Notes under the pieces: generated by a model
The model's database searches: none
Seen by the model: the letters and a program-made list of their open reading frames with translations, nothing else
What the model was told of the DNA's origin: nothing
In this document: positions 1 to 64,000 of the stretch, in pieces
How the letters are laid out: every line of letters starts with the position of its first letter
Position numbering within the stretch: position 1 is the first letter of the stretch
Program-made: the position numbers and the translations under genes
Origin: a virus
Taxonomy: Duplodnaviria > Heunggongvirae > Uroviricota > Caudoviricetes
Direction: 5' to 3' (one strand)
Length of the DNA: 64,000 bases
IMG/VR virus record: IMGVR_UViG_3300020045_012956
Coordinates: 1 to 64,000 of that record

Positions 1-689
1 AACTAACAACACTAAACGCAAAGGATTTTAGTACAGAAACAACTTTACAAAGCGTTTTAGCAGCCTTATTACTTTCAGGGCAAGAATTAACCCTACAAAG
101 CATTTTAACTGCTTTAGTACCTTTAGCAACAGAAGTAACATTAGGGCAATTATTGACTGAAATTCAAAGTGTAACAAATGCTTTATTAACTTCTATTAGT
201 GGAGATACTGCAAATATAGCATCTAACATGCCAGTTATAGCTAATATAGATTTGAATATAAACTTAATAAATTCAATACTAACAGCTAATTTACCATTGA
301 TTGAAAATTATCTAAATTTAATAAACTCAGATATAGATACTCAATTAAGCACACGTGCAAGCGAAGCAACTTTACAAAGTATTTTAAATCTATTATCAAT
401 TCCATCAACTCCAACTATTTCGAATATTACCCCTACATCAGCCTTGAGTAATGGTAGTGAAACATTAATTATAGCAGACCCAAATAGAAGAAAAATAGCA
501 ATTGCAAATAATACTAATAGAACTATTTACGTAGCTTATGGTGTAACTGCAAATACAACAACAGATTATTCATTTACAATTGCATCAAAGTCATTTGAAA
601 CAATCGAATTTGCAGCTAATGTAGATTTTAGTTATTCAATTGTACAAGCGACAGCAACAGGAACTATTAATGTAACTTCAATAATATAA
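1..689 (+). CDS. 5'-truncated structural protein with repeated TLQS(I/V)L-type units; tail fibre-like
   Basis: The frame is open from the window start into the listed ORF at 153. It carries a heptad-like 'ATLQSIL' repeat and Asn/Thr-rich beta-type sequence typical of fibre proteins. Confidence 0.45.
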   Translation, partial: LTTLNAKDFSTETTLQSVLAALLLSGQELTLQSILTALVPLATEVTLGQLLTEIQSVTNALLTSISGDTANIASNMPVIANIDLNINLINSILTANLPLIENYLNLINSDIDTQLSTRASEATLQSILNLLSIPSTPTISNITPTSALSNGSETLIIADPNRRKIAIANNTNRTIYVAYGVTANTTTDYSFTIASKSFETIEFAANVDFSYSIVQATATGTINVTSII

Positions 690-691
690 TC

Positions 692-1852
692 ATGTCAGAA
701 ATAGCAAAATTACCACTTTTTGCAGGAAAGCAATTAGGAGAAAGGGACACAGATATTTTTAACCACATCGGAACGGGTTCAATTGCATTCTTAAACAATG
801 AGGATACGATGACTGTTGGAGTTGGTCAATATTATATCAAACAAAGCAAACAAATCATTCCATATTTTGAGGGTAAAATTCAAACTGAAGAATTAACCCT
901 TAGAAATTTTCACATTCAGGCTGGAGTAATTAAGCAAATTGGATTGTTTTCAAGTTCAGGAGTTGCTCCATTTACTGCAAATAAGGACGGTTATATTATT
1001 GAAACTAATGGAGATACAAATACATTTTCTTTAGTTGCAATTAATAACGGCACTGAAACTGTTAGGGTAGATAGTACAAGCTTCAACGGTGATTTTAACC
1101 CTAGCGATTTTAATAATTTAGACTTATCTAAGTTTCAAGTTTTTAGGATTAAATTTTTATGGTTGGGTGGGGCCTTGTTTACTTTAGAGGCTAAGATAAA
1201 AAATGAATGGCAATTGTTACATTCTGCACAATGGGATGGGGCTGAACTTACAGATATTTTTGGAGGTTCTACAATCGTAAAAAGTCCTAATCAGTTTGTA
1301 AGGTACGAAATAAGAAGTACAACTGGCACAGGTTCACTTACTTACGTTTGTTCAGAAGTTAGTACTGATGACGTTTTAGGGGACAGCGGAAAAGCAATTG
1401 CAATTTATAATACATCTGCAATTACTTGCAATACAATAGGGACTATTTACGCATTAAAATCAATTAAAAAACAAACGGCTTTTAGAGATGCAAAAATACA
1501 GATTATTGATTTTAGTGTAGGCATTACAGCGAGTACAGATTCAGGAATAATATTATTGTTGCTTAATCCAGTTTTAGCAGCTGGTGTAATTAATTATGCT
1601 AATAAAAGTAAACTCCAAGAGGGCACAGCAACATCAACACCTACACCTACAACGGTAACAATTGGAGCTAATACAAGGGTTCTAAAATCATTTCCTATCA
1701 ATTCACAAAGTGGGAATATTAATTTTTCAAATGATTATATGAATAGTTTAGGAATAAATATTGATAATTCACTAGATGAAATTGTTTTAGCGTATCAACC
1801 AACATCAAGTAATCAATCAGTTTCAGGAGTAATGAACTTAAAAGTATATTAA
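692..1852 (+). CDS. hypothetical virion/tail-associated protein
   Basis: 386 aa ORF immediately after the fibre-like gene. Gly/Thr/Ser-rich beta-type composition; no catalytic motif seen. Confidence 0.4.
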   Translation: MSEIAKLPLFAGKQLGERDTDIFNHIGTGSIAFLNNEDTMTVGVGQYYIKQSKQIIPYFEGKIQTEELTLRNFHIQAGVIKQIGLFSSSGVAPFTANKDGYIIETNGDTNTFSLVAINNGTETVRVDSTSFNGDFNPSDFNNLDLSKFQVFRIKFLWLGGALFTLEAKIKNEWQLLHSAQWDGAELTDIFGGSTIVKSPNQFVRYEIRSTTGTGSLTYVCSEVSTDDVLGDSGKAIAIYNTSAITCNTIGTIYALKSIKKQTAFRDAKIQIIDFSVGITASTDSGIILLLLNPVLAAGVINYANKSKLQEGTATSTPTPTTVTIGANTRVLKSFPINSQSGNINFSNDYMNSLGINIDNSLDEIVLAYQPTSSNQSVSGVMNLKVY

Positions 1853-1855
1853 AAT

Positions 1856-2185
1856 ATGTTATTAACTTTTCAAAGATATAAAAATGGTGTTGAGGTTTTT
1901 ACTAATGATTTATTTGGTACAAATCCAGCTGTAACTAGTAAAGCTGAATTTTTTCATTATATCAAATTTAGATTCTTTTTGAGTAATGGAATAGTTGAAG
2001 GTTTGGAAGCTTTAGGAGTAACCGACTATATAGAAGTAAGAAACGGTAATAATGAAACTATTTTCAAATTACATCCTTTATTTTGCGAGGCTCCAATTTC
2101 AGGATGGTCTGCAAATGATTTATATCATTGGTTATTAGAGTGTTCAAATACGGGTGTTAAAATAAATGAAGAATGGACATATTAG
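1856..2185 (+). CDS. hypothetical protein
   Basis: 109 aa ORF tightly packed after the upstream gene. Confidence 0.35.
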   Translation: MLLTFQRYKNGVEVFTNDLFGTNPAVTSKAEFFHYIKFRFFLSNGIVEGLEALGVTDYIEVRNGNNETIFKLHPLFCEAPISGWSANDLYHWLLECSNTGVKINEEWTY

Positions 2186-2667
2186 ATCATTTAGACAAAA
2201 ACAAGGTTTATAAGCTATCATTTAAGAAGGGTGTAACTTTGCACCCTCTTAGCTGGTTAGGGGGCTTAATTAGACTAATAGCACGTGTAAAATACAATCA
2301 TGTTGGAGTTTTATATTATCGTGATGTTTGGTATTTGCAAGAGGCTATTGATAAGGGGGTAATTTCAGAACCTTTTGTAAATTCAAATGCTTATCACTAT
2401 TATAGTCATTTTTCAATTGAAGAAAGTCACACAAAGCAAGCTTGTATGATGCGAATTAGAGAGATTGAGGGTAAAAAGTACGATTATAAAGGGTTGTTGT
2501 TTTATCAATTGTGGCTTAATTTATTTAATAAATGGTTGGGAAAAGCCGCAAAGGATGGGGACAAATACTATTGTTACGAAGCAGTTGCAACTGTATTTGA
2601 TATAAGAGAAAAAAAACCAACTGAAATTAACAATCATTTTATTACGATATATGAAGGCAAAATATAA
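2173..2667 (+). CDS. permuted papain-fold peptidase/amidase (YiiX/C92-like), possible lysis or virion enzyme
   Basis: His-before-Cys order with 'NHVGVLY', 'YDYKG' and 'YYCYEAVA' motifs, which resemble the YaeF/YiiX permuted NlpC/P60 family. Confidence 0.45.
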   Translation: MDILDHLDKNKVYKLSFKKGVTLHPLSWLGGLIRLIARVKYNHVGVLYYRDVWYLQEAIDKGVISEPFVNSNAYHYYSHFSIEESHTKQACMMRIREIEGKKYDYKGLLFYQLWLNLFNKWLGKAAKDGDKYYCYEAVATVFDIREKKPTEINNHFITIYEGKI

Positions 2668-2757
2668 AAAAGAAGAAAAAAAGGAGAAAAAAGACATGAA
2701 TAAAGATTTTGATGACATGTTAAAAACTAAGAAGAAAAAAGCTAAAAAGAAGAAAAA

Positions 2758-3021
2758 ATGAATATTACTTTAGATACTCCGATTACAACAGAACAACTTG
2801 CACAACTCGACAAAGAGGCGCAAAAGTTTGCAAATGAGTTGTTTACAGAACATTATAGCGAAATAATGCAAACTAGAGACTCTGAAGAATACGATATGAA
2901 TTTAGAGTGTTTAGTTTCAGTTTTAGCAAAAAAACATAGTTTAATTACTATCAATAATTTATTAAAGCTTAAAAAATGCGTTTACTTTCATAAGGTAAAA
3001 ACAATTTTAGAAAATATGTAA
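2758..3021 (+). CDS. hypothetical protein
   Basis: 87 aa ORF. A 21-aa poly-Lys micro-ORF (2696-2761) overlaps its start via ATGA. Confidence 0.3.
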   Translation: MNITLDTPITTEQLAQLDKEAQKFANELFTEHYSEIMQTRDSEEYDMNLECLVSVLAKKHSLITINNLLKLKKCVYFHKVKTILENM

Positions 3022-3028
3022 AATTATA

Positions 3029-3087
3029 AAACCATTATAGCATGGTTTTATAATGAAAAGGCACGTTAATAGCGTGCCTTTAATTTT
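3029..3087. terminator. tandem hairpins between convergent genes (bidirectional terminator)
   Basis: Hairpin aaaccat-tatagc-atggttt followed by hairpin aggcacg-ttaata-cgtgcct and 'ttaatttt'. Confidence 0.5.
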
Positions 3088-3397
3088 ATGAATTATTACT
3101 TAAAAACTCAATTAAATTTTCCAATGTTTCATTAACCATAAAACTAACACCACCCTCGCAAAATATTTCAGTTTCTGTTAAATCTGATTCACTTTCAATT
3201 ATTGCAATTGATTCAATTGGAGCCGTTTTTTCAAATCCTACAATCTTACTCAATTCAATAACGTTGTAAGATTCAAATACTTGCATACTTGTTTTTATTC
3301 CTAAGTCTTCTAAATACTCAGAATTTAACATGTCTTTTAATGCTAAATTGCATTTGACTTTTAAGAATCTTTTGCCAAATAAACTAATTATTTCCAT
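3086..3397 (-). CDS. hypothetical acidic protein (minus strand)
   Basis: 103 aa ORF with normal amino-acid composition, a divergent promoter region at 3398-3450, and a terminator downstream. Confidence 0.4.
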   Translation of the reverse strand: MEIISLFGKRFLKVKCNLALKDMLNSEYLEDLGIKTSMQVFESYNVIELSKIVGFEKTAPIESIAIIESESDLTETEIFCEGGVSFMVNETLENLIEFLSNNS

Positions 3398-3451
3398 TTT
3401 AATAATATTTATTGCAAATATGCAACTAATTACTAACTTTGCAAAAAAAAC

Positions 3452-3799
3452 ATGAATAATAAAAATAAGCTAATAATCATTCTAATTATTTTATTGATAC
3501 TTACATTTGTAGTAAATTTAATTAACCTAAATAAAGCCTCAAAGATTGAGCAAATTAAAGAATCTAACATAATACTAGAGGAACAAATTAACAGCCTTAA
3601 AACTCGTATTTATACCGATTCTGTTGAATTATCACAAATTAAACAAAATAAAGCACTTTTAGAACATGAATATGAAAATGAAAAAAAGAAATACCGACCA
3701 ACCGAAGTTATTTTCGTTGAGAAGCTTCCTGCTATTATTTCTCTTAGTGATAGCGCGGCTTTTAGCTTATTCACAAACAACACCAAAACAAGAGAGTAA
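3452..3799 (+). CDS. N-terminal membrane-anchored coiled-coil protein (i-spanin/holin-associated-like)
   Basis: N-terminal TM helix 'LIIILIILLILTFVVNLI' followed by coiled coil. A -7 box 'TAACTTTG' lies just upstream. Confidence 0.4.
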   Translation: MNNKNKLIIILIILLILTFVVNLINLNKASKIEQIKESNIILEEQINSLKTRIYTDSVELSQIKQNKALLEHEYENEKKKYRPTEVIFVEKLPAIISLSDSAAFSLFTNNTKTRE

Positions 3800-4124
3800 A
3801 TTTGAGGTTACGCGATCTCAAATAGATAATGCTAATTTTAGTTTTGAGAAAAATAAAGTTTATGCTAATCAAATAAATATTTTAGATTCACTTAAAAAAA
3901 AGTGTGAGTATATTAATATGATTAATAACAAAGTAATTCAACAAATGGATAGTATTGACTATTTAAGAGTTCAAGAAATTACAAAACTTAATACTATTAA
4001 TTCAAATTTGAGAAAAAAACACAAACTAGAATTAACCACTCAAAAAATTAAGTCAGTTAAAAGAACTGTTATAATTTCAACTATTTGCATAATTGCAGGT
4101 TTTATATTTGGTTTATCAATATGA
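3678..4124 (+). CDS. secreted/periplasmic protein with signal peptide and C-terminal TM anchor, overlapping the previous gene in the +1 frame
   Basis: The signal-peptide-like N-terminus 'MKKRNTDQPKLFSLRSFLLLFLLVIARLLAYSQ' and a C-terminal hydrophobic helix are visible in the translation. It overlaps 3452-3799 by about 120 nt. Confidence 0.35.
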   Translation: MKKRNTDQPKLFSLRSFLLLFLLVIARLLAYSQTTPKQESKFEVTRSQIDNANFSFEKNKVYANQINILDSLKKKCEYINMINNKVIQQMDSIDYLRVQEITKLNTINSNLRKKHKLELTTQKIKSVKRTVIISTICIIAGFIFGLSI

Positions 4125-4600
4125 AAAAAGAATATACAGCATCACTAAAAAAAGCTATTAAAGAAGCTAAAAATAAGGCAAAAGAATCACTTAGAGAGGT
4201 TGAAACTTCAAACTTGTTCAAAATTATACCCGTTAAACCAATTGGAATAAATGAAACCTATTGCGAAATAATTAAATATAAATTTGATAAAAAGAGTGGT
4301 AAAATGCAACCTTATGCAGATCGTATTTTAACCAAAAAAGGTAAACAATTCAAAGTAGATTCTAAAAAGTTTATACCTGAATGCTTATTAAAAGTATCAA
4401 AATATATTGAGGTTCAAATAAAATATGGTTTTGCAAATGATATGCAGGACGTAGACGGGCCTACAAAATCATGTTTAGATATACTTGCAACTCAATTCAA
4501 TTTTAATGATAATATTGTTAAAAAATACAGTGTTGAAAAGGAAATAGTAAGCAAAGGTAAAGAATATTGGAGTTTCAAAATTATAAATTTAGATAGCTAG
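4121..4600 (+). CDS. rusA: RusA-like Holliday junction resolvase
   Basis: Motifs 'IPVKPIGINETY', 'DVDGPTKSCLDIL' and the C-terminal 'NDNIVKKYSVEKEIVSKG' parallel RusA 'PPSNNRYY', 'DLDNLQKAAFDAL' and 'DDAQVVDYRVVKMPVTKG'. ATGA overlap with the upstream gene. Confidence 0.55.
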   Translation: MKKEYTASLKKAIKEAKNKAKESLREVETSNLFKIIPVKPIGINETYCEIIKYKFDKKSGKMQPYADRILTKKGKQFKVDSKKFIPECLLKVSKYIEVQIKYGFANDMQDVDGPTKSCLDILATQFNFNDNIVKKYSVEKEIVSKGKEYWSFKIINLDS

Positions 4601-4667
4601 AAAAATATTTTTTTAAAAAATTGAAAATTTATTTTTTTTATTTCAAAAATTAGTTATAACTTTGCAG

Positions 4668-4739
4668 CGCACGTTGGAGAAGTGGTATCTCACTAGCCTC
4701 ATAAGCTAGAGTTCATGGGTTCGAATCCCGTACGTTGCA
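4668..4739 (+). tRNA. tRNA-Met/Ile2-type (anticodon CAT) with a poorly paired acceptor stem
   Basis: D arm gaga-agtggta-tctc, anticodon arm ctagc-ctcataa-gctag, T arm atggg-ttcgaat-cccgt. The 5' acceptor strand pairs at only about 4 of 7 positions. Confidence 0.6.
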
Positions 4740-4741
4740 AC

Positions 4742-4790
4742 AAAGAGGAGTCTTTATACTGGCACGCAATTAATTTGCGTGCTTTTCTTA
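4742..4790 (+). promoter_or_regulatory. conserved late-leader element copy 1: small GGAG-loop hairpin plus terminator-like hairpin
   Basis: Hairpin aaag-aggagt-cttt, then gcacgcaa-ttaat-ttgcgtgc with a T-run, then 'ttatttatt...ataaaaaATGGCA'. It is paralogous to 11369-11417. Confidence 0.55.
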
Positions 4791-4820
4791 TTTTATTTAT
4801 TAATTTAATCTTTATAAAAA

Positions 4821-5867
4821 ATGGCATTAGATCCAGCGGATGTTTGTACCGTCCTACAAGAATCATTATTACCAATTGCGGGCGCAAATTCTCCCGTAAA
4901 CAGAGCTAAAACAGGCTTTATAGAATCATTAGTTTCTCCAATTAACCGTGAAGGTTTTGCTCAAATTGCACAAAGTACAGATGGCATTAAAAAAACAGTA
5001 CGTGTACAATATTTGCAACAACCAGACGCTTCAAGCGTTGTTTCAGGTCCTATTGGTACTGTTAGACCTAATTTGTGTACACCAACATCAACAGCAACAG
5101 AACCTATTGGAAAAACTGTAGATGTAACTTTAGAGGCATTCAAAGAATTTTCAATGTCAGAAGCTACATTTAGAGAGTTTTGTACTTGGGACATGGCTGC
5201 TATGAAAAATTGGATGTTAAACATCATGATTGCACCTGTAATTCAAAGAATTAATCAATTACTTTTGACAAAATGGGCAGCTGGTGTCTATGGTGCTTAT
5301 TATGGTCAAGGTGCACCTGCAATCAAATCTTTCCAATTGTTAAGTGGTGGTGTTGCTGCAAATTACATTGGATTTTCAGACTTGCAAACTGAATATATGA
5401 AAATTGGTGGAGTTTCAAAACCTATTTTAGTAGGTGATGGCATTCTTAACACTTATATGAATTTAGTGGGTATTGGTTGTTGCAATAACAACGGTATCGA
5501 TTTAAGTCAAGCAGCTGCTAAAGATGCGTTTTTCTTTTATGATATTGATGCTTCTAGTGATACTTTAGGCTTAGGTGCTGCAAATAGATTCATGATGTAC
5601 AGTCCAGGCTCTATGCAGTTTATTCAATACCTTGAAAATCAAGGCGAATTTATGCAAAGCAAACCAGACTACGAACGTAGAATCATGGTTGATCCTGTAA
5701 CTGGTATTACATTTGACTTTGAAATGAGATACGAATCATGTGATCGTAAATATCATTTTTCTTTAGGTACTGCTTTTGATTTATTTAGTTTACCAGATGA
5801 CATGTTTGCGGCTGGTGCAATGGCTAATGTAAACAAAACTGTATTTGGCTTAGCTACAAACGCATAA
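4821..5867 (+). CDS. putative major virion (capsid or tail) protein
   Basis: 348 aa Ala/Gly/Val-rich ORF. It follows the tRNA and a strong hairpin leader shared with 11445, and has the ATGGCA start context of late genes. Confidence 0.4.
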   Translation: MALDPADVCTVLQESLLPIAGANSPVNRAKTGFIESLVSPINREGFAQIAQSTDGIKKTVRVQYLQQPDASSVVSGPIGTVRPNLCTPTSTATEPIGKTVDVTLEAFKEFSMSEATFREFCTWDMAAMKNWMLNIMIAPVIQRINQLLLTKWAAGVYGAYYGQGAPAIKSFQLLSGGVAANYIGFSDLQTEYMKIGGVSKPILVGDGILNTYMNLVGIGCCNNNGIDLSQAAAKDAFFFYDIDASSDTLGLGAANRFMMYSPGSMQFIQYLENQGEFMQSKPDYERRIMVDPVTGITFDFEMRYESCDRKYHFSLGTAFDLFSLPDDMFAAGAMANVNKTVFGLATNA

Positions 5868-5898
5868 TAGGATACTTTATTTTCATTTGATAACAATA

Positions 5899-5929
5899 AA
5901 AAGGCTGATTAAAAAACAGCCTTTTTTAA
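5899..5929 (+). terminator. rho-independent terminator
   Basis: Hairpin aaggctg-attaaaaaa-cagcctt followed by 'tttttt'. Confidence 0.55.
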
Positions 5930-5940
5930 TAAATAAAAAT

Positions 5941-6264
5941 ATGGAGCCAACATTACATATAAATTTAGGGTACGTTATTGTAATATTTTCAATTTTAGCG
6001 ACCATTTCAGGATTCTTAATTTGGATAATTACAAAAATATTAGCTTATTCAAATAAGACTATTAAAGTAGATAATTTGATTGATGCAAATCATAAGGAAA
6101 TCGAATCAGAATTGCGAGCTATGAAAATACAGATTGAACAGCTTAAAACTGATAAAGTTTCAATCACTGTTTTCACTGAATTGAGTTCTGAAATAAAGCA
6201 CTTGAATAAGTCGATGGATGAAATTAAAAATTTTATATACAATTATAAAGATAAAGAAAAATGA
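5941..6264 (+). CDS. membrane-anchored coiled-coil protein (holin/spanin-like)
   Basis: N-terminal TM helix 'LGYVIVIFSILATISGFLIWII' followed by coiled coil. The listed start at 5887 would run through the terminator, so the ATG at 5941 is preferred. Confidence 0.4.
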   Translation: MEPTLHINLGYVIVIFSILATISGFLIWIITKILAYSNKTIKVDNLIDANHKEIESELRAMKIQIEQLKTDKVSITVFTELSSEIKHLNKSMDEIKNFIYNYKDKEK

Positions 6265-6539
6265 TTGAACAGATTTTAACATATTTCGAATTAGAATTAG
6301 TTATATTGATAATATTTAGTAATGCTTGTTTTTTTCACTTTGTGAAAGTTGAGACAAGAAAACCACTAGTTACATTTTTAGTATCAATTGTAGTAGGTTT
6401 TGCATATTATTATTATCATGAAATAACATGGGTTAAGTGGTTGAGTTCGTTTGGTTTAGCTACTAGCATTTACGATATAGTGATTAAAGAATTACTAGAC
6501 ACAATAAAAAACCGATTTTTGAATAACCCTACTAGTTAG
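6261..6539 (+). CDS. two-TM small membrane protein (holin-like)
   Basis: 92 aa with two hydrophobic helices. ATGA overlap with the upstream gene. Confidence 0.4.
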   Translation: MIEQILTYFELELVILIIFSNACFFHFVKVETRKPLVTFLVSIVVGFAYYYYHEITWVKWLSSFGLATSIYDIVIKELLDTIKNRFLNNPTS

Positions 6540-6550
6540 GGTTATTTTTT
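6524..6550 (+). terminator. rho-independent terminator
   Basis: Hairpin aacccta-ctagt-tagggtt followed by 'attttttt'. Confidence 0.55.
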
Positions 6551-6695
6551 TGTAAAAAAGTTTGTGAATTAAAATATTAGTTGTATATTTGCATCACAAT
6601 TAAATACAAGTGTGGAAGTTTGTATTTAATAAAATAGGTTTTTACCTTAACGCCCTGATAATGTCTTCCACCATTTGACGGGCTTTTTTATTAAA

Positions 6696-7247
6696 ATGGA
6701 ATTGGAAATATTCAAATTCGAAAAAAAAGAAATTAGAACAAATATTGATTCTAATAATAACGTATATTTTTGCGTTAAAGATGTTTGTGAGGTTTTAGGA
6801 TTGACAAATCCTACAAAAGTAGTTGAAAATGTAGATATAGATGACCTAAGTTTGATTCAGGTCATAGATTCTTTAGGTAGAAAACAAACTGCTAACTTTG
6901 TGAATGAAAGTGGGTTATATCAAATAATTTTTCAAAGTCGTAAACAAGAATCTAAAGTTTTTAAGAGATGGGTAACATCAGAAGTTTTGCCATCAATTCG
7001 CAAAACGGGTTCTTATTCAACTGAAATTATAGTTCCTAAAACATTCAAAGAAGCCTTATTGATGCTTGTTGAATCAGAAGAACAAAAAGAAAAAATGCAA
7101 CTTCAAATTACAGAAATGCAACCCAAAGCAGAATTTTATGATCAAGTTGCAGATTCAAAAGATTATTTAGAAATGAAACAAGTTGCAAAGGTTTGTAATT
7201 TTGGCATTGGTAGAAATAATTTAGAAGTTATATTAAAGATAAATTAG
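6696..7247 (+). CDS. Bro-N domain protein (phage anti-repressor family)
   Basis: 'FKFEKKEIRTNIDSNNNVYFCVKDVCEVLGL' and 'SGLYQIIFQSRKQESKVFKRWVTSEVLPSIRKTG' match the BRO N-terminal domain consensus. The gene is short and may be C-terminally truncated. Confidence 0.6.
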   Translation: MELEIFKFEKKEIRTNIDSNNNVYFCVKDVCEVLGLTNPTKVVENVDIDDLSLIQVIDSLGRKQTANFVNESGLYQIIFQSRKQESKVFKRWVTSEVLPSIRKTGSYSTEIIVPKTFKEALLMLVESEEQKEKMQLQITEMQPKAEFYDQVADSKDYLEMKQVAKVCNFGIGRNNLEVILKIN

Positions 7248-7401
7248 AAGAGCATGATTTAGAGTATAATATTGATAATTTCAAAATGAATTCAACGAAT
7301 ATTCAATATGAATTTAACTGTATAAATGGTACAATAAGAAATTTTATTATAACTAATTTTCCACTTACTCTAAAAGGAGAATTAAAAATCGGATTATAAC
7401 A

Positions 7402-7437
7402 AAAACGGTGTAACTTAATTGATACACCGTTTTATTT
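7402..7437. terminator. bidirectional terminator between convergent genes
   Basis: Hairpin aacggtgta-acttaattga-tacaccgtt with a T-run on the plus side and an A-run on the minus side. Confidence 0.55.
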
Positions 7438-7619
7438 TAATACTTTTCTAAGTGATAAGGTTCATTGTCAAAAGTCATTTCTTTTCCTATGATCTTTTTA
7501 ATAGTTCCTTTTGGCAATTCAACATAATCATATTGACTATGATAATTTGTTTCATTCTTTTTAGGTAATTCTGAATAGATATACTCAGAACCGTTTTTGT
7601 CAACTGCTAAATATGCCAT
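7437..7619 (-). CDS. hypothetical protein (last gene of the minus-strand island)
   Basis: 60 aa ORF with normal composition, co-directional with the dcd-like gene. Confidence 0.3.
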   Translation of the reverse strand: MAYLAVDKNGSEYIYSELPKKNETNYHSQYDYVELPKGTIKKIIGKEMTFDNEPYHLEKY

Positions 7620-7622
7620 AAA

Positions 7623-8204
7623 TTAAATAAAGTTTTTAATGATTTTCGACTCAGTAGCTCCTAATTGGTTCATATACTTTGAGTTTTCTCGATCGTAGTA
7701 ATAGCTTTTTTCTCCAAATAATGTTTCAAATGCAATTTGGCATATTGGCATTCCAAGGTAAAGTATAGTAGGTTTAACTACTTGAATTTCTAACGTGTAT
7801 TGACCTAGGAATCCGCAATCTCCAAAACCACTATTTCCATGAGTTGAGATTCCAGCACGCATGCAACTTGATTTATCATGTAATTGAGGGTGGTAAAATT
7901 CACTTCCAACAATTTCAATTGTGTGCCCTAAATAGAGTTCGTTTGGCATTAAAAGAACCCTATCTTTTGAATCAAATTCAATAAGATCAAAATCATAATC
8001 CTCTTTAGGGTCGAAAACATCTAGATACCAGACTCCCTCTTCATCCTCCATTCGAATAGATTTATTAGTTTTCATTCTTTTAATTTCAGACCCTAAATGC
8101 AAATCAATACTTTCAGTTCCAATTGAATCATTTTTTAGATTATCAATTTTTATTTCTCCTTTTTCTATTGCTGTTTTAATTGCAGCACCCGTTAATATTG
8201 CCAT
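7623..8204 (-). CDS. dcd: dCTP deaminase / dUTPase-fold enzyme
   Basis: 193 aa. 'SIDLHLG' and 'SSCMRAGISTHGNSGFGDCGFLGQYTLEI' match Dcd-family active-site motifs (S-x-x-R-x-G and GxIDxGFxG-like). Confidence 0.55.
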   Translation of the reverse strand: MAILTGAAIKTAIEKGEIKIDNLKNDSIGTESIDLHLGSEIKRMKTNKSIRMEDEEGVWYLDVFDPKEDYDFDLIEFDSKDRVLLMPNELYLGHTIEIVGSEFYHPQLHDKSSCMRAGISTHGNSGFGDCGFLGQYTLEIQVVKPTILYLGMPICQIAFETLFGEKSYYYDRENSKYMNQLGATESKIIKNFI

Positions 8205-8623
8205 TATTTTTTTAATTTTTGAATTTCACTTAATCTAATTAATGTATGTTTTTTATTAAATTTATAAGCTTTTAGCTTTTTTATTCTTATCCAAAAGTAT
8301 ATGTTATTCTTTTTGATAGTAGGATGCAATTTAAGGTACTTTTCAACCGTTACAAACTCCTTATCTTCTGTATCTGATATAATACTAAGGTAATCTTTAT
8401 AATGCCTTAAATGATGTGTATAAAACCTAACAATATTTATATTTCCATGTTTTGAATTCTCATAAATTAAGTTTTCAGTATGAATAATTATAAAATTCAA
8501 ATATTCTATTTCTGTTAATTCTTTTCGATTTACATCAACTTGTTCTTTGACAAAATCTAAAGTTACTTTATTGATTAATTCAATCGAATGATCAAATGTA
8601 ATATCTAATTCTAAGTCTCTCAT
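8204..8623 (-). CDS. hypothetical protein
   Basis: 139 aa ORF overlapping dcd by ATGA-style coupling on the minus strand. Confidence 0.35.
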   Translation of the reverse strand: MRDLELDITFDHSIELINKVTLDFVKEQVDVNRKELTEIEYLNFIIIHTENLIYENSKHGNINIVRFYTHHLRHYKDYLSIISDTEDKEFVTVEKYLKLHPTIKKNNIYFWIRIKKLKAYKFNKKHTLIRLSEIQKLKK

Positions 8624-8625
8624 TT

Positions 8626-8871
8626 TTATTTATCGTATAATTGTTCTGAAACATAAATTGAAATAGCGCAAAATATAACCATAAAAAACAAGTCAGCAAA
8701 GAAAAACCCAATTCTTTGTTCTACATTACTATTTTCATAACTACCAAAAATAAAATGAAATATACCAATTGAAATAAAAATATATCCAATTATACAAGTC
8801 AATACAAAATAAGCCCTTTTTTCTTTTATCTCATTCATTTTACTTATTTCTATAAATGTAAGTTGTATCAT
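8626..8871 (-). CDS. small two-TM membrane protein
   Basis: 81 aa with hydrophobic helices 'YFVLTCIIGYIFISIGIFHFIF' and 'FFFADLFFMVIFCAISIYV'. Confidence 0.35.
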   Translation of the reverse strand: MIQLTFIEISKMNEIKEKRAYFVLTCIIGYIFISIGIFHFIFGSYENSNVEQRIGFFFADLFFMVIFCAISIYVSEQLYDK

Positions 8872-9034
8872 TTCCTATTATCTTAATTTCAGTAGGTTCT
8901 TTTGTTTTTTGATAAACTCCACGATCTCTAAATAATGTATAACTCCAAAGAATAGAAAATAACATTATTACAATTGTTATGACTATTCCAAATCCAAAAC
9001 TAAAACCGTCCATTCCACCACTATTATTACTCAT
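8840..9034 (-). CDS. small membrane protein
   Basis: 64 aa with one hydrophobic helix 'FGFGIVITIVIMLFSILW'. It overlaps its neighbours. Confidence 0.3.
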   Translation of the reverse strand: MSNNSGGMDGFSFGFGIVITIVIMLFSILWSYTLFRDRGVYQKTKEPTEIKIIGNDTTYIYRNK

Positions 9035-9414
9035 ATCAATTCTAAATTATACCATGTTATTAATTTACCCTCAAACGTATTTGGGAAGAATTCTATTAAC
9101 TCATTCCAATTTTCAAAACCATCATTAATTGCAAATTGATTCAAATCATTTTCTTTCTCAATCAATCTAATCATTTCGTTTTTATTCCAAATTTCCACCC
9201 TACCCAAAAAAGGATTTATAAAAATAGTGTGAACACTTTCTACAATTCCATTTCCAAAATAAAACGGGTTTTGAGTTACATTTCGAGGGTTACCCTTCCA
9301 AAAATGTATTTTCATTTCTTTTTTCCACCTATCCTTAACATCATTTCGAATAGTGTGTATTTTAGTTTTGTCTATTATTTTTTTAACAAAACATTCCTTA
9401 AAACTTAAAATCAT
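9031..9414 (-). CDS. ASCH-like domain protein (first gene of the minus-strand island)
   Basis: 127 aa. 'KIHTIRNDVKDRWKKEMKIHFWKG' resembles the ASCH beta-barrel signature. A divergent promoter region lies at 9415-9500. Confidence 0.3.
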   Translation of the reverse strand: MILSFKECFVKKIIDKTKIHTIRNDVKDRWKKEMKIHFWKGNPRNVTQNPFYFGNGIVESVHTIFINPFLGRVEIWNKNEMIRLIEKENDLNQFAINDGFENWNELIEFFPNTFEGKLITWYNLELI

Positions 9415-9501
9415 ATCTTTTTTTTGAGTTGCAAATTAAACAACTATAATTTTAATTTCCAAAAAAATAAAATAAAATATCTATATTTGCAAAAAAAAAG
9501 T

Positions 9502-11313
9502 ATGTTATATATAGTCATAGATGGCAATAGAGTACCCGCAAGCGAACATGAATATCTTAATAATTCTGAAATAACATACAGAATTGAAGATAGTGCAGGA
9601 ACTAAAAGGAGACAAAAGAAAATATCTTATTCTAAACAAATGAGATTTACAGGTGCAACTTATAACTACATCAAAACAAAATTGATAGATCAAAATACTT
9701 ATGTTGCAGGCACAAAACTAATTGCAGAAATATTTGATACTTGTTGCGGTACTGTTAACGGTTCTGATAAACTAGTTTTTACGGGTAAAATTGAGCGTGA
9801 AAATATAGATTGGTGTGAGTTTGATTGTGCAATAACTTGCGATCTTAAAGAGGATAGCATACAAAATGATTTATATAAATGTTTAGAAAATCAATTTGTT
9901 TGGGCAAAGAGTCCCGACGACCCTACGACTGATCCTAATTTTGCAGCTATTCAACACCCTTTTATACGTCATTGTATTGAATTTAGACCGTCAGGCTTAC
10001 AAATATTCTTTTATTTCTTAGCTGTTGTAATATTCTTAGGAGTATTTCCTTTGTTGGTTGTTGTTGGTGCAATTGTAACAGTTTTGAATGTGATTATTTC
10101 TGCTATAAATGTAATAATAGGAATTGTAGGGGGCAATGAATTAGATTTATTTGGAGACGGTGATATTAACTTTTTTGATGACATTAATCAATTTACAAAT
10201 AATGTTGCAAGTGAATTAGTAGGGTGTGGACGTGGTAACCCGTCCCCTTATTTAACCTCTTATTTAGATCATGTTTGTCAAAAATGTGGCTTAACTTGGC
10301 AAAGTGAAACAATATTACAAAAAGACTTTTCTTATCAATTTCCTAATTTAGTAGGTCCATTTCAACCTTATTTAACAACTGCTTTATATTACGTACCAGT
10401 CAAAAAAGGGCGTTATGAATATTTTAGTTTTGATGAAAAAAACAAACCTATTTTAACGGGTGCTACATTGTCAGATTTGATTTGTAATGTATTTAACGGA
10501 CTTTGGCAAATAGATAATAATTCAGTCCTTAGAATTGAACGTAGAGACTATTACGAACAGTTTTATAATATTATTGATGTTTTAGAATTTCCAAAAGGTG
10601 ACATTATTTCACTTTGTTACAATTATTCAGGAGAAAAAACACCCGCTTGTTTTGTTATTGAATATACTAGAGACGGTCAAGATTGGGTAGGTAATGAAGC
10701 TTTATTTCCTTTATATTCTGATACTATTTCATGGAATGAACCCGTTGTTAATTATCCAAATTTTGAAGGTATAAGAAACGAAGTTTTACCAATTGGACCT
10801 GTTAGGTTTAGACAAGATGACATTGAACCCGACGTTTTAACACCTTTTCAGGCCGTATTAGGGGGCATTGTTTCGCTTTTTGGAAGTCCACAAAATGGAA
10901 ATCCTAACTTAACAGATATGCAAAGTAAAATTGTATTGATGCCACAACATCAATTTTCACAATATAAGTTTTTACCTTTAGACCCTCAAGAACCTTACAC
11001 AAATGCTAAAGTTTTGAAACGTGCAGATTCAAACGGATTCAAAGGTTATAACGGTGATATGTGGTTAAGTGCAATTGATAATAATGCAGATCATGGACAT
11101 AACGAAGGTAATTTATATACTCGATTTTGGTACATTGAAGATAGTCGATTAAACGCATTTAAGGGTATAAGTTTTGAATTAAAGCTAAGAAAAACATGTA
11201 AATATATAAATGAAATAACTTTAGAAACGAAAGTACAAACACCTCAAGGTTTAGGTAAAATTGAATCAATAACAGTTGGATTAAGTGAAATTACAATAGA
11301 AGGGAAATTGTAA
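9502..11313 (+). CDS. large virion-associated protein with an internal TM hairpin
   Basis: About 603 aa from the ATG at 9502, directly after a 'TATATTTG' -7 box. Two adjacent hydrophobic helices (FFYFLAVVIFLGVFPLLVVVGAIVTVLNVIISAINVIIGIVGG). A terminator follows. Confidence 0.4.
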   Translation: MLYIVIDGNRVPASEHEYLNNSEITYRIEDSAGTKRRQKKISYSKQMRFTGATYNYIKTKLIDQNTYVAGTKLIAEIFDTCCGTVNGSDKLVFTGKIERENIDWCEFDCAITCDLKEDSIQNDLYKCLENQFVWAKSPDDPTTDPNFAAIQHPFIRHCIEFRPSGLQIFFYFLAVVIFLGVFPLLVVVGAIVTVLNVIISAINVIIGIVGGNELDLFGDGDINFFDDINQFTNNVASELVGCGRGNPSPYLTSYLDHVCQKCGLTWQSETILQKDFSYQFPNLVGPFQPYLTTALYYVPVKKGRYEYFSFDEKNKPILTGATLSDLICNVFNGLWQIDNNSVLRIERRDYYEQFYNIIDVLEFPKGDIISLCYNYSGEKTPACFVIEYTRDGQDWVGNEALFPLYSDTISWNEPVVNYPNFEGIRNEVLPIGPVRFRQDDIEPDVLTPFQAVLGGIVSLFGSPQNGNPNLTDMQSKIVLMPQHQFSQYKFLPLDPQEPYTNAKVLKRADSNGFKGYNGDMWLSAIDNNADHGHNEGNLYTRFWYIEDSRLNAFKGISFELKLRKTCKYINEITLETKVQTPQGLGKIESITVGLSEITIEGKL

Positions 11314-11347
11314 AATATTTTTTTTGTTTATCTAAATTATTTTTTAG

Positions 11348-11355
11348 TATATTTG
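11348..11355 (+). promoter_or_regulatory. -7 box TATATTTG of a late-type promoter
   Basis: Matches Bacteroidetes TAnnTTTG and precedes the hairpin leader of gene 11445. Confidence 0.4.
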
Positions 11356-11368
11356 CAACTTATTAAAT

Positions 11369-11417
11369 GGGAGGAGTCCCAACACTGGCACACAATAGTA
11401 TTGTGTGCTTTTTTTTA
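11369..11417 (+). promoter_or_regulatory. conserved late-leader element copy 2: GGAG-loop hairpin plus terminator-like hairpin
   Basis: Hairpin ggga-ggag-tccc, then gcacacaat-agt-attgtgtgc with T9. Both stems co-vary with copy 1 (aaag/cttt versus ggga/tccc; G-C versus A-T in the second stem). Confidence 0.55.
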
Positions 11418-11444
11418 TTTATTTAATCTTTAATTTTTATAAAA

Positions 11445-12692
11445 ATGGCACAAAATTGCACTCCGGAGTGTGAAATTAAACCTCCAAAAGGAAATAGTGG
11501 AGCATGCGTAAAACAACCACGACAAGGCGGTATTTCTAGACTTGTTATAGCTACTTGTTTAGTTGGTGACTTATCAACAATGACAAGTGAAGAAATTTGC
11601 ACTTTGATTACTTTGGGTAAATTAACAGTTTCGCCTGAATTAATAGCACAAAGACCAGCAGCATCAACAACGGGTAAAAAGTTCAGTTCTGCAAAGCCTG
11701 AACAAATTACTAACTATGAGAATTCAATTACTTTTCAAAGTTATTTGTTAGATGAGGATTACTCAGATTATGACTTTTGGAATGATTTGAAAATTAATGC
11801 AAACTCATATCAATTTGGTTGGTTAGATACAAATGGTTTGTTTTACGGTTGGATTCCAAACGCTGTATTCCAAGTTATGCCCGTTTCGGAAGACTCAAAT
11901 CAAGGTAACCAATATTGGGAAGGTTCTATTAAATGGAATGCAAGCTCAACAACCCCTGAAATTAAACCTATTAGCATTCAAAACTTCTTAAATGATTTAT
12001 TGACTAATTGCGGGGCAACAGAAGGAACATGTGGTCAAATTGCATCTGATTATTCTAGTGGCATTCCTATTTCATTTGCTCAAAGTGGTGTTGCTCAAGA
12101 CTTTGTAATTCCATTATATAACTATCAAAATGCTGTTATTACAACTACTACAATTGCAAATACAACTGTAAACGGTTACACAACAGTAGATTCTAGTATT
12201 TACGGTTTTATTACAGTTTCTGTAACACCTCCTTTGTCGGCTGGTGTAGGTTCTGTAATTGAAACAAGTATTACAATTGATACAGATTGCGCAGGTTCAA
12301 TTACTATTCCTTTGATTATCACTTTAGAGAGTGGAGTAGGTGCGAATGCGTTTAGAATCACGGGCGGTACTTTGTTTGCAGATGGGGAGGTTATTCCAAC
12401 TGTTGAAGTTGATGCAGATTCAAGCTTAACAGATGCAACTGCAATTACAATTACTAGAGGTGGAACATGTACTGATGAAATTGAATTTACAGTTTTAGAA
12501 CAAGAATTGATAGCAGGAACGGGTACAATTGCACCAAGTGTGAACTTTGGAGGTATTGAAGATCCTTTGCTATCAAGTGTATTGAATATCTATACAACTG
12601 GAATTACAGCATTAGGAACTTGGAAATACAAAGTTCAAGCTTCAGGATGTGGAGAAACTTATACTTTCTACTTTAACGTAAAGGTAGTATAA
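11445..12692 (+). CDS. Thr/Ser/Gly-rich structural protein (fibre or receptor-binding candidate)
   Basis: 415 aa with the same leader architecture and ATGGCA start as 4821, and a beta-rich composition. Confidence 0.4.
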   Translation: MAQNCTPECEIKPPKGNSGACVKQPRQGGISRLVIATCLVGDLSTMTSEEICTLITLGKLTVSPELIAQRPAASTTGKKFSSAKPEQITNYENSITFQSYLLDEDYSDYDFWNDLKINANSYQFGWLDTNGLFYGWIPNAVFQVMPVSEDSNQGNQYWEGSIKWNASSTTPEIKPISIQNFLNDLLTNCGATEGTCGQIASDYSSGIPISFAQSGVAQDFVIPLYNYQNAVITTTTIANTTVNGYTTVDSSIYGFITVSVTPPLSAGVGSVIETSITIDTDCAGSITIPLIITLESGVGANAFRITGGTLFADGEVIPTVEVDADSSLTDATAITITRGGTCTDEIEFTVLEQELIAGTGTIAPSVNFGGIEDPLLSSVLNIYTTGITALGTWKYKVQASGCGETYTFYFNVKVV

Positions 12693-12712
12693 CTTTTATT
12701 CATGTTTTTAAG

Positions 12713-12739
12713 AGCTGCTAGAGATAGCAGCTTTTTTTA
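12713..12739 (+). terminator. rho-independent terminator
   Basis: Hairpin agctgcta-gaga-tagcagct followed by 'ttttttt'. Confidence 0.55.
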
Positions 12740-12771
12740 TTTATTTTTGTGTAACTTTGCAAAAAACATGA

Positions 12772-14049
12772 ATGAATTTTAACGTACACAAGGCACAAGC
12801 AAAGTTTTTAACATCAAAGGCAAAAGAAGTTTTTTATATTTCTGGTGTAGGTTCTGGTAAATCTATGAGTTTAGCATTAAAAGCTTATGAGAAATTAGCC
12901 ATTAAGGGTTCAGTAGGGTTAATTTGTGCACCTACAACCAAAACACTTAAAAACTCAACTCTAAAACAGTTTCAAAATGCATGGAATTTGATAGGATTTA
13001 AGCCAAAAGATCACTATGTAATTAATAAAAAACCCCCTGAATTTTGGAACGTTCAACCATTTTCAGAATTAAATAACAACTCAATTTTAACTACAAATTG
13101 GGGTTCGTATGCTATTTTAGACGGTTTGGATAACTTTGATTCGCATCGTGGAATTGAAGTAGATTACATTTTAGTTGATGAGTATAGGGACGTAAAAGAA
13201 GGTGCTAGAGAGGTTTTAGTAAGCCGTTTACGTGGTAAAACATTTAAGAATTTAGGATTACAACAAACTATTCATTATGCAACAACACCCCCAAAAAACC
13301 CTAATTACATAAGAAAAATAGTAAGTAACGAATCTCAAAATATTGAGTTTGTTTTTGGTAATTCTTACGATAATATTAAAAATTTGCCCGCTGGTTATAT
13401 TGAGGCCTTAAAAGAACAATATGATGAAATTACTTTCAGACGTGAGGTAATGGGGGAGCTCATAAGCTTAAATAATAAATTATTTGCATATGCTTTTGAG
13501 TTTGATAAACATTGTGAGTGGTTAATTGCAAATTATAATATGCCAATTTATTTGAGTTTTGACTTTAACGTTAATCCTATGACTTGTATTGCTACTCAAC
13601 GGACACCTAATCAAATTCATGTATTAAAAGAATGGAGATTACCAAATTCAAATATTTACGACATGCTAAATCAAGTAAATAAATATAGCAATAAATTTGC
13701 AAATGTATTTGTAACGGGTGATGCTTCAGGTAATAATAAAAATGCAATGGTACGTGACAATTATACATATTATAAAATAATTGCAAAAGAATTAGAGTTG
13801 GGTAGTGATAATATTAACGTCCCAACATCAAATCCAAAACATGAGAATAGTTTTCAATTAACAAATTCACTATTATTAAAACATGGTAATTTGAAAATTG
13901 ATAAAAGTTGCGTTTGGTTAATTGAGGATTTAGAAATGGTAGGAATTAAAGATGATGGAACTATTGATAAAGAGGATGCAGCAAGGGGGCATTTATTAGA
14001 CTGTTTTAGGTATCAACTTTATACATACGATCGTAATTTTAAGATGTAA
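12772..14049 (+). CDS. terL: terminase large subunit
   Basis: Walker A 'SGVGSGKS' and Walker B 'YILVDE'. The C-terminal nuclease region 'VFVTGDASG' and 'GHLLDCFRY' matches the terminase 'DDxxDAxRY' signature. Confidence 0.7.
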   Translation: MNFNVHKAQAKFLTSKAKEVFYISGVGSGKSMSLALKAYEKLAIKGSVGLICAPTTKTLKNSTLKQFQNAWNLIGFKPKDHYVINKKPPEFWNVQPFSELNNNSILTTNWGSYAILDGLDNFDSHRGIEVDYILVDEYRDVKEGAREVLVSRLRGKTFKNLGLQQTIHYATTPPKNPNYIRKIVSNESQNIEFVFGNSYDNIKNLPAGYIEALKEQYDEITFRREVMGELISLNNKLFAYAFEFDKHCEWLIANYNMPIYLSFDFNVNPMTCIATQRTPNQIHVLKEWRLPNSNIYDMLNQVNKYSNKFANVFVTGDASGNNKNAMVRDNYTYYKIIAKELELGSDNINVPTSNPKHENSFQLTNSLLLKHGNLKIDKSCVWLIEDLEMVGIKDDGTIDKEDAARGHLLDCFRYQLYTYDRNFKM

Positions 14050-14073
14050 AAAATATTTTTAAATTTTTGTATT

Positions 14074-14101
14074 TTGTATTACAAAAGTAATTAACTTTGC
14101 A
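14074..14101 (+). promoter_or_regulatory. early promoter, conserved TTGTATTACA-N10-TAACTTTGCA family
   Basis: The sequence ttgtattacaaaagtaattaactttgca is 28/28 identical to the copy at 51068. Confidence 0.55.
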
Positions 14102-14115
14102 GAAAATAAAGTATT

Positions 14116-14250
14116 ATGGTAGGATTATTTATATTTAATTTAGCATTTAATATATTTGCATATATGTATACAGAATCAGAAAAAACTAAAAGAGTACAAA
14201 TCTTTTTTGCTGGTGTAAATTTAGGTTTAATAATTAGTTTCTTGAAATGA
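14116..14250 (+). CDS. small hydrophobic protein (44 aa), not in the ORF track
   Basis: MVGLFIFNLAFNIFAYMYTESEKTKRVQIFFAGVNLGLIISFLK. It overlaps the next start via ATGA. Confidence 0.25.
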   Translation: MVGLFIFNLAFNIFAYMYTESEKTKRVQIFFAGVNLGLIISFLK

Positions 14251-14645
14251 AAAAAGAATCAATAAAAACAGAAGTAAAGGACGGTTTAATTACTATTAAA
14301 ACAAATTTAACAGGCAAGGTGTTAATTGATATTCAAAACTTGCCATTAAAGCGTTCTGACAGACAAAATCGTTACTATTGGGGTGTTGTTATACCTTTGG
14401 TTAAATCATGCTTAGAATCGGCTGGTTATACCCTTAATTTAGATGATACTCACGAAGTTATTAAACAACAATTTAATAAAAAAGTGATAGTTTCAGAAAA
14501 TGGACATGAAATAACACTTGGACAAAGTACAGCAAAATTAAGTAAAGATGACTTTGCAGTTTTCATAAAAAAAATTGAATCCTTTACAATTGAGAATTTT
14601 AACACTCCATTACCACAACCTTTTGAAAATTACGAAAATGAATAA
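14247..14645 (+). CDS. ninB: NinB/Orf-family recombination mediator
   Basis: 'LKRSDRQNRYYWGVV' and 'ITLGQSTAKLSKDDFAVFIKKIESF' parallel lambda NinB 'RSLDQNRKLWACL' and 'VIGQSTSRMRVGEFAELLELIQAF'. Confidence 0.55.
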   Translation: MKKESIKTEVKDGLITIKTNLTGKVLIDIQNLPLKRSDRQNRYYWGVVIPLVKSCLESAGYTLNLDDTHEVIKQQFNKKVIVSENGHEITLGQSTAKLSKDDFAVFIKKIESFTIENFNTPLPQPFENYENE

Positions 14646-14934
14646 TATAGAAATAGTATCTTTAACATCAAGTATAATTGCAATTATTTGCATTATTTTA
14701 GTTGGTTATTTTGATTATAAAGCTAAATTAAATGAGTATTTAAGGAAATTAGCAAAAGAAGAAAATGTATGGAATGGAGTTGGATTTGAATATTGGATTT
14801 ATATTGTATTATTTTGTTTAGTAATTTGCATAAATTCTTTTTTCTTTTGGCATTCAGTTCCAAGTCCTTGCGAATCTAAAACAGAAATAGTTAAAAGATA
14901 TTTGCATAATCAATTAGAAAACTTAAATAAATAA
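14638..14934 (+). CDS. two-TM membrane protein
   Basis: Start moved to the ATG at 14638, which overlaps the ninB stop. The translation has two hydrophobic helices. Confidence 0.35.
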   Translation: MNNIEIVSLTSSIIAIICIILVGYFDYKAKLNEYLRKLAKEENVWNGVGFEYWIYIVLFCLVICINSFFFWHSVPSPCESKTEIVKRYLHNQLENLNK

Positions 14935-14935
14935 A

Positions 14936-15520
14936 ATGAATATAATTAAAAAAATAATTTCCTTTTTTAAGACTAAGAAAAAAGAAGTTTTTAGCGACCC
15001 AAAACTAAAACTAATTTACGAGTCTAAAAGTGGTGAAAAGTGGTTTACATTTTACGACCCTTTACAAATCCCTTACAAACGTGCAATACAAGCCGAAGCT
15101 ATGACAAGGATGGCAGAATTTAACATCACTAAGGAACGTTTGCAATTATTTATTGATAAATTTACAGAAGCATCCGCAAAAAAGGATTGGATTTTGAATA
15201 ATCACATTTTATATCAATTGCAAGTTAATTTATTAGAGAATGCAGAAGAACAAACTTTAATGAATTTAGCAGCTTGTTATATTGTTGGAGAAAATGAAAA
15301 TCTAAATGACATTTCAAGTCAAGAAATGAAAAGAAAGATTGATTTATGGAGCAAAGACAGTGAATTATGCGCTTTTTTTTTGCAATTTGCGTGGATGTAC
15401 ACCAGACAATATGGCAAGAACTCGAGTTTAGATATCCTGAATTATTTGAAAAAGGTACGAAAAATGCCGTTATACCGTTCAGCTCACGAGATTGGGTACA
15501 AGGATTCTTTAATAAAATAA
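14936..15520 (+). CDS. tail assembly chaperone-like protein (frame-0 product of a candidate -1 frameshift pair)
   Basis: 194 aa, upstream of the tape measure gene. Its 3' third is overlapped by a -1-frame ORF, and a T10 tract at 15373-15382 is read as 'gcT TTT TTT TTg'. Confidence 0.4.
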   Translation: MNIIKKIISFFKTKKKEVFSDPKLKLIYESKSGEKWFTFYDPLQIPYKRAIQAEAMTRMAEFNITKERLQLFIDKFTEASAKKDWILNNHILYQLQVNLLENAEEQTLMNLAACYIVGENENLNDISSQEMKRKIDLWSKDSELCAFFLQFAWMYTRQYGKNSSLDILNYLKKVRKMPLYRSAHEIGYKDSLIK

Positions 15521-15672
15521 ACACTATGAATATGAATAGTGTAAAAATGAGTTTGAGTGAGTTTAACTTATTGGAAAACATGACATTAGGAGAATATTAC
15601 TCAACTATTTACGCTATTTTTGAGATAAACAAAAAAGAAAAAGAAGAATACGACAAATTAAATAAAAAATGA
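15367..15672 (+). CDS. -1-frame ORF overlapping 14936-15520 (candidate frameshift extension, G-T-like)
   Basis: It is in the -1 frame relative to the upstream ORF across a 154-nt overlap that contains the T10 slippery run. A fused product would be about 245 aa. Confidence 0.35.
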   Translation: MRFFFAICVDVHQTIWQELEFRYPELFEKGTKNAVIPFSSRDWVQGFFNKINTMNMNSVKMSLSEFNLLENMTLGEYYSTIYAIFEINKKEKEEYDKLNKK

Positions 15673-16631
15673 GTAAAATAACTGATTTTCATTTCAAACC
15701 GTTAAATGAATACAAATATAATTTAATTGAAAAAAAGATGGACATAAAGTATAGTAAATTCTCTGTTAGAGAAAAAGTAAAAGTAAACGGGTTAAATGCT
15801 ATTATCGAAGCATTTGGAGTTTATAATAATCAATTTTATTACAAATTAGAAGGGTTACCCTTTGATTTTAATGAAAATGAACTATCAAAGATTGATAATG
15901 ATATGATTCATGTAGAAATTGATTTTACAAAAGGTGGTTATACTCCAAATTCAGAATTAACAGATTTTGATAAAAATAAAAAATTAGATTCAATCATTGA
16001 AAAATATGATAAAATTAAACGTGAACAAAATATTAATTTTTATAAAATAGGAGACTTTGTTAAGGTTAAAGGGTACGAAAATGATTTATTTGAAATTATT
16101 GATAAAGATAAAATTAATGGACTTTTTAATCTAAAATCACTTTACACAAACAATAGATTTTTAGATGTTGATGTAAATATTATTTATCATGCAATTGAAT
16201 TTACAAGAGCACTAAAAAAAGTTATTGATAAATCTAAAAATCCAAAAACTCATTTAGATATAAATATTGGTGATTATGTTGAAATTAGCGAAAAATGGGG
16301 ACGTTCAAAAAAACCTCACAAAGTAATTGATATCAAGAAATACGGTTCAGACTACTATTATTATTTAGATGGTAATGATTACGGTTTTAGCAAACATTCA
16401 CTTAGAAAAGTAGCTCAAAATGAAATTCCAACTAAAGAACCTAAATTAAAGTATGAGTTTATTAATTACGAGCCAGAAGTTTATTCATTCATTGCAACTT
16501 GGCAAAAACAACGTGAATTTTATTTAATTGAGACAAAAGGCGGTTCACTTTCTAGAATGGATAAACCCGAATTTGAAGAATATTGCGAAAAAATGGATAA
16601 ATTAGGCATAAAATACAAAATTATAAATTAA
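15669..16631 (+). CDS. protein with three tandem small-domain repeats (possible tail component)
   Basis: Three copies of about 70 aa with the pattern 'VKVxG..I......YYxLxG......L.K'. It lies immediately upstream of the tape measure gene. Confidence 0.35.
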   Translation: MSKITDFHFKPLNEYKYNLIEKKMDIKYSKFSVREKVKVNGLNAIIEAFGVYNNQFYYKLEGLPFDFNENELSKIDNDMIHVEIDFTKGGYTPNSELTDFDKNKKLDSIIEKYDKIKREQNINFYKIGDFVKVKGYENDLFEIIDKDKINGLFNLKSLYTNNRFLDVDVNIIYHAIEFTRALKKVIDKSKNPKTHLDINIGDYVEISEKWGRSKKPHKVIDIKKYGSDYYYYLDGNDYGFSKHSLRKVAQNEIPTKEPKLKYEFINYEPEVYSFIATWQKQREFYLIETKGGSLSRMDKPEFEEYCEKMDKLGIKYKIIN

Positions 16632-16653
16632 AACTTTTCTCATATTATTAAGG

Positions 16654-16679
16654 GCATCTCTTTTGAGGTGCTTTTTTAT
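16654..16679 (+). terminator. rho-independent terminator or attenuator ahead of the tape measure gene
   Basis: Hairpin gcatctc-tttt-gaggtgc followed by 'tttttt', then 'atttatatttgca' (-7 box) and an ATGGCT start. Confidence 0.5.
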
Positions 16680-16704
16680 TTATATTTGCACAAAATTATA
16701 AATC

Positions 16705-19700
16705 ATGGCTGAAAAGGTAATAATTGAGTTTGAACTATCCACAGAACAAGCGCAAAAATCATTAGAAAACTACATAAAAGCTATTCAAAAAGTTAACGAA
16801 TCTTTTGCAGATACAAGTAAAAAAGGCGTTGACTCTATGAATGCAGTTGACAAAGAAGTAAAAGAAACAACCGGATTAATAAACAAATTACGTGAACAAG
16901 AAAGTTTATTAAAAAAGTCTAGAGATTCTGCAAATGATGTAAATTCATTACGTAAATTCAATAATGAATTGAGAAAAACACAAACAGAATTACAAAGACT
17001 TGAATCAGTTGGAAAATCAGCGTTTTCTAAGATATTAGAAGATGCTAGAGCTACATTTACAGGTATTGCAGCTTTTAACGTCGCACAAGCGGGCTTACAA
17101 GGCATTAAAGACATTTTTAGTACTGGTTTTAATGCTGCTGTTAATCAAGAACAGTTTTTAATAAGTGCGGAAGTAATGTTAGGTAGTGCCGAAGCTGCAA
17201 AAATATTAAATCAAGAATTAACAGATTTAGCAGCTAGAACACCCTTTGAAAGTTCAGATTTGCAACAAGCAACAAAGGTTTTGTTAGGTTTTGGAGTTGA
17301 GGCTGACAAGTTATTACCAACTTTGAAAACTTTAGGAGATGTTTCAGGGGGCAACAGTGAAAAGCTTAACTCACTTGCACTTGCATTTGGTCAAGTTAAA
17401 GCTGCTGGCCGTTTAATGGGTCAAGAGGTTTTACAAATGATTAATGCAGGTTTTAACCCTTTACAAGAAATAAGCCGAAATACGGGGAAAAGTATGGCAA
17501 CCCTTAAGGCTGAAATGGAACGTGGTTTAATTGGATTTGACCAAGTTGAAAAGGCTTTTGTTACTGTAACGTCGGAGGGTGGAAAGTTCTTTAACATGAT
17601 GGAACGACAAAGCACCACAACGGGCGGCAAATTATCCACGTTAAAAGATAATTTTGTAATTCTTTTGCGTGATGGTGTTAATTTGTTGTTACCTGCTATA
17701 AACTCATTTATTGACTTTTTGAGTGCTACAATAACGTATATTTATGCTTTTGGGGTCGCTATTGCATCAATTCCAAAGTTTGTAAAAGAAAATAAAGATG
17801 TTTTTATGTTGTTAGGTAGTGCAATAGTATTATTTAACTTGCATTTAATAAGAAGTACTTCTTTATTATTATTAAATTTAGCAGCTCAAAAACTTGCAAT
17901 AATTGAGGGCAAAGCTTTTGCAACCGTTACTAATTTACAAAGTGCAGCATTGACTAGATTAATGGCAATAGCAATGGCAAACCCTTACGGTTTATTAGTT
18001 GGTGGCGTCGCTGCTTTAGTAGCTGGAATAGTTTATTTGAATAAGGAAACTGAAAAAGGAAATAAATTAAGAAACGAAGCTACAGAATCACTTGGAAAAG
18101 AACTTACAAATTTAGAAAGTCTTGTAATAGTTGCAACATCAGATGTTAGAACTAGAGAGGAAAGAATACAAGCTATTAACGAATTAAACGCAGTTTACGG
18201 GCAATATCTTAGCTTTTTAATTGATGAGTATACAAGTTTAGATTTGATAAGAAGGGCACAAGAAGAAGTTACAAGGGCAATGGTAAACAATACTTTGTAT
18301 AAAATGAAAGCTAAGGAACAAGAGGAAAACCTAACTAACCAGGTCAAACAAAGGTTAACCCTTCTAAATATGATTGAAGAAAAGGATAATGGACTTTCAT
18401 CAACCCAAAGAGAGAATTTAGGTAATTTGTTAAGAGAATACGAAACATTAAATATTCAATTAAAAACATTTTCAGAAACTTATGCAAGGTTAAATGAATT
18501 AAAAGAAGAAGAAAAGGAACAAACAAAAACCTTAGCAAGTTTACAAGGCACTTTGAAAGGATTAGATCCAAATTTGCCCGCAAATTTAGCACAAATCAAT
18601 AAATTTAGAAAAGACGAGGCTAATACTTTAGAATTGATAGCAAAAACACAAAATGAAATAAGACAAATTGAAGAAAGAGCCGCAAAAAGAGCTAAAGAGG
18701 ATGGTAATGTTTTTGATACTGAAACAAATATAAAAAGGCGTTTAGAAGTAATTAGGAGAAATGCTGGTGATATTGGTTCAACTGTAACGGGACTTGCAGA
18801 AGGTATTTCAGATTTATTTGGAGATACTAGTATAAGGGCTAATATTGTTAAATACTTTGATAATATCGACAAAGGAGTAAGTACAATTGACAGATATAGA
18901 GTTGCTATTATAGGAACAAATGGAGAAGTAAAGAAAAACACTAACATAGTCAACGCAAATGCAGGTGGGAGCGGTTCAGCGCACGGAAAAGCAGCAAAGC
19001 AATATGAATACAACCTCAAACTAATTGAGGCTAATACAAAGGCTATTGAGGCTAATATTACCAAAATGCAGGAACAAACTGATTTAATTAAATTACAAGA
19101 AATTCAACGTAAATCCAAAGCAACTCAATTAAAAATCGAAATTGATAACCAAGCTTTGCAAACTAGTGTACTTAAAAGAGAATCAACAGAACGACAAAAT
19201 ATAGCACTTAACGAATTACAAAAGGATAGAGACCGTGAACTTGAAAAGCTTAATGATGCTAAGAAAAAAGCAGAATTGAGGCTTAAAAACGAGTTTATAA
19301 CAACAGACGAACGTAATAGAATTATTACATTTATTACAACTGAATATCAATCTAATCTTTTGCAATTGACTAATAATTTTGAGAGTGAAAAAAATAAAAT
19401 TACTGATGCTTATCAAAATGATAATTTGAAAATTGTTGAGTTTAGTTATCAAAAACAAGTGCAATACTTAAACACTTTTATAGATCAACAAAAAGAAGCC
19501 TTAAAAAAGGGTGTTATTGAGTTAAACGACATTAATAAACAGTTTCAAGTTGCTAAAATTGCGGATATTGGAAGTTCACAGGCACAAGGCGCTAGTCAAT
19601 TAATTGAAAAGGATAGACAAGTAGAAAATGAAAACTTGGTACAAAAAGAATTATTAGAAGCTAGAAAAAAGAATGAAGATGAACTTTCAGAAGCTAAAAG

Positions 19701-20979
19701 AAAACGTATTTATGCTGGTACAATTCAAGAAATAGCAGCTATTGAATTAGAAATAGATGCTTACAAAGCTAAATTAAAAGTAATTGAAAATGATTTGGAT
19801 AAGTCAGCACAAAGAAGGTATGATATAGAATATTCTTACTTACAAAAAGTTAATGAATTGAATTTGAGAATCTTAAATGAACAAATTGAGAAAAGAGAAA
19901 AAGCAGAACAAGACATTCAAGACCGTTTAAGCTCAATTCGTGATAATGTAGCAAAACAAGGAGGTTTAGGGGGTGAAATAGGGCAAAATATTATCAATTT
20001 AGGTAATGACTTTATAAAATTGCAAGTTAAATTTGAAGAAACTGCAATGGCTTTAAGGTTAAAAGCTAGAAAAGAAGGTTTGCAAAAGTTGTATGATGCT
20101 GAAGTTGCCGCAAATGGCAAACAGTCTGAATTAGCAAAGAAGTTAAAAGCAGAAATTGAAGATAATGAGAAAGAAACTATTGAGGCTCAAAAACAATTTC
20201 AAATTCAACGTTTTAACTCAACTGTTGACTTTATCTTAAATTCTGTTTTAGCCGTTACTAGTGCATTAGGGCAAATAATTGATGTTCAAATTGCACAACA
20301 AGACAGATTAATTAAGGCACAAGAACAAAGAGTTGAAGAGGCTGAAAAGTTAGCAGAAAAAGGAAATGCAGTTCAATTAAAACTAGAAAAGCAGCGTTTG
20401 GATGACTTAAATAAGGAGCGTGAAAAGTTTGTACGTAAGCAGCAAGCTTTAGCAGTCATTGAATTATTAGCTAATAGTGCGGCTGCAATTGCTAAGAGTG
20501 CAAACATGCCCCCACCTTTTAACATTATTGCAATAGCGGCAACGGTAGCGGCTTTGGGGGCTGGTTTAGTAGCTGCAAAACAAAAAGCGCAAGCGGCTGC
20601 AAGTGGATTCAAAACGGGTGGTTATACTGGAGACGGTTCAACGAGTCAAGAGGCTGGAGTGGTTCACAAAAAAGAGTTTGTTTTTACGGCTGAAAAAACC
20701 GCAAAGTATAAACCTATATTTCAGGCAATCCACGAAAATAGATTAGATTTGAATAAAGCTTTATTGATGCCAAAAATGAAAGAAAGTGTATTAATGATGC
20801 GAGGGGGTGAAACTACGAATTTAGATACTAGTAATTTGGAAAAAAGAATGGAAAATATTGAAAGTGCTATTTTGAGTTTACCAAATAAAATGCCTCAAAC
20901 AAATGTAAGTATCAATGAACATGGTATTTATGCAATTACAGAAAGACAAAAGAAATTAAACAATAGGTTAAAAGGTTAG
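16705..20979 (+). CDS. tail tape measure protein (TP901-family core)
   Basis: 1424 aa, largely coiled coil. The region 'LAFGQVKAAGRLMGQEVLQMINAGFNPLQEIS' and 'GGKFFNMMERQSTTTGGKLSTLKDN' matches the TP901-type tape measure core. Internal TM segments; C-terminal 'GGYTGDG'. Confidence 0.8.
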   Translation: MAEKVIIEFELSTEQAQKSLENYIKAIQKVNESFADTSKKGVDSMNAVDKEVKETTGLINKLREQESLLKKSRDSANDVNSLRKFNNELRKTQTELQRLESVGKSAFSKILEDARATFTGIAAFNVAQAGLQGIKDIFSTGFNAAVNQEQFLISAEVMLGSAEAAKILNQELTDLAARTPFESSDLQQATKVLLGFGVEADKLLPTLKTLGDVSGGNSEKLNSLALAFGQVKAAGRLMGQEVLQMINAGFNPLQEISRNTGKSMATLKAEMERGLIGFDQVEKAFVTVTSEGGKFFNMMERQSTTTGGKLSTLKDNFVILLRDGVNLLLPAINSFIDFLSATITYIYAFGVAIASIPKFVKENKDVFMLLGSAIVLFNLHLIRSTSLLLLNLAAQKLAIIEGKAFATVTNLQSAALTRLMAIAMANPYGLLVGGVAALVAGIVYLNKETEKGNKLRNEATESLGKELTNLESLVIVATSDVRTREERIQAINELNAVYGQYLSFLIDEYTSLDLIRRAQEEVTRAMVNNTLYKMKAKEQEENLTNQVKQRLTLLNMIEEKDNGLSSTQRENLGNLLREYETLNIQLKTFSETYARLNELKEEEKEQTKTLASLQGTLKGLDPNLPANLAQINKFRKDEANTLELIAKTQNEIRQIEERAAKRAKEDGNVFDTETNIKRRLEVIRRNAGDIGSTVTGLAEGISDLFGDTSIRANIVKYFDNIDKGVSTIDRYRVAIIGTNGEVKKNTNIVNANAGGSGSAHGKAAKQYEYNLKLIEANTKAIEANITKMQEQTDLIKLQEIQRKSKATQLKIEIDNQALQTSVLKRESTERQNIALNELQKDRDRELEKLNDAKKKAELRLKNEFITTDERNRIITFITTEYQSNLLQLTNNFESEKNKITDAYQNDNLKIVEFSYQKQVQYLNTFIDQQKEALKKGVIELNDINKQFQVAKIADIGSSQAQGASQLIEKDRQVENENLVQKELLEARKKNEDELSEAKRKRIYAGTIQEIAAIELEIDAYKAKLKVIENDLDKSAQRRYDIEYSYLQKVNELNLRILNEQIEKREKAEQDIQDRLSSIRDNVAKQGGLGGEIGQNIINLGNDFIKLQVKFEETAMALRLKARKEGLQKLYDAEVAANGKQSELAKKLKAEIEDNEKETIEAQKQFQIQRFNSTVDFILNSVLAVTSALGQIIDVQIAQQDRLIKAQEQRVEEAEKLAEKGNAVQLKLEKQRLDDLNKEREKFVRKQQALAVIELLANSAAAIAKSANMPPPFNIIAIAATVAALGAGLVAAKQKAQAAASGFKTGGYTGDGSTSQEAGVVHKKEFVFTAEKTAKYKPIFQAIHENRLDLNKALLMPKMKESVLMMRGGETTNLDTSNLEKRMENIESAILSLPNKMPQTNVSINEHGIYAITERQKKLNNRLKG

Positions 20980-21002
20980 ATTTGTATTCATAAATTTTTA
21001 TA

Positions 21003-21029
21003 AGGCTGTTAGAAATAACAGCTTTTTTA
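21003..21029 (+). terminator. rho-independent terminator after the tape measure gene
   Basis: Hairpin ggctgtt-agaaat-aacagc followed by 'ttttttatt'. Confidence 0.55.
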
Positions 21030-21086
21030 TTGTTGAAAATCAAGTATTTAGAAAATAATTAAAAAATAATTTGCTTTTTTTGTATT

Positions 21087-21114
21087 TTGTATTACAAAAA
21101 GTATTAACTTTGCA
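21087..21114 (+). promoter_or_regulatory. early promoter (conserved family) driving the tRNA-like cluster
   Basis: The sequence ttgtattacaaaaagtattaactttgca ends 9 nt before the tRNA-like gene. Confidence 0.5.
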
Positions 21115-21123
21115 TTGTTGAAA

Positions 21124-21307
21124 TGGTCGGGTGGCGAAATGGTAAACGCATAAGAGCAAGTCACGTATAAGAGCAAGTATCTTTAAGGAAATTGATAAAA
21201 GCATGAAGACTAGTTAGTAGTGTAAGTAATTATAAGAGAAACAAAAAGGAGTAATTAACCTAATAAAAGTATCTTATTCCTTTGTTGGTTCGATTCCAAC
21301 CCCGACC
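21124..21307 (+). tRNA. tRNA-like gene with a ~110-nt insertion where the anticodon arm should be (intron-like or disrupted)
   Basis: Perfect 7-bp acceptor stem ggtcggg/cccgacc, D arm gcga-aatggtaa-acgc, T arm gttgg-ttcgatt-ccaac. The insert contains the tandem duplication 'ataagagcaagt' x2. No canonical 7-nt anticodon loop can be reconstructed at any splice point. Confidence 0.45.
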
Positions 21308-21371
21308 CCATAAAATGCAACTCCGTAATATTTGATTATGTCATACCCTTAATGGTTGGAGCAATGCTAGC

Positions 21372-21441
21372 AGCCTTTTAGTTTAATTGGATAAAATGAC
21401 CATTGCGAAATGGTAGATTAGGGTTCGAATCCTTAAAAGGC
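21372..21441 (+). ncRNA. tRNA-shaped RNA with a 6-bp stem and GNRA tetraloop (accatt-gcga-aatggt) in place of the anticodon arm
   Basis: Acceptor gcctttt/aaaaggc (7 bp), D arm ttta-attgga-taaa, T arm aggg-ttcgaat-cctt. The loop cannot be an anticodon loop. Confidence 0.4.
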
Positions 21442-21664
21442 ACAAACTTCGAAGTCAAAACCATTGTTGTATCTACAATATTAACGGTTTAGCGGGTGTT
21501 TGATTAAAAAAGATATTACTAATGTGATATTTAGATGTAGAAGGTTTATTCTTTAGATACCTACACAATTCACAATTGGTTTTTATTCAGTGAGGATAGT
21601 TTTTAATAGGAAATTTTTTGACTCACATTTTTTTATAAAACAATTAAAACATAAATAAAAGATA

Positions 21665-21892
21665 ATGAAACAAATAACAATTATATTTTTAGCTTTGATG
21701 TTTTTTACATCTTGCCATGAAGCTAAACAAATAAAATCAAAAGAAGTTGAGTATGAGCGAGTTGGAAATAATTTTAGCATATTTTATCTTAAAATCAAAG
21801 GAATGGATTATGCAATATCTTCCAGTGGAAATTCTTTTAGAAATCTAACATTAGATAGTCTACAATTCGAATATTATAAGAATCTAAAATAA
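21665..21892 (+). CDS. small lipoprotein
   Basis: The signal 'MKQITIIFLALMFFTSC' carries a lipobox (FTSC). It shares a 23-nt leader 'aacaattaaaacataaataaaa' with the next gene. Confidence 0.4.
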   Translation: MKQITIIFLALMFFTSCHEAKQIKSKEVEYERVGNNFSIFYLKIKGMDYAISSSGNSFRNLTLDSLQFEYYKNLK

Positions 21893-21913
21893 AACAATTA
21901 AAACATAAATAAA

Positions 21914-22315
21914 ATGAAATTAACAGGTAAGTTATTTAGAATTATGGACACTCAAAACGTGAGTGCAACCTATAAAAAACGAGAATTCGTTTTGGAAGTT
22001 GCTGAAAATCCAGCATTTCCACAAATGATTAAATTAGAACTTTCTCAAGACCGTTGCAGCGTTTTAGATAAGTTCAAATTAGAACAAATCGTAGAATGTG
22101 ATATAAACCTAAGGGGGCGTATTTGGATTAATCCGCAAGGCGTTGAAACGTTTTTTAACACTATTGAAGCGTGGAGAATTGCACCCGTTGGAACTGAAAC
22201 ACAACCAACTACGACAACTACAAACGTAAAAGAAGAGTTGTATAAACCACAACCACCCGAAAACGTTAAGCCTCAAGAATTTACAAACCCAGTAAGCGAC
22301 GATTTACCTTTTTAA
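21914..22315 (+). CDS. DUF3127-like OB-fold protein with an SSB-type acidic C-terminal tail (…DDLPF)
   Basis: 'KREFVLEV...YPQ..K.EL.QDRC..LD.FK...NLRGR.W.NPQG...FFNT.EAWRI' resembles DUF3127. The C-terminus 'SDDLPF' mimics the SSB 'DDDIPF' tip. Confidence 0.5.
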   Translation: MKLTGKLFRIMDTQNVSATYKKREFVLEVAENPAFPQMIKLELSQDRCSVLDKFKLEQIVECDINLRGRIWINPQGVETFFNTIEAWRIAPVGTETQPTTTTTNVKEELYKPQPPENVKPQEFTNPVSDDLPF

Positions 22316-22318
22316 GTT

Positions 22319-22552
22319 ATGGAAAATACAAAAGAATATTTTATGTTGTTAGTTGAGGGTTCTGAAAGGGCTCCTAAATTTGTACATGAATCTGAAACTT
22401 TAGCAGAAATCGAAGCTAAAAGGCTTAATTCTCTTTTTAATAAACCTGTTTATATTTTGAAAATTCAAAATGTGATTGAATCTAAAATAATTCAACAAAC
22501 AGTAGTAGAAAAAATAAAACCAAGTGACTTTTTTAATGAACTACCCTTTTAA
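22319..22552 (+). CDS. small protein with a second SSB-like C-terminal tail (…FNELPF)
   Basis: 77 aa ending in 'DFFNELPF', directly downstream of the DDLPF protein. Confidence 0.4.
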   Translation: MENTKEYFMLLVEGSERAPKFVHESETLAEIEAKRLNSLFNKPVYILKIQNVIESKIIQQTVVEKIKPSDFFNELPF

Positions 22553-22555
22553 TTT

Positions 22556-22789
22556 ATGAGATTCAAAGAATTTGAAAAGCTAATTACAGACGTTATAAAA
22601 GCAGATATTCCAATTCCTGACGGTTTATCTGCAATTATAAATGAAACTGATTACAACGAAATTATACCACCTCAAAACAATTTAGATGACTTTGGTAGAT
22701 TTGGTGTAGAACTCAACATAAAATTCTTAGGTAAAGATGTTAATGTATTTCTAGTAAATGAAAAATACGTAAAAACAACAAAGTTATGA
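22556..22789 (+). CDS. hypothetical protein
   Basis: 77 aa, tightly packed. Confidence 0.3.
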   Translation: MRFKEFEKLITDVIKADIPIPDGLSAIINETDYNEIIPPQNNLDDFGRFGVELNIKFLGKDVNVFLVNEKYVKTTKL

Positions 22790-23145
22790 AACTTAAAAAA
22801 ATAAATAAAGCCTTGTTAATCAACCAGGCTATTAAAAAAGCTAATATTGATGTATCAAATTTAAGCCCTAATACAACCGTTAATTTAGTAGACGGTGTGT
22901 TAATATTAGATAAACCTAAAAAGTGCTTTATAAGTGCTAAAAATGAGAATGAAACACCTTTAGAGAAATGCAAAAGATTATATTACGAAGGTGTTGAATT
23001 TGAAGTTTATTCTAGTAATAGAATTCAAACTATACCAAATGATTTTCGAATTGATATAGAATATGGAGATATTATACTTTATTTAACAGCTCAAAAATAT
23101 ACTTTATACAGTAAATCATTTGATTCGTATGTTAAAATAATCTAA
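22786..23145 (+). CDS. hypothetical protein
   Basis: 119 aa with an ATGA overlap. Confidence 0.35.
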   Translation: MKLKKINKALLINQAIKKANIDVSNLSPNTTVNLVDGVLILDKPKKCFISAKNENETPLEKCKRLYYEGVEFEVYSSNRIQTIPNDFRIDIEYGDIILYLTAQKYTLYSKSFDSYVKII

Positions 23146-23153
23146 ATATTTAT

Positions 23154-23336
23154 ATGATAAAATTAACCACATTTTCAATCTCTATTTTAATAGTATTCAT
23201 TACTATTTTATGCAACTCGATTCCTTATATTTTCAACCATTTTAACCCATGGTTATCAATGTCAATCATTATTTTTTCAATAGCTTACATCTTATTATTA
23301 ATTATTTACAATATTATTTACCACTTAAAAAAATGA
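23154..23336 (+). CDS. small two-TM membrane protein (NfeD-like partner candidate)
   Basis: 60 aa with two hydrophobic helices. Its stop overlaps the SPFH lipoprotein start via ATGA. Confidence 0.4.
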   Translation: MIKLTTFSISILIVFITILCNSIPYIFNHFNPWLSMSIIIFSIAYILLLIIYNIIYHLKK

Positions 23337-24127
23337 AAAAAGTATTATTATCAATGTTAATCTTAGTATTAACATCATGCTCAACTAGAATTGAGCCAAA
23401 TCACTACGGTGTATTAATGGAAAGCTATGGTAAAAATGGCAAATCTGACTACTCAAAACAACAAGGTTCCGTTTGGGTGCCAATGGGTGGAATGTTATTT
23501 GAAGTTCCAGCGTTTGAACAACGTGCAGACTTTGTAAAAGAAGGTGAAGATGGAATATTGAAACTTAAAAGTTCTGATAACACAGAATTTACAGTTAAAC
23601 CTCGCTATTCTTACAAAGTAATTGAATCTAAAGTTGTTGATGTTGTCTTTGAAAATGCCCGTTTAGGAGCCTCAAAAGAATTCATGAAATCACTTGAAGA
23701 CAATATTTTAGAACCTCAAATTTATGACTTGATAAAAGAAGAAAGCCGTAAATATTTAACTGATACACTAATGGCAAACGGTGGAAGTCTAAAATTTGAA
23801 TCTAAAATACAAGAAATTGTATCTAAAGCATTCGAAACTAAAGGATTACACCTAATAACATTTTCAACTAATCTAGACTTTTCTAAAAAAGTAAAAGATA
23901 AAATTGATAGTAGAAATGAAGTTAATACAAACTTAAGCGTTTTAGATCAACAAATTCAAGAACAAAGGAAAAGAAATGAATTAGCAAATCTTAAAGCACA
24001 AGAAAATATTAATTTATCCAAAGGATTAACACCCCAAGTTTTACAACAACAATTTATAGAAGCTTGGAAAGAAACTAAACAACCATTATATTTTGTGCCT
24101 CCTAATCTACATTTGATGCAAAAGTAA
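23333..24127 (+). CDS. SPFH/band-7 (prohibitin/stomatin-like) lipoprotein
   Basis: Start taken at 'MKKVLLSMLILVLTSCSTR' (lipobox LTSC). 'GVLMESYGK...VWVPMGGMLFEVPAFEQRADF' resembles the SPFH core, followed by a C-terminal coiled coil. Confidence 0.45.
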   Translation: MKKVLLSMLILVLTSCSTRIEPNHYGVLMESYGKNGKSDYSKQQGSVWVPMGGMLFEVPAFEQRADFVKEGEDGILKLKSSDNTEFTVKPRYSYKVIESKVVDVVFENARLGASKEFMKSLEDNILEPQIYDLIKEESRKYLTDTLMANGGSLKFESKIQEIVSKAFETKGLHLITFSTNLDFSKKVKDKIDSRNEVNTNLSVLDQQIQEQRKRNELANLKAQENINLSKGLTPQVLQQQFIEAWKETKQPLYFVPPNLHLMQK

Positions 24128-24722
24128 AATACTCCCAATGAAAACCTCTTGATTTATTGCCAAATTTCAAAGCTTTTTGAGATATTCTACCATATTTTTC
24201 GGAAGCTTTTTTAATAGAGTCAAATACTTCATTAGTTTCAATACATATTATTTTTTTACAATTAAGGCCTAATTTATTTCTTTCAGTTAAATCAGGCCTT
24301 TTTAACCCATATGTAGGTGATTTTACTCCAGAATGCAATTTGTTCCATTCTATTATTCTTTTTGATTGTTCTGGCATCTTTTTACCAAACATAGGGTGCC
24401 TTTCTTTAGGAGAATTAAGTAACCAATGGTTTTTAAATGCAGGCCCTATACAAAAATTAACAATATGGTAGCCTATTTCTTTATAAAATTTTATTAAATT
24501 AGTTTCAATATATTCTGCCATTTCTTTAGTTAAATTTTCATAAAGAATCTTAGTTATAAATCCATTATGTTTCTTAACAGTATTTTTCCAATATTTACTT
24601 CTACTATGTTTACTATAAGCTCTTTTTACGGTACCTTCACCTATATAAAACAATTCATTATTATCTTGTTTATAATGAGCATAAACAACAAAATCACTTC
24701 TCATAATGCAAATATACAACAA
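24102..24722 (-). CDS. GIY-YIG homing endonuclease (free-standing)
   Basis: Contains 'VVYAHYKQDNNELFYIGEGTVKRAYSKHSRS' (GIY...YIG...R) and the C-terminal 'NKSRGFHWEYF' DNA-binding tail typical of Seg/I-TevI-like enzymes. Opposite strand to its neighbours. Confidence 0.65.
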   Translation of the reverse strand: MLYICIMRSDFVVYAHYKQDNNELFYIGEGTVKRAYSKHSRSKYWKNTVKKHNGFITKILYENLTKEMAEYIETNLIKFYKEIGYHIVNFCIGPAFKNHWLLNSPKERHPMFGKKMPEQSKRIIEWNKLHSGVKSPTYGLKRPDLTERNKLGLNCKKIICIETNEVFDSIKKASEKYGRISQKALKFGNKSRGFHWEYFTFASNVD

Positions 24723-24863
24723 TAAAATTAAAATAACAAATAAAAGTGGGACGGCAAAACCCCACTATATGGAAATACTCCTTTAACTTTCATGAAACAA
24801 TTTTAGACTAATCTAAATATTTTTTATACATATCCATAAATTAACTATATTTGCAAAAAAAAT

Positions 24864-25271
24864 ATGGATAAAGAAATAATTAGCGAAAAAAAACAAGAAT
24901 ACATTAACAAGGCACTTAAGATAATTGAAGAAGAAAAAGTATATTATATTGATGAAATTTCTTGTTTAATGGGTATTTCTAGAGAAACATTTTATTTTCA
25001 TGAACTACACAAATCTGACAGCATTAACAACGCTATTTTAGAGGCTAAAATTAAGGTTAAAAGGAAGTTAAGGAACAAATGGGAAGACTCTGATAATCCA
25101 GCCTTGCAAATCGCTTTATATAAGATTATAGGCAATGAGGATGAACTACAAAGATTAAACAATAATCAGAATAATAATCAAAATAACCAACCTATTGCAC
25201 CGCCTCAGGTTACAATAGTGTTTAACGAAAAAGAAAATGAATCTAATAACACACCCAACCCCGAAAAGTAA
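24864..25271 (+). CDS. HTH-containing small protein with a poly-Asn/Gln tract
   Basis: 'YYIDEISCLMGISRETFYF' is HTH-like. The -7 box 'TATATTTG' lies 15 nt upstream of the ATGG start. Confidence 0.35.
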   Translation: MDKEIISEKKQEYINKALKIIEEEKVYYIDEISCLMGISRETFYFHELHKSDSINNAILEAKIKVKRKLRNKWEDSDNPALQIALYKIIGNEDELQRLNNNQNNNQNNQPIAPPQVTIVFNEKENESNNTPNPEK

Positions 25272-25554
25272 TGAAAATGATTTGAAATTCGAATCAAATA
25301 ATCAATATGATAGTTTAAGTGCTGGTCATTGGTGCAGAAAATACAATTTATCAAATCATATAATTAATTTAGATCACGTTATTTCTATTAAAAAAACTAT
25401 GTTTGGTAAAAGATTTGAAGATACCCAAGTTTTAATTTTTAGAATTAATTTTGAGACAATGAAAGAAACAGAATATTTATATTTTGATAGTGAAAAAAGT
25501 AGAGATGAGTATTATGATATGTTGCAAAGAATATCAATATTACCAATAATTTAG
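25237..25554 (+). CDS. hypothetical protein
   Basis: 105 aa, overlapping the upstream gene by 35 nt. Confidence 0.3.
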   Translation: MNLITHPTPKSNENDLKFESNNQYDSLSAGHWCRKYNLSNHIINLDHVISIKKTMFGKRFEDTQVLIFRINFETMKETEYLYFDSEKSRDEYYDMLQRISILPII

Positions 25555-25559
25555 AAAAA

Positions 25560-25910
25560 ATGAATAGAGAAGTATTTGAATTTATTTTTGTATTTGTAAT
25601 TCAGATGTATATTGCGCATTGGTGTTATAATAAGCTTTTTTTGGGAGAAAATGCTGTTTATAAAAGAGTTGATATTCCAATTGAAAAGAAAAAAATATTA
25701 TTCAATCAAGAAGAAAGAAAAGAAATAATAAAAGACACTGATAAAGGGCGCGAATTGAATTCTAGATTCAGAATTGTAAGATCAATAAAAAGTTTTAGTA
25801 GAAAATTCTTAAACCCAATTTTGAATAAAATTAACAAATTATTAGTATTTTTATATTTAGATCGTGTTTTGGATAAAATTGGTAGATTATTTAAATTATT
25901 AGGTATTTAA
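25560..25910 (+). CDS. hypothetical protein
   Basis: 116 aa. Confidence 0.3.
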   Translation: MNREVFEFIFVFVIQMYIAHWCYNKLFLGENAVYKRVDIPIEKKKILFNQEERKEIIKDTDKGRELNSRFRIVRSIKSFSRKFLNPILNKINKLLVFLYLDRVLDKIGRLFKLLGI

Positions 25911-25946
25911 TTTAATATTTTTCATTCATTTAGTTTAATTGAGTTT

Positions 25947-25977
25947 AACCCTTTCAGAGATGGAAGGGTTTTATTTT
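25947..25977 (+). terminator. rho-independent terminator
   Basis: Hairpin aaccctt-tcagagatgg-aagggtt followed by 'ttatttt'. Confidence 0.5.
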
Positions 25978-26046
25978 GTAAAATTATTTAGTTGTAAATG
26001 AGTAAGTTACACAAAATTTGTAAAAATAATTAACTAGTTTTGTGTT

Positions 26047-26074
26047 TTGTATTACAGAAAGTACTAACTTTGTA
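26047..26074 (+). promoter_or_regulatory. early promoter (conserved family)
   Basis: ttgtattacagaaagtactaactttgta. Confidence 0.5.
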
Positions 26075-26097
26075 GCAAGAAATAAGAGAAAAAGAAA

Positions 26098-26268
26098 ATG
26101 GAAAATTTAAGTAAAGAAACAATCGCAACAATGGCAATCGATATGACAATCATGGATGCAATCGAAAAAGGATTTATCAAAACTAAAGAAGATATGATTA
26201 GTTACATGGAATCTGAAACATTCGAAAAAGCTTGTAAATCTTATATTCAAATAATCGAAAATAAATAA
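26098..26268 (+). CDS. small protein (56 aa), not in the ORF track
   Basis: MENLSKETIATMAIDMTIMDAIEKGFIKTKEDMISYMESETFEKACKSYIQIIENK, just downstream of the early promoter. Confidence 0.3.
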   Translation: MENLSKETIATMAIDMTIMDAIEKGFIKTKEDMISYMESETFEKACKSYIQIIENK

Positions 26269-26320
26269 TCAAAGAGTTTGCAGATCTCTAAAACTGCATT
26301 AAATTTAACTCAATAATAAA

Positions 26321-26473
26321 ATGAATAAAATCTATAAAATAAAAAGAAGGCGTTATTTATATAAATTGATAGGGTTGTGTAGTTTTTGTGGTTGGCATTC
26401 AGGCTGCAATTCTGCATATAGATTAAAAGAAAAAAGAAACTGGAAAGAATACCGTAAAACTCAATATAAATAA
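26321..26473 (+). CDS. small Cys-containing basic protein (50 aa), not in the ORF track
   Basis: MNKIYKIKRRRYLYKLIGLCSFCGWHSGCNSAYRLKEKRNWKEYRKTQYK with a CxxC...C motif. Confidence 0.25.
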   Translation: MNKIYKIKRRRYLYKLIGLCSFCGWHSGCNSAYRLKEKRNWKEYRKTQYK

Positions 26474-26474
26474 A

Positions 26475-26687
26475 ATGGAAAATTTAGTAAGAAAATCACA
26501 ATCATTAACAGAATTAGTTGAAAGAAAAAGAATAATTAAAAATGCAATTATTGACCATAAACTAGAAAATGAATTAGATGCAATTGAAAGAAAAATGTTG
26601 AAAAACGAATATCAATTGATAAATCTAGAATTTGAATTAATTGATTTAGAGTTGAAAAGAGACGCAATTATAGCAACATCAAAATGA
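26475..26687 (+). CDS. small coiled-coil protein
   Basis: 70 aa. Confidence 0.3.
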   Translation: MENLVRKSQSLTELVERKRIIKNAIIDHKLENELDAIERKMLKNEYQLINLEFELIDLELKRDAIIATSK

Positions 26688-27019
26688 AAATTTATTATAT
26701 TATCGTATTTTCGCTTTTTTGTTTTTCTGTTATTTCTTTTTGCATATACAAAATGTATGGAGAATATCAAGAAGATAATAATAAACTACCAACTTACAGA
26801 ATAGTTGAAAGGAAATTATTAAATGAAAATACAGTTTATCAAGTTCAATATAGAGTATTTTTAGAGTGGAAAAAATTATATAGTTATGAATTCGATACTT
26901 TAGAAATTGCAAAAAAGTTTGTTGAACAAAGGATAAAACAAGAGTTGGAAGATTATTCTAAAAAAACATCAATTAAAGAAACTATTGTATTACAAAGTAA
27001 AAAAATAAGAATCAAATGA
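26684..27019 (+). CDS. N-terminal TM protein
   Basis: Begins 'MKIYYIIVFSLFCFSVISFCIY'. Confidence 0.3.
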   Translation: MKIYYIIVFSLFCFSVISFCIYKMYGEYQEDNNKLPTYRIVERKLLNENTVYQVQYRVFLEWKKLYSYEFDTLEIAKKFVEQRIKQELEDYSKKTSIKETIVLQSKKIRIK

Positions 27020-27288
27020 AACTGTTTAGACTGCAAAATAATGAGATTCTAGAGCTTAGAATTATCAAGCAAACAAATACTACTATTCGCTACATTGACA
27101 GGCAAAGCGGGGAACCTATAACAGAATATAGAACCTCAAAAAGTATACAATGGTTTGATAGTTACGAGGCTGCAAATGAATGTAGAAAAGAATTGATTAT
27201 CAAAGAAATTGATAAGATTGTATCAAATATATTTGAGTTAAACCAACAATTAAAAGAAAAAAAAGAATTACTTAATCAATTAAAATAA
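27016..27288 (+). CDS. hypothetical protein
   Basis: 90 aa. Confidence 0.3.
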   Translation: MKLFRLQNNEILELRIIKQTNTTIRYIDRQSGEPITEYRTSKSIQWFDSYEAANECRKELIIKEIDKIVSNIFELNQQLKEKKELLNQLK

Positions 27289-27587
27289 TGAAAATAAAAG
27301 AATTTAATAAAAATCTTAATATAATAACAACTAAAGGTTTTTTAGATAAAAACAAGTTGAATTTACTTTCAAATCAAACTAAAACAGATATTGTTTATTT
27401 TATTATTAAAAAAAATATGCAAATATGGAAAGATTTAATTCCTGAAAACTTTGATAAAAGTATTTTTAATTCTTTAGGATATATTCATGAAACGGTTGGT
27501 AAGTTTGGATATGTTTTTATACATAGAGAATCTCATAAAATAATAATTGATAAAAAAAGTAACCCAAATGCAAATATACGCCCTTAG
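27288..27587 (+). CDS. hypothetical protein
   Basis: 99 aa. Confidence 0.3.
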   Translation: MKIKEFNKNLNIITTKGFLDKNKLNLLSNQTKTDIVYFIIKKNMQIWKDLIPENFDKSIFNSLGYIHETVGKFGYVFIHRESHKIIIDKKSNPNANIRP

Positions 27588-27615
27588 GGGCTATTTGCCA
27601 GCTTAAAAAAAGAAT

Positions 27616-27870
27616 ATGAACGAAAAATATAATAACTTGTTTGAACACATGTTTGAACAACATAATCTAAATTTAGATGAATCACAAATGGAACAAATTA
27701 TGTTAATTTGTGATAAGATTGTAGATAAAAAGCAAATGAAAATCAATATCACTATTGATAGTGATCTTTTATCTGATACGGTACATGTTAAACTTAACAT
27801 TGAAAGTAAATTAAGCAAAATAGAATCAATAGGAGCTATTGAATTAGTTAAAAATAACTTGCTAAAATAG
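27616..27870 (+). CDS. hypothetical acidic protein
   Basis: 84 aa with normal composition; preferred over the overlapping antisense ORF 27603-27932. Confidence 0.35.
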   Translation: MNEKYNNLFEHMFEQHNLNLDESQMEQIMLICDKIVDKKQMKINITIDSDLLSDTVHVKLNIESKLSKIESIGAIELVKNNLLK

Positions 27871-27946
27871 ATAGGATTTTTTGTAAAAAAATACGTAAAA
27901 AAAAGAAACGTTATTAAATTACGTTTACTCATTTTGATGCTAAAAA

Positions 27947-28201
27947 AATGCTGCTAAAAGCGAACATACATAATAAATAGAAAAATAGCATTAAATTTCT
28001 GATTATCAATTAATTAAGTCAAAAATTATGCTGCTATAGTGGCACAATATTAACAATACAAGCATCATAATTATGCTGCTATAGTTGCATAATATTTTTA
28101 ACCATTTATAAACATTTGTAAAATGCAAATAATGTTAATAAATTATGTTAAAATAAATATTCTTTTTTATTTGCACAATATGCAATTGTGCAGTATATTT
28201 G
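27947..28201 (+). promoter_or_regulatory. repeat-rich control region: ATGCTGCTA-type direct repeats, an inverted-repeat operator and a -7 box
   Basis: Direct repeats 'aattatgctgctatagtggcacaatatt' (28024) and 'aattatgctgctatagttgcataatatt' (28067), plus 'aaatgctgctaaaag' (27947). The inverted repeat gcacaat-atgca-attgtgc (28173-28191) sits next to the 'tatatttg' -7 box at 28194-28201. Confidence 0.45.
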
Positions 28202-28205
28202 CATC

Positions 28206-28640
28206 ATGGCTACAAAAAGATTTTTCTTTGAAAAAGAAGAGACTGTAATAACCAAAAGTAAAACTAAAGGTTATATTGATCTCGAAATGGATTTTACCCA
28301 ATTATATCATAATGTATTTAATTTTCTTAAAGATGTTGATGACAAATGGGCTATAATTTATGTAATGTGGGTTATTCCTAAGGCTAATAAATATGGCTAT
28401 ATTAGGCACTCAAAAGAGTTTATGCAAGAATTTATAAACTCTTTTGATAAAGATAAAGTTTCAGTACCTTCAATTAGAACAGTTCAGGATGCAATTACAA
28501 AATTAGTAAAACATCAAGTATTAATTAAACATGGTTATTCTGATTATCAATTGAATTCTGAAATATTTTGGAGTGGAACCATGAAAGAAAGGAAAGAAGA
28601 CATTGAATATTTAATTTCAGAAAATAAACTATTAAAATAA
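28206..28640 (+). CDS. winged-helix DNA-binding protein (initiator/regulator candidate)
   Basis: Start at 'MATKRFFFEKEE'. 'SIRTVQDAITKLVKHQVLIK' is wHTH-like. It lies directly downstream of the repeat-rich control region. Confidence 0.35.
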   Translation: MATKRFFFEKEETVITKSKTKGYIDLEMDFTQLYHNVFNFLKDVDDKWAIIYVMWVIPKANKYGYIRHSKEFMQEFINSFDKDKVSVPSIRTVQDAITKLVKHQVLIKHGYSDYQLNSEIFWSGTMKERKEDIEYLISENKLLK

Positions 28641-28641
28641 A

Positions 28642-29271
28642 ATGGTATATTTAATTTATAATAAAAATAATAAAACTTGTAAAATAGGACATTCAAAGAA
28701 TCCTAAAAAAAGATTAATTGATTTACAAGTTTCAAGTTCTGATACTTTAGAATTACTTTTTACTAAAGAGGGTGGATCGTTTGAAGAATCTTTATTACAT
28801 GAAAAATACAAAGATTATTTAATTAGAGGCGAATGGTTTAATTATATTCCTGAAATGTCAATTGATTTTAATGGTTATAAATTGAATATAGAATATGTTA
28901 GATTTTATTATGAAAATATAATTGAACAAAAAAGATTCCCTAGTGAAAGGGAAATTGAATTGTTAAGCTTATTAATAAGCAAAATGAAATTTGCAACTAT
29001 AGATATATACATAAATACATCTTTAGTTAAAGATTTAGCAGATAAAATGAATGTTACAACTAGAACAATTTATAATTGTATTGATTCATTGATAAAAAAA
29101 GATTTCATTTACAACCCTTTTCAACATAAATATTTATTAAATCCTAATTATGTTTTTAATGGTCCTGAAGATGATAGAATTAAGGCGTTAAATTCTATAG
29201 TTAAGCTATATAGCGAATTAAAAAATAAAGAAGATATTGAAAATTTAAGTTTAGAAATAGAAAATAAATAA
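28642..29271 (+). CDS. T5orf172-domain (GIY-YIG-like) protein with a C-terminal HTH
   Basis: 'VYLIYNKNNKTCKIGHSKNPKKRLIDLQ...GEWF' matches the T5orf172/MUG113 signature. The C-terminal 'TTRTIYNCIDSLIKKDFI' is an HTH. Confidence 0.5.
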   Translation: MVYLIYNKNNKTCKIGHSKNPKKRLIDLQVSSSDTLELLFTKEGGSFEESLLHEKYKDYLIRGEWFNYIPEMSIDFNGYKLNIEYVRFYYENIIEQKRFPSEREIELLSLLISKMKFATIDIYINTSLVKDLADKMNVTTRTIYNCIDSLIKKDFIYNPFQHKYLLNPNYVFNGPEDDRIKALNSIVKLYSELKNKEDIENLSLEIENK

Positions 29272-29272
29272 A

Positions 29273-29494
29273 ATGAAAAATTCAGAAATATTGCAAAAAA
29301 TAAAAAGTGTAAAATATTGTATGATTGCACATCCTGACAATATAAAAGATTCAGAATTTGAAGATAGAATTGAAGATTTACAAGAAATTGAAGACTTTTT
29401 AAGTAAAGGAGTTTCTATTCAAGTTGTAAATAACTTTAAGGAACCTAAAAATATAATCAATATTGAAACTAATAATTCAGATATATATCTATAA
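29273..29494 (+). CDS. small acidic protein upstream of the HigA-like gene
   Basis: 73 aa; not RelE-like by composition. Confidence 0.3.
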   Translation: MKNSEILQKIKSVKYCMIAHPDNIKDSEFEDRIEDLQEIEDFLSKGVSIQVVNNFKEPKNIINIETNNSDIYL

Positions 29495-29503
29495 TAAATT
29501 AAA

Positions 29504-29836
29504 ATGATACCTTACGAAGCGACCCACCCGACTGAATTAATTAAACTAGAATTAGAAGCTAGAAAAGATTTAACTAGACTTCAAGTTTATTACTTAAATC
29601 AATTGATAAAAGACAAAACTGATATAAAAATATATCACGCAATTGTTTTAGAAGAAATGTTAGGAATTCAAGTTGACTTTTGGATTAACTTGCAAAAACA
29701 ATATGAAATTGATTCTAGATTAATCAAAATAAAACGACAAGAAAAGCAAGATTTAACAGACTACTTTTATTTGCATCACAATTTAACCCTAACAGATACA
29801 CAAATACAAGAAATAATTAATTTAATTATAAAATGA
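29504..29836 (+). CDS. HigA/VapI-family HTH protein (antitoxin-like)
   Basis: 'ATHPTELIKLEL' (HPGE-like) and 'FWINLQKQYEID' (FWLNLQ..YDL) flank an HTH core. Confidence 0.5.
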   Translation: MIPYEATHPTELIKLELEARKDLTRLQVYYLNQLIKDKTDIKIYHAIVLEEMLGIQVDFWINLQKQYEIDSRLIKIKRQEKQDLTDYFYLHHNLTLTDTQIQEIINLIIK

Positions 29837-30207
29837 CAAAAGAAACATTAACATTTATAGAGGAAAAAGTACGTAGAATAGTTCAATTAGAAAACTTATA
29901 TCATGAATTTGATATTGAATTGACTAATACTCAAATAGAAAATAACGAACTAAGAAAAAAAATTGAAGACCTTAAAAAGGAAATTGGTAAACTTGTTATA
30001 CTAGATAAAAATAATATACCAATCAAAGATAAAGTAAAAGTTACATTTGATATTGATGTAGATATTATTGAAGAAAATGGTATGTTAACAATAGTGAATG
30101 AAGAACTAAATATTTCAGGATATGGACATGACATTATAGAAGCAACAGTTTCTTTTCAAACTATTTTTGAATGTACTTGTATTGATTTACTAAAAAGAAT
30201 ACAATAA
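29833..30207 (+). CDS. hypothetical coiled-coil protein
   Basis: 124 aa. Confidence 0.3.
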   Translation: MTKETLTFIEEKVRRIVQLENLYHEFDIELTNTQIENNELRKKIEDLKKEIGKLVILDKNNIPIKDKVKVTFDIDVDIIEENGMLTIVNEELNISGYGHDIIEATVSFQTIFECTCIDLLKRIQ

Positions 30208-30209
30208 AA

Positions 30210-30797
30210 ATGATTTACCACAGTGCACTAACAAAGGAAATTGAGACAAACGAATTAAACTCATTCGAAATAAACAACTCAACAGTTTTCCAAAACGATA
30301 TTTCTAAATGCTATTTACCACCCATTTACGAAACATGTGATTTGATTTACATGGAATTAGCTTGGAAAAGTGGTATTAAAGAATTTAACAAAAGAAGTAA
30401 AGCAAAAGTACAATTCAACGAATATGCAAAAGCTATTTGCAAAATGATTGAAGAGTTTCAAAAGCCTATTTTCTTAATAACTGGTTTTTGTGATGTTGGT
30501 AGTTATCCAATACCTGACAATGTCCTTAAAACGACTCTAAACGGTTCAGAATGTGCAATATTAATTTATCATTTTGATGTTAATTTTGATTCTAATTTCA
30601 CATTTGAGTTAAAAAATAATTCAGATATATTATTAAATTGGTTATCAAATCATTATCAATTCAAAACAGTTGGTGACTTGAATTGTGGTTATGGTAAAGT
30701 AGGATTGAAATTTTATAACATGGGTAAAAACTTTGTTATGAGTGACTATAATAAAAAATGTATTTACAAAGTAAAAGAATTGATACAACCGTTTTAA
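30210..30797 (+). CDS. hypothetical protein
   Basis: 195 aa. Confidence 0.3.
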   Translation: MIYHSALTKEIETNELNSFEINNSTVFQNDISKCYLPPIYETCDLIYMELAWKSGIKEFNKRSKAKVQFNEYAKAICKMIEEFQKPIFLITGFCDVGSYPIPDNVLKTTLNGSECAILIYHFDVNFDSNFTFELKNNSDILLNWLSNHYQFKTVGDLNCGYGKVGLKFYNMGKNFVMSDYNKKCIYKVKELIQPF

Positions 30798-30799
30798 TT

Positions 30800-31051
30800 A
30801 TGGCAAAGAAAGAATATAAAAATTACTTATCAATGGACAGTATTAGCTATACTCCAAAGGATAAAAGAAAAGAAAATGAATTAAAAGGATATTTAGTTTT
30901 ATTAGATTCTAGAGAATTGATTTTTGTTAGAGGTGAAACTGTAGAATCTGTTTGTGATATTATTGAAGAAAAGTACCCAAATAATAAATATTTCCTAAAC
31001 GCCTATGTTAGTTTTGATTGTTCACATATAAACGAAATTAAAGTTTTATGA
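30800..31051 (+). CDS. hypothetical protein
   Basis: Start moved to the ATG at 30800 (MAKKEYKNY), just after the upstream stop. Confidence 0.3.
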   Translation: MAKKEYKNYLSMDSISYTPKDKRKENELKGYLVLLDSRELIFVRGETVESVCDIIEEKYPNNKYFLNAYVSFDCSHINEIKVL

Positions 31052-31103
31052 TATATTTTTAGCTTCTTTACTTTCAATTGTAAAATATTACTAAATTTGC
31101 AAC

Positions 31104-31943
31104 ATGACTGAGTTTGAAAAATTATTACTTGAAAAAGAATCACTTGTTGAAAATGTTATTGATGCAATAACTAATTCAAGTGATAACGCATCTATTGAAT
31201 TACTTGCAATCATTACAGATATTCTAAACCAAGTAAGCGAAAAGGGAAAAATAAAATGGAATATAAAGACCGTAAACGCCCTATCTAATATTAGTTTGAT
31301 GTTAGATAAGGCTTTTGCTAAAACGGACTTCAAAAAGCTTACAAATGGATTTGTGAGGGATTTCAACGCAATAGTAGAATTAAACGCAGGCTTACAAAAA
31401 AGCTTAAACAATATTGATGTAAAAACAAAGTTATTCTACGATTATGCAGAAGTGCAAAGTGAGTTTGTTAAAACTAATCTATTGAAAAATATTTCAGAAG
31501 TTCCAAGTTTTGGACAGAAACTAAAAGATATACTTTTGAATGCTGCTATTTCAAATCAAAGTTTATCCACAACTGCAAAAGAAGTGGGGGAGTTTTTAGG
31601 AACTGGTAAAAATGCAAATCAACTAACAAAATATACAATTCAAGTAACAAGGGACGCTTTAATGCAATTTGACGGACAACTAAACGCAAATATAGCGCAA
31701 TCTTACGGCTTAAATGCAATTAGGTATGTAGGAAACACTGTTAAAGATTCACGGCCTCAATGTGTTAGATGGGTAGGAATGGAGATAATACCAATTAAGG
31801 ACCTGCAAAAGGAAATAAATTGGGCTTATAGAAACGGTAGGGGAATGATACCAAATACAACACCTGCAAACTTTTATATATATGAAGGTGGATTCAATTG
31901 TTTACACTCAGCAATTCCTACTAATATGAAAATCGATAAGTAA
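31104..31943 (+). CDS. hypothetical protein
   Basis: 279 aa, preceded by 'TACTAAATTTGCAACATG'. Confidence 0.35.
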   Translation: MTEFEKLLLEKESLVENVIDAITNSSDNASIELLAIITDILNQVSEKGKIKWNIKTVNALSNISLMLDKAFAKTDFKKLTNGFVRDFNAIVELNAGLQKSLNNIDVKTKLFYDYAEVQSEFVKTNLLKNISEVPSFGQKLKDILLNAAISNQSLSTTAKEVGEFLGTGKNANQLTKYTIQVTRDALMQFDGQLNANIAQSYGLNAIRYVGNTVKDSRPQCVRWVGMEIIPIKDLQKEINWAYRNGRGMIPNTTPANFYIYEGGFNCLHSAIPTNMKIDK

Positions 31944-31958
31944 TTAAATTAAATAAGA

Positions 31959-32303
31959 ATGATAACAGAAATTAAAGAAGTTTACAAGTGTGAATATTGC
32001 AGAAAATTGTATCAAATAAAAAGATTTGCAATTTATCATGAAAGTATTTGTAAGAAAAACCCTGAAAATTATAGAGTTTGTTTTGGTTGTAAATTTTTGG
32101 TTAAAAAAGAGGTTACAATTAAAGATGATCACCCTGTTATGGGTGAAACTGAATATAATAGAGATTTGCTTTTTTGCACTAGTAAAAATATATTTTTACA
32201 CCCTCCAATAGTTGAGCACAAAGGAAACGCATATGAATTAGGAGATGAATTAAATGAACCTATGCCAGATGAATGCGAGTTATATAAAAATGAATATGAT
32301 TAA
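31959..32303 (+). CDS. C2H2-like zinc-finger protein
   Basis: 'YKCEYCRKLYQIKRFAIYHESIC' (C-x2-C...H-x3-C) and 'CFGCKF'. Confidence 0.35.
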   Translation: MITEIKEVYKCEYCRKLYQIKRFAIYHESICKKNPENYRVCFGCKFLVKKEVTIKDDHPVMGETEYNRDLLFCTSKNIFLHPPIVEHKGNAYELGDELNEPMPDECELYKNEYD

Positions 32304-32312
32304 GTAATTAAA

Positions 32313-32346
32313 AAACCGTTAGTATTATTCTAACGGTTTTCTTTTA
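32313..32346. terminator. bidirectional terminator between convergent genes
   Basis: Hairpin aaaccgttag-tattattc-taacggtttt flanked by A-runs and T-runs. Confidence 0.55.
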
Positions 32347-32517
32347 TATATCAATATGACTTTCTTTTGTTGCTTGGCTCCCTTTTATACCCTCTTTTGC
32401 TGGTTTAGGCTTCATTATTTGCCTTAATTTGTCTATTGTAACATCATTATCACAATAAATAATAGTTAATCTACAACCACAATAATCCCGTTTACATTGT
32501 TTGTTTATTTTATACAT
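32344..32517 (-). CDS. small Cys-containing protein (minus strand)
   Basis: Preferred start at 32517, overlapping the upstream stop (CATG). Contains 'CKRDYCGC'. Confidence 0.3.
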   Translation of the reverse strand: MYKINKQCKRDYCGCRLTIIYCDNDVTIDKLRQIMKPKPAKEGIKGSQATKESHIDI

Positions 32518-32812
32518 GACATTCTTGTAAATAATCGTTATAAGCTTCTCTATCTGTTTGTTGGTAATCTTTCCAACTTTCCCACTCTTCAAAAGTGTTT
32601 TCATTTTCTTCTAAATCATTTAACGAATCACAAAGTTCAATAAATTCTTTAGATTCCATTCTTAAATCTAAAATGTCTAAAATTGAACTTTCTAGTAAAG
32701 CTGCTGATTCTGAATAATTGCCTTGTAATTTTTTCAGTTCTACTATTAAATCATTTGTACTTAATGATTCTAGTTTTGAAGTTGCTATTTGCTTAAATTG
32801 TGTCTTTGTCAT
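32510..32812 (-). CDS. acidic hypothetical protein (minus strand)
   Basis: 100 aa with normal composition. Divergent promoter region at 32813-32950. Confidence 0.35.
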   Translation of the reverse strand: MTKTQFKQIATSKLESLSTNDLIVELKKLQGNYSESAALLESSILDILDLRMESKEFIELCDSLNDLEENENTFEEWESWKDYQQTDREAYNDYLQECHV

Positions 32813-32951
32813 TTTCTTATTCCTTTTGATTATGTCACAAATTTAGTGACTTTTGTAATACACTCAACAAAAAATGTAAATTATTTTTACAAGTTTTGTT
32901 TAACTAATTGATTATTAGTGAGAATAATTTTTATTTTTCTTATTTTGCTTT

Positions 32952-32979
32952 TTGTATTACAGAAAACATTAACTTTGCA
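32952..32979 (+). promoter_or_regulatory. early promoter (conserved family)
   Basis: ttgtattacagaaaacattaactttgca. Confidence 0.5.
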
Positions 32980-32993
32980 AAAAAAAAAGAATT

Positions 32994-33521
32994 ATGCTAA
33001 TAGATAAAAAGAAACAAGAAAAAAAAGAATTTGACTTTTCAGATTCGAATTACAATTATATTATAACTGTAATTGCATCAGATTTAGAAAATGCTAAATT
33101 AGAATTATTACAAAATAACTTTGATGTTTCTAATATTGATTTTTCTAAAACATTAGAAATTTCTAGTATATATGGAGTTAAATTTAATGAATTGGAAATT
33201 GAAGCTAGATTAAACTTTATTAAAGAAACTTTATTAGAAGTATTTCAAAATCATGCTAATATAAATTTCAATATTGCATTTAATGAAATGAGTCAAAAAA
33301 ATGCACATTATAACGAAGCTTTTATAATTGCAAAAGAATTAATTCAAAAAGAGTTTTCTATTCCTTTGCCTTCTAATAGAATGAGTGAATCAAAAGAGGA
33401 TAGAGAAAAATTTGATAGAATCAAAGATAAGTTATTAGAATTGTGTAACGCTAGAGGTTCTGATAAGTTTAGATATTTTGAAAAAACTATTGTATATTGT
33501 TTAAGAGAAATTATAAGATAA
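32994..33521 (+). CDS. hypothetical protein
   Basis: 175 aa. Confidence 0.35.
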   Translation: MLIDKKKQEKKEFDFSDSNYNYIITVIASDLENAKLELLQNNFDVSNIDFSKTLEISSIYGVKFNELEIEARLNFIKETLLEVFQNHANINFNIAFNEMSQKNAHYNEAFIIAKELIQKEFSIPLPSNRMSESKEDREKFDRIKDKLLELCNARGSDKFRYFEKTIVYCLREIIR

Positions 33522-33904
33522 TGGTAAAAATAGAAGAAATTAGAGTAGGAAACTGGATTAGTATGCAACACTACGAAGGTACAGAATTAAAGTCAATTGA
33601 TACGCAAGTAACAGTAAATAATATTGAACGCTTGGTTAATAACGCAGATTCAATGATGTTAAAAGGGATTGACATAACAGAAGAAAGATTATTGAATCTT
33701 GGATTTGAAAAGAATAAAAATAGTCATAAAGATAGAATTGCATTCAATATGAATTTCGGTTCTATAAAAATTGACTATATTTTCTTAAAATATACTAACT
33801 CCTTATATATCACTATTGATAATTATATTAGACTTGACAACATAAAATACATACATCAATTACAAAATTTAATACACTCACTTACACAAACACAAATACA
33901 ATGA
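33497..33904 (+). CDS. hypothetical protein
   Basis: 135 aa. Confidence 0.3.
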   Translation: MFKRNYKIMVKIEEIRVGNWISMQHYEGTELKSIDTQVTVNNIERLVNNADSMMLKGIDITEERLLNLGFEKNKNSHKDRIAFNMNFGSIKIDYIFLKYTNSLYITIDNYIRLDNIKYIHQLQNLIHSLTQTQIQ

Positions 33905-34578
33905 AAAAAATATTAAAATTTCTAGAAAGTAAAATTCTTTTGATACAAGAATTAGAATCAAAAATTACAGAACTTGAAATAAAATTAAGCGGTTCGTATA
34001 ATAAAATATATGAATTAGAATCCGAAATTGAATCAAAAAGTTTTGATAGACTTGATTTATTTAATGAAAAAACTACTCTAAAAACAGAATTAGAAAACGC
34101 TATTAAATCTGTTGAATCTCAAAATGAAAGGATTTCAAAGCTTATAATTTGGGGTAATGATAACGAAGCTAAAAATAAGATTCTAGAACAAGAAAACAAA
34201 GATTTAGTTTTATCAAATGAAATTAACTATAATAAAATAGTTGAATATCAAACTGAAATTTCAAACTTGAAAAAAATAATTGAATTAAGTGGTACAGTTA
34301 TAAAAGACTTATCAAATAAAGAAATTGATAAAATTGCAGAATTAAAAATAAAACTATCTGAATTTTTCAAAGACTTGTTAATCGAAGAGGATTTAGAAGA
34401 TTTATTAGATAAATTTGATTATGAAGATTTATTAGAATTAGATGAAAAAGAAATAAATGCAAGTACTTTAATTTCTGGATTTCTAATATGGGGTGGAATG
34501 AAAAAAGAAAGTGAATATTGGTGTGAAATTCATGATAAAATAAATGACATGAAAAACGAACCAATATTCACTATATAA
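33901..34578 (+). CDS. coiled-coil protein
   Basis: 225 aa, highly Glu/Lys/Leu heptad-rich. Confidence 0.35.
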   Translation: MKKILKFLESKILLIQELESKITELEIKLSGSYNKIYELESEIESKSFDRLDLFNEKTTLKTELENAIKSVESQNERISKLIIWGNDNEAKNKILEQENKDLVLSNEINYNKIVEYQTEISNLKKIIELSGTVIKDLSNKEIDKIAELKIKLSEFFKDLLIEEDLEDLLDKFDYEDLLELDEKEINASTLISGFLIWGGMKKESEYWCEIHDKINDMKNEPIFTI

Positions 34579-34609
34579 ACTAAATATGAGCGTTTTAAGC
34601 TCCTATTTT

Positions 34610-36241
34610 CTATAATGTAGGTTCTTGCATAACCTTATCTTTTTTAATCGATTGCATAAGCCTTAAACGCAAAGACTGTTTATTTGCAAATAATTTACTC
34701 AATTGAAATTTATTTTCTTCTATTAACGGCCTCAAATAATCCTTTGCATAAAAACTGTATAAAATATCATCCAAATTGTACCCACTTTGTTTCAAAAATA
34801 TCTTTTCTTCATCATTTCTAGTAAATAACGGGTCTGTATCAATTAAAAATTCATACATCAATATTAAAGAAGTGTTACCAAAGAAACGTTTTCTATAAAA
34901 TTCCTTATAAATCTCACTTTTCAAGTCTTGCGGTACTTTTGCATTTTCTAATTTTGTAATTTCTTCAATCAAATCACTTTCACTTCTTGTTGAAAATGAT
35001 GTAGGTTTAATAATATTAGGATTTTCAAATGTTTGTTTATTTCTGTAACCCTCGCAAATGAGTAAAAAAGATTCTACAATACGCCAAAAATTGTTACTAA
35101 TTTCTAAATCCATTGAGTCTGCATTTTCTTTGTCAATTGCCTTTGCAACACCACTTTGAGCCTCCATTACGGGTTCTAAATTCAAAGACTCTTCAGTCTT
35201 TTTCCACATCATCTCATAAGCTTGTTGGTAGTTTGTTAATGGTTCAATTGGTGGTGAATGGTACGTAATAGGGGCCGTGTCTTTGATTTCGCTACCATCT
35301 AGTGCAGGATTAGCATTTTTTTCATAATAAACACCATAAGGCGAAGTTGCAAAGGTTACGCAGGTCCCGTGACAAGTGTTACAAGTTGTTTTATCCTCTT
35401 TATTTCCGTGATACCCTTTACCCATACAATCATTGCATTGAGTTTGTTTCATGCTCCTAATAGGATGCCCACACGTAACCATTAAACCTTGCCAGTCATT
35501 GTAATGCTTTATAAACTCATTTGCAAAGCCAACAGCAGCACTAAAAAAAGAATCAAAGCATTTATTAGACTCAATCCAAATACCACCGTTTATAATAGCC
35601 GGAATACGTTCTAAAGAATGCATTGCAAATAGTGAACCTATAAAGTCCCCTTTTTCAGTTTTATTAAATACATAAATACTTTCATTGTCTGCTATCCAAT
35701 AACTTATTTTAGTTTCATCTGACCAAAAAGCAATGTATTCAATATTATTTTCAATAATTAAGTCACTTGATACATAGATTAATCCTATTTCAGGCTTTGC
35801 ATTTGAATCATTTTCGTTGAAAATTGGATAAACAAAATGAAAACCGTTAGGGTCTCTAAATATATTGATAAAAACATAACTTTGTAAATAGTCCATGACT
35901 AACAAGTTATTATATTTCTTTTTACTAAAATATTCTGTTAGATCATTTGACATTGATAAACTGTAATTGTCTTGATTAAAAACTTTGTGACTTGAATCAA
36001 TTGCTTTTCTGAATAATGACATTGTCAAAGGCTCGTAATTGTCTTTACGATATTGTAGAATTAACTCATCTTCATAGGGTCTACGTTTCTCAATTAATGA
36101 ATAAGGGTAACATCCATCAATATGAACTTTCATTTTATCAAGTATTTTTATTTGCTTTTCGTTATTTTTACGAGCGTTAAAAGGTTCTCTTTTTTCAAAT
36201 ATCTGCTTAGCTTTTAATATATCCATTTGTTTTTTTTGCAA
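34610..36241 (-). CDS. large minus-strand protein with a Cys/His cluster (zinc-binding candidate), function unknown
   Basis: 543 aa with normal composition. Cluster 'CGHPIRSMKQTQCNDCMGKGYHGNKEDKTTCNTCHGTC'. Divergent promoter region at 36242-36330. Confidence 0.45.
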   Translation of the reverse strand: MQKKQMDILKAKQIFEKREPFNARKNNEKQIKILDKMKVHIDGCYPYSLIEKRRPYEDELILQYRKDNYEPLTMSLFRKAIDSSHKVFNQDNYSLSMSNDLTEYFSKKKYNNLLVMDYLQSYVFINIFRDPNGFHFVYPIFNENDSNAKPEIGLIYVSSDLIIENNIEYIAFWSDETKISYWIADNESIYVFNKTEKGDFIGSLFAMHSLERIPAIINGGIWIESNKCFDSFFSAAVGFANEFIKHYNDWQGLMVTCGHPIRSMKQTQCNDCMGKGYHGNKEDKTTCNTCHGTCVTFATSPYGVYYEKNANPALDGSEIKDTAPITYHSPPIEPLTNYQQAYEMMWKKTEESLNLEPVMEAQSGVAKAIDKENADSMDLEISNNFWRIVESFLLICEGYRNKQTFENPNIIKPTSFSTRSESDLIEEITKLENAKVPQDLKSEIYKEFYRKRFFGNTSLILMYEFLIDTDPLFTRNDEEKIFLKQSGYNLDDILYSFYAKDYLRPLIEENKFQLSKLFANKQSLRLRLMQSIKKDKVMQEPTL

Positions 36242-36330
36242 AGTTAATAAAATATTTTTTAGTTAAGTCTAAATAAAATTATTGAATTGATTTATAGATA
36301 GTTATAATTTTATTTTTTAAGTTTTGTTAA

Positions 36331-36358
36331 TTGTATTACAAAAAGTATTAACTTTGTA
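36331..36358 (+). promoter_or_regulatory. early promoter (conserved family)
   Basis: ttgtattacaaaaagtattaactttgta. Confidence 0.5.
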
Positions 36359-36395
36359 AAAAATAATCATACACTTTAATAACAATAGTATCAGA

Positions 36396-37217
36396 ATGAG
36401 TATTTATAAAAAATTACATAATATACAAGCTACAATAATTGGATTGGCAAAAGACAAATCTAGCAATAATTATAAATATGTTACTGGAGCAAAAGTATTA
36501 GACTATATTAAACCATTAATGAATAATCTTGGTTTAATCTTAAAACAAGAGATATTGTCAATTGATAATGAACGTCAAGATTATAAAATAGGTGTAAATA
36601 CCCCAAATGAAAAAATTAAATCTGAAATACTTACAAAAGTAATGATGAGGTTCACTTGGATAGATATTGAGACTGGAGAAAAAGATGAAAATCTTTTTGG
36701 AGCTAATGGTCAAAACGACTGGGAAAAGGGGTTAGGTTCTGCTTTAACATATGGAGAAAGATATTTTTTACTTAAATATTTTCATATTGCAACTGATGAG
36801 GACGATATTGATAATCCTGAAAGAAAACAAGAAGAATTAAAACTTCAAAAAGAAGAGGAAGAAAGAATTAAAGGGTTGGAAAATGATTTTAGAAAATGTG
36901 ATTCCGAAAAATCATTAAAAGAAAAGTATTTAGAATTATCTGAAATTGATAAAAAGAAATTTAGTAAATTAGTTTCTGAATTAAAGGAAACTATAAAAAA
37001 TAAAGCTCCAATAAGTCAAGACAAAATTAAAACAGTAGAGTTAATGCCCTCAAGTGATTCTAAAAAGTGGTACAAAGTAACGTTTTTAACAGGCTTAAAC
37101 GGTGTTATTTGTAGTGATGTTGAATTGCAATTAGTTGAAAATCAGGTATTAAAATTCAATATTGAAAAGAAAAACGGTAAAAATGGAGAGTGGAATTTAA
37201 TTAATTTGGTAAAATAA
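36396..37217 (+). CDS. erf: ERF-family single-strand annealing protein
   Basis: The N-terminus 'LHNIQATIIGLAKDKSSNNYKYVTGAKVLDYIKPLMNNLGL' matches the ERF signature (IQ..L...K...N.YKY.....VL..IKPL...GL). Confidence 0.55.
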   Translation: MSIYKKLHNIQATIIGLAKDKSSNNYKYVTGAKVLDYIKPLMNNLGLILKQEILSIDNERQDYKIGVNTPNEKIKSEILTKVMMRFTWIDIETGEKDENLFGANGQNDWEKGLGSALTYGERYFLLKYFHIATDEDDIDNPERKQEELKLQKEEEERIKGLENDFRKCDSEKSLKEKYLELSEIDKKKFSKLVSELKETIKNKAPISQDKIKTVELMPSSDSKKWYKVTFLTGLNGVICSDVELQLVENQVLKFNIEKKNGKNGEWNLINLVK

Positions 37218-37247
37218 TTATGGAATTCATTTTAATTATATAAAATT

Positions 37248-37922
37248 ATGAACGTAGAAATAGTTGCAAAAACGGTCGGAGTAGGTAAATACTCCGACCT
37301 AAACAGTGAAGAAATAGTTGCAGCAATTGCAAGGCACGGAATTATTAAAGAGGATAATGGAAAGCTTATAAAATATTTGATGGATAATAAGCACCTCAGC
37401 CCCCTTGATATGATTAACTTTGTTTTTGAGATTGAGACAAGCCTAAGCATTGGTAGACAATTACTAAGACATGCAAGTATTAAGCCACAAGAGCATTCGT
37501 TAAGATACTCTAAATCAATTGGTTTTGAACCTTTTGAACTTAGAAAAGAGGACTCTAAAAATAGACAAAGTAGTACAGAAGTATTTGATCCATTAATTAC
37601 ATTAAGCGACAATATAATCCATAATTTACCAGCGTCAAAACAAATAGAGATTCTATTACAAGATATTGAAAATCTATATAATAGATTGATTGAATCTGGA
37701 GTTGCAAAGGAGTGCGCACGCTTTATTTTACCAAATTGTACTAAAACTATAATGAGTTTTAACGGTACTTTAAGAAGTTGGTTAAGCTTGTTAAATGTTA
37801 GGTGTGATATTCATAGTCAATATGAAATTCGTGTAATTGCAAATGAAATTGGATTGATTCTAGAATCTGAAATGCCAAATGTTTTCGCTCAAATTGATTG
37901 GAGAAAAGGAATGTTTTTATAA
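37248..37922 (+). CDS. thyX: ThyX-like flavin-dependent thymidylate synthase
   Basis: 224 aa. 'LRHASIKPQEHSLRYS' fits the ThyX RHRx7SxRY signature with Ala at the third position. Confidence 0.5.
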   Translation: MNVEIVAKTVGVGKYSDLNSEEIVAAIARHGIIKEDNGKLIKYLMDNKHLSPLDMINFVFEIETSLSIGRQLLRHASIKPQEHSLRYSKSIGFEPFELRKEDSKNRQSSTEVFDPLITLSDNIIHNLPASKQIEILLQDIENLYNRLIESGVAKECARFILPNCTKTIMSFNGTLRSWLSLLNVRCDIHSQYEIRVIANEIGLILESEMPNVFAQIDWRKGMFL

Positions 37923-37928
37923 AATATA

Positions 37929-38315
37929 ATGGACCATATACACCACCCAAAACACTATAATTCACAGCCTATTGAGACTATTTGCATAACTGAAATGTAT
38001 TTAGGTAATATTTCCAATTTAATAAAATACCTTTGGAGGTGCGACCTAAAAGATACTAAAATAGACAATTTGCAAAAAGCTTTAGTATATTTGCAACGTG
38101 AAATTAAAAGAATGCAAAGAATTAATATTCCTAAGAGGTACAAAGCTAATCCAGAACTATACGATTTGCCTAAAACCTACAAAGAATTAAATCTAACCTT
38201 CAATGAAAATATTGATAAAATATTAAGCATTGTTTATCCAAGTTATACACATAATGACTTATTGAAAATTGAGAAAATACTTATTCAAGAAATAGAAAAT
38301 TGTAAAAATGAATAG
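37929..38315 (+). CDS. hypothetical protein
   Basis: 128 aa. Confidence 0.3.
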   Translation: MDHIHHPKHYNSQPIETICITEMYLGNISNLIKYLWRCDLKDTKIDNLQKALVYLQREIKRMQRINIPKRYKANPELYDLPKTYKELNLTFNENIDKILSIVYPSYTHNDLLKIEKILIQEIENCKNE

Positions 38316-38433
38316 AGCACAAAAAAGACAACAGCAAAAACTAGAAAATGATCTAGTAAAAAAACGAGCTATCAGAAAACAATTAGCAGCTCACGGACAT
38401 TCTGAAACTATTATTAATCAAATCGTTAAATAA
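38308..38433 (+). CDS. small basic protein (41 aa), not in the ORF track
   Basis: MNRAQKRQQQKLENDLVKKRAIRKQLAAHGHSETIINQIVK, overlapping the upstream stop. Confidence 0.25.
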   Translation: MNRAQKRQQQKLENDLVKKRAIRKQLAAHGHSETIINQIVK

Positions 38434-38438
38434 TCAAA

Positions 38439-38846
38439 ATGAGACAATTTATTTCAATCGACGAGTTAGAAGGTATTGCAGATTGTATAGAACCTAAAAG
38501 TTATACAAAACAATACGACCCGCAAGAGATTCAAGAATTAGAATCTAAACTATCAGCAAACACTATTTTACTTAGTGATATTGAAGCTGAAAAAAAAGAA
38601 TTTATGGAAACAATCAAATTCAGGCAAAAACCTTTGCAAAAAGAAAATGAAACATTGATTGAAGACATTAAATTTGGAAGTAAAGCAGTAACAGAAGACT
38701 GTTACAAAGTAATTGAGAGAGATACTAAACAAGCCTTATATTATAATAAAAAAGGTTATTTAATTGACTCTAGAGTTGCTAAAAAAGAAGAAATGCAAAC
38801 AACAATTTTTGAACTAAATAAAAATACTGGAAATGGAGACTACTGA
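38439..38846 (+). CDS. hypothetical protein
   Basis: 135 aa. Confidence 0.3.
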   Translation: MRQFISIDELEGIADCIEPKSYTKQYDPQEIQELESKLSANTILLSDIEAEKKEFMETIKFRQKPLQKENETLIEDIKFGSKAVTEDCYKVIERDTKQALYYNKKGYLIDSRVAKKEEMQTTIFELNKNTGNGDY

Positions 38847-39519
38847 ATTTAAAGAAATCGTAGAAAGACAAGGAAAGGCACTTGAATTAAAAGAGCCTGT
38901 TAAATTGGTTGTTGATGGGGACATTAACGCTGTTATTGACTATCTAGAAACAAGACATGAAACTTTTGATCATAAAAAGGCTGTTATTTTGTTTGATAGA
39001 AGTAATTTAACTATTAAGTTTATTGAGTCGCAAAATGACTTTTATTCAACTGAAATTAAAGCAAGTCTAAAATATAATCCAAAGTTTTTAGAGTTTAGAA
39101 TTAACACTGGAGAATATCAAGCACCTCAAAAGTTATCTGAATTCTATAAAATGAATCGTAGTTGTTTCTTGGATATTTCAGATGCTGGAATTTTAGCAGG
39201 GCAGTTGAAAAACATTAATGCTAAGATTAGTAAAGAAGTTGACAAACAAAACGACAATAGAGGCAATATAAGAGACTTAAAAGCAACAACAGCAGAAACT
39301 AACGTTGCTAAAACTTTTAAGCTTAATATTCCTGTATTCAAAGGATTAGAGAAACAAGTTTTAGAAGTTGAATTATATTTTGATCCTGATTCATTGAATT
39401 TTGCGTGCGTTTCTCCAATGGTTAATGATTCGATTGAACAATATAAGGAAACTGTATTTAACGACCTTAAAAAGCATATTAAAGGGCTTTATAAAGAAAT
39501 CACTATTATTGAGGTGTAA
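38833..39519 (+). CDS. hypothetical protein
   Basis: 228 aa. Confidence 0.35.
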   Translation: METTEFKEIVERQGKALELKEPVKLVVDGDINAVIDYLETRHETFDHKKAVILFDRSNLTIKFIESQNDFYSTEIKASLKYNPKFLEFRINTGEYQAPQKLSEFYKMNRSCFLDISDAGILAGQLKNINAKISKEVDKQNDNRGNIRDLKATTAETNVAKTFKLNIPVFKGLEKQVLEVELYFDPDSLNFACVSPMVNDSIEQYKETVFNDLKKHIKGLYKEITIIEV

Positions 39520-39540
39520 TCATTTTGTATTAATATTTTT

Positions 39541-39598
39541 AACCCTTGCATTAATTTGCGAGGGTTTTTTAATTAAAAAAGCTGCTAATAATAGCAGC
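39541..39598. terminator. tandem hairpin terminators (the second reads as a terminator on the minus strand)
   Basis: Hairpin aaccct-tgcattaatttgcg-agggtt with T-run, then gctgcta-ataa-tagcagc flanked by an A-run upstream. Confidence 0.5.
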
Positions 39599-39810
39599 CT
39601 TAAAATAGTTAAAAATCAAAAAGAATGATAGACGTTTTGCAAAGATAGTTAAAATGAATTGATAAAAAGAAAAATAAAAAATAAGTTAAAATTATTCTTA
39701 TTGATTTACAGTAACTTACAGAAAATAATTATTTTTTATTATAAATTTTATTCTAAAAATTAGGATAAAAAATAAATAGCTTGTATGTTTGTAACGTAAT
39801 CAAAAAGAAA

Positions 39811-39978
39811 TGAAAAAAAGCGAAGTTAAAAAAATAGAAATATTAAAAGCTAAACTTGAGAAAATTCAAGATCAATTGAGAGATATTGCAGATAATAATA
39901 ATCTAGATGATGATTCTGAAATTAGATTAGCTGCATTTAATTTAGATGATGTTATTTACCCTTTAGAACGTTTATGAA
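39811..39978 (+). CDS. small acidic protein (55 aa), not in the ORF track
   Basis: MKKSEVKKIEILKAKLEKIQDQLRDIADNNNLDDDSEIRLAAFNLDDVIYPLERL, overlapping the next start via ATGA. A weaker promoter-family match 'ttgtatgtttgtaacg' lies upstream. Confidence 0.25.
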
Positions 39979-40354
39979 TAATAATAAAGAAATACTAGAA
40001 TTGAATATTAGATGCGCTGAATTTTTAGGAATGGAAAATGATGCTTATATATTAAAAAAAATAATTGAAAAAGAAAGATTTGATATAAGTCCACATCTTA
40101 GTTTTCATTATGATTGGAATTCAATAATGGAAGTATCTCAATGTATTGTATCTGAAGGATTTAGACTATATACTATTTCTCATGAATCATTTAGTAGATG
40201 TGTTTTTACTGACATGTCAATTATAGAACAAAAACATAGTTTTGGAGGCGGAAATATTGTATCTGATAGTGGTGAATGTATTTCTTATAAAGAATCGTTG
40301 ATTATATCAATAAATAATTTTTTAATTTGGTATTATGCAAACCATAATTTATAA
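39974..40354 (+). CDS. hypothetical protein
   Basis: 126 aa. Confidence 0.3.
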   Translation: MNNNKEILELNIRCAEFLGMENDAYILKKIIEKERFDISPHLSFHYDWNSIMEVSQCIVSEGFRLYTISHESFSRCVFTDMSIIEQKHSFGGGNIVSDSGECISYKESLIISINNFLIWYYANHNL

Positions 40355-40357
40355 GCT

Positions 40358-40693
40358 ATGAGAGTTCAATTATATTGGAAAAAAGAATTTTCTTATAGGC
40401 TTATATATATTGAAAATTCAGAACTTAAATTATTAGAAGATGGATGGCTACCAAAATTAGTTGCAAGTTTAGGAAAAGAAAAAGTATATTTTGTTGGCTT
40501 GGATGAAAAAGAACGTCCAATTATTGAAATGAGTATCAGTCTATTTGAAAAATTAAAAAACGAATTAGAATTTATTGGACATTGTGAAAATTTAAGGAGG
40601 ATAAAATTTGTAAGGCAAGGCCAGATAATTTTAGATTATTTATGCAATTCAAAGTATAATTTAATTGACAATGATTTAGATAATGAAAACTAA
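40358..40693 (+). CDS. hypothetical protein
   Basis: 111 aa. Confidence 0.3.
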   Translation: MRVQLYWKKEFSYRLIYIENSELKLLEDGWLPKLVASLGKEKVYFVGLDEKERPIIEMSISLFEKLKNELEFIGHCENLRRIKFVRQGQIILDYLCNSKYNLIDNDLDNEN

Positions 40694-40722
40694 TATATAA
40701 ATAATTAAAAAGAAATAATAAA

Positions 40723-40950
40723 ATGATGGCAATTCAAAAAAAATCTTTGCAACATGTATCAAAAATATTAAGATCAGTTGATTCTTATCCAATTTATAGA
40801 GCACTTTCAGAGGCTATGAAAGAAGCTGAAATCGATAATGGCATTATGTTAGGTATATTAAATGTGTATCAAGAAGCTATGTCTAATGAACTTAATAAAA
40901 TAACCGATTCAAAAGATTGGATTGATACATTAATTAGCGATATCAAATAA
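40723..40950 (+). CDS. hypothetical protein
   Basis: 75 aa. Confidence 0.3.
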   Translation: MMAIQKKSLQHVSKILRSVDSYPIYRALSEAMKEAEIDNGIMLGILNVYQEAMSNELNKITDSKDWIDTLISDIK

Positions 40951-41189
40951 TGCAAAATACAATTGAAAAAATGAACATCACTATTAAACAATTAGTGATG
41001 TTCTTAACTGACAACAACTATGTAAACATGGTTGTAAATGGTAATGATACAATTAACAATTCTGATGCAAGAAAATTATTAATTGAACAAACTAATCAAA
41101 ATTTGCAAATTGATGCTTACTTTCATACAAGCTTTTATAAGCAAATCATAGGATTTACGACTGAAAAATATATCTCAATAACTTTATAA
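40950..41189 (+). CDS. hypothetical protein
   Basis: 79 aa. Confidence 0.3.
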   Translation: MQNTIEKMNITIKQLVMFLTDNNYVNMVVNGNDTINNSDARKLLIEQTNQNLQIDAYFHTSFYKQIIGFTTEKYISITL

Positions 41190-41191
41190 AA

Positions 41192-41395
41192 ATGAGTAAT
41201 TATTTAGAAATTGCAAACGCCTGCCAAATTAGCGAACAAACAGTTAAAAAGGTTCTTCTATATGAAAATTGCGATAATCTTATAACTCAATATTGTGTTT
41301 ATTTGGCACTAAAGGAGTCAAAGGAAAAACCTTTAACTAGAGACTTTTTAATTGATAAGATTTTTGAACTTAAACAAGAATTAGAAATAGAATGA
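41192..41395 (+). CDS. hypothetical protein
   Basis: 67 aa. Confidence 0.3.
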   Translation: MSNYLEIANACQISEQTVKKVLLYENCDNLITQYCVYLALKESKEKPLTRDFLIDKIFELKQELEIE

Positions 41396-41577
41396 AAAGC
41401 ATTCAAAAATTTATTGAAATTCCTTGTAACTTTTGTGATCACATTATAAAAGTTAATAAAACTAACATAGATTATTCAATCAAAAATAATAAATGTTATT
41501 ATGCATCGTGCTGCAAATGTAAAAATAAAAATAAATTAGTTAAAAATGAAAAGGATAGTATTAATATTGATAGTTAG
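41392..41577 (+). CDS. small Cys-rich protein (zinc-ribbon-like)
   Basis: 'CNFCDH...CYYASCCKC' as two CxxC-type pairs. Confidence 0.3.
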   Translation: MKSIQKFIEIPCNFCDHIIKVNKTNIDYSIKNNKCYYASCCKCKNKNKLVKNEKDSINIDS

Positions 41578-41779
41578 TTTATTTGGCTGCAAGTATAAAA
41601 CAAAGGACATTAAACCACGTTTCAAAGTAATTGCAAATGAATTAGGAGTTTATAAAAGTGTTGAATGTGATTCATTCTACTTTGTAAATCAAACTGAAAT
41701 AAACTACTTTGTAAAAGGTAGTGAGGGTACAATAGAATCAAAAGAACTAATTGTAATTGATAAGCATGAAGGAATATAA
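41546..41779 (+). CDS. small lipoprotein
   Basis: 'MKRIVLILIVSLFGC' with a lipobox (LFGC). Confidence 0.35.
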   Translation: MKRIVLILIVSLFGCKYKTKDIKPRFKVIANELGVYKSVECDSFYFVNQTEINYFVKGSEGTIESKELIVIDKHEGI

Positions 41780-42029
41780 TTATTTTATTAAATGTAGGGT
41801 TAGAATCTATGTTGAACACATTTTGAAACATAACTATGTAGTTAATAGCATGTTGGAATATCCTAATTCTGTAATTATAGCACTTCAAAAAGCGCAAAAT
41901 AAGATTATTAGAAGTGTTGATGTTGAAATGTATCATTACATAATACCATTTTTGTATGAGATTTGCGAATTAGAAAGTAATGAAATTGTAAGTTTTGAAT
42001 TTGTAATTTATAAAGAGTTAAAAAAATGA
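41757..42029 (+). CDS. hypothetical protein
   Basis: 90 aa. Confidence 0.3.
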   Translation: MISMKEYNYFIKCRVRIYVEHILKHNYVVNSMLEYPNSVIIALQKAQNKIIRSVDVEMYHYIIPFLYEICELESNEIVSFEFVIYKELKK

Positions 42030-42280
42030 TAGCGAAATTAATCGAGATTAAAAACGGTTTAGAACGTAGCAGAAAGGCTGCTAAATCTCTTTTAGGAGAA
42101 AATTATAATGAAAGTATATCTAATTGGATTGAGCACCTTAAAAAGGCTGCAAATGACTTAGACACAACAGAATTAAACGCATTATTAGTAATTTCAGATA
42201 GTGAAACTTACAAAAATGATGGAATGATGCAATTAATGTTAACGGCCGCTTTGTGTGAAATATTAAACCCAGTTGAATAA
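42026..42280 (+). CDS. hypothetical protein
   Basis: 84 aa. Confidence 0.3.
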   Translation: MIAKLIEIKNGLERSRKAAKSLLGENYNESISNWIEHLKKAANDLDTTELNALLVISDSETYKNDGMMQLMLTAALCEILNPVE

Positions 42281-42599
42281 AATGAATATAGATTATAAAT
42301 TAGACTTGTATAATAAAATTAAAGATTATCAAGAATTTGCAAATGAAAATGATAGTTTATTGGTAATTCAACACAATCCAATTGTTGGAGATGCTTTTTT
42401 AGTGATTCATGGAGAAATTGAGAATTTAGCTGCATTGTTTTGCATCAAAGATTATATTCAACATGATGATCCAAATGATTTACAATGTCATAATTCTGTT
42501 AAAGTTGCAATATTAAATATTGCAGTAAACATGATTAATAATGATGTTAATATTAAAGAAGCTTTTATAAAAGCATTAAAATTAAAACCAATTGAATAA
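42273..42599 (+). CDS. hypothetical protein
   Basis: 108 aa. Confidence 0.3.
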   Translation: MNKMNIDYKLDLYNKIKDYQEFANENDSLLVIQHNPIVGDAFLVIHGEIENLAALFCIKDYIQHDDPNDLQCHNSVKVAILNIAVNMINNDVNIKEAFIKALKLKPIE

Positions 42600-42855
42600 A
42601 ATGGAATACGAAAAAATAACAGTACAGTTAAATTGTGGTTACTGGATTAGAATATTATGTAGTGAAACATCACTAAAATATATCTTTGACAACTATAATG
42701 ATTTTACAGATTTTATCAATTATGTAAAAGATTTAATTGATACATTTGGATTAAATTCAATTTTGTATCAAAAAATAGCATTGTTTGAGAATGAAATTAC
42801 TATTAGTCATTTCTTTTTTAACCCAAATAAAAACATAACTATTTTCATAGAATAA
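42592..42855 (+). CDS. hypothetical protein
   Basis: 87 aa. Confidence 0.3.
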   Translation: MNKMEYEKITVQLNCGYWIRILCSETSLKYIFDNYNDFTDFINYVKDLIDTFGLNSILYQKIALFENEITISHFFFNPNKNITIFIE

Positions 42856-42921
42856 AATTATTTAACTCATAATCAACAACTTACGCAAAACTTGTAAATT
42901 TATTTTACAAGTTTTGTTTTT

Positions 42922-42949
42922 TTGTATTACTAAATCATTTATCTTTGTA
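42922..42949 (+). promoter_or_regulatory. early promoter (conserved family, divergent spacer)
   Basis: ttgtattactaaatcatttatctttgta. Confidence 0.45.
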
Positions 42950-42967
42950 GCATAATCAAAAAGAAAA

Positions 42968-43609
42968 ATGAATACTTACTCAAAATATTGCCCTAATGTT
43001 TTTGTAGCAAAATGCACAGAAACACACTCCAAAGGAGATTTAGTAGTACTTACAACAAAGTACGGAAAAGAAAACGAGGTTATTATTTTTAACCTTATAT
43101 TTGAAAAGGATGGATTTTTTTATTATTCATTTGTAAGGGCTGACGGTTTTAATTCTCAGGAATACGCAAAAAAAAGAGCTGAAAAATTAGAAAACCAAGC
43201 AAGTAAAAAAGAGGCTAAGAGTGACGAATACTGGAAAGCATCTGACGAAGGTAAAGACTTTTTAGTACTTGCAGAACCTATCAAAATAGGGCACCACTCA
43301 GAAAAAAGACATAGAGCATTGATAGAACGAAACCATAACAGAATGAATAAAGCTGTTGAATTATCAAAAGAAGCTGAAACAATTGAACAACGTGCAGAAT
43401 ATTGGAGTAAGAAGGCAAATAATATTGATTTGTCGATGCCTGAAAGTTTGGAATATTATGAGTTTTTATTGGAACAAGCAAACGCAAAACATCAAGGGTT
43501 AAAAAATGGTACAATTCAAAAAGAGCATTCTTATTCATTAACATACGCAAAAAAAGAAGTTAATGAGATTCAAAAAAAATTAGATATTGCAATTAAACTT
43601 TGGAATTAA
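42968..43609 (+). CDS. hypothetical protein
   Basis: 213 aa. Confidence 0.35.
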   Translation: MNTYSKYCPNVFVAKCTETHSKGDLVVLTTKYGKENEVIIFNLIFEKDGFFYYSFVRADGFNSQEYAKKRAEKLENQASKKEAKSDEYWKASDEGKDFLVLAEPIKIGHHSEKRHRALIERNHNRMNKAVELSKEAETIEQRAEYWSKKANNIDLSMPESLEYYEFLLEQANAKHQGLKNGTIQKEHSYSLTYAKKEVNEIQKKLDIAIKLWN

Positions 43610-44010
43610 AAAATAAGGGACTCGAAAGGGTCCCACTTAAAAACATGAATAAAGAACTTAATCACAGAATTTGCGAGCTTTACAATTATAACATTGGTAT
43701 TGCCTTAAATATATTATTTGACTGTATTAATACAGAAAATAATTTGAGTCGATTAGAAGCGGCTAAAAAGCTAATTACAAGAGAAATTGAATTAGAAAGG
43801 TTTGAATATTGGATTGAACCAACTGATTATAATTTGCCTAGATGCTTTGATAGTACAGAACCTGAATTTGAACAGTATTTTGAAGTATTGTCTAATAATA
43901 TTTATAGTGCAATACATTATTTGTATGGTGGTTATAATGAAATTAGATTAATGAAATGTTTAGATTGTATTGAAAATGAAATAAAAAGAATATCTATTTT
44001 AATTTCGTAA
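43600..44010 (+). CDS. hypothetical protein
   Basis: 136 aa. Confidence 0.3.
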   Translation: MELKNKGLERVPLKNMNKELNHRICELYNYNIGIALNILFDCINTENNLSRLEAAKKLITREIELERFEYWIEPTDYNLPRCFDSTEPEFEQYFEVLSNNIYSAIHYLYGGYNEIRLMKCLDCIENEIKRISILIS

Positions 44011-44028
44011 AATCAATCTAGAAAAGAA

Positions 44029-44058
44029 AAGCATTTTGGTAACTGAATGCTTTTTTTT
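44029..44058 (+). terminator. rho-independent terminator
   Basis: Hairpin aagcatt-ttggtaactg-aatgctt followed by 'tttttttt'. Confidence 0.55.
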
Positions 44059-44108
44059 GCATCAAAAAATAAATAACTCATAAAATTCAACAACTCGCAT
44101 TTTATAAA

Positions 44109-44146
44109 ACACCCCTTATAACGAAACTTCTAAGGGGTGTAAAAAA
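44109..44146. terminator. 10-bp hairpin with a flanking A-run (minus-strand-oriented terminator or structured element)
   Basis: Hairpin acacccctta-taacgaaacttc-taaggggtgt followed by 'aaaaaa'. Confidence 0.4.
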
Positions 44147-44256
44147 TACTTATAAAAATTATTTGTTTGATTATCAAAGTGTTATGATTTTTATTAAAAA
44201 TAAATTTGAATGTTAATTTTATTTGTGCTAATTTTACGCATAAATAAAAAATAAAT

Positions 44257-44547
44257 ATGTTTCAATTAGTAGTACAAAAATCACATATTCAAGAATATGG
44301 ACCAACAACAGCAGTTGTTTTAAGTTTTTTAATGGAAAAAGAATATAAAAATTTACAATGTTTTGGTAGTGAGAAAAAATTCACTTATTCTAAAAAAGAA
44401 TTAGCAAAAGACACTGGATTAACAAGAGAAAGATTACAAACAGCATTAAAACAACTTGAATCATTATCTATTATAAAACAAGATAGTGAAGTTCTTAAAG
44501 GAATGAATTTTATTATATTTCATAATTATATTGCTGTCCCTTTTTAA
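44257..44547 (+). CDS. small winged-helix protein, paralogous to the N-terminus of the replisome-organizer-like gene
   Basis: 'LAKDTGLTRERLQTALKQLESLSII' resembles 'LAEKLNLSKDRIIKLVNELEKYNYI' in the next gene. Confidence 0.4.
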   Translation: MFQLVVQKSHIQEYGPTTAVVLSFLMEKEYKNLQCFGSEKKFTYSKKELAKDTGLTRERLQTALKQLESLSIIKQDSEVLKGMNFIIFHNYIAVPF

Positions 44548-44648
44548 TTTGTAATTATCAAAATTATTCTTAATTTTGCAGTATGTAAATACAGAAGGTA
44601 GGATGTCAGTATTTACTAAAGTAGTTAAATATTTATTTTAACTCATAA

Positions 44649-44686
44649 GCTGTATGAATCCTACCATGCAGCTTTTTTATTTTTTT
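44649..44686 (+). terminator. rho-independent terminator or attenuator directly before the replisome-organizer gene
   Basis: Hairpin gctgtatg-aatcctac-catgcagc (one G-U pair) followed by 'ttttttattttttt'. It overlaps the listed 44654 start, so the ATG at 44687 is preferred. Confidence 0.5.
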
Positions 44687-46327
44687 ATGATTCAATATAT
44701 TATACACCCTATTACATTTGAAGACAATAGAATTTGTCCTACATCAAAATTATTATTTTCATTGATAGTTAATTTATCTATAAATGATGGATTTTGTATT
44801 GCATCAAATATATTTTTAGCAGAAAAATTAAACCTATCTAAGGACAGAATTATTAAGTTAGTTAATGAATTAGAGAAATATAATTATATCAAAAATGAGA
44901 ATGTTTATAAAGATAATTCTAAATATGTAATATATAGAAAATTAATTCCTATTCAGGATAACTTCAATTTTTCATTAAGAGAGTATTATAAATTATTGGT
45001 AGAGATAAATAATTTAACAGTAAAAATGAATATTTTGATATCTAATAAAAATAATTCAACTAGTAGTGAAAACAATTTAACTAGTAGTGTAAATAATTTA
45101 GAAGGTAGTATTAATAATTTAGAAGGTAGTGAAAACAATTTAACTAGTAGTGTAAACACTACCAACGAAATTATAAATAATACCGAAAAAGTTATAAATA
45201 ATACTCAAATGAGTAGTGAAAACAATTTAACTAGTAGTGTAAACAATTTAGAAGGTAGTGTAAACACTACCCAAATATATACTAATAGTATATATAATAA
45301 TAATAATAAAACAAATAAAAAAGAAAAAAATAAAAAAGAAAAATTTGAGAATAAAGAAATCATAGAAAAAAAATCTCTTTTCAGAGATTCAAAACTTTTT
45401 GATAAAAATAAATTTATTTCAATGTCACTTGTTAACTTCAAATATGAATTTGATATAATAAAAGAAGTTTATGATAAGTTTTTATCAAATGAAATATCAA
45501 AAGAATTAGAAAATACTACAAACGACTGGATTAAATATTTTGAAAATTATTTTGATAAAAAAAATAACATTGAAAGAATAAATAATATTGATGCAAGTAA
45601 AATTTCGAATTACCTAAAAATTGATGTAGACAAACCTAAAAATTCATTTAGGATTGAAGAAAGATTTGTAGATTCTATTTTTTTTAATTGGCCAGATGAT
45701 TTAGAATATCCAAAATATGAAAATAGAAGGTTATTCAAGTTTGAATTTGAATGTTATTCAAAAAGAAATGAAAATAAATATTTTGATGCAGATTTAGATT
45801 ATTATTTTGACCAAATAAAAAACCATTCAAAAAATAATCCTAAATGGTTAAAAACCGATTGGAATGCAGTTTGTGATACTTTTATTTCAAATAATATTGG
45901 TAATTATAGAAAAATACAACTTCAACAAACTCAACAAGTAACAACAACAGAAACACCTAAACACGGTTACGAAAATTTAACATTTGAAGAATTTAATAAA
46001 TTTGATAAAAAACAAATGATAACTTTCTTAACCACTTGCAAAGATGCTCCTAAAATCATTCAAAAATTAAATCCTGAACTTTTCTGTTTTTTTATTTTTG
46101 AGCCTTACATAAATTTTGTTTTATCAATACGCTTTGAAAGAATGTACGATGGGGAAATAGAAAAAGAAATGAAAAAAATAAACCCCGAAAATGATAAATG
46201 GGTAAACTACAACTGTATTCAATTCAATGAACCATTGAAGGATCATATAGAAAAAATCAAAAGAGCGAAGAAATACGAGCCGTATAATGGAGAATATGAG
46301 AATGTCTATCCTGAACTAACAGTATAA
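44687..46327 (+). CDS. replisome-organizer/initiator-like protein (N-terminal wHTH) with internal iteron repeats
   Basis: N-terminal HTH. A central tandem amino-acid repeat (NNLTSSVNNLEGS…) is encoded by DNA direct repeats. Long Asn/Lys-rich C-terminus. Confidence 0.45.
   Translation: MIQYIIHPITFEDNRICPTSKLLFSLIVNLSINDGFCIASNIFLAEKLNLSKDRIIKLVNELEKYNYIKNENVYKDNSKYVIYRKLIPIQDNFNFSLREYYKLLVEINNLTVKMNILISNKNNSTSSENNLTSSVNNLEGSINNLEGSENNLTSSVNTTNEIINNTEKVINNTQMSSENNLTSSVNNLEGSVNTTQIYTNSIYNNNNKTNKKEKNKKEKFENKEIIEKKSLFRDSKLFDKNKFISMSLVNFKYEFDIIKEVYDKFLSNEISKELENTTNDWIKYFENYFDKKNNIERINNIDASKISNYLKIDVDKPKNSFRIEERFVDSIFFNWPDDLEYPKYENRRLFKFEFECYSKRNENKYFDADLDYYFDQIKNHSKNNPKWLKTDWNAVCDTFISNNIGNYRKIQLQQTQQVTTTETPKHGYENLTFEEFNKFDKKQMITFLTTCKDAPKIIQKLNPELFCFFIFEPYINFVLSIRFERMYDGEIEKEMKKINPENDKWVNYNCIQFNEPLKDHIEKIKRAKKYEPYNGEYENVYPELTV
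45055..45275 (+). repeat. iteron-like direct repeats inside the initiator gene (candidate replication origin)
   Basis: 'agtagtgaaaacaatttaactagtagtgtaaa' at about 45063, 45127 and 45213, and 'taatttagaaggtagt' at about 45094, 45114 and 45244. Confidence 0.5.
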
Positions 46328-46379
46328 AAAAATAATCGATTAAAACGCCTTAAAATTAGAATTAATAAAAATTGATAAA

Positions 46380-46646
46380 ATGGAAAATAAAAAATTAACC
46401 AACTTCAAAGATATTGATAATAACACCCTCAAAGAAGGGGACATTTTTCAATTCATTAACCCAAACGACTATTCAGGTTTTGAACCTATTGCAGTCAAAT
46501 TTGATAATCTAGATAATGAATTTGTTGCCTATAATCCGGAATGTTGCAACGTTTGTAAATATGGGAACGGTGGAATTTCAGAATTAAACGAAGCTATTGA
46601 AATAGGTGGTAAATTCAAAATAATAGGTAATATATTTGATAATTAA
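46380..46646 (+). CDS. hypothetical protein
   Basis: 88 aa containing a 'CCNVCKYGNGG' Cys motif. Confidence 0.3.
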   Translation: MENKKLTNFKDIDNNTLKEGDIFQFINPNDYSGFEPIAVKFDNLDNEFVAYNPECCNVCKYGNGGISELNEAIEIGGKFKIIGNIFDN

Positions 46647-47187
46647 TACAATGGACTTAAAAGTAAAAACAATTGATATTGAACTCGCTATTATGCGAAA
46701 ATTTGAATATAATCAAAATTATATAATTCCTAATATCACAAATCAAATGAATATTCTAAAGTTTGAAACTGATATGTTAGTCGTTTCAAAGTCAGGTTAT
46801 GCAACTGGATTTGAAATAAAAGTATCAAAATCAGACTTGAAAAATGATCTCAAAAAACCTCAATTATTAAATATTGATAAAATATTCAAATCAAAATCAG
46901 GAATTGAATTTTATTACCAAAAATTCAAATATTTCTATTATGCAGTACCAACAGAATTACAAGAAATTGCACTCAAATTAATTCCTGAATTTTGTGGCTT
47001 ATATACTTTAGAAAAAACAACTAAAAAATATATTTTCAAAGAAGTTAGAAAACCAACTAAACTACATAATTATAAATGGAATGATTCTGAAATATTCGAA
47101 ATATTAAGACTTGGTACAATGAGAATTTACGGATTAAAAAACAATATATTACAATTAAAAAACAATATTGATACACTCAAAAAATAA
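46636..47187 (+). CDS. PD-(D/E)XK-fold nuclease candidate
   Basis: 'ETDMLVVSKSGYATGFEIKVSKSD' fits D...(E)xK spacing. Confidence 0.35.
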   Translation: MIINTMDLKVKTIDIELAIMRKFEYNQNYIIPNITNQMNILKFETDMLVVSKSGYATGFEIKVSKSDLKNDLKKPQLLNIDKIFKSKSGIEFYYQKFKYFYYAVPTELQEIALKLIPEFCGLYTLEKTTKKYIFKEVRKPTKLHNYKWNDSEIFEILRLGTMRIYGLKNNILQLKNNIDTLKK

Positions 47188-47207
47188 ATATTTGCACTTT
47201 TGTAAAG

Positions 47208-47234
47208 TGTATTACAAAAAACATTAACTTTGCA
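47208..47234 (+). promoter_or_regulatory. early promoter (conserved family)
   Basis: tgtattacaaaaaacattaactttgca. Confidence 0.5.
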
Positions 47235-47251
47235 TAAAATTAGTTAAAAAT

Positions 47252-47704
47252 ATGAATAAAGAAATTATTAGCCCCTACATTTGGGCAGGTTTACCCGAAA
47301 AATTAAAATACAAAAAGATTAACTTTGATGACTTAGATAAACAACCAATTTACAATATGATTGAATCAATTTGTAATATTCTAGAAGTTCCACATCTAAG
47401 AATCTACAATAGAGACAAAGCAGCTTATTTGGTAGATGCAAAAAGAATATCAGTACATTTTATTCACAAATACACTAAATTGACACTCAATCAAATTGCA
47501 TCAATTATACAGTTAAAAGATCATTCAAGTATTATTCACTTACTTGAAACTTGCATTCAATTCTATGAAAATGACAAAATATTTAGAGATAAATTTAACT
47601 TAGTTCAATCTCAATTAACAAGCGAATTTATTATGAATAAATTTGAATTACGACTTAATAACAAATTAATGTATAATGACAATGGAATTATTATCAGAGA
47701 TTAA
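47252..47704 (+). CDS. DnaA C-terminal-domain-like DNA-binding protein
   Basis: 'RDKAAYLVDAKRISVHFIHKYTKLTLNQIASIIQLKDHSSIIHLLETCIQ' resembles DnaA domain IV (HTH ... DHSTVIHA). Confidence 0.4.
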   Translation: MNKEIISPYIWAGLPEKLKYKKINFDDLDKQPIYNMIESICNILEVPHLRIYNRDKAAYLVDAKRISVHFIHKYTKLTLNQIASIIQLKDHSSIIHLLETCIQFYENDKIFRDKFNLVQSQLTSEFIMNKFELRLNNKLMYNDNGIIIRD

Positions 47705-48356
47705 AGTTTTAGTTGCATGTGAAGAAAGTCAAGCCGTTACAATTGAATTTAGAAAATTAGGTATTGAGGCTTATTCTTGCGACATACAACCATGCAGCGG
47801 AGGTTATCCAGAGTTTCATTTTCAAAAAGATGTTTTTGAAGTTATTGAGTCTCAAAAATGGGATTTAATGATAGGTCATCCACCTTGCACATATTTAAGT
47901 TATGTTGGTGCTCCCTGGTTTGATATTGAAAAGCATAGACAAAAAGCAATAGAAAGAATGAAAAAAAGAGATTTAGCAATTGAGTTTTTTCTTAAAATGT
48001 GGGATGCAGATATTAAACATATTTGCTTAGAAAATCCAAGAGGTTATATTTCGGAAAAATTAAAATACAATCAAATTATTCAACCGTATTATTTTGGAGA
48101 TTCATGCAGCAAAACTACTTGTTTGTGGCTTAAAAATTTACCTCCATTGTACCACAATAAAACCGTTAATTTATTTGATTCTGAAATTACACATGTTGAA
48201 AAAGGAGAAATGACAAAGTCAGGTAGTGAACTATTATTTGGAACTCATACACTAAGTTTAAGCAATTCAGAACGTTCAAAACTACGTTCAAAGACCTTTC
48301 CTGGAATAGCAAAACAAATGGCTTTGCAATGGTCTAATTATTTATTAAATTTATAA
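47676..48356 (+). CDS. hypothetical protein with a 'GHPPCTYLS' Cys motif
   Basis: 226 aa. The motif is loosely reminiscent of the PPCH/PCQ catalytic-Cys motifs of pyrimidine C5-modifying enzymes, but the other family motifs are not evident. Confidence 0.3.
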   Translation: MTMELLSEIKVLVACEESQAVTIEFRKLGIEAYSCDIQPCSGGYPEFHFQKDVFEVIESQKWDLMIGHPPCTYLSYVGAPWFDIEKHRQKAIERMKKRDLAIEFFLKMWDADIKHICLENPRGYISEKLKYNQIIQPYYFGDSCSKTTCLWLKNLPPLYHNKTVNLFDSEITHVEKGEMTKSGSELLFGTHTLSLSNSERSKLRSKTFPGIAKQMALQWSNYLLNL

Positions 48357-48358
48357 AT

Positions 48359-48895
48359 ATGGAATTATTATCAGAGATTGAAACCCGAAAATTAAAGTAT
48401 CAAAAAGCTTTAATTGATACACCACAAAAAAAAGAAATCATTGAAACTGAACTTACTTTCTTACAAAATATTGAATCTGAATTGTTAAAACATCAAACAA
48501 TTTACGCTTTAATCACTGAAATAAAAAAACCTCTTTTTTTGTCTCAAAATGATACTAGTAAGTTTCAAAATGATACAGAAATACAAATAAAATTTAACAC
48601 TCCAAAACTTACAGAATTTGAAATTAATCAAAAATATATTGAACTTTGTAAGAAATATTTAATTGATAAGCTTATTTTTATAGAAAAAGAATATGATTTA
48701 GCAATATTAAATACTTGGAAATCAAAAGCAGAAACACTAAAAAAAGACTTTCAGGAATTGTGGATTTGTTTTTGTCAATTGCGACTTTTGGGTAATGTTT
48801 ATTTCACTACTTTGCAAGTTGAAAACTTAACAGATTTAGAAAAAATTAAATTAGGAATAGAGAAAATTTATAACTTATTGACAAATGGAGAATAA
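48359..48895 (+). CDS. hypothetical protein
   Basis: 178 aa. Confidence 0.3.
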   Translation: MELLSEIETRKLKYQKALIDTPQKKEIIETELTFLQNIESELLKHQTIYALITEIKKPLFLSQNDTSKFQNDTEIQIKFNTPKLTEFEINQKYIELCKKYLIDKLIFIEKEYDLAILNTWKSKAETLKKDFQELWICFCQLRLLGNVYFTTLQVENLTDLEKIKLGIEKIYNLLTNGE

Positions 48896-49202
48896 AAGAA
48901 AAATAGAAATAATTGAAAAGATAATTGAATTAATTAGTCAAAATCCTATATGGTACCCTTTTGGAATTTGTCAAGTATTAAACGAATTTAACGAAGTTAA
49001 TAATCTACAAAAAGAGTTTCAAATTTCATGTTATGAATATGCTATTATGTATCAATTTTTCAATTATTCAACTGGTTACTATGATTGTCACGGGCAAAGA
49101 ACTGAAAAAACCGAAGGTGCTTTTAGATTCAAAAATAATGAAAAAAGATTAAAGTATTTACATAAAAAATTAAAGGAATTACAAAATGAAAGATCACTAT
49201 AA
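48885..49202 (+). CDS. hypothetical protein
   Basis: 105 aa. Confidence 0.3.
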   Translation: MENKRKIEIIEKIIELISQNPIWYPFGICQVLNEFNEVNNLQKEFQISCYEYAIMYQFFNYSTGYYDCHGQRTEKTEGAFRFKNNEKRLKYLHKKLKELQNERSL

Positions 49203-49410
49203 AACACAACAATTTGAACCTGAAACTGAAAAAGAAATAAATCATTATTTACGGGTTTGTTCGGGTATTCAAAATACTACTTACTTTGTAGATTCAATCA
49301 ATAAAGGACTTAAAAAGAATTCTCAATGGACCATGAAAGGTTCTTTAGATTTTGTATTTATGAATCAAATTAAGCAAATCAATTCTAGAAAACATGAAAC
49401 AAGAAATTAA
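49186..49410 (+). CDS. hypothetical protein
   Basis: 74 aa. Confidence 0.3.
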   Translation: MKDHYKTQQFEPETEKEINHYLRVCSGIQNTTYFVDSINKGLKKNSQWTMKGSLDFVFMNQIKQINSRKHETRN

Positions 49411-49732
49411 TTACAGAAAAATAAAAGAAATTGAAGAAAATCATTCAATACAAATAAACCCTATTGAATGTTTCTTATACTCAAAACATAATAACATTAA
49501 TTCTCAAGTAAATAAATATTTTGGTAGATTTATCAAAGATAATATTATTCTAGAAATAGAATTCCACTGGCATTTTTCAGAAATTTATTTGAAAATTAAA
49601 CCAATTAAAGAACTTTATAAATCAGATAGAACACTTTCAATTCAAACATTCTTAACTGACAACAAATCAGTTATTGAAGTAAGCAAAGAAAAGTTTTTTG
49701 AAGAACTTGAAATTATAAAAAGCTTATTATGA
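49394..49732 (+). CDS. hypothetical protein
   Basis: 112 aa. Confidence 0.3.
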   Translation: MKQEINYRKIKEIEENHSIQINPIECFLYSKHNNINSQVNKYFGRFIKDNIILEIEFHWHFSEIYLKIKPIKELYKSDRTLSIQTFLTDNKSVIEVSKEKFFEELEIIKSLL

Positions 49733-51024
49733 ATGAATTTAAGTATCAATTAGAACCCTACAAAGGTAAAAAACACCGTTGCCCTCAATGTAACCATGAA
49801 AAAAGATTTGTTTACTACATTGACATTGATACAAATGAAATAATAAATGAAACTGTTGGAAGGTGTGAACGAGTAGACTCTTGCGGGTACCATTTCACAC
49901 CCTCGCAATACTTCGATCAAAATAAAGTTACTGAATTTGACCCTACTATTTTCACACCCAAAAAGATCATAATCAAAAAAGAAACTTCTTTTATTGATAA
50001 TTCATTATTCGTTGAATCTCAAAAAAATACTTCAAATTCATTTACTCAATACTTAATTCAACTATTTGGAGTAGAAACAACAAACCAACTTATTCAAAAG
50101 TACAGATTAGGAACCTACAATACAGATAAAAAAGGGTTAACAGCGTGGAATAATAGCGTTATTTTTTGGCAATTTGACAATAATAACCAAATCAGAACTG
50201 GTAAAGTAATGCAATATGATTCCAAAACTGGCAAAAGAAATAAGCAATTAAATGCAAATTGGATTCACTCAATTAGTACTTTCAATGACTTTAATCTTAA
50301 TCAATGTTTTTATGCTACTCATTTAACAATCAGTGATTTAACAAGTCCTATTGCAATAGTAGAAAGTGAGAAAACCGCAATTATAGCAAGCGTTTATTTT
50401 CCTAAATTCATATGGCTCGCAACGGGTGGTAAAGAGTTTTTGAATAAAGAAAAGTTTGAATTATTAGGAAATAGAAAAATAGTTTTATTTCCTGACTTGA
50501 ATTGCTTTGATCATTGGAGTGAAAAAATAAAAAAACTTGAAATACAAAACGTAATTGTATCAGATTTAATTGAAACAATTGCATCAAAAGCAGATAAATT
50601 AAAAGGTTTAGACTTAGCAGATTATTTAACAGATTCAAAGTATTCTGAAATTGGATATTTGCCAACCGTTGAACCTCCTAAAATTGAAATTAAAGAGGAA
50701 ATAAAGCCCGTAGAAGTTCCCAAAATACAAACATATACAAAACCACAACAAAACACTTCTTACAGGCTTTTAACTCCTTACGAGGTTAGTAAATTGAATT
50801 TAGGAGAAATTAACCCCCTTAGAATTGATACAAAAAAGATTGAAGAATTAGAACAGTTTTTTGATAACATTGAAATTCCTAATCAGTTGAAATATTTTGA
50901 AACTACTTATTTAGATTTACCATTTTCAATAAAACAATATTTGCACCTAGCAAAAGTCAATAAAAACCCTAGTTACATCAATCATTTAATCAAATTGAAA
51001 TACTATTTTGAAAATTTAATATAG
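49729..51024 (+). CDS. DNA primase (N-terminal zinc finger plus TOPRIM)
   Basis: The N-terminal 'CPQCNHEK…CERVDSCGYH' is a zinc finger. The TOPRIM region 'AIVESEKTAIIAS…KIVLFPDLNCFDHW' supplies the conserved E and DxD residues. Confidence 0.55.
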   Translation: MNEFKYQLEPYKGKKHRCPQCNHEKRFVYYIDIDTNEIINETVGRCERVDSCGYHFTPSQYFDQNKVTEFDPTIFTPKKIIIKKETSFIDNSLFVESQKNTSNSFTQYLIQLFGVETTNQLIQKYRLGTYNTDKKGLTAWNNSVIFWQFDNNNQIRTGKVMQYDSKTGKRNKQLNANWIHSISTFNDFNLNQCFYATHLTISDLTSPIAIVESEKTAIIASVYFPKFIWLATGGKEFLNKEKFELLGNRKIVLFPDLNCFDHWSEKIKKLEIQNVIVSDLIETIASKADKLKGLDLADYLTDSKYSEIGYLPTVEPPKIEIKEEIKPVEVPKIQTYTKPQQNTSYRLLTPYEVSKLNLGEINPLRIDTKKIEELEQFFDNIEIPNQLKYFETTYLDLPFSIKQYLHLAKVNKNPSYINHLIKLKYYFENLI

Positions 51025-51067
51025 TAAGAATCAAACAGTTAGATTTTATTTTATTTTATTCTTAAAT

Positions 51068-51095
51068 TTGTATTACAAAAGTAATTAACTTTGCA
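51068..51095 (+). promoter_or_regulatory. early promoter (conserved family), identical to the 14074 copy
   Basis: ttgtattacaaaagtaattaactttgca. Confidence 0.55.
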
Positions 51096-51109
51096 GAAAA
51101 TAAAAAATA

Positions 51110-51508
51110 ATGGAGTTCAAAGAATCAAACATATACAATAATGTATTTGTTTCACAAGATGGAACAATACGAAAAGGGGAACGGGTTTTAACACCTAACG
51201 AAAATAACAAAGTATATATAAATAATGAAAATATATTTATAAGCATTTTAGTTGTTGATGCTTTTATCATGGAATATTCTGAGGTACAGAAAAAAGGGCT
51301 TAAGTTTTGGCACAAGGACGGAAATAAAAAGAATAATACTGTTGAAAACTTACAACTCGTTACACAACAAGAATTAAACAAGTTATTATACGAAAATAGA
51401 TCAAAAGTTATTGCATTTCGAGTTAAGCTTAAAAACTACTCAAAACAATTTAGAAGGGACGTAGACAATTTTATTAAAAATTATGACCCTTCAAAACTTA
51501 AAGATTGA
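51110..51508 (+). CDS. HNH homing endonuclease (free-standing, between primase and helicase)
   Basis: 'FWHKDGNKKNNTVENLQLVTQQELN' matches the HNH_3 signature H-x-D/N-G-N-x2-N-N-x3-N-L. Confidence 0.55.
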   Translation: MEFKESNIYNNVFVSQDGTIRKGERVLTPNENNKVYINNENIFISILVVDAFIMEYSEVQKKGLKFWHKDGNKKNNTVENLQLVTQQELNKLLYENRSKVIAFRVKLKNYSKQFRRDVDNFIKNYDPSKLKD

Positions 51509-52469
51509 GACAGAATCTAAGATTGAAGAAATTAATATTTATCAAAGTGAAATATCAATTGAGAAAAACATTGTTAAACCTGAACGGTTCAAAGATAGGT
51601 TAAGACTAATAAATAAAAAAGGATACCCTGAAGGTTATAAAACATCTATATTTCTTTTAGATGGTAAAATTAGATGGTATAGAAGACAATTATACATAAT
51701 GACTGGTTATTCTTTTGAAGGCAAATCTCACTTAACAGAACAAATAATTTGTTATTTACTTGCAACCAATAAGAATGTAAAAGCTGGTTATTATAGTCCT
51801 GAACATTCAATAGATGATTTTTTTGTTCGACAATGTACTTTATTAGTAGGTAAAGAGTTTGAATATATTACAGAAATTGAATTAGAAGAATGTTTTGAGT
51901 TTTTTGAAAAAAAGATATTCTCAATTGATACAGATGATAAATTATTAAACTTTGATGAGCTTTTAGATTATACAGAATGGTTAGTAAAGAATCGAAACAT
52001 TGAATTTATGATCATTGATAATTGGGCCTCAATACTTTCAGATGACAACAACGCATCAGAAGTAAAACAAGGCATTTCAAGAAACTTAAATAAATTAAGA
52101 GGCTTTGCTAAGAAAGAAAATATATCTTTTTTTCTCATTGCACATCCAAACAAACCACCTGCAAACCGTAATTTAGCCAAACCTATCAAAGGTTACGACA
52201 TTTCAGGGGCGGCAGAATGGCAAGCATTTGCAGACGTTGGATTAACAAGCCATAGGGGTGATTTTCCAATTTTAGACATTTGGAAAGTTAAACAAAAATA
52301 TCAAGGTGGTATAGGAGAATTAGAAATGTTTTATAATAGTAATACAACTCGTTTTGAGTTTGGTGGATTTAACGACAATAGAAATTTAGTAAGAGTTTTT
52401 AATAAATTGGAAAGTGAACCAATTCAACCAACATACACAGATTCAAATTTATCAGACGTACCATTTTAA
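51483..52469 (+). CDS. DnaB/RecA-fold replicative ATPase (helicase candidate)
   Basis: Walker A 'GYSFEGKS', Walker B 'FMIIDNWAS', and 'FLIAHPNK'. Confidence 0.5.
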   Translation: MTLQNLKIETESKIEEINIYQSEISIEKNIVKPERFKDRLRLINKKGYPEGYKTSIFLLDGKIRWYRRQLYIMTGYSFEGKSHLTEQIICYLLATNKNVKAGYYSPEHSIDDFFVRQCTLLVGKEFEYITEIELEECFEFFEKKIFSIDTDDKLLNFDELLDYTEWLVKNRNIEFMIIDNWASILSDDNNASEVKQGISRNLNKLRGFAKKENISFFLIAHPNKPPANRNLAKPIKGYDISGAAEWQAFADVGLTSHRGDFPILDIWKVKQKYQGGIGELEMFYNSNTTRFEFGGFNDNRNLVRVFNKLESEPIQPTYTDSNLSDVPF

Positions 52470-52471
52470 CC

Positions 52472-52681
52472 ATGAAAAAAATATTAATAGTTGGTAATAA
52501 TCAAATTTCTAGTTTAATAACTGACAAAAAGACAATTGAATATTTAATGGAGCAAAGAAATATTGTAAGTATGAAATTTGATGCTCCTAAAATAGAATTA
52601 ACCCAAATTGCAGAACCTATTTTAACTAAAAAAGAAATAAAAGATACTAATAAACAATTTTATAAGTTTATAGCAAAATGA
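52472..52681 (+). CDS. hypothetical protein
   Basis: 69 aa. Confidence 0.3.
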   Translation: MKKILIVGNNQISSLITDKKTIEYLMEQRNIVSMKFDAPKIELTQIAEPILTKKEIKDTNKQFYKFIAK

Positions 52682-53088
52682 ATACAAAGAAATTAAGTTT
52701 TGAGATCGTGGAATACTTTTGTAAGAAAGTGCCAGTAAAAGTTGAGGATTTGTTAAGAGAAACTAACAAATTTGATTATAGACAATTTGAAAAGATTAAG
52801 CCCGAACAAGCTAGAAAAGATTTGAGTTTAGAAGTAGACCCGAAAAAGTTTTTAGTGAGTTACAAACTACCTGAAAAGTGGGAAACGTTCGCAGATTTGG
52901 AGGTAGATGAAGAAACACAAATTGAACTTGCATATATTGAGATTAGAGATAGATACGTAAAAAAGTATCCAAACTATCACAAAAATATGATTCAAAAAAC
53001 AAGAAAATACTTATTAGAAAATAATTTGATAGGTACTGTAAATTTAGATGAGGTTTACACTTTTGGAGTGAGTATAAAATTAATTTAG
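52678..53088 (+). CDS. hypothetical protein
   Basis: 136 aa. Confidence 0.3.
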   Translation: MNTKKLSFEIVEYFCKKVPVKVEDLLRETNKFDYRQFEKIKPEQARKDLSLEVDPKKFLVSYKLPEKWETFADLEVDEETQIELAYIEIRDRYVKKYPNYHKNMIQKTRKYLLENNLIGTVNLDEVYTFGVSIKLI

Positions 53089-53100
53089 AAGTTTTGTATT

Positions 53101-53128
53101 TTGTATTACAATTTAACATAAATTTGCA
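53101..53128 (+). promoter_or_regulatory. early promoter (conserved family)
   Basis: ttgtattacaatttaacataaatttgca. Confidence 0.5.
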
Positions 53129-53147
53129 ACATTAAAAATTAAAAAGA

Positions 53148-55547
53148 ATGAACAACAATTATTTAGAGTTTCTTGAAAAAAAGAAACATTCAATAGGTGA
53201 ATTTGGATTTGAACCAAATTATATGCCTAAAATTGCCTTTGATTTTCAACAGGCAATAATTACAAAAGCAGTTAAAAAAGGGCGTATTGCTGTATTTGCA
53301 GATACAGGATTAGGAAAAGCGCAACCATATTCAGAACCCGTATTAACACCTAATGGATTTATAAAAATGGGTGAACTAAATGTAAATGATTTAGTTATTA
53401 ATTCAGATGGAAAGCATGTTAAAATATTAGGAATTTATGAACAAGGCGTAAAAGATGTTTACAAAGTAACATTTAATGATGGTACATTTACTAGATGCTG
53501 TATTGATCATTTATGGAATGTTAGAACAAGAAACGAAAAGAAAAGAGGATATGACTTTAAAACAAAACCACTCAGTGAAATAATTAAAGATTATTCAAAA
53601 GATATTAAAGATAGTAGGTATCCAGATAAATTATATAAAGATTATAAATATCACATACCAATATGTAATAAAGTTGAATTTGCAGAATCAGAAAATAATT
53701 TACCTATTAATCCTTATTTATTAGGATTGCTTATAGGAGATGGTGGAATGACCAGTAAATCTCTAATTATTACATCAACAAAAAAATCTATATTAAATTC
53801 AGTAACGGAATACTTACCTAAAGAAGATTATTTAGCTGATTCAAAAAGTATTAATTATACAATTAGAAATAAAAAATATTCAAATCAACCTAGCAAAACT
53901 AAAACGGAATTAGTAAAACTTGGATTATTTGGTAAATTATCAAAAGAAAAATTCATACCTGAAATATATAAGTATGCAAGTATTGAAAATAGAGAATTAT
54001 TACTTAATGGATTGATAGATACAGATGGATATAAAGTAAGTAATGATTATATTGAATATAGTACAGCATCAGAAAATCTATGTAATGATATTTCTTTTTT
54101 AGCTAGAAGTTTAGGATATGTTGTTAGAGTTTTTGAAAGAGATTCTCATTATATAAAAGATAATGTAAAACATTCAGGATTTAAAAATTATAGAGTTTAT
54201 ATAATAAAAAACGGTTCTAGAAAATTAAAAACTATAACAAATATCGAATTATGTGATAAAGAAGAATGTAGATGTATTTTAATTGATTGTAAAAGTCATT
54301 TATACATTACAAATAATTTTATTGTAACTCACAATACATTAATCGAGTTGTCAATAGCAAAAAACATTGTAAATCACACAAATAAAAAGGTTTTAATTTT
54401 AACCCCTTTAGCCGTAGCTTTTCAATTACTTCTAGAAGCTGAAAAAATATTTATAGATGACATTGAATATTCAAAGGATGGAAAACACTCAAAAAAAATA
54501 GTTATTTGCAATTATGAAAGATTACATTATTTTGATTCAAATGATTTTATAGCTGTTATTTTAGATGAAAGTTCTATATTAAAAAACTTTGATGGAGCTA
54601 TTAAAAATAAAGTAAATACATTTGTAAAAAAAATTCAATATAGATTTTTAAGTACCGCGACACCTTCTCCAAATGATTTTATCGAATTAGGGACTAGTAG
54701 TGAAGCACTTGGATATATGGGTTATGTAGATATGTTGGGTAAATTTTTTAAACAAAATAATAATGCAATTGATTCAACTAATAAAAATATTGGAGAAAAG
54801 TTCTATTTGAAACCTCACGCAGAAAAAGACTTTTTTGCATGGGTTAATCAATGGTCTATTATGGTAAAAATGCCTAGTGATTTAGGGTTTTCAAATGAAA
54901 AATATATTTTACCTCAATTAATAACTAATAAACATATTGTACAAAATGAAAGCCAAATTGATATAAATGGACAAATACAAATGTTTAATATAGTCGCTAA
55001 AAACTTCAATGAAATTAGACATGAACAAAAACAAACAGAACAACAAAGATGTATAAAAGCTGTTGAGTTAGCTCAAAATAAAACCTCTGTATATTGGTGT
55101 AATACAAATAATGAAAGTGCACTATTGAAAAAAATGGATAAAGAAGCGGTTGAAATTATTGGTAGTCAATCCATCGAAAAGAAAGAAGAAATTTTATTAG
55201 CATTTAGCAAAGGAGAAATAAAACGAATTATTACTAAAGCTAAAATAACATCATTTGGATTAAATTGGCAACATTGCAATCATAGTGTATTTTTTCCTAC
55301 TTGGAGTTATGAACAATATTATCAAGCTATTAGAAGGTTTTGGAGATTTGGACAAAAGAATGATGTTAATATTGATATTGTTGTTTCTGATGGACAAACA
55401 AGAGTACTAGATGCTTTACAACAGAAAACAAAAAAAGCAATTGAACTATACGAAAACCTAACTAAAAACGTTAATAGCGTTTTTGTAAATACTAAAAAAG
55501 AATTCAAAAAAGAAGTTATTTTACCAAAATTTATAAAAAATGAATAA
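53148..55547 (+). CDS. SNF2-family (DExH) helicase interrupted by an intein
   Basis: N-extein '…FADTGLGK' and C-extein 'TLIELSIAKN…' rejoin to the SNF2 motif I 'DTGLGKT'. Also 'ILDESS' (motif II) and 'QAIRRFWRFGQ' (motif VI). Confidence 0.7.
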   Translation: MNNNYLEFLEKKKHSIGEFGFEPNYMPKIAFDFQQAIITKAVKKGRIAVFADTGLGKAQPYSEPVLTPNGFIKMGELNVNDLVINSDGKHVKILGIYEQGVKDVYKVTFNDGTFTRCCIDHLWNVRTRNEKKRGYDFKTKPLSEIIKDYSKDIKDSRYPDKLYKDYKYHIPICNKVEFAESENNLPINPYLLGLLIGDGGMTSKSLIITSTKKSILNSVTEYLPKEDYLADSKSINYTIRNKKYSNQPSKTKTELVKLGLFGKLSKEKFIPEIYKYASIENRELLLNGLIDTDGYKVSNDYIEYSTASENLCNDISFLARSLGYVVRVFERDSHYIKDNVKHSGFKNYRVYIIKNGSRKLKTITNIELCDKEECRCILIDCKSHLYITNNFIVTHNTLIELSIAKNIVNHTNKKVLILTPLAVAFQLLLEAEKIFIDDIEYSKDGKHSKKIVICNYERLHYFDSNDFIAVILDESSILKNFDGAIKNKVNTFVKKIQYRFLSTATPSPNDFIELGTSSEALGYMGYVDMLGKFFKQNNNAIDSTNKNIGEKFYLKPHAEKDFFAWVNQWSIMVKMPSDLGFSNEKYILPQLITNKHIVQNESQIDINGQIQMFNIVAKNFNEIRHEQKQTEQQRCIKAVELAQNKTSVYWCNTNNESALLKKMDKEAVEIIGSQSIEKKEEILLAFSKGEIKRIITKAKITSFGLNWQHCNHSVFFPTWSYEQYYQAIRRFWRFGQKNDVNIDIVVSDGQTRVLDALQQKTKKAIELYENLTKNVNSVFVNTKKEFKKEVILPKFIKNE
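53319..54335 (+). mobile_element. intein (339 aa) with a double-motif LAGLIDADG homing endonuclease, inserted in the helicase P-loop
   Basis: Starts 'AQPYSEPVLTPNGFIKMGELNVNDLVINSDG' (block A-like, Ala1). Two endonuclease motifs: 'LLGLLIGDGGM' and 'LLLNGLIDTDGYK'. It ends '…FIVTHN' followed by the +1 Thr. Confidence 0.65.
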
Positions 55548-56565
55548 AGTTAAAGATCAAATTATTACAGAAAATTATAGCATTTATAATGCTGATTGCT
55601 ACGATGTAGTACAAGAAATTCCAAACGAATCAATAGATCTTTCGGTATATTCTCCTCCGTTTTGTGGGTTGTATAATTACAGTTCAGACCATAGAGATAT
55701 GAGTAATTGCGAATCTAAAGAACAGTTTTTGCAACAATATGAATTTTTAATTGCTGAAATTGCAAGGGTAACCAAAAAAGGACGTATTACTGCTGTCCAT
55801 TGTACAGATGTATTTGATAATCAGTGTAATTTGTGGGACTTCCCAAGCGAAATAATAAAGATTCATGAAAAATATGGATTCCAATATAGAAATAGAATTA
55901 CAATTTGGAAAGAGCCTTTGAAAGTTAGAATGCGTACAATGGTACAATCTTTAATGCACAAATTCATAGTTGAAGATTCTGTAAATTGTTTTACCGCAAT
56001 GCCTGACTACGTTTTAATTTTTACTAAAAAAGGTAAAAATGAAGTACCAGTAACACATCCATGCGGATTAAATTATTATGCTGGTGAAACTCCAATTTTA
56101 CCAAACATTTTAAGAGCTTGGAATAATGCAAATGAATCAAATATAAATGAAGTTCAATTATGGGAACACTTGAAAACTAAATTTGAAGACCACAAAGACC
56201 CAAAAAGCAATAAGTTAAGTCATTACATTTGGCAACGTTATGCTAGTTCTGTTTGGGATGACATAAGAATTGATAATGTTTTACCTTTTAAAGATTCAAA
56301 AGAAGAAGACGATGAGAAGCACGTCCATCCTCTCCAATTGGATGTAATTGACAGATTAGTAGAACTTTACTCAAATCCTAATGAAGTTGTTTTAACTCCC
56401 TTTATGGGGGTAGGTAGTGAGGTTTATAGTCCAGTTTCAATGGGTAGAAAAGCAATTGGAATAGAGCTAAAAGATAGTTACTTCAAACAAGCTATATTAA
56501 ACTTAAAAGAAGCTAAGAATAGATTTAATGATGAAACTAAAAGACAAATATCACTTTTTGAATAA
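55540..56565 (+). CDS. DNA methyltransferase (N6-adenine/N4-cytosine, beta-class order: motif IV before motif I)
   Basis: Motif IV 'DLSVYSPPF' is N-terminal and motif I 'VLTPFMGVGSE' is C-terminal. Confidence 0.65.
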   Translation: MNKVKDQIITENYSIYNADCYDVVQEIPNESIDLSVYSPPFCGLYNYSSDHRDMSNCESKEQFLQQYEFLIAEIARVTKKGRITAVHCTDVFDNQCNLWDFPSEIIKIHEKYGFQYRNRITIWKEPLKVRMRTMVQSLMHKFIVEDSVNCFTAMPDYVLIFTKKGKNEVPVTHPCGLNYYAGETPILPNILRAWNNANESNINEVQLWEHLKTKFEDHKDPKSNKLSHYIWQRYASSVWDDIRIDNVLPFKDSKEEDDEKHVHPLQLDVIDRLVELYSNPNEVVLTPFMGVGSEVYSPVSMGRKAIGIELKDSYFKQAILNLKEAKNRFNDETKRQISLFE

Positions 56566-56590
56566 ATTTTTGTTGTGAATATAATGAATA

Positions 56591-56614
56591 GGCGGGTAAC
56601 CGCTTATTTTTTTT
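56591..56614 (+). terminator. rho-independent terminator
   Basis: Hairpin gcgg-gtaa-ccgc followed by 'ttatttttttt'. Confidence 0.5.
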
Positions 56615-56671
56615 ATCTAATTATCAATAAGTTATACATTTTTTGCAAAAATATTTTACAAGTTTTGTAAT

Positions 56672-56699
56672 TTGTATTGAATTAATACCGTAATTTGTA
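56672..56699 (+). promoter_or_regulatory. early promoter (conserved family, variant)
   Basis: ttgtattgaattaataccgtaatttgta. Confidence 0.4.
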
Positions 56700-56720
56700 A
56701 CATCAAAAAGAAATAAGGAA

Positions 56721-56912
56721 ATGGAATTAAAAGCAAAATTAGGATTAAGAAATGAAGTTACAGTAATGTCAACTTTAGAAGGTGCAAAAAGATTTGCATC
56801 AAAATGTATCAAAGCACACGAAGTTATTTTAGGAGATAATTTACAATTTTGGGTAGTTTGTTTTGCAGATGCTCAAAGATTAACTAAAATGGGTTATGAA
56901 ATTGCAAAGTAA
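56721..56912 (+). CDS. hypothetical protein
   Basis: 63 aa. Confidence 0.3.
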   Translation: MELKAKLGLRNEVTVMSTLEGAKRFASKCIKAHEVILGDNLQFWVVCFADAQRLTKMGYEIAK

Positions 56913-57071
56913 AGAATTAGTTGAAGTTACTTTCATTGCAAAAAATATAAAAGTAACAAAAAAAATGGTAAATAACGAATCTAAAATTGAAAGATTTAGA
57001 CAAGATATGTTAATGAAGTTTGATTTGTTATTCAAGAAAGAACCTCACTGTATCAAAATAAAATATATATA

Positions 57072-57281
57072 ATGAAAAGTAAGATTTTATTTTTGACTCA
57101 AAACGAAGTTGGAAACTTGGAAAAAACTAAGCAAAAAGCAAATAGTTTAGTAATAACATCAGAAAATAAAGATGACATTATTGAAATATTGATACAAACG
57201 AATACAAAAATATACAATGGTACTAACAAGTACTTTCAAAGTAGAAAAGAAATAACAAAATTTATAAATAAATATACTTAA
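57072..57281 (+). CDS. hypothetical protein
   Basis: 69 aa. Confidence 0.3.
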   Translation: MKSKILFLTQNEVGNLEKTKQKANSLVITSENKDDIIEILIQTNTKIYNGTNKYFQSRKEITKFINKYT

Positions 57282-57285
57282 AAGC

Positions 57286-57660
57286 ATGAATATAAATTTT
57301 AATAAATTAGAGAAATTCCTCACTTTAATGTATGAATATGAGCAAAGTGAATTACAATTAGATTCTTCATATTTAATCACTGAAAATCTTTGGAATCATA
57401 TTATTGATAATAAAGAAAATTTTTTTGAAACTGATATTTTAATAAGTACTAAAGAAGAAAGAAAGGTTTTAATTGTTTTTAGATCAAATATGTCTAAATC
57501 TAGAAAAGAAATTAATATTGAAAATATATGTTATGGTGATTTTAATTTTAATTTTTATAATTATGGCAAATCTAGTATAGTTGTATTTATTGATAATGAT
57601 GGAAAAATTAAATACTTAAAAAATAGATATCCTTGTAACAAAAAATATACAAATAATTAA
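57286..57660 (+). CDS. hypothetical protein
   Basis: 124 aa. Confidence 0.3.
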   Translation: MNINFNKLEKFLTLMYEYEQSELQLDSSYLITENLWNHIIDNKENFFETDILISTKEERKVLIVFRSNMSKSRKEINIENICYGDFNFNFYNYGKSSIVVFIDNDGKIKYLKNRYPCNKKYTNN

Positions 57661-57664
57661 AAAC

Positions 57665-57898
57665 ATGAATAATAAAACATTAGTTAACAAAATCCAAGCC
57701 CTTACAGGGTTTGGAACTCGATCAATTGAAGAAGGTTTATTACCTTTTAACGCTAATTATAGCGCACGAAAATTAATTACACAAAGAACAATTAAACTTT
57801 ATGCAATTAAAATATTAAAGGGTGAACAAATAAACCCTTTAGAAGTTGAGATAAAAGGATTAGATAAACAATTAAAAGAATTTGATAATGAAAATTGA
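57665..57898 (+). CDS. hypothetical protein
   Basis: 77 aa. Confidence 0.3.
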   Translation: MNNKTLVNKIQALTGFGTRSIEEGLLPFNANYSARKLITQRTIKLYAIKILKGEQINPLEVEIKGLDKQLKEFDNEN

Positions 57899-58103
57899 AG
57901 AAATTAGAAAACAGTTTGAAAGTGGGACTCAAATAATTAGACACAAACCACTTAGAATGAGTAGTGGAGATACTTATTCAATTAATGATCAAAGAATTAG
58001 TTATAAACAAGTTCGTAAGTTAGAAGAATTTTATAACACTAAAGAAGTTTATTCAAGTGTTATGCAAAATATAATCACTTTTATTTCAAAGAAAAATGTA
58101 TGA
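57882..58103 (+). CDS. hypothetical protein
   Basis: 73 aa. Confidence 0.3.
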   Translation: MIMKIEEIRKQFESGTQIIRHKPLRMSSGDTYSINDQRISYKQVRKLEEFYNTKEVYSSVMQNIITFISKKNV

Positions 58104-58663
58104 GATATTTAATTTTATTGTTTGTTATTTTAAGCTGTTCTAAAGAGGTTAAAAAACAAACTCAAACAAATACTTGCATTCAAAAACAAATACGATTAAA
58201 AACGATATTTGAAGACAATACATGCAAAAAGTATGGAGACAATACAGTTTTATCAAAAAAAGAAATATTGCAAGTTTGGAACTCACAAAAACGCAAAACA
58301 GATACTAATTTAATGCTTGCAAAATGTTTGATTGAAAGTAATTATCAACCTCATATTTTAAGATTTGAAAAAGCGTTACCATACTATTATCCACATATTA
58401 AAGATTCAATACAATTTACTAGTATAGGTTTATTTCAACCTTTAGGAATGGCAATTCCACATGTAAAAAGCATCAATGATTTTCCAATTGAGGCGCAAAT
58501 GTGCGTATTTGACTCAATGATGGCAAATTGTTTGATTCGTGCAAATAATGACATTAGAAAGGCTGTATTTTATTATAATACACCTTCTTTGAGTTATTAT
58601 CCTAATTTTAACAGTGAGTATACTATCCAAATAATGAATAAAATAAAGTTGAATAAAATATGA
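58100..58663 (+). CDS. lipoprotein, weakly lytic-transglycosylase-like
   Basis: 'MRYLILLFVILSCSK' carries a lipobox (ILSC). 'CLIESNYQP' followed by 'SIGLFQPLG' loosely recalls the SLT-domain E-S … GLMQ spacing. Confidence 0.3.
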   Translation: MRYLILLFVILSCSKEVKKQTQTNTCIQKQIRLKTIFEDNTCKKYGDNTVLSKKEILQVWNSQKRKTDTNLMLAKCLIESNYQPHILRFEKALPYYYPHIKDSIQFTSIGLFQPLGMAIPHVKSINDFPIEAQMCVFDSMMANCLIRANNDIRKAVFYYNTPSLSYYPNFNSEYTIQIMNKIKLNKI

Positions 58664-58832
58664 TAACAACTGGCAAAAGATATTATTTAGAGTTGATAAA
58701 TTCTAAAATAATGTCAGGCAAATTTTTAATTAAACAACAAAATAATGGGTTAATTCATATTCAAGAAATTGAATCAAATCTAAAGTTAGTTGTTACCAAG
58801 TCTCAAATTAAAATACATGTTGAATTGATATG
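58659..58832 (+). CDS. small protein (57 aa), not in the ORF track
   Basis: MITTGKRYYLELINSKIMSGKFLIKQQNNGLIHIQEIESNLKLVVTKSQIKIHVELI, with ATGA overlaps at both ends. Confidence 0.25.
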
Positions 58833-59207
58833 ATTAATTTTAGTGAAATTAAAGTATTTGAACAACTAGAATTTGATAGAATATTTTTAATTTTCAAGTT
58901 GTTTGATGTTCAAATAGGGCAAATATCATTTAGAAGATCATTGCAAAATTTTTTTTATGTTGAAATATCTGATTTTGAAGTTAAAGAAGACTTGAGAGGT
59001 CGCAAAATAGGTTCTTATATTTTACAAACTTGTATTGATTGGTTGAATAAATTAGAATTGGATTTAGATTATGTTGCTTATGTGAATGTTTATTCAGAAA
59101 ATATATTTTTAAGGCACGGATTTAAGGAGACTGTAAATAAATATTTCAAAGGTAGTAGAATATATAAACAAGTAATTTATAAAAATAATCAAGTTGAAAA
59201 TCAATAA
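58830..59207 (+). CDS. GNAT-family N-acetyltransferase
   Basis: Motif A 'LRGRKIGSYILQ' matches (R/Q)xxGxG/A. Confidence 0.45.
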   Translation: MINFSEIKVFEQLEFDRIFLIFKLFDVQIGQISFRRSLQNFFYVEISDFEVKEDLRGRKIGSYILQTCIDWLNKLELDLDYVAYVNVYSENIFLRHGFKETVNKYFKGSRIYKQVIYKNNQVENQ

Positions 59208-59248
59208 GTTACAAGTTTATTGAAAAAATAATTTAGCACTTTTGTATT

Positions 59249-59276
59249 TTGTATTACAAAACCATGTATATTTGCA
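59249..59276 (+). promoter_or_regulatory. early promoter (conserved family)
   Basis: ttgtattacaaaaccatgtatatttgca. The listed ORF start at 59249 lies inside it, so the ATG at 59300 is preferred. Confidence 0.5.
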
Positions 59277-59299
59277 TAAGAAATTTAATAAAAGAGAAA

Positions 59300-59587
59300 A
59301 TGAAAAAGAAAAGTTCAAAATACAATGTTCAAATGTTGACTTACTTAGATAGAGTTGACACTATTTTCAAAGTTGATATTATCAATAACTTAGTTAAACC
59401 AATGTGGGTTAATGGTACTTGTCAGTTGAGAGGTGCGGTAATTACAACATCATACCAAGTTCATAGAGCACTGTTAAATCTCTATTATAGAGAAGTTGAC
59501 AGATTAAATGCAAAAGAAGTTAAAATTGAAGGAAAAGACATTAAAGAAATGGAATTAGAAGATTTTGATTTTGCAAGTTTAATGTAA
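59300..59587 (+). CDS. hypothetical protein
   Basis: Starts MKKKSSKYNVQ…. Confidence 0.35.
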   Translation: MKKKSSKYNVQMLTYLDRVDTIFKVDIINNLVKPMWVNGTCQLRGAVITTSYQVHRALLNLYYREVDRLNAKEVKIEGKDIKEMELEDFDFASLM

Positions 59588-59594
59588 AAAATAA

Positions 59595-59666
59595 GGGTTA
59601 TTAGCTCAATGGTAGAGCATCTGACTGTTAATCAGAAGGTTTTAGGTTCGAATCCTAAATTTCCCT
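59595..59666 (+). tRNA. tRNA-Asn (anticodon GTT)
   Basis: D arm gctc-aatggta-gagc, anticodon arm tctga-ctgttaa-tcaga, T arm ttagg-ttcgaat-cctaa. The acceptor stem gggttat/atttccc has two U-U mismatches. Confidence 0.7.
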
Positions 59667-59952
59667 CTAAAATTGGTAAATTAAACGCTAATGTATTGCG
59701 TAAAATACAATTTCTAATTTAATATTATGCATTATTTAGACTCGTTAGCCTACTAAGCTAAAAGTATTGGTAATAAATCCAACCGACTGTTTAAGTTGTA
59801 GAGTTAATATAATATTAAGTTAATTATCAGGAGTAAAAAGAAAATAAAATCGTAATTATAAACACTTTGTAAATATGCCCTCTAAATCATGGGTTTAAGT
59901 GTAGGAGCCTTAAAATATGGCAAATAACGAATATAATAATAAGAAATAAATA

Positions 59953-59984
59953 AAAGCTTGAAATATAACATTCAAGCTTTTATA
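59953..59984 (+). terminator. rho-independent terminator
   Basis: Hairpin aaagcttgaa-atataaca-ttcaagcttt followed by 'ttat', then the -7 box 'tatatttg' and an ATGGCA start. Confidence 0.5.
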
Positions 59985-60015
59985 AAAAATCTGTATATTT
60001 GCAAAAAATTAACAA

Positions 60016-60795
60016 ATGGCAAATTGTGCAGAAATATCATGCGGTTGTAAAGAAACCGACTTAATAATAATTCAATTAACACAACCCGACCCGTTTAATG
60101 ATTGGGTTACTCCAAATGTTACTCATGGTTGGAGTGGTACAAAAACGGGCAATTGGTTTATAGTTCCTTACATCCAAACAGAAGAATGTTGTGTAATAGA
60201 TTATAATGATTTTGTAGTTGATGCTTATGTAGGTTACAATAATGATACTCAACAAACCTATCAAGTAATTAAAATAGACCCTACATTATTACCAAATTTG
60301 TTTTACATACAGTTTGTTTTTAGGAATTTAGATAATACAGAATATTCATTGTATACAGAACACTATAAAAAAGTGAATTGTAATACTGAAACGGTTAAAA
60401 TAAAAGGTGTGTTTAATGAATATGATTGTGAAAATCACTATTATAAAGAATTAGATGCAACATTTGGAACACCTGACATTTTTAATTATGAGAATGAATT
60501 ACGTTTAGAAGGTGAGTTTAATTATGTTGGAGAGGTTATAGAACAAACTAGAAGTAATAAAATTTACTTATCACAAAGTATAAAAAAGTCAACTTATCAA
60601 TTAGTTTTGGCACCTATACCACCATATATGGCAAAAAGATTATCAAATTTATTAGCTGCAAAGAATATTTATATTGATGGTGTTGAGTATATTTACGAGG
60701 GTGGAGACTTTGAAAAAAATAATACAATTGGCAAAATGTTTCATTTAACACTTAAATTTAGTAGTATTGAGTGTGAAATTATACATGAATGTTAA
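60016..60795 (+). CDS. Cys-rich hypothetical protein embedded in the tRNA cluster
   Basis: 259 aa containing 'CAEISCGCK' and 'EECCVIDY'. It has the late-type 'TATATTTGCA…ATGGCA' start context. Confidence 0.4.
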   Translation: MANCAEISCGCKETDLIIIQLTQPDPFNDWVTPNVTHGWSGTKTGNWFIVPYIQTEECCVIDYNDFVVDAYVGYNNDTQQTYQVIKIDPTLLPNLFYIQFVFRNLDNTEYSLYTEHYKKVNCNTETVKIKGVFNEYDCENHYYKELDATFGTPDIFNYENELRLEGEFNYVGEVIEQTRSNKIYLSQSIKKSTYQLVLAPIPPYMAKRLSNLLAAKNIYIDGVEYIYEGGDFEKNNTIGKMFHLTLKFSSIECEIIHEC

Positions 60796-60805
60796 AAAAA
60801 AAATA

Positions 60806-60878
60806 GTAGACTATTAGCTCAAATTTAGAGCACTTGACTAATGTTTTGAGGTTGTAGGTTAAATCCTGCATAGTCTAC
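60806..60878 (+). tRNA. degenerate tRNA-like gene (pseudo-tRNA): 9-bp acceptor stem, 6-nt T loop, unpaired anticodon stem
   Basis: Acceptor gtagactat/atagtctac, D arm gctc-aaattta-gagc, T arm gtagg-ttaaat-cctgc. The anticodon region 'cttga-ctaatgt-tttga' does not pair. It resembles a decayed copy of the Asn gene. Confidence 0.4.
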
Positions 60879-60885
60879 AAAATAA

Positions 60886-60972
60886 GGAAGGTTAACCATA
60901 ATGGTACTGGAGCAGTTTGCTAAACTGTTTGGCGTATAGTTCGCTATGTGGGTTCGAGTCCTACACTTTCCG
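60886..60972 (+). tRNA. type II tRNA, Ser-like (anticodon GCT) with a long variable arm
   Basis: Acceptor ggaaggt/actttcc (one G-U pair), 3-bp D stem cca/tgg, anticodon arm gcagt-ttgctaa-actgt, variable arm ggcg-tatagtt-cgct, T arm gtggg-ttcgagt-cctac. Confidence 0.5.
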
Positions 60973-61254
60973 CGAATATGTGCAAACATATTATATTAGT
61001 GTAAATAGTGCCTTATGTGTGCTATTTTATCAAGCCTCTTTAATTAGGGGCTTTTATAAAATTGAAATCTTTCTAGGTTTGTTTTCATATATAAATTTTT
61101 ATTGAACATTTGAACCCCTTTTATTAGGGGTTTTATTTAACTAGAAAACAGAAAAAAATAAAAGTTAAAAACAAAGTATCTGTTATTCAATTAGTTATAT
61201 TATTTTCTTTTTTATTTCTTTTTTGTTTATTTTTTTTATAAATTACTTACAAAT

Positions 61255-61662
61255 ATGAATATTGATACAATAAAACAATTAGTCTTAGAAGGGCAAATAA
61301 ACCCATTAGAAGCTGCTATTTATTTAAGAGATACTGAAAAGCTTATAAAAGAAATTTTAGAAGCTATAAAACCAAGTGTATTAAATGAAATTGAAAAATA
61401 TTCAAAAGAATGTGTTTTCAATGGTCGAAAATTCTCAATTAAAAGAATGTCAAAATACGATCTTAGCGAATGTAATCATCCTGAATTGATTAAAACTATT
61501 GAGTTGGAACAAAGTATCAAAGATAAAAGAAAAGCGTTAGAAGACTATCTAAAATCTATTAAAGAACCTATTGAAGTTTTAGATTCTGAAAGTGGGGAGG
61601 TTGTTTTAGTTACTCCAATAAAACCCACTTATGAAAATACATTTGCTATTGCTAAAAAATAA
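61255..61662 (+). CDS. hypothetical protein
   Basis: 135 aa, preceded by an AT-rich region containing hairpins. Confidence 0.3.
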   Translation: MNIDTIKQLVLEGQINPLEAAIYLRDTEKLIKEILEAIKPSVLNEIEKYSKECVFNGRKFSIKRMSKYDLSECNHPELIKTIELEQSIKDKRKALEDYLKSIKEPIEVLDSESGEVVLVTPIKPTYENTFAIAKK

Positions 61663-61681
61663 ATTTTAGTAATTTTGTGTT

Positions 61682-61709
61682 TTGTATTACAATTAATACT
61701 AACTTTGCA
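61682..61709 (+). promoter_or_regulatory. early promoter (conserved family)
   Basis: ttgtattacaattaatactaactttgca. Confidence 0.5.
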
Positions 61710-61726
61710 ACATCAAAAAGAATACA

Positions 61727-63034
61727 ATGGTAAAAATAGTTAAAATTCTAGTTAAGAACCTAAAAGCAATTAAAGAACAAGAATTGATTTTAGATGGATG
61801 CAGCGTAATTGTTACGGCTGGCAATGGTAAAGGTAAAACAACTTTGTTAAAATCTTTATTTGATAGAATCAAAGGAGAAAAGAACGAAAATATTTTAAGA
61901 ACTGGAGAAAGTGAAGGCTCGCAAAGTATTGATTTTAATGATGGTAATAAGTTAGAATGGAAAGTAACTGATAAAACAGAATCATTTATTTTAACTACTA
62001 AAGAAGGGTTAAAAGTTAAATCTATTAAGCAAATTAAAGAACTTTATTTTGGAAATGAAAACTTTGATATTAATGAGTTTTTAGAGTTATCAAGTTCAAA
62101 ACAAGCTGAAAAGTTAATGAAAGTTTTGAATATTGATTTAACAGAATTAGAATCAAAATATAAAGAAGCTTACGAAAAAAGAAAAGAAGCTAATTATGAA
62201 TTTGATGCTTTAACTAAAAACAAAGTTGAAAAACCTTTGGAGGTTGAAAAACCTGAAATTGAATCAATTAAAAAGCAAATTTTAGATGCTAAAAAGGAAA
62301 ATTCCAAATTGATGCAAGAATTTGAAATGGAATGCGACAAAGTAACAGATAAAATTGACTTATATAATTCAATTCAATCTGAAAAAAGCGAAATTAGAAT
62401 AAAATATAAAAATGACTATGATAGTGTTATTGAATTTCTAAAGAGTAGTTATTTTTCTGATTGTTTTGATCGTGAAAAAGCTTATCAAATGATTGAAGAA
62501 TTGCCAGAACCTGATGAATTATCTGCATATCCAGATTTTGAAAGCCCAAAATTAATAGATATTGAAAAACTAGAATCAAAATTAAACGGTGCTTATCAAG
62601 AATTAAGTAAATTTGAACTTTACGAATTCCAACTTACTCAATATAATGAATGGGTTGAAAAAGGTAAAAAAGCACGTGAGTTAAAAGATTCTTTAGATGT
62701 TGAAGTAAAAGCAATTGAAAAACAAAAACGTGAAATTCTTGAATCTGCTAATTTGCCAGAAGGGTTTAGTTTTAATGAATCTGAATTACTTTACAATAAC
62801 TATCCTTTAGATAAAAAATCACAGTCAACATCTGCTTTATACATTGCAGGATTAAAACTTGCAACTATCAACTTAGGAACCTTAAAAACTATTCACTTTG
62901 AAGCTAGTGCACTTGATAAAGAAAGCTTAAATAGTGTTTATGAATATGCAAAAACTAAAAACTTACAATTATTTATTGAACGTCCCGACTTTGAAGGTGG
63001 AGAAATTCAATACAAAGTAATTGAAGAAAAATAA
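61727..63034 (+). CDS. SMC/ABC-type ATPase (Rad50/SbcC/RecF-like N-terminus)
   Basis: N-terminal 'LVKNLKAIKEQELILDGCSVIVTAGNGKGKTTLLKSL' (Walker A), central coiled coil, and C-terminal 'TIHFEASALD' (Walker B/D-loop-like). Confidence 0.5.
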   Translation: MVKIVKILVKNLKAIKEQELILDGCSVIVTAGNGKGKTTLLKSLFDRIKGEKNENILRTGESEGSQSIDFNDGNKLEWKVTDKTESFILTTKEGLKVKSIKQIKELYFGNENFDINEFLELSSSKQAEKLMKVLNIDLTELESKYKEAYEKRKEANYEFDALTKNKVEKPLEVEKPEIESIKKQILDAKKENSKLMQEFEMECDKVTDKIDLYNSIQSEKSEIRIKYKNDYDSVIEFLKSSYFSDCFDREKAYQMIEELPEPDELSAYPDFESPKLIDIEKLESKLNGAYQELSKFELYEFQLTQYNEWVEKGKKARELKDSLDVEVKAIEKQKREILESANLPEGFSFNESELLYNNYPLDKKSQSTSALYIAGLKLATINLGTLKTIHFEASALDKESLNSVYEYAKTKNLQLFIERPDFEGGEIQYKVIEEK

Positions 63035-63066
63035 AAAACCATTCTCTTAAAAATTTCTTTAATTAT

Positions 63067-63094
63067 AACACTGATATTTTTCAGTGTTTTTTTT
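63067..63094 (+). terminator. rho-independent terminator
   Basis: Hairpin aacactga-tattttt-tcagtgtt followed by 'tttttttt', then the -7 box 'TACTTTTG'. Confidence 0.55.
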
Positions 63095-63115
63095 CGTACT
63101 TTTGCAAAAAAAAGC

Positions 63116-64000
63116 ATGTTAACACAAACAGGATTCAGAATAAATACTTATGTTGATGAAACTTACGGTTTTCCATCAAATGCAATAGATTCAATAAGTG
63201 GGTTAATGATTGGAGAAATTCAAATAGATTCTGATATTCCAATAGGAACTTATGGTGATATTTATATTAAACCTGCTTTTTTCCTATCCATTGGAGATAA
63301 TACATTAACTAATACAAGTGCAATTAACCAGCCTTATTATTACTATTCTTACAATGTTAGCACCGTTTTAGGTACACCCTACGACGTTCCAATTTCAGGA
63401 ATAGAATTTAATAAGTGCAAAATGAAAGTAACACTTTCAAATAATGCGGGCAATGTTAAAATAACTGTAAATCTATGGTGGCAAATGACAGAAGATAATA
63501 ACAGTTATTTAACAAATGTTGTTCAAACAATTAGACAATTAAGTTATAATAATAGTGTTAATTCACTGAAATTTGATAACTCAGGACAAAGTGTTTATAG
63601 TGCTGCAAAAGATATGGTTTGTGCTATTTGGTTTGTTGAAACAACAACAAACACAAATCATTTTATTAAAGCAAACTATCAAAATAGTGTTAATACATTA
63701 GGTGCACCCGCTTTTAAGCATGGTTTTTACAATCCAACTACTGGAGTCGATGGTAGTGTTTATAATGGTTCAATCGTAGTTAAAAGGGGCGGAAATCCTT
63801 ATTCTTACTTCAATGTTGGAGTTTCAAATATTGAGTTTAATTTTACAAGGGCAGATACAACAGCATTAACTTACATCATAGTTCAAATTATTAATGAATC
63901 TGAATTGTATCAATCAAATGTTACTTATTCTCAAAACTTAAAACAAATTTGTTTAGGTTCGACAGCCGACCCCGTGCCAAACTTTGCACAAATACCAAAC
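63116..64000 (+). CDS. 3'-truncated structural-type protein that runs off the window end
   Basis: The frame is open from the ATG at 63116 for 295 codons with no stop. Beta-rich Asn/Thr/Ser/Tyr composition; late-type promoter context. Confidence 0.4.
   Translation, partial: MLTQTGFRINTYVDETYGFPSNAIDSISGLMIGEIQIDSDIPIGTYGDIYIKPAFFLSIGDNTLTNTSAINQPYYYYSYNVSTVLGTPYDVPISGIEFNKCKMKVTLSNNAGNVKITVNLWWQMTEDNNSYLTNVVQTIRQLSYNNSVNSLKFDNSGQSVYSAAKDMVCAIWFVETTTNTNHFIKANYQNSVNTLGAPAFKHGFYNPTTGVDGSVYNGSIVVKRGGNPYSYFNVGVSNIEFNFTRADTTALTYIIVQIINESELYQSNVTYSQNLKQICLGSTADPVPNFAQIPN

What the first reader, a model, noticed from the sequence alone, without database searches (positions are those of the whole stretch)
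21124..21307. tRNA-like gene whose anticodon arm is replaced by a ~110-nt insertion
Three of the four tRNA arms are textbook. The acceptor stem is a perfect 7-bp ggtcggg/cccgacc with a discriminator, the D arm is gcga-aatggtaa-acgc, and the T arm is gttgg-ttcgatt-ccaac. Between the D and T arms sit about 120 nt in place of a 17-nt anticodon arm. That segment carries a tandem duplication of 'ataagagcaagt' and an internal 'aaggag'. No choice of splice point regenerates a canonical 7-nt anticodon loop with U33. The 5' pentamer 'taaga' pairs with 'tctta' just before the T arm, which would fit an intron-containing precursor or a deliberately anticodon-less tRNA-shaped RNA. The gene is transcribed from a dedicated copy of the conserved early promoter that ends 9 nt upstream. 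An insert this short is too small for a group I intron and bacteria lack BHB splicing, so it is either a novel small-intron, permuted or processed tRNA, a decoy, or a disrupted gene.
Basis: seen in the sequence. Interest (0 to 1): 0.7.

Follow-up and report, generated by a model that had tools for sequence, protein, structure and literature searches.

The report
Phage tRNA with swapped anticodon domain
A phage gene keeps the outer shape of a transfer RNA, but its codon-reading arm has been replaced by a conserved ~134-base cassette, so it cannot decode and is most likely either a tRNA-shaped carrier RNA or a relic, not an intron-containing tRNA.

Summary
Window 21125-21308 (+) has an intact 7-bp acceptor stem, D arm and T arm, with 134 nt (21150-21283) where a tRNA has about 21 nt. 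Neither ARAGORN nor Rfam calls it. It is tRNA-derived: the closest relative (L006, 94-96% identical flanks) carries a 72-nt tRNA-Cys(GCA) at the same site behind the same promoter. The difference is a clean swap of positions 26-48, bounded by the D and T arms. A more distant relative (L009/L011) carries the same cassette at 91% identity, against 68% at third codon positions (p=1e-7), and lacks the window's 17-nt tandem duplication. No splice restores a U33 anticodon loop, no ribozyme or tmRNA signal was found, and no splicing enzyme was found among the 30 ORFs scanned. The acceptor/T minihelix covaries across four lineages (6 of 12 pairs compensatory) while the anticodon domain differs in each. 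Best reading (about 0.45): a non-decoding, tRNA-shaped RNA cut from the leader of the SSB operon, with the tRNA frame acting as a processing and stability scaffold for a conserved cassette of unknown role. Main rival (about 0.3): a decaying tRNA gene. Only five related lineages were reachable, so function is unproven.

The parts
21002..21025 (+). Intrinsic-terminator-like hairpin that ends the tape-measure transcription unit upstream of the element.
   Evidence: 10-bp stem followed by a T run. The tape-measure ORF 16705-20979 is identified.
21088..21112 (+). Promoter-like motif TGTATTACAA-N6-TTAACTTTG. It contains TAACTTTG, which fits the Bacteroidota -7 consensus TAnnTTTG (my own knowledge).
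   Evidence: 12 copies in the window against 0.17 expected, 11 of them on the + strand. The same motif precedes the orthologous gene in L006, L008 and L009.
21125..21308 (+). The tRNA-shaped gene as a whole (184 nt including discriminator C21308). CCA is not encoded in the canonical N73-CCA register.
21125..21149 (+). 5' frame: acceptor 5' strand (21125-31), U8 G9, and D arm (21134-49).
   Evidence: The D-stem pair 11:24 is C-G here and U-A in L006 and L009.
21146..21178 (+). 17-nt tandem duplication (unit ACGCATAAGAGCAAGTC). It covers the D-stem 3' strand, position 26, the 5' half of the anticodon-position stem and its loop. It is absent from L009.
21150..21283 (+). The 134-nt cassette that replaces positions 26-48 (anticodon arm plus variable loop) of the tRNA.
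   Evidence: Alignment with L006 breaks exactly here (L006 66-640 matches window 20563-21147, and L006 663-826 matches 21283-21446). The cassette is 91% identical to L009's once the duplication is removed.
21168..21184 (+). Residual hairpin at the anticodon-arm position: UAAGA-GCAAGUA-UCUUU. It has no U33. L009 has UAAGA-GCAAGUC-UCUUU directly after the D arm.
21211..21233 (+). Internal hairpin H2 with loop GUAAGUA (or AGUGUA in the other register). It lies inside the 21-nt block ACTAGTTAGTAGTGTAAGTAA, which is identical in L009.
   Evidence: Both substitutions relative to L009 keep the pairs (U-A to U-G, G-U to G-C).
21245..21283 (+). 10-bp hairpin H3 (aaaggagtaa / ttattccttt) that abuts the T stem like a long variable arm. 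It contains the 'aaggag'.
   Evidence: G21251-U21277 becomes G-C in L009.
21272..21277 (+). Alternative 3' strand (tcttat) of a 6-bp long-range stem with 21150-21155 (ataaga). It is mutually exclusive with H3.
   Evidence: about 6 kcal/mol worse than the local-hairpin fold in both the window and L009. Pair 21150:21277 is A-U here and G-C in L009.
21284..21308 (+). 3' frame: T arm (21284-21300), acceptor 3' strand (21301-07) and discriminator C.
21372..21443 (+). Second tRNA gene of the same transcription unit, with an 8-nt anticodon loop UUGCGAAA.
   Evidence: Conserved in L006 and L007.
21914..22315 (+). SSB-like gene (DUF3127 / phrog_4932), the first well-identified protein gene of the operon that the element heads. 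It was used as the anchor to find relatives.

Best explanation
Shown:
- The gene descends from a phage tRNA-Cys-like gene.
- Its entire anticodon domain (positions 26-48) has been exchanged for a 134-nt cassette.
- The break points lie in the D and T arms.

Inferred:
- The exchange happened by homologous recombination between tRNA-like genes of related phages.
- The product cannot decode: it has no U33 loop and no anticodon.
- It is transcribed from the operon promoter at 21088-21112 as the first element of the tRNA-tRNA-SSB transcript.
- Host RNase P cuts at G21125, and 3' processing with CCA addition occurs after C21308. These enzymes need only the acceptor/T minihelix and the D/T elbow. The result would be a stable tRNA-shaped RNA of about 185 nt.
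- In this reading the tRNA frame is a processing and stability scaffold. The conserved cassette is the functional payload. It contains three hairpins whose loops repeat AAGUA.

Speculative:
- The payload may be a protein-binding or decoy module in a phage-host conflict over tRNA. This would explain why the anticodon domain differs in every lineage while the frame is kept.
For: Orthology and a clean domain swap:
- L006 has tRNA-Cys(gca) at the same site behind the same promoter (Rfam 44.1 bits).
- The flanks are 94.0% and 96.3% identical, and the alignment breaks exactly at 21147/21283.
- The window's frame is intact.

The frame is under structural selection:
- Across the window, L006, L008 and L009, the acceptor plus T minihelix has 93.8% of cells paired and 6 of 12 pairs with compensatory changes.
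- 0 of 500 shuffles reach the observed values, and slid controls give at most 62.5% paired.
- D-stem pair 11:24 also covaries.

The cassette is conserved:
- It is 106/116 = 91% identical to L009, against 215/318 = 68% at third codon positions and 38/58 at 4-fold sites in three orthologous genes (Fisher p=1.3e-7 and 6.7e-5).
- It is still higher than the adjacent SSB third positions (p=0.015).
- All three substitutions that fall in predicted stems keep pairing.
- AAGTA occurs 3 times in 134 nt against 0.34 expected.

Architecture and variability:
- Promoter immediately upstream, terminator before it, and none up to the SSB gene.
- Five lineages show four different anticodon domains on a tRNA-like frame: L006 canonical, window and L009 long, L008 with a 12-nt loop, L044/L045 aberrant.
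Against: - L009's acceptor stem has two central mismatches (AGUCGGG / CCCUUCU), so the frame is not strictly maintained wherever the cassette is found.
- The window carries a 17-nt tandem duplication that perturbs the D-stem/position-26 junction. That looks like slippage in relaxed sequence.
- The closest relative does without the cassette.
- Predicted folding is not more stable than shuffled sequence (z = -1.67 for the window, +0.76 for L009).
- Only two independent copies of the cassette exist in all reachable data.
- The cassette's high identity could reflect recent lateral exchange rather than purifying selection. The neighbouring SSB N-terminal domain is also unusually similar.
- There are no expression data.
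- The window holds another clearly degenerate tRNA (60808-60877), so tRNA decay does occur in this phage.
Confidence: 0.45

Rival explanations
1. Decaying tRNA gene. A former tRNA-Cys-like gene was disrupted by insertion or illegitimate recombination of unrelated sequence, followed by a slippage duplication. It yields no useful RNA and persists only because the event is recent or because it spread by recombination among related phages.
For: - An uninterrupted tRNA sits at the same site in the closest relative.
- There is no anticodon loop.
- The window has a 17-nt tandem duplication.
- L009's acceptor is broken.
- L008 and L044/L045 also carry aberrant tRNA-like genes.
- Another degenerate tRNA lies at 60808-60877.
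- The insert has no significant fold stability.
Against: - The cassette is 91% conserved against 68% at third codon positions between phages whose genes are about 76% identical.
- The frame in the window is perfect. Relative to L006 and L009 it carries G1 (making G1-C72) and a compensatory C11-G24.
- The minihelix covaries across lineages.
- Compact phage genomes rarely keep 134 nt of junk directly behind a strong promoter.
Confidence: 0.3
2. The tRNA frame alone is functional, and the cassette is a tolerated passenger. The frame acts as an RNase P / RNase Z processing signal that trims the 5' leader of the SSB-operon mRNA, like a plant mitochondrial t-element.
For: - The element heads the operon with no terminator before the SSB gene.
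- The minihelix covaries while the anticodon domain is free to vary, with four different forms.
- t-elements are a documented precedent (PMC1920247, seen).
Against: - It does not explain why the cassette is more conserved than synonymous sites.
- In the window-L009 comparison the cassette (91%) is more conserved than the 3' frame (T arm 13/17, acceptor 3' strand 4/7).
- L009 keeps the cassette but has a damaged acceptor.
Confidence: 0.12
3. Intron-containing tRNA. The ~111-nt segment is removed, either by itself or by an unknown phage or host activity, to give a decoding tRNA. This would parallel the 79-114-nt 'enigmatic introns' of Lak megaphage tRNAs.
For: - ARAGORN intron mode returns a tRNA 'Met(cat)' with a 111-nt intron.
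- A 6-bp closing stem, ataaga/tcttat, has one compensatory pair in L009.
- Lak phages of Prevotella have tRNA inserts of similar size (PMC6784885).
Against: - The only spliced product has loop AGCAUAU with G33, and the 'intron' lies inside the anticodon.
- The exons do not match the intron-less allele. L006's anticodon arm GAGAC-UUGCACG-GUCUU is unrelated.
- Rfam finds no group I, group II or self-cleaving ribozyme at E<=10.
- The insert is far below the ~200 nt of the smallest bacterial tRNA group I introns (my own knowledge).
- No RNA ligase, RtcB or splicing endonuclease appeared among the 30 ORFs scanned.
- The closing stem is about 6 kcal/mol worse than local hairpins.
- Unlike Lak inserts, it is not at 37/38 and has no internal T-arm-like minihelix.
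Confidence: 0.05
4. DNA-level element. The cassette is a protein-binding or recombination site (repeats ATAAGAG x3, AAGTA x3) that happens to lie in a dead tRNA gene, for example an operator or replication-related site at the boundary between the structural and replication modules.
For: - Short direct repeats occur within the cassette.
- The location is between the tape-measure and SSB/replication modules.
- A strongly conserved non-coding block lies nearby at 21445-21650.
Against: - There is no inverted-repeat operator architecture.
- The three substitutions in predicted stems are RNA-pair-preserving G-U/G-C/U-A changes, which matter only at the RNA level.
- The intact tRNA frame around the cassette is unexplained.
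Confidence: 0.05

Closest known systems
Lak megaphage tRNA 'enigmatic introns' (Devoto et al. 2019, PMC6784885)
   Same: - Phages of Bacteroidota-type hosts.
- tRNA genes carry inserts of about 80-114 nt that Rfam does not recognise.
- The inserts are present or absent among close relatives and highly conserved where present.
   Different: - Lak inserts sit one nucleotide 3' of an intact anticodon, and their removal restores a canonical tRNA.
- In the sequences listed in Table S6, I noticed that they contain an internal stem plus T-arm-like GGTTCGA minihelix. That is my reading of the table, not a claim of the paper.
- Here no canonical loop can be restored, the flanking anticodon stem differs from the insert-free allele, and the cassette has no T-arm-like motif.
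Bacterial group I introns in tRNA anticodon loops (tRNA-Leu(UAA), fMet, Ile, Arg; Patescibacteria Asn/Asp, PMC13011429; review PMC3984707)
   Same: They interrupt the anticodon region of a bacterial-type tRNA gene and make standard tRNA finders miss the gene.
   Different: - Those introns are at least ~200 nt, have a conserved catalytic core, and leave exons that ligate to a canonical tRNA (my own knowledge).
- Here the segment is 111-134 nt, has no Rfam Intron_gpI signal, and gives no canonical product.
tmRNA (tRNA-like domain plus a large internal insertion)
   Same: An acceptor stem formed by the 5' and 3' ends, a T arm, no anticodon arm, and a long internal segment.
   Different: - ARAGORN tmRNA mode gives no call, and Rfam matches only an 11-nt T-loop stretch at 7.1 bits.
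- The pair at 3:70 is U3-A70, not G3:U70.
- A true D stem is present.
- There is no tag reading frame conserved between the window and L009 (my reading).
Plant mitochondrial t-elements, tRNA-like stable RNAs in phage tRNA clusters (T4 species 1 and 2 RNAs), and engineered tRNA scaffolds (Ponchon and Dardel)
   Same: A tRNA-like fold is used only for recognition by RNase P, RNase Z and the CCA enzyme and for stability. In the engineered scaffold, the anticodon arm is replaced by an arbitrary RNA payload, which is the architecture seen here.
   Different: - The t-element precedent rests on PMC1920247, listed. The T4 RNAs and the engineered scaffolds are recalled from my own knowledge.
- No sequence relationship was found.
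- Processing of the present RNA has not been shown.
Class II tRNAs (Leu, Ser, Tyr, Sec) with a long variable arm
   Same: In the energetically preferred fold, the extra RNA lies between a hairpin at the anticodon-arm position and the T arm, and ends in a helix that abuts the T stem.
   Different: - Natural variable arms are roughly 10-25 nt (my own knowledge), whereas here the region is about 100 nt with three hairpins.
- The anticodon-position loop is GCAAGUA/C without U33.

Membership tests
Canonical tRNA (Rfam RF00005 / ARAGORN) | Score above the family threshold over a 70-90-nt cloverleaf. | tested here: not met
   - No RF00005 match at 21125-21308 at the gathering score or at E<=10.
- ARAGORN default gives no call, and lowering the threshold with -ps80 still gives none.
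Canonical tRNA (Rfam RF00005 / ARAGORN) | Acceptor stem, D arm with G18 G19, and T arm with the TPsiC loop. | tested here: met
   - Seen in the sequence.
- The frame plus L006's arm is called tRNA-Cys.
- The minihelix covaries.
Canonical tRNA (Rfam RF00005 / ARAGORN) | A 5-bp anticodon stem with a 7-nt loop, U33 and a purine at 37. | tested here: not met
   The hairpin scan finds at the anticodon-arm position only UAAGA-GCAAGUA-UCUUU, which has C33 and U37. The one internal hairpin with a U at loop position 2 (GUAAGUA) has U37 and lies mid-cassette.
tRNA-Cys | GCA anticodon and U73 discriminator (the CysRS identity set, from my own knowledge). | tested here: not met
   - The window has no GCA in a loop context and has C73.
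- L006 has GCA but A73 and C37.
Group I intron in tRNA | Conserved catalytic core (P3-P9) and length of at least ~200 nt. | tested here: not met
   Rfam scan at E<=10 of 20800-21700 gives no intron or ribozyme family. The segment is 111-134 nt.
Group I intron in tRNA | Exon ligation restores a canonical tRNA identical to intron-less alleles. | tested here: not met
   - ARAGORN -i gives only a G33 loop.
- L006's anticodon arm is unrelated to the window's flanks.
Archaeal/eukaryal protein-spliced tRNA intron (BHB) | A bulge-helix-bulge motif at the exon-intron junctions, and a splicing endonuclease plus ligase. | tested here: inconclusive
   - BHB geometry was not searched explicitly.
- No endonuclease, RtcB or RNA ligase domain appeared in the 30 larger ORFs scanned with Pfam. 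Small ORFs and the host were not tested.
tmRNA | tRNA-Ala-like domain with G3:U70, a resume codon with a tag ORF, and pseudoknots. | tested here: not met
   - ARAGORN -m gives none.
- Rfam tmRNA scores 7.1 bits on the T loop only.
- The 3:70 pair is U3-A70.
Lak-phage type tRNA insert | Insert at position 37/38 of an otherwise canonical anticodon loop, with an internal T-arm-like minihelix. | tested here: not met
   - Compared with Table S6.
- The only GGTTCRANTCC in 21125-21308 is the outer T arm.
Functional structured ncRNA (generic) | Conservation above the neutral rate and covariation in the cassette. | tested here: inconclusive
   - Conservation criterion met: 91% against 68%.
- Covariation cannot be assessed with two sequences. 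Only pair-preserving single changes are seen.
- Fold z-scores are not significant.
RNase P / CCA-enzyme substrate (tRNA-like processing element) | Cleavage at position +1 and CCA addition. | not testable with these tools
   This needs in vitro processing assays or end-mapping RNA-seq.

The most novel reading that the evidence does not exclude
Phages of this clade may use a tRNA frame as a natural, exchangeable display scaffold. The acceptor/T/D shell would guarantee RNase P and CCA processing and give stability. The anticodon domain would be a swappable cassette slot, exchanged by recombination through the conserved D and T arms. The ~100-nt cassette seen here would be an effector RNA with three hairpins presenting AAGUA loops. 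It could be a sponge or decoy for a host tRNA-directed defence or for an RNA-binding protein.
Probability: 0.2. Interest if true: 0.75.

Novelty: new variant of a known kind. Interest (0 to 1): 0.45.

Why it matters
Phage tRNA genes are now seen as players in conflicts with tRNA-targeting host defences (for example PMC10264068). Unexplained inserts in phage tRNAs have been reported only for Lak megaphages.

This locus has an intact, covarying tRNA shell, and four different anticodon domains occur among five related lineages. One of those domains is a conserved ~100-nt cassette that cannot be an ordinary intron.

If the RNA is made and processed, it would be a natural counterpart of the engineered 'tRNA scaffold' and a new class of phage small RNA. 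If it is not, the locus is a well-documented case of how phage tRNA genes decay and are swapped by recombination. Either way, such genes are invisible to standard tRNA finders.

Tried and rejected
Searches for more relatives, all of which came up empty or nearly so:
- blastn of 20900-21500 against 50,697 phage records gave no match. The terminase is at most 26% identical to any cultured phage.
- Exact-pattern scans of IMG/VR with the 5' frame, the 3' frame, the 21-nt cassette core, a degenerate 5' frame and the downstream conserved block gave 0 hits each.
- A JGI metagenome scan with the 18-nt cassette core gave 32 loci. All are chance matches in unrelated contexts.
- Two scans of GTDB genomes gave 0 hits.
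- Protein-anchored searches in IMG/VR with the SSB and the tape-measure C-terminus found only distant, non-syntenic loci.
- Homologues of the tape-measure C-terminus were too distant or lay on contigs too short to help.
- More distant SSB homologues (P0006, P0007, P0008, P0012) have no tRNA-like gene upstream.

Readings considered and rejected:
- tmRNA.
- Known ribozyme or ncRNA families.
- A small ORF behind the 'aaggag'. An ATT-initiated 20-codon frame exists in the window but is stopped after 4 codons in L009 (my reading).
- A repeat or mobile element. There is no second copy of the cassette in the window or in any fetched locus.
- Antisense targets in the window. Complementary matches are no longer than 13-15 nt, at chance level.
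- An integrase or attP explanation. No integrase appeared among the ORFs scanned.

Full report
**Context**

The window is a low-GC (about 27%) tailed-phage genome. ORF 16705-20979 is a tape-measure protein, 12772-14049 a large terminase, and 21914-22315 an SSB-like DUF3127 protein. It has no close relative among 50,697 deposited phages.

The finding lies in the 930-nt non-coding gap between the tape-measure and SSB genes. The order of features in that gap is:
- a terminator-like hairpin at 21002-21025;
- a promoter-like motif TGTATTACAA-N6-TTAACTTTG at 21088-21112, which recurs 12 times in the window against 0.17 expected and contains the Bacteroidota-type TAnnTTTG element (my own knowledge);
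- the element at 21125-21308;
- a second, odd tRNA at 21372-21443;
- a conserved ~200-nt non-coding block, then a small ORF, then the SSB gene.

No terminator-like site lies between the promoter and the SSB gene.

**Checking the observation**

- a perfect 7-bp acceptor stem (21125-31 with 21301-07) and discriminator C21308;
- a D arm at 21134-49;
- a T arm at 21284-21300;
- 134 nt in between;
- a tandem duplication (TRF: 21146-21178, period 17);
- 'aaggag' at 21247-52;
- taaga/tctta complementarity.

ARAGORN and Rfam do not call the element, even at E<=10. ARAGORN's tmRNA mode is silent. Its intron mode gives only a 'tRNA-Met(cat)' with a 111-nt intron inside the anticodon and a loop AGCAUAU carrying G33. 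L009 gets no call at default settings. The frame itself is sound: with L006's 21-nt arm grafted in, ARAGORN calls tRNA-Cys(gca).

**Relatives**

SSB homologues led to the only reachable relatives.

- L006/L007 (SSB 95-96% identical) match the window at 94.0% up to 21147 and at 96.3% from 21283 onward. Between these points L006 has a 21-nt anticodon arm plus variable loop. ARAGORN calls tRNA-Cys(gca) and Rfam gives 44.1 bits. The difference is therefore a clean replacement of tRNA positions 26-48, bounded by the D and T arms. It is not an insertion into an otherwise identical gene, because the anticodon stems are unrelated.
- L009 and L011 come from two different samples and are identical over the region they share. 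Their genes are about 76% identical to the window's. They carry the long form without the 17-nt duplication. There the D arm is followed directly by UAAGA-GCAAGUC-UCUUU and then about 100 nt that are 91% identical to the window. L009's acceptor 3' strand is CCCUUCU, giving two central mismatches. L009 lacks the second tRNA and runs straight into the downstream conserved block.
- L008 has a third form at the same place: a truncated D arm and a 5-bp stem with a 12-nt loop containing GGGCGCCC.
- L044/L045 have a marginal tRNA-like gene (29 bits) with an aberrant anticodon arm.

All other searches for relatives came up empty or gave only chance hits.

**Is it under selection?**

Three lines of evidence bear on this.

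1. The acceptor plus T-stem minihelix across the window, L006, L008 and L009 has 93.8% of cells paired, and 6 of 12 pairs carry compensatory changes. No shuffle out of 500 reaches the observed values, and slid controls give at most 62.5% paired. D-stem pair 11:24 also covaries.
2. The cassette is 106/116 identical between the window and L009. Third codon positions in three orthologous genes are 215/318 identical, and 4-fold sites 38/58 (Fisher p=1.3e-7 and 6.7e-5). Against the adjacent, unusually similar SSB gene alone the excess is weaker (p=0.015). A locally younger recombination block cannot therefore be excluded.
3. All three substitutions that fall in predicted stems preserve pairing.

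Several observations point the other way. Fold stability is not better than shuffled sequence (z = -1.67 for the window, +0.76 for L009). L009's acceptor is damaged. The window's duplication disturbs the core junction.

**Structure**

With the tRNA frame constrained, the preferred fold has four parts:
- a short hairpin at the anticodon-arm position;
- a weakly structured A-rich stretch;
- hairpin H2 (21211-33);
- a 10-bp hairpin H3 (21245-83) abutting the T stem.

The hairpin loops repeat AAGUA: GCAAGUA, GUAAGUA and AAAGUAU. That is 3 occurrences of AAGTA against 0.34 expected.

**What it is and how it probably works**

Shown: a tRNA-derived gene whose anticodon domain has been swapped. It cannot decode, and it is not a group I intron, a tmRNA or any Rfam family.

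Inferred: the swap arose by homologous recombination through the conserved D- and T-arm sequences. The transcript is processed by RNase P and 3' maturation, because only the minihelix and elbow are needed for that (general knowledge of those enzymes). This would release a ~185-nt tRNA-shaped RNA in which the frame acts as scaffold and the conserved cassette as payload.

Speculative: the payload is a decoy or sponge in a tRNA-centred phage-host conflict. This would explain the hypervariable anticodon domain on a conserved shell (compare PMC10264068).

I put about 0.45 on a selected, non-decoding tRNA-shaped RNA. The other readings get about 0.3 for a decaying gene, about 0.12 for a frame-only processing signal with a passenger cassette, about 0.05 for a genuine intron and about 0.05 for a DNA-level element.

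**Comparison with known systems**

The nearest literature precedent is the 'enigmatic introns' of Lak megaphage tRNAs (79-114 nt, no Rfam hit, present or absent among relatives; PMC6784885). Those sit at 37/38 of intact anticodon loops and, as I read Table S6, contain an inner T-arm-like minihelix. This cassette has neither feature.

The architecture resembles tmRNA and engineered tRNA scaffolds, but the membership tests for tRNA, tRNA-Cys, group I intron, tmRNA and the Lak type all fail on at least one defining feature.

**Verdict**

This is a real and moderately interesting feature, and a new variant of the known theme of tRNA-like or pseudo-tRNA genes in phages. Function is unproven because only two independent copies of the cassette and no expression data are available.

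Noticed in passing
window 21372-21443 (+); L006 752-823; L007 76-147: The second tRNA of the same transcription unit has an 8-nt anticodon loop, UUGCGAAA (UUGCGAAG in L006 and L007). ARAGORN reports 'tRNA-???' with a 4-base anticodon gcga; Rfam gives 41.7 bits. It is conserved between the window and L006/L007. It could be a +1-frameshift-type or otherwise non-standard tRNA, or another degenerate one. It is absent from L008 and L009.
   Followed up: partly
window 21445-21650 (+); L008 423-637; L009 198-407; L010; L048: A ~200-nt non-coding block downstream of the tRNAs is more conserved than the coding sequence: 92% with L009 against 68% at third codon positions (p=1e-11), and 80% with L008. 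It has an almost invariant core, TACCTGCACAATTCACA..GGTTTTATTCAGTGAGGATAGTTTTTAATAGGAAATTTTTTGACTCAC. There is no Rfam hit and no covariation in 5 sequences. It is absent from L006. It may be a leader RNA or a regulatory site.
   Followed up: partly
window 60808-60877 (+): A degenerate tRNA-like gene lies next to tRNA-Ser. Rfam gives 39.5 bits. The anticodon stem is broken and the T loop reads GGUUAAAUCC. ARAGORN does not call it.
   Followed up: no
window 4669-4739 (+): A tRNA with anticodon loop CUCAUAA (CAU) is found by Rfam at 54.1 bits but missed by ARAGORN. It has an irregular acceptor stem.
   Followed up: no
window 53148-55547 (+): A helicase-like ORF (799 aa) carries Hom_end and LAGLIDADG_3 domains at residues ~270-352, which suggests an intein inside the replicative helicase/primase gene.
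   Followed up: no
window, 12 sites (14075, 21088, 26048, 32838(-), 32953, 36332, 42923, 47208, 51069, 53102, 59250, 61683): The promoter-like motif TGTATTACAA-N6-TTAACTTTG occurs 12 times against 0.17 expected. It is of Bacteroidota -7 type (TAnnTTTG), which suggests a Bacteroidota host. It precedes operons in both the structural and replication regions, so it is not specifically 'early'.
   Followed up: partly
L044 670-738; L045 141-209: Relatives with 78% SSB identity carry, upstream of the SSB gene, a marginal tRNA-like gene (Rfam 29.2-29.5 bits). It has good D and T arms but an 11-nt stretch in place of most of the anticodon arm, and mismatches in the acceptor stem.
   Followed up: partly
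PMC6784885 Table S6 (Lak phage tRNA inserts): Each of the four distinct Lak 'intron' sequences shown in that part of the table (the A2 Tyr copy repeats A1's) appears to contain its own long stem plus a T-arm-like hairpin: GGTTCGA(A/T)TCC in the Tyr and Phe inserts, and GAGTTCGAATCTC or GAAGTTCGTTTCTTC in the Gly and Thr inserts. The paper proposes an embedded tRNA only for the Thr insert. A tRNA-like minihelix inside the inserts might be how they are excised. This is not part of the present locus.
   Followed up: no

Follow-up and report, generated by a model that had tools for sequence, protein, structure and literature searches.

A tRNA-shaped gene with an abnormal anticodon arm is present at positions 21372-21443 (plus strand, as for all features of this region) of the window, i.e. 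the whole 64,000-nt stretch of viral DNA analysed here, as confirmed by ARAGORN, Rfam and a dedicated covariance model. The gene, here termed element 2, has a complete tRNA body without an encoded CCA, descends, as judged from its sequence, from a phage tRNA-Arg(GCG) gene that has lost one loop pyrimidine (position 32 or 33), and is almost certainly unable to read codons. It is located in a slot behind a promoter box and a second tRNA-shaped gene (element 1), where its phage relatives have tRNA-shaped genes of other kinds whose anticodon regions are likewise abnormal. We tentatively propose that element 2 has been kept as a non-decoding module at which RNase P and RNase Z cut, analogous to the t-elements of plant mitochondria, with a recently dead tRNA gene as the principal rival interpretation.

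Results

Structure of element 2

Two of the programs that the sequence-only reading had named as checks recognise a tRNA here. ARAGORN reports a 'tRNA-???' with a four-base 'gcga' anticodon at 21372-21443, and the Rfam tRNA family (RF00005) aligns as a full-length cloverleaf, model positions 1-71 of 71, scoring 41.7 bits where the gathering score is 29 (E=1.9e-5 for the whole window), placing element 2 structurally in the tRNA class. Among the curated tRNA-like RNA families searched in 20950-21700 (Rfam, E<=10), YrlA gives no match and no other family comes near threshold; tmRNA has no meaningful Rfam match in the same interval (an 11-nt fragment at 7.1 bits, threshold 47) and none by ARAGORN.

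The anticodon arm (21399-21414) comprises 16 nt, compared to the canonical 17. It can be read as the stem ACCAU/AUGGU with the loop UGCGAA (21404-21409), and just as well as a 6-bp stem closed by a GCGA tetraloop (21405-21408). The accatt/aatggt stem with its GCGA cap, as originally read from the letters, is indeed part of the minimum-free-energy fold of element 2 (z=-3.2, with 1 of 200 shuffles equally stable). An arm of this kind cannot present a normal 7-nt anticodon loop, in line with the earlier claim. Hence, element 2 lacks the features of a decoding adaptor, namely a 5-bp anticodon stem and a 7-nt loop with Y32, U33, a three-base anticodon and R37. As one loop base is missing (6 rather than 7 nt) and A1.A72 is mismatched, it cannot present a normal anticodon, and decoding is almost certainly abolished.

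The remainder of the molecule is that of a tRNA. With the universal tRNA positions maintained (the canonical register, defined by U8, A14, G18G19, A21, G26, A15:U48 and G53-C61), the acceptor stem reads AGCCUUU/AAAGGCA with 6 of 7 pairs and the A1.A72 mismatch, the D stem GUUU/AAAU and the 5-bp T stem UAGGG/CCUUA, followed by discriminator C. In an alternative register the acceptor GCCUUUU/AAAAGGC forms 7 of 7 pairs with discriminator A, at the cost of a T stem reduced to 4 bp; the acceptor-T stack comprises 11 Watson-Crick pairs in both. The cloverleaf as first drawn is consequently upheld in its TTCGAAT T loop and its perfectly pairing gcctttt/aaaaggc, while its acceptor and D-stem register shifts once the universal positions are kept. 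The D arm (21381-21397, GUUU-AAUUGGAUA-AAAU) carries G18G19 and the arginine identity base A20, and the T arm (21419-21435, UAGGG-UUCGAAU-CCUUA) has five base pairs and a consensus T loop. By sequence, all elbow contacts are present: G18G19, the T54-Psi55-C56 loop, U8/A14/A21 and R15:Y48.

Descent from a tRNA-Arg(GCG) gene

The D loop AAUUGGAUA with A20, together with C35, G36, A37 and A38, matches 31-39 canonical viral tRNA-Arg(GCG) genes, all of which possess a 7-nt YU-GCG-AA loop, in contrast to element 2, where position 32 or 33 is missing. A20, C35 and G36 are arginine identity bases, established for E. coli ArgRS, and element 2 has all three. A covariance model of 31 Arg(GCG) genes yields 57.9 bits (E=1.6e-14) for element 2, end-to-end and as the top match in the window, a score that is in part circular since the training genes were picked by a pattern derived from element 2 (TGCGAA plus T loop), and a canonical tRNA-Asn reaches 54.8 under the same model. 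In the covariance-model alignment, element 2 displays a single deletion, at the first loop position (32). Insertion of one base anywhere on the 5' side of the loop restores a tRNA-Arg call by ARAGORN, and one T added to the TT run generates the canonical loop UU-GCG-AA.

These data indicate that the gene descends from a phage tRNA-Arg(GCG) gene. The 6-bp stem and the tetraloop then follow automatically from the loss of one pyrimidine from YU-GCG-AA, as GCGA corresponds to G34-A37 and U33 pairs with A38; a perfect stem with a GNRA tetraloop is thus no evidence of design. No recurrence of the 6-nt loop form is observed among 88 viral matches to a pattern allowing either loop length. Loss of a single anticodon-loop base is a lesion that disables canonical function, as expected of a pseudogene.

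Orthologues, divergence and assembly quality

Element 2 has orthologues in two further assemblies, L116:752-823 (JGI 3300051785) and L117:76-147 (SRR35802775), which derive from samples and pipelines different from those of the window. Each is 70/72 identical and has the same 6-nt loop, ruling out an assembly error. Random assembly indels are likewise rejected, since the independent assemblies agree and the long ORFs are intact: 81.5% of the window lies in plus-strand ORFs and the 4.3-kb tape measure protein ORF is unbroken.

Only two substitutions separate element 2 from L116 and L117, and both maintain pairing (A-U to G.U and U-A to U.G), an outcome that we estimate to arise by chance about one time in three. 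Comparing these few, very close orthologues, the divergence of element 2 is 2.8% and that of the adjoining spacer 3.2%; its conservation is no better than that of the spacer, and there is thus no element-specific sign of selection. The leader as a whole diverges by 1.4-3.2%, compared to 9.8-16.2% at third-codon positions. Orthologues of element 2 are confined to very close relatives.

Promoter, element 1 and the downstream region

Upstream, a terminator-like hairpin plus T run, with a 10-pair stem followed by TTTTATTG (21002-21030), identical in L116, ends the tape-measure transcription unit. It is followed by the promoter box TTTGTATTTTGTATTACAAAAAGTATTAACTTTG (21079-21112) with Bacteroidota-type -33 TTTG and -7 TAnnTTTG motifs, kept in L116, L118 and L119; the phage host is probably a member of the Bacteroidota. 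The 34-nt box is one of 10 near-identical copies among 20 pattern matches in the window, with 8.25+-2.66 expected and none of 100 shuffles reaching 20, and the other copies checked lie 17-40 nt upstream of ORF starts. Being located directly upstream, the box lends credence to the earlier suggestion that one promoter precedes both tRNA-like genes.

The first of these, element 1 (21125-21308), is tRNA-Cys-like, and about 134 nt (21150-21283) take the place of its anticodon and variable region. The previously noted insertion-bearing neighbour is accordingly a tRNA-shaped gene interrupted by a large insert, although neither ARAGORN nor Rfam calls it. Its acceptor (GGUCGGG/CCCGACC), D stem (GCG/CGC) and T arm (GUUGG-UUCGAUU-CCAAC) match viral tRNA-Cys(GCA) genes, and its orthologue in L116 is an uninterrupted 72-nt tRNA-Cys(GCA). 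The matching arms and the tRNA-Cys call in L116 lead us to reject an assignment as tRNA-Leu-like with a class II D arm. A group I or other intron is similarly rejected, given the absence of an Rfam match and the length of 134 nt, which is too short for a group I intron. The insert shares about 90% identity with its counterpart in L119, and lineages differ by compensatory changes in the D and T stems, indicating that element 1 is at least not simply decaying. Within it, a 17-nt tandem duplication of ACGYATAAGAGCAAGT (two copies, 21146-21178) is found in the window only and is absent from L119. The 11-mer GCGAAATGGTA, common to the D arm of element 1 and the anticodon arm of element 2, is not conserved in L116 and is regarded as chance.

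Downstream, a conserved non-coding block of about 185 nt (ACAAACTTCGAAGT ... CAGTGAGGATAGTTTTTAATAGGAAATTTTTTGACTCACA, 21442-21627) begins at the discriminator of element 2. When the window is compared with L118, L119 and L121, its mean column identity is 86% with long invariant runs, and it includes stretches such as GCGGGTGTTTGATTAAAAAAGATATT and CAGTGAGGATAGTTTTTAATAGGAAATTTTTTGACTCAC. The tRNA-like gene 5' of the block differs in each lineage, and in three lineages with three different tRNA-like genes the block begins exactly at the discriminator. RNAalifold detects one compensatory pair in the block and an unfavourable covariation term, the alignment being too invariant to inform. The block is absent from L116 and L117. 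Relative to L116, the window also contains an insertion of about 470 nt, flanked by duplicated AACAATTAAAACATAAATAAAA, that holds a 75-aa lipoprotein-like ORF (21665-21892), a cassette missing from L116 and L117. Next is the SSB-like gene (DUF3127; phrog_4932, 21914-22315), with which the conserved genes of the downstream replication/recombination module begin. In L116 the SSB ATG is found 24 nt past the end of element 2, leaving no space for another promoter. Element 2 sits between the tape-measure gene and the SSB gene in three phage contigs.

The slot in related phages and other tRNA genes of the window

At the same slot, related phages have different tRNA-shaped genes whose anticodon regions, of 13, 26 or about 120 nt, are abnormal too, making 'non-decoding tRNA mimic', the label proposed from the letters, a reasonable structural description. 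Overall, the anticodon regions at the slot measure 13, 16, 17, 26, about 120 or about 134 nt. In all five element types the D stem is fully paired and its loop contains GG, while the T stem forms 4-5 of its 5 pairs and encloses a 7-nt loop of the UUC type. Length changes fall in the anticodon/variable region, with the D loop of L118 also being shortened. Several elements have incompletely paired acceptors, those of L119, L122 and L123 forming 5 of 7 pairs. This preservation of the top half is subject to ascertainment bias, as ARAGORN, Rfam and our own model cope far more readily with changes in the anticodon arm than with damage to the T arm or acceptor, and badly decayed remnants would escape them. 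In L122 and L123, a tRNA-like gene with a 13-nt anticodon arm stands alone as a unit, equipped with a promoter-like motif and a terminator-like hairpin of its own.

Elsewhere in the window, degradation of the element at 60808-60877 extends evenly over the D loop, the T loop and the anticodon arm, and lesions are found in 4 of the 6 tRNA-type genes, including those at 4669 and 60808. CGY accounts for 81 of 477 Arg codons, a minority that suggests weak selection for decoding, and CGT for 73 codons in 63 ORFs.

Searches for homologues

A blastn search with 20000-23000 of the window against 50,697 phage records returns no match. Pattern scans of viral and genome contigs, using the 35-mer of the anticodon and T arms of element 2, the anticodon stem with a 6-8 nt loop and the T arm, or CCATTGCGAAATGGT-N6-GGGTTCGAATCC, reveal no homologue. 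The 20-nt 3' half of element 2 has no exact match in the genomes of 185,579 species or in IMG/VR. A metagenome scan for ATTGCGAAAT-N8-12-GGTTCGAATCC yields five chance matches in GC-rich contigs, none of them a tRNA, and the occurrence of ATTGCGAAAT beside a T arm in L013 is also a chance match, without tRNA signal at E<=0.1.

The sole close match to the tape measure protein is the source contig's own protein; the next matches, at most 42% identical, have another gene order and no tRNAs, and the C-terminus has no match in IMG/VR. SSB relatives in IMG/VR (38-48% identical) are without tRNAs, and the surroundings of SSB in more distant relatives contain no tRNA-like gene. In agreement with the sequence-only reading, no integrase is found among the 48 window proteins scanned, about 11 kb of the source contig lying outside the window. 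The same 48 proteins include no tRNA-repair, defence or anti-defence gene.

Discussion

Phage tRNA genes are mostly seen as codon suppliers or as stand-ins for host tRNAs cut by defence systems, and aberrant ones are dismissed as pseudogenes and inconsistently annotated. Here, one promoter-proximal slot in related phages holds several tRNA-shaped genes, nearly all with non-decoding anticodon regions, fused to a highly conserved non-coding block beside replication genes. The recurrence of such genes at the slot hints that the shape is kept for a non-translational purpose.

Based on these observations, we tentatively favour the following mechanism. Loss of one pyrimidine from a tRNA-Arg(GCG) gene would have left a complete L-shaped body with the anticodon arm shut as a 6-bp/GCGA hairpin and decoding lost, the tRNA shape itself being what is retained. 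Transcription from the phage promoter would proceed through element 1 and element 2 into the leader block of about 185 nt and on to the SSB and replication genes; in L116, the transcript of element 2 would run directly into the SSB gene. Host RNase P would then cut at the 5' end of element 2, and RNase Z past its discriminator, the latter position being predicted from the absence of an encoded CCA. In conjunction, the two cuts would free a tRNA-like RNA of about 72 nt, and the RNA downstream would have its 5' end at ...A|CAAAC. Retention of the shape is supported by the intact D and T arms at the slot, as opposed to the evenly degraded element at 60808-60877, by the compensatory changes and conserved insert of element 1, by the start of the block at the discriminator in three lineages, and by the low divergence of the leader relative to third-codon positions. 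We count against a leader-processing role the stand-alone promoter/terminator unit of L122 and L123, which such a role leaves unexplained, and against retention the restriction of element 2 orthologues to very close relatives, their spacer-like divergence, the imperfect acceptor stems of several slot elements, the lack of tRNA-like genes near SSB in more distant relatives, and the other lesioned tRNA genes of the window (4669 and 60808), which fit general tRNA decay.

Nearly as likely is that element 2 is a plain pseudogene, i.e. a tRNA-Arg(GCG) gene that the loss of one base has recently inactivated and that is carried along in a conserved, recently shared leader, with the slot acting as a hotspot of tRNA gain and loss. 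Element 2 is a single base away from a canonical gene, with the tetraloop as a by-product of the deletion, and has the A1.A72 mismatch in addition. In agreement, element 2 diverges at the rate of its spacer, the 6-nt form fails to recur among the 88 viral matches, lesions affect the majority of the tRNA-type genes of the window, CGY codons are in the minority, and phage annotations already name similar genes 'tRNA-OTHER' or 'tRNA-Pseudo'. However, simple decay does not readily account for slot lesions confined to the anticodon/variable region (plus the D loop of L118) with D and T arms intact, unlike at 60808, for the conservation and compensatory changes of the neighbouring element 1, for two substitutions in element 2 that both preserve pairing, or for a leader better conserved than synonymous sites.

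It is unlikely, although worth considering, that the RNA acts in trans, with the ~72-nt product titrating early in infection, and outside translation, a factor that binds the tRNA body. Candidate targets, put forward with the same reserve, would be a defence nuclease or toxin that attacks the elbow or acceptor end, an enzyme that modifies tRNAs or adds CCA to them, or ArgRS via A20, C35 and G36. This would be compatible with the complete tRNA body, its tertiary contacts and arginine identity bases, with the position directly behind a strong, repeated promoter, and with the promoter-tRNA-like-terminator arrangement of L122 and L123, which resembles a small-RNA gene. Phage tRNAs are also known to counter tRNA-targeting defences, evading anticodon nucleases via loop mutations (PMC10264068) or, in T5, acting against PARIS and retron effectors (PMC11464382, PMC11555353). 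However, these known counter-defence tRNAs have a 7-nt loop and still decode, the proteins scanned include no tRNA-repair, defence or anti-defence gene, and conservation ends at close relatives. A decoy for anticodon nucleases, one of the roles initially suggested, is unlikely, as the anticodon loop that a decoy should preserve is the very part destroyed. In a broader version, which we consider similarly improbable, the phage group would keep the slot for interchangeable non-decoding tRNA mimics whose anticodon arm is deliberately replaced (a GNRA cap, a pentaloop arm or an expansion of about 100 nt), the RNAs acting in trans early by titrating a host factor or defence protein, or together with the block as an origin or primer-processing unit.

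That element 2 is a working tRNA is very unlikely. U33-A38 would have to open to give a 6-nt (or, when frayed, 8-nt) loop, after which the ArgRS-charged molecule might read CGY or promote frameshifting. A20, C35 and G36 are in place, ARAGORN models an 8-nt loop with a four-base anticodon, and the phage uses CGT. Nevertheless, all 31-39 canonical viral Arg(GCG) tRNAs have 7-nt loops, the 6-bp/GNRA hairpin is the stable fold, and we found no literature on natural 6-nt anticodon loops; the 8-nt reading moreover demands a 4-bp stem and a G.A pair, since the arm lacks a base instead of having one too many. The chance that element 2 is an att-site remnant or host tRNA fragment, left open by the sequence-only reading, is minimal: integration is common at tRNA genes, and fragments of them are left behind (PMC9897764), but the cloverleaf is complete rather than a 3' half identical to a host gene, its 20-nt 3' half is without exact match, no integrase is detected among the 48 proteins, and the tape-measure/SSB location recurs in three phage contigs. 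Equally negligible is a sequencing or assembly error in the TT/TTT run of a true canonical gene, which one extra T would restore to UU-GCG-AA, as two further assemblies from other samples and pipelines show the 6-nt loop and long ORFs are intact.

If the shape is retained, bacterial viruses would possess an equivalent of the tRNA-like processing elements known from plant mitochondria, or else tRNA mimics of a new class, and element 2 would offer a concrete, testable case with cleavage sites predicted to the base. If it reflects decay only, it is a well-documented example of the death of a phage tRNA gene, and a caution against inferring design from a GNRA-capped anticodon stem.

Comparison with known systems

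One canonical example, the viral tRNA-Arg(GCG) gene L059:4954-5029, is identical to element 2 at 56/72 positions, with an identical D loop and a similarly AU-rich acceptor. As in canonical phage Arg(GCG) genes, element 2 has U33-G34-C35-G36-A37-A38 and a consensus T loop, but it differs in its 6-nt rather than 7-nt loop and in the A1.A72 mismatch. A 67-nt element of Enterococcus phage phiSHEF16 and 10 relatives similarly combines an Arg-like D arm and a T arm with a shortened anticodon arm, gives no normal ARAGORN tRNA call and is annotated inconsistently. However, its similarity to element 2 (E=0.2) is limited to universal motifs, its anticodon arm measures 11 nt and it belongs to another family and host; homology is unsupported. 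Outside phages, the Bacillus cereus pseudo-tRNA 'tRNA-Other' reportedly exerts a regulatory effect without normal decoding (Rogers et al. 2012); it is said to be chromosomal and to have structural defects unlike those of element 2.

The YrlA (Y RNA-like) mimics of bacteria and phages (PMC4201824) combine a tRNA-like D/T/acceptor module with a non-tRNA part in the place of the anticodon arm, an architecture that resembles element 1 especially. In contrast, the RNA described here ends in an acceptor stem rather than a Ro-binding stem, matches no YrlA model in Rfam at E<=10, and no Ro60 orthologue is present among the proteins scanned. The nuclease-evading phage tRNAs are, like element 2, phage-encoded with an altered anticodon loop, but maintain a 7-nt loop and replace cleaved host tRNAs, whereas element 2 has lost the decoding geometry and falls outside their class.

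The likeness that guides the favoured interpretation is to the t-elements of plant mitochondria, in which a conserved GGTTCRANYCC arm directs cuts by RNase Z and RNase P (PMC1920247). Element 2 has the corresponding structure, with GGGTTCGAATCC at 21421-21432 and 6-7 acceptor pairs. In both, a non-canonical cloverleaf with a GGTTCRANYCC T arm and an acceptor-like stem lies inside a longer transcript, which in the case of element 2 is presumed. Element 2 differs in being encoded by a phage, with a probable Bacteroidota host, in that its cleavage is predicted only, and in that some relatives carry the stand-alone unit. The 3' edge of the t-elements is the experimentally mapped start of the downstream RNA in plants (PMC1920247), and the 3' edge of element 2 coincides, at the level of sequence, with the start of the conserved block.

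Results

The gene under study, here element 2 (21372-21443 (+)), is called as a tRNA by ARAGORN, which assigns no type and reports four bases, gcga, as its "anticodon", and it reaches 41.7 bits with the Rfam tRNA model (gathering score 29), confirming the tRNA-shaped RNA described in the sequence-only reading. In the register preserving universal tRNA positions, it comprises the acceptor AGCCUUU/AAAGGCA (six pairs and an A1.A72 mismatch), U8 and A9, the D stem GUUU/AAAU, the D loop AAUUGGAUA, G26, the anticodon stem ACCAU/AUGGU, the anticodon loop UGCGAA, the variable region AGAU, the T stem UAGGG/CCUUA, the T loop UUCGAAU and the discriminator C; CCA is not encoded. The acceptor initially proposed, GCCUUUU/AAAAGGC, belongs to an alternative register in which all seven pairs are perfect, the discriminator is A and one base is taken from the T stem. 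In both registers the anticodon arm counts 16 nt rather than the usual 17, and U33-A38 pairing would yield the six-pair stem with a GCGA tetraloop that had been noted in place of an anticodon loop, a hairpin present in the minimum-free-energy fold.

The loop resembles the arginine loop Y-U-NCG-A-A less one base. Element 2 has A20 in the D loop and C35 and G36 in the anticodon loop, which are arginine identity bases in E. coli. An IMG/VR pattern permitting both loop lengths (TGCGAA, 12-13 nt, GGTTCGAATCC) matched 88 places, none with the 6-nt loop form; the canonical tRNA-Arg(GCG) genes among them number 46 (39 distinct), and all that were aligned have the 7-nt loop YU-GCG-AA. The nearest, L059:4954-5029, within a 12-gene phage tRNA cluster of an IMG/VR locus, is identical to element 2 at 56/72 positions including the entire D loop, and its loop UU-GCG-AA is that of element 2 plus one U. 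With a covariance model of 31 canonical viral tRNA-Arg(GCG) genes, element 2 is the top match in the window at 57.9 bits, a partly circular score, as the training genes were picked by an element 2-derived pattern, and a canonical tRNA-Asn obtains 54.8; the alignment covers its whole length, and the only deletion falls on the first loop position. The D-loop match to the arginine genes is independent of the selection pattern, and a single-base insertion anywhere on the 5' side of the loop gives a tRNA-Arg call in ARAGORN. The perfect stem and GNRA cap follow automatically from deletion of one pyrimidine from the YU-GCG-AA loop, and are no evidence of design. Separately, four viral contigs (L035:1668, L049:867, L068:2753 and L071:10810(-)) have the canonical Arg-type anticodon arm UCUUU-CUGCGAA-AAAGA and a T arm, but the 5' half of a tRNA is not recognisable there; they may represent 3' pieces of tRNA genes, for instance attachment sites.

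The window has a G+C content of ~27%, genes nearly all on the + strand and many small ORFs. The large terminase, virion protein, ERF recombinase, ThyX, DnaB-like helicase, SNF2-type helicase, DNA methyltransferase and SSB-like protein (DUF3127; SSB) detected in a scan of 48 proteins, together with a tape measure protein (TMP; 1424 aa, 16705-20979), identify a tailed phage. The TMP gave a single record, on a 74,932-bp JGI contig, and no match resembling the window was present among 50,697 deposited phage genomes. Its promoter motifs follow the -33 TTTG / -7 TAnnTTTG pattern, a type known from Bacteroidota, and lipoprotein signal peptides fit this host group. Two ORFs overlapping by 8 nt, 53148-55547 and 55540-56565, align to successive stretches of a single PHROG helicase profile (phrog_16 positions 301-622 and 649-915, respectively) and point to either a frameshift or a gene split by nature.

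Downstream of the TMP gene, a terminator-like hairpin (21002-21030) is followed by the promoter box TTTGTATTTTGTATTACAAAAAGTATTAACTTTG (21079-21112), 12 nt, the tRNA-Cys-like element 1 (21125-21308 (+)), a 63-nt spacer and element 2. The putative early promoter previously placed ahead of both genes is a member of a repeated phage promoter family: of the 20 window matches to the -33/-7 pattern (8.25+-2.66 expected; no shuffle reached 20), 10 are near-identical boxes, this one included. These boxes, each ~34 nt, are located at 14066, 21079, 26039, 32838(-), 32944, 36323, 47199, 53093, 59241 and 61674, with the consensus TTTGT[AG]TTTTGTATTACA[AG]AAAGTA[TC]TAACTTTG, and the others checked end 17-40 nt ahead of an ORF start (26098, 32994, 36396, 47252, 53148 and 61727). 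The inner stretch that separates the -33 and -7 elements, TTGTATTACAAAA, is invariant and could serve as the binding site of a regulator. In L116, a close-relative contig (JGI 3300051785), the gene order is the same and element 2 stops 24 nt short of the SSB start codon, so transcription of the SSB operon would have to pass both tRNA-shaped genes. Relative to L116, the window has ~470 nt extra after element 2, which comprise a non-coding block that is conserved and an ORF for a 75-aa lipoprotein; the leader sequence AACAATTAAAACATAAATAAAA occurs on either side of this ORF (21640-21662 and 21890-21913). This insertion, seen relative to both L116 and a second close-relative contig, L117, looks like a small gene cassette bringing or copying its own leader.

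As the sequence-only reading held, the neighbouring gene carries an insertion: the acceptor, D arm and T arm of element 1 match viral tRNA-Cys(GCA) genes, with ~134 nt in place of the anticodon and variable region. Its L116 counterpart (L116:618-689) is an uninterrupted 72-nt gene, tRNA-Cys(GCA) by ARAGORN, with C37, discriminator A and A1.C72, and the insert is ~90% identical in the more distant relative L119 (L119:30-198). Within the element 1 lineage, both the D stem (GCG/CGC vs GUG/CAC) and the T stem (GUUGG/CCAAC vs GAAGG/CCUUC) have undergone compensatory changes, and the exon-like flanks differ at 4/25 and 2/25 positions, compared to about 2-3% in the DNA around, an excess suggesting module exchange by recombination. 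Within element 1, a 17-nt tandem duplication, ACGCATAAGAGCAAGTC / ACGTATAAGAGCAAGTA (21146-21178), occurs in the window only and is absent in L119. The exact 11-mer GCGAAATGGTA, common to the D arm of element 1 (21134-21144) and the anticodon arm of element 2 (21405-21415), is not kept in L116 (GTGAAATGGTA and GCGAAGTGGTA) and is most likely due to chance.

More distant relatives hold other genes in this promoter-proximal slot before the SSB and replication genes. L119 and L121 (SSB 76% identical) have one tRNA-Cys-like gene behind a like promoter, sharing the insert of element 1, after which the T arm and acceptor 3' strand differ from those of the window. L118 (SSB 80%) has a third kind, 69 nt long, in which the acceptor has seven pairs, the T arm is good, the D loop is tiny and the anticodon region is an odd one of 26 nt. 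The fourth kind, in L122 and L123 (SSB 78% over part of the protein), is barely at the Rfam tRNA threshold (29.2 and 29.5 bits); it has 69 nt, a 13-nt anticodon arm with the 5-nt loop AUUAA and an acceptor helix extendable to 9 layers, and belongs to a stand-alone unit (L122:614-817, L123:~100-295) of a TTTG-N20-TAATTTTG motif, the tRNA-shaped gene and a terminator-like hairpin (GGGGCT...AGCTCC and a T run); a 56-aa ORF and the SSB gene lie downstream of the unit. Nothing tRNA-like was found near SSB in relatives at 51-54% SSB identity. Across the slot elements, D stems are fully paired with GG in every D loop, T stems have 4-5/5 pairs and 7-nt UUC-type loops, and acceptors have 5-7/7 pairs, while the anticodon region measures 13, 16, 17, 26, ~120 or ~134 nt, an audit biased by detectors far more tolerant of anticodon-arm changes than of T-arm or acceptor damage.

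The tRNA-shaped gene is followed by a conserved non-coding block of ~185 nt (window 21442-21627, L118:424-~612, L119:198-~385, L121:~135-~322), absent from L116 and L117, with 86% mean column identity and long invariant runs, by far better kept than the neighbouring SSB protein. It begins at the discriminator (...A|CAAACTTCGAAGT) although each lineage's tRNA-like gene differs, and includes a 10-bp palindrome, ACTTCGAAGT, the hairpin ATTGT-TGTATCT-ACAAT and a terminal GTGAG...CTCAC hairpin with a T run. The block matches no Rfam family, and its invariance leaves covariation analysis too little variation to work with; candidate roles are a leader RNA, a small RNA, an operator region or a replication origin beside the replication genes.

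Element 2 and its L116 orthologue differ at 2 of 72 nt, both in the anticodon stem and both preserving pairing (A27-U43 to G.U, U31-A39 to U.G), which is not significant, as we estimate ~56% of random substitutions to be pairing-compatible. Divergence from L116 is 2.8% for element 2, 3.2% for the spacer and 1.4% for the terminator-promoter stretch, against 9.8% (SSB) and 16.2% (TMP end) at third codon positions; hence either constraint or recent sharing would explain the low divergence of the entire leader, within which element 2 is not distinguished.

Two other tRNA-like sequences in the window are lesioned. The first, at 60808-60877 (Rfam 39.5 bits), directly 5' of tRNA-Ser(GCT), has a D loop lacking GG, a 6-nt T loop and an 8-nt anticodon loop on a stem with two G.U pairs, damage to all three parts that looks like undirected decay. 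The second, at 4669-4739 (within 4657-4780; anticodon CAU; Rfam 54.1 bits, no ARAGORN call), has unequal acceptor strands (6 nt 5', 7 nt 3') and lies between its own TAACTTTG motif, 5 nt before it, and a terminator-like hairpin (~4750-4780); one base inserted or deleted restores a tRNA-Met call. Elsewhere, Enterococcus phage phiSHEF16 (L010, 44150-44216) has a tRNA-Arg-like gene of 67 nt whose anticodon arm measures just 11 nt; the gene is 97-100% conserved in 11 Enterococcus phages (phiSHEF16 and 10 related) and labelled tRNA-Arg, tRNA-OTHER or tRNA-Pseudo-ATG, or left unannotated.

Discussion

We tentatively favor that element 2 is a non-decoding tRNA-Arg(GCG) derivative that may be retained, like its slot neighbours, for its tRNA shape. 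RNase P would trim the 5' side and RNase Z would cut after the discriminator, as expected where CCA is not encoded; cleavage of CCA-less precursors at this position is established behaviour. The outcome would be a free ~72-nt tRNA-like RNA and a defined 5' end for the leader or mRNA that follows. That the element is transcribed, cut and kept by selection is inferred, and with cleavage positions predicted at single-base precision, the hypothesis lends itself to direct testing.

The main rival, a plain, recent pseudogene in a hotspot of tRNA gain and loss, is nearly as probable. In its favour are the single lesion, the A1.A72 mismatch, the further lesioned genes at 4669 and 60808, the modest CGY use (81/477 Arg codons), the lack of the 6-nt form elsewhere among the IMG/VR pattern matches, and comparable phage genes already annotated tRNA-OTHER or tRNA-Pseudo. 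However, the D and T arms are retained across the slot while the anticodon region varies, unlike in 60808-60877. A trans-acting mimic is unlikely: the stand-alone unit in L122 and L123 and recent literature on phage tRNAs versus tRNA-targeting defences speak for it, but a decoy for anticodon nucleases should retain an anticodon loop.

Residual decoding by element 2 is very improbable. We give practically no weight to an attachment-site remnant or host tRNA 3' segment, considered in the earlier reading, given the complete cloverleaf, a 3' half with 0 exact matches in 185,579 species (one genome each) or IMG/VR, and, as that reading had stated, no integrase found among the 48 window proteins scanned. 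Assembly error is equally negligible: + strand ORFs cover 81.5% of the window length and the ten longest (17.6 kb) are unbroken, making random indels unlikely, and, decisively, an SSB search retrieved a 95%-identical SSB on L116, from another JGI sample, and L117, a Logan assembly (SRR35802775), both with an element 2 orthologue having the identical 6-nt loop.

Aberrant phage tRNA genes and tRNA-like processing elements are already known. New is a phage-family slot beside replication genes in which tRNA-shaped genes of several kinds, almost none of them able to decode, are joined to a promoter and a non-coding block that are both conserved. Plant mitochondrial t-elements, non-canonical cloverleafs with a conserved GGTTCRANYCC arm, direct RNase Z cleavage, as shown experimentally for the cox1 leader (PMC1920247). 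Element 2 resembles them in the proposed use of the tRNA shape as a processing signal, its own cleavage being a prediction.

Follow-up and report, generated by a model that had tools for sequence, protein, structure and literature searches.

Class 3 inteins are defined by the lack of an N-terminal nucleophile, a Trp-Cys-Thr (WCT) triplet, and a Thr or Ser at the +1 position, and they are known from DnaB, RecG, SNF2, and terminase proteins, mostly within the P-loop (PMC2807308), where insertion between Lys and Thr represents the 'classic' site (PMC5050341). Class 2 inteins are instead defined by the lack of the WCT triplet, with the Mja KlbA intein carrying Cys at +1 and Asp at F:4 (PMC2807308). 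The triplet is necessary, but not sufficient, evidence for class 3 chemistry, because a class 1 intein given only this triplet by grafting failed to splice productively (PMC7664689). An intein family residing at the GK/T P-loops of varied ATPases (the slash denoting the insertion point) has already been described in the literature. The 64,000-nucleotide stretch of viral DNA analyzed here (the window) very probably encodes a class 3 intein of full length that carries a LAGLIDADG homing endonuclease of the PI-SceI type and separates Lys from Thr at GLGK/T in a phage SF2 (SNF2/Rad54-like) DNA helicase. Each of the defining class 3 features is found, namely Ala rather than Cys, Ser, or Thr at position 1, the WCT triplet as W66-C319-T337, and Thr at +1.

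The precursor, helicase plus intein, is encoded at 53148..55547 on the plus strand, as are all of the features described below, and its frame is open throughout (799 aa, 92.3 kDa by translation; stop codon at 55545-55547). Public assemblies had no record of an identical 799-aa protein. It had been predicted from the sequence that an intein beginning with Ala splits the Walker A motif and that its removal restores DTGLGKT, and this holds to the base, with an in-frame block of 339 residues (1017 bp, 53319..54335) dividing helicase motif I as DTGLGK/T between Lys57 and Thr397. The 57-aa N-extein (53148..53318) terminates in motif I as ...FADTGLGK, with Lys57 as the -1 residue (53316-53318), and residue 58 is the Ala that opens the intein (53319-53321). 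The intein itself, Ala1 to Asn339 (39.1 kDa), spans ORF residues 58-396 and terminates in FIVTHN, after which Thr397 and LIELSIAKN follow. The 403-aa C-extein (54336..55544) contains motif II (DESS), motif III (TAT), and the Helicase_C domain. Taking out 53319..54335 regenerates DTGLGKT and would yield a spliced helicase of 460 aa and 53.2 kDa, and this in silico splicing lifts the Pfam DEAD match over its cut-off (15.5 bits before, 34.0 bits after), with ResIII newly appearing. The strings on which the prediction was built (PVLTPNGFIKMGEL, VINSDG, LLGLLIGDGGM, NGLIDTDGYK, and VTHN) are all present in the translation. When the DNA is aligned with the intein-free ortholog from Flavobacterium phage snusmum6-1, the flanks abut exactly (GGTTTAGGTAAA/ACTTTAGTT).

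An HMM derived from 120 database relatives matches the inserted block with E=4e-118, far beyond chance, and finds neither a second intein copy nor any other match when run against the window in six frames. Splicing block A (AQPYSEPVLTPNG, 53319..53357) begins with Ala1 and thus has no nucleophile at this position, where Ala is also found in 73 of ~105 aligned relatives. Block B (GTFTRCCIDHLWNV, 53481..53522) contains His64 (B:10, 53508-10) and Trp66 (B:12, 53514-16), which opens the WCT triplet, while block F (ECRCILIDCKSHLYIT, 54264..54311) contains Cys319 (F:4, 54273-75), the triplet's Cys and putative class 3 nucleophile, in a column scored as invariant. The C-terminal stretch (54315..54338) comprises Thr337 (G:5), His338-Asn339, and Thr+1 (54336-54338), so that the block ends as predicted, in a terminal Asn followed by one of Cys, Ser, or Thr. 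Among the 120 relatives, conservation is high for His at B:10 (111/112), Trp at B:12 (107/113), Cys at F:4 (109/111), Thr at G:5 (108/109), Asn at G:7 (108/109), Thr at +1 (106/109), and Lys at -1 (97/104), and the window intein carries the consensus residue at all seven positions. Conservation in the W66, C319, and T337 columns amounts to 95-99%, and in the solved class 3 intein MchDnaB1 the aligned residues are those of H-x-W, R-C-V, and P-T-H-N.

In a scan of Pfam and NCBIfam, neither Hint nor Intein_splicing models matched the full ORF, the intein alone, or a mini-intein construct, even at E<=10. However, searching the PDB by phmmer with the intein recovered gp41-1 (E=3.6e-11 and 2e-8, the latter being the wild type), PI-SceI (E=7e-8), and the class 3 inteins MchDnaB1 (E=1e-7) and MsmDnaBi1 (E=3.5e-6). 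The AlphaFold model of the intein has a mean pLDDT of 95.8 and a pTM of 0.92, and Foldseek places PI-SceI first among its structural matches (E=1.7e-18, TM 0.70), followed by other endonuclease-bearing inteins, with class 3 mini-inteins also matching at a target TM of 0.72-0.75. The intein thus combines a HINT fold and the four splicing blocks (A, B, F, and G). Given the clear PDB sequence matches and this predicted fold, the silence of the Hint models does not count as evidence against an intein and reflects a failure in their sensitivity, even though a missing Hint match had been named beforehand as a refuting result and, in Pfam, formally occurred. With a GC3 of 0.083, the intein ranks below each of the 26 ORFs of the window for which this value was determined (mean 0.192, sd 0.037, minimum 0.119), as would be compatible with a foreign origin.

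The insert also encodes the two-motif LAGLIDADG endonuclease that had been proposed, matching Pfam Hom_end (E=1.3e-12) and LAGLIDADG_3 (E=4.8e-10). Motif 1 (PYLLGLLIGDGGM, 53712..53750) supplies the catalytic Asp141 (53739-41), aligned with PI-SceI Asp218, and motif 2 (LLNGLIDTDGYK, 54000..54035) supplies Asp236 (54024-26), aligned with PI-SceI Asp326. Lys211 (53949..53951) corresponds in the alignment to PI-SceI Lys301, and 66 of 68 relatives also have Lys here. All three residues are intact and conserved across the intein family, and the Foldseek comparison supports the alpha-beta-beta-alpha-beta-beta-alpha fold in which the two motifs, each with its acidic residue, would lie. Once freed, the intein would be expected to use this site to cut intein-free helicase alleles in co-infecting related phages, and repair of the cut allele would then copy the 1017-bp element into it, completing homing.

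In the nine closest phage records (tblastn, 60-80% identity band, top matches 74%), DTGLGKT is uninterrupted and the 1017-bp block is absent, and the best 80 IMG/VR relatives (77-83% identity) all retain an intact D[T]GLGKT without a match to the intein HMM. The distribution among relatives is patchy, and the prospect that the block is a native insertion domain of the helicase family rather than a mobile element has essentially no chance of being correct. Nothing was found in its favor, the block is missing from 89/89 of the closest orthologs examined, a comparison that rules it out, and homologous blocks occur at GK/T of unrelated ATPases (PhoH, DnaB, ABC, RecA, UvrD, and terminase). The consensus of the 80 intein-free alleles at the junction, TTTGCAGATACTGGATTAGGTAAA/ACTTTAATTCAATTATCAATAGCT, is a candidate endonuclease target, and the fused junction would read ...GATACAGGATTAGGAAAA/ACATTAATCGAG.... 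Intein endonucleases often decay following fixation, and it is conceivable, if unlikely, that the intein splices while its endonuclease is inactive or lacks targets, leaving a vertically inherited passenger. This would fit with the absence of any close intein relative in IMG/VR or the phage collection, the nearest being 52-53% identical and those recovered by an intein peptide search of IMG/VR reaching <=33%, and for lack of such a relative recent homing cannot be demonstrated. Against it, the two catalytic Asp and the conserved Lys are still in place, pLDDT in the endonuclease domain is mostly >90, and target alleles are plentiful, as all 80 close relatives are intein-free, which also indicates that the intein has not reached fixation in this lineage.

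A degenerate, non-splicing intein would effectively inactivate the helicase, producing a pseudogene at the protein level, or leave a precursor with some other role. Splicing is deduced here from sequence and modeling, the splicing domain escapes the Pfam Hint models, and Arth_1007 is reported to be a non-splicing class 3-like intein pseudogene (PMC3196547). Nevertheless, we consider such degeneration highly improbable, as the residues that class 3 inteins are known to need are all there (H64, W66, C319, T337, H338, N339, and T+1), the 799-codon frame is open, and the exteins keep all helicase motifs at 74-83% identity to intact orthologs. As to the type of splicing, the original prediction spoke of a 'class 2/3-type' mechanism and so left open a KlbA-type intein, in which attack on the N-terminal junction comes straight from the +1 residue and bypasses any internal Cys intermediate. 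Ala1 does occur in KlbA inteins as well, but the complete WCT triplet, with Cys rather than the Asp of Mja KlbA at F:4 and Thr rather than its Cys at +1, is at odds with class 2 (PMC2807308), which makes this reading scarcely credible and leaves only the class 3 half of the prediction standing. It is the complete triplet, in register with that of MchDnaB1, that assigns this Ala1 intein to class 3.

For a class 3 intein, splicing would be expected to follow the scheme established for the class, on which the following pathway is modeled. The 92-kDa precursor would be made first and is presumably ATPase-dead, since its P-loop is split. The Cys319 thiol, activated by block B residues His64 and Trp66, would attack the Lys57-Ala58 bond to form a thioester, the 'block F' branched intermediate, from which the N-extein would move by transesterification onto the Thr+1 side chain, giving the block G branched intermediate. 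Cyclization of Asn339, helped by His338, would then free the 39-kDa intein, and an O-to-N acyl shift would produce the native DTGLGKT loop in the 53-kDa helicase. Both splicing and the order of these steps are proposed by analogy. The splicing center is also rich in cysteine, with Cys at B:6, B:7, F:2, F:4, and F:9. Cys occupies B:6 in 83 of 112 relatives and is common at both B:6 and B:7 in the sub-family. The family as a whole shows no association between the cysteines at B:7 and F:2 (Fisher p=0.23). In the M. smegmatis class 3 DnaBi1 intein, the catalytic Cys is reportedly trapped in a reversible manner by a disulfide or zinc. By analogy, Cys319 might be reversibly trapped by a disulfide or zinc, making splicing a redox- or metal-dependent switch that acts post-translationally to gate the phage helicase during infection and the intein something other than a purely selfish passenger, but we regard this as a speculative and rather improbable scenario.

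The identity of the host protein as an SNF2 helicase appears to be only approximately right. The spliced extein passes the Pfam cut-offs for DEAD, ResIII (25.6 bits), and Helicase_C (40.5 bits), consistent with an SF2 helicase, but its score against SNF2-rel_dom (22.7 bits) falls under the cut-off of 24.9. All seven PDB matches of the helicase are to SNF2, Rad54, or Sth1, although they are weak (E=1e-4 to 2e-3) and limited to the C-terminal lobe, and PHROGs labels it simply 'DNA helicase' (phrog_62, 5e-47). An N6_N4 DNA methyltransferase gene (55540..56565) overlaps the end of the helicase gene by 8 nt, and the helicase-methylase pair is kept in relatives. Elsewhere in the window, there is an HNH_3 ORF at 51110..51508, in agreement with one of the two free-standing endonucleases said to accompany the intein. 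The other, of the GIY-YIG type, was recovered only as a superfamily (T5orf172/MUG113) ORF at 28642..29271, found by phmmer with an approximate I-TevI sequence and subsequently by Pfam, and a GIY-YIG regular-expression search of the window returned nothing convincing.

These results have several practical implications. The gene should be annotated as one helicase with a mature product of 460 aa, rather than as a 'homing endonuclease' or 'hypothetical protein', and caution is warranted because Pfam Hint models miss the class 3 sub-family to which this intein belongs and because intein sequence has entered several PHROG profiles that bear terminase, primase, or helicase loader labels and would mislabel the block. 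The presence of intein-free alleles in close relatives would suit a natural study of intein homing between phages, and a compact class 3 intein with Ala1 and Thr+1 could join the protein-engineering toolbox. The element is otherwise a textbook one at the classic insertion site. It adds an AT-rich lineage, with Flavobacterium phages as relatives, to the known range of the P-loop-targeting class 3 family and leaves the knowledge of inteins unchanged.

Comparison with known inteins places the element among several well-studied systems. PI-SceI from yeast VMA1 shares the two-domain fold and a double LAGLIDADG site with equivalents of Asp218, Asp326, and Lys301, but it is a class 1 intein (Cys1 and Cys+1) in a V-ATPase subunit and is only ~19% identical to the window intein. 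The cyanophage-like gp41-1 is the best sequence match to the splicing domain, and both have a 'THN' C-terminus and Thr at G:5. It differs in being a class 1 intein with Cys1, Phe at B:12, and Asp at F:4, naturally split and without an endonuclease, and its top-scoring PDB entry, 6riz, is an engineered WCT-grafted variant rather than a natural protein. With the established class 3 inteins (the prototype Mycobacterium phage Bethlehem DnaB intein, D. radiodurans Snf2, and the Msm and Mch DnaB-1 inteins), the window intein shares the absence of a nucleophile at position 1, the Trp(B:12)-Cys(F:4)-Thr(G:5) triplet, the C-terminal His-Asn, and Thr+1, and it lies in the P-loop of a phage helicase-type ATPase; its host protein and phage lineage are different. 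Compared by published residue numbering, the Bethlehem prototype (W67, C320, T339, H340, and N341; PMC2807308) is almost equal in size and layout to the window intein (W66, C319, T337, H338, and N339). A tblastn search of the Bethlehem genome (AY500153, 30-52 kb) found no homolog in that stretch, and the DnaB-like protein annotated as gp62 has just 273 aa; the solved MchDnaB1 and MsmDnaBi1 inteins served as class 3 references in its place. These mini-inteins are only 28-29% identical to the window intein over the 69 N-terminal residues aligned by Foldseek. The element also resembles the metagenomic and phage sub-family at P-loop GK/T sites (P0001-P0120), whose members include inteins of Clostridium phage phi8074-B1, Parabacteroides phage PF672P2, and Vibrio phage 1.244.A and have the same architecture and junctions (GK/AQP...VTHN/T) at 30-53% full-length identity. 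Their hosts are mostly other ATPases (PhoH, DnaB, a DnaC-like loader, terminase, ABC, RecA, and UvrD), but P0001-P0005 and P0056 occupy the same GLGK/T site in related helicases, and the closest relatives begin with Glu1 or Leu1 where the window intein has Ala1.

The helicase gene sits in the phage replication module, and its ORF (53148..55547, + strand) is open throughout its 799 codons. In translation, the N-terminal part (...AVFADTGLGK) stops at residue 57 and is followed by a block of 339 residues, from Ala58 (nt 53319) to Asn396 (nt 54335), after which the helicase resumes as TLIELSIAKNIVNH...; all of the strings quoted in the original prediction were found at the coordinates it gave. In a tblastn search of 50,697 phage records, the closest relatives were the snusmum/hattifnatt group of Flavobacterium phages (74% identity), along with a phage labelled Rhodobacteraceae and a Caudoviricetes contig from spring water, and in each the helicase match comprised two pieces over only ~1,368 nt; the block is therefore absent from them. 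In a DNA alignment with snusmum6-1 gp033, the window flanks adjoin exactly at the junction of GGTTTAGGTAAA and ACTTTAGTT. A scan of IMG/VR yielded 598 confirmed helicase relatives, and among the best 80 of these (77-83% identity) the motif D-T-G-L-G-K-T is intact in 80/80 and an HMM of the block has 0 matches. With the block removed in silico, the match to Pfam DEAD improved from 15.5 bits, under the cut-off, to 34.0 bits, over it, and a ResIII match was gained. The junction of the flanks, the block-free relatives, and the restored Pfam scores therefore establish a precise in-frame insertion of 1017 bp, sporadically distributed, within the Walker A / motif I loop. A native insertion domain would be expected in homologous helicases, and the block is missing both from the closest phage relatives and from the best 80 of the 598 IMG/VR relatives. 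The C-extein residue at +4 (54345..54347) is Glu (GAG) in the intein-containing allele and Gln (CAA/CAG) in 80/80 of the best intein-free IMG/VR alleles and in the closest intein-bearing relatives; possible explanations are a chance difference, an adaptation to splicing, and an altered endonuclease target.

The endonuclease part of the block is matched by Pfam Hom_end (1.3e-12) and LAGLIDADG_3 (4.8e-10), but Hint-type Pfam models gave no match, even when a mini-intein made up of both splicing halves was scanned at E<=10. The splicing domain was detected by a PDB sequence search, which returned the wild-type gp41-1 intein (E=2e-8) and the class 3 inteins MchDnaB1 (1e-7) and MsmDnaBi1 (3.5e-6); the best match, 6riz (3.6e-11), is an engineered variant with a grafted WCT motif, i.e., Trp B:12, Cys F:4, and Thr G:5 of the splicing blocks (PMC7664689). 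The central domain matched PI-SceI (7e-8), with Asp141, Lys211, and Asp236 of the block aligning with PI-SceI Asp218, Lys301, and Asp326. In Foldseek searches of the PDB with an AlphaFold2 model (mean pLDDT 95.8, pTM 0.92, input alignment of 69 sequences), PI-SceI was the best match (E=1.7e-18, TM 0.70), ahead of the Tli/Pho VMA inteins and PI-PfuI, and class 3 mini-inteins gave target TM-scores of 0.72-0.75. Together, the Pfam, PDB, and Foldseek matches show that the block is a bipartite intein in which a two-motif LAGLIDADG endonuclease interrupts a HINT splicing domain, bearing out the original prediction. The intein alone also matches the PHROGs 'terminase large subunit' (phrog_19299, 9e-32), 'DNA primase', and 'DnaC-like helicase loader'; evidently, these profiles were built in part from intein-bearing proteins and would mislabel the block.

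The original prediction left the splicing mechanism as class 2/3-type. In a search of 5.8 billion proteins, 170 relatives of the intein were found at E<=1e-5. Aligned relatives share the junctions GK/AQP...VTHN/T (slash, splice site), and conservation is near complete for His B:10 (111/112), Trp B:12 (107/113), Cys F:4 (109/111), Thr G:5 (108/109), His G:6 (109/109), Asn G:7 (108/109), and Thr+1 (106/109). The window intein has the consensus residue at all seven positions (His64, Trp66, Cys319, Thr337, His338, Asn339, and Thr+1). Class 3 inteins, as defined by Tori et al., lack the N-terminal nucleophile and carry Trp-Cys-Thr at B:12/F:4/G:5 and Thr or Ser at +1; DnaB, RecG, SNF2, and terminase proteins are among their hosts, and most of them interrupt the ATPase P-loop (PMC2807308). 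Kelley et al. consider the Lys-Thr site of the P-loop a 'classic' point of intein insertion (PMC5050341). Class 2 (KlbA-type) is excluded because inteins of that class are without the triplet (PMC2807308). The original prediction proves correct in both observation and interpretation, with the refinement that the intein belongs to class 3 and occupies the P-loop position considered classic. By analogy with its family, Cys319 would attack the Lys57-Ala58 bond, the acyl group would pass to Thr+1, Asn339 would cyclise, and an O-to-N shift would re-form the peptide bond. Grafting WCT into a class 1 intein was not enough for splicing (PMC7664689), so this inferred chemistry still needs experimental confirmation. 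Blocks B and F together hold a cluster of five cysteines centred on the catalytic Cys319: Cys60 and Cys61 (53496..53501) and Cys317, Cys319, and Cys324 (54267..54290). Cys occurs at B:6 in 83/112 relatives and at B:7 in 52/112, with no covariation between Cys B:7 and Cys F:2 across the relatives (p=0.23); redox or zinc control of splicing through this cluster is possible.

The spliced extein (460 aa) scores above cut-off with the Pfam models DEAD, ResIII, and Helicase_C, and PHROGs labels it 'DNA helicase' (phrog_62, 5e-47). Its PDB relatives are exclusively SNF2, Rad54, and Sth1 ATPases (E ~1e-4), but SNF2-rel_dom, at 22.7 bits, falls short of its cut-off of 24.9. The predicted 'SNF2 helicase' is fairly labelled SNF2/Rad54-like SF2 helicase, with strict SNF2 membership unproven.

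The module also encodes a primase-like gene (49729..51024), a DnaB_C-like ATPase (51483..52469), and an N6_N4 DNA methylase (55540..56565); an ERF recombinase is likewise encoded in the window. Of the free-standing endonucleases predicted originally, the HNH is supported (51110..51508, + strand; HNH_3 7e-7, phrog_959); it sits between the primase-like gene and the DnaB_C-like gene, whose first 26 nt it overlaps, and looks like a second homing-type element of the module. The GIY-YIG element is probably the 209-aa ORF at 28642..29271 (+ strand), a putative nuclease with a MUG113/T5orf172 domain of the GIY-YIG superfamily at its N-terminus, a RepL/HTH-like region at its C-terminus, and a GC3 of 0.119, the lowest of 26 ORFs measured. 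The helicase and methylase genes overlap directly by 8 nt (55540..55547), whereas in intein-free snusmum6-1 they are separated by an 'endonuclease' gene, gp035 (4530..5021 of L001, the phage sequence); different selfish endonucleases thus occupy different spots in the same module.

Members of this intein family occur at GK/T of many unrelated ATPases, among them PhoH, DnaB, a DnaC-like loader, terminase, ABC, RecA, UvrD, and canonical SNF2 proteins (DDMGLGK/T). The window terminase large subunit (12772..14049, + strand; Terminase_6N 3.6e-13) is without an intein, though terminase P-loops are a favoured target. The family has also entered non-ATPase sites that keep Thr+1: members among P0040, P0060, P0063, P0079, P0006, and P0077 (database relatives) lie after 'EGN' in CHAP-domain proteins, between 'VGK' and 'TLNFG' in a family A DNA polymerase, and in a protein with PF06841 in its precomputed Pfam domain list. 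The nearest relatives (P0001-P0005; 48-53% identical) have Glu1 as their first residue and interrupt the same GLGK/T site in more distantly related helicases; one adjoins a methylase in a prophage-like contig. In the prophage-like, integrase-bearing Logan DRR489593 contig (L005, 5001..8229), a related helicase holds a same-site intein that starts with Glu1; the helicase frame breaks at a run of eight G shortly before motif II, and the remainder is joined to an N6_N4 methylase in an ORF of 606 aa, reflecting either a sequencing frameshift or a genuine helicase-methylase fusion. With a GC3 of 0.083, the window intein is poorer in third-position GC than any of the 26 window ORFs measured (mean 0.192, sd 0.037, minimum 0.119) and than its flanking exteins (0.143), consistent with foreign origin. 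Together with the intact catalytic residues of the endonuclease and the plentiful intein-free targets (the best 80 of 598 IMG/VR relatives), this fits a horizontally acquired intein that may still be homing. Recent movement cannot be demonstrated because searches of IMG/VR with intein peptides and an exact-protein lookup in public assemblies found no close relative.

The intein is of use to annotation and might also serve as a model for engineering or homing. Its consensus residues align one for one with the H-x-W, R-C-V, and T-H-N elements of MchDnaB1, a class 3 intein of solved structure. A class 3 intein at the P-loop of phage helicases, including SNF2-type, is a combination already in the literature that will not surprise specialists.
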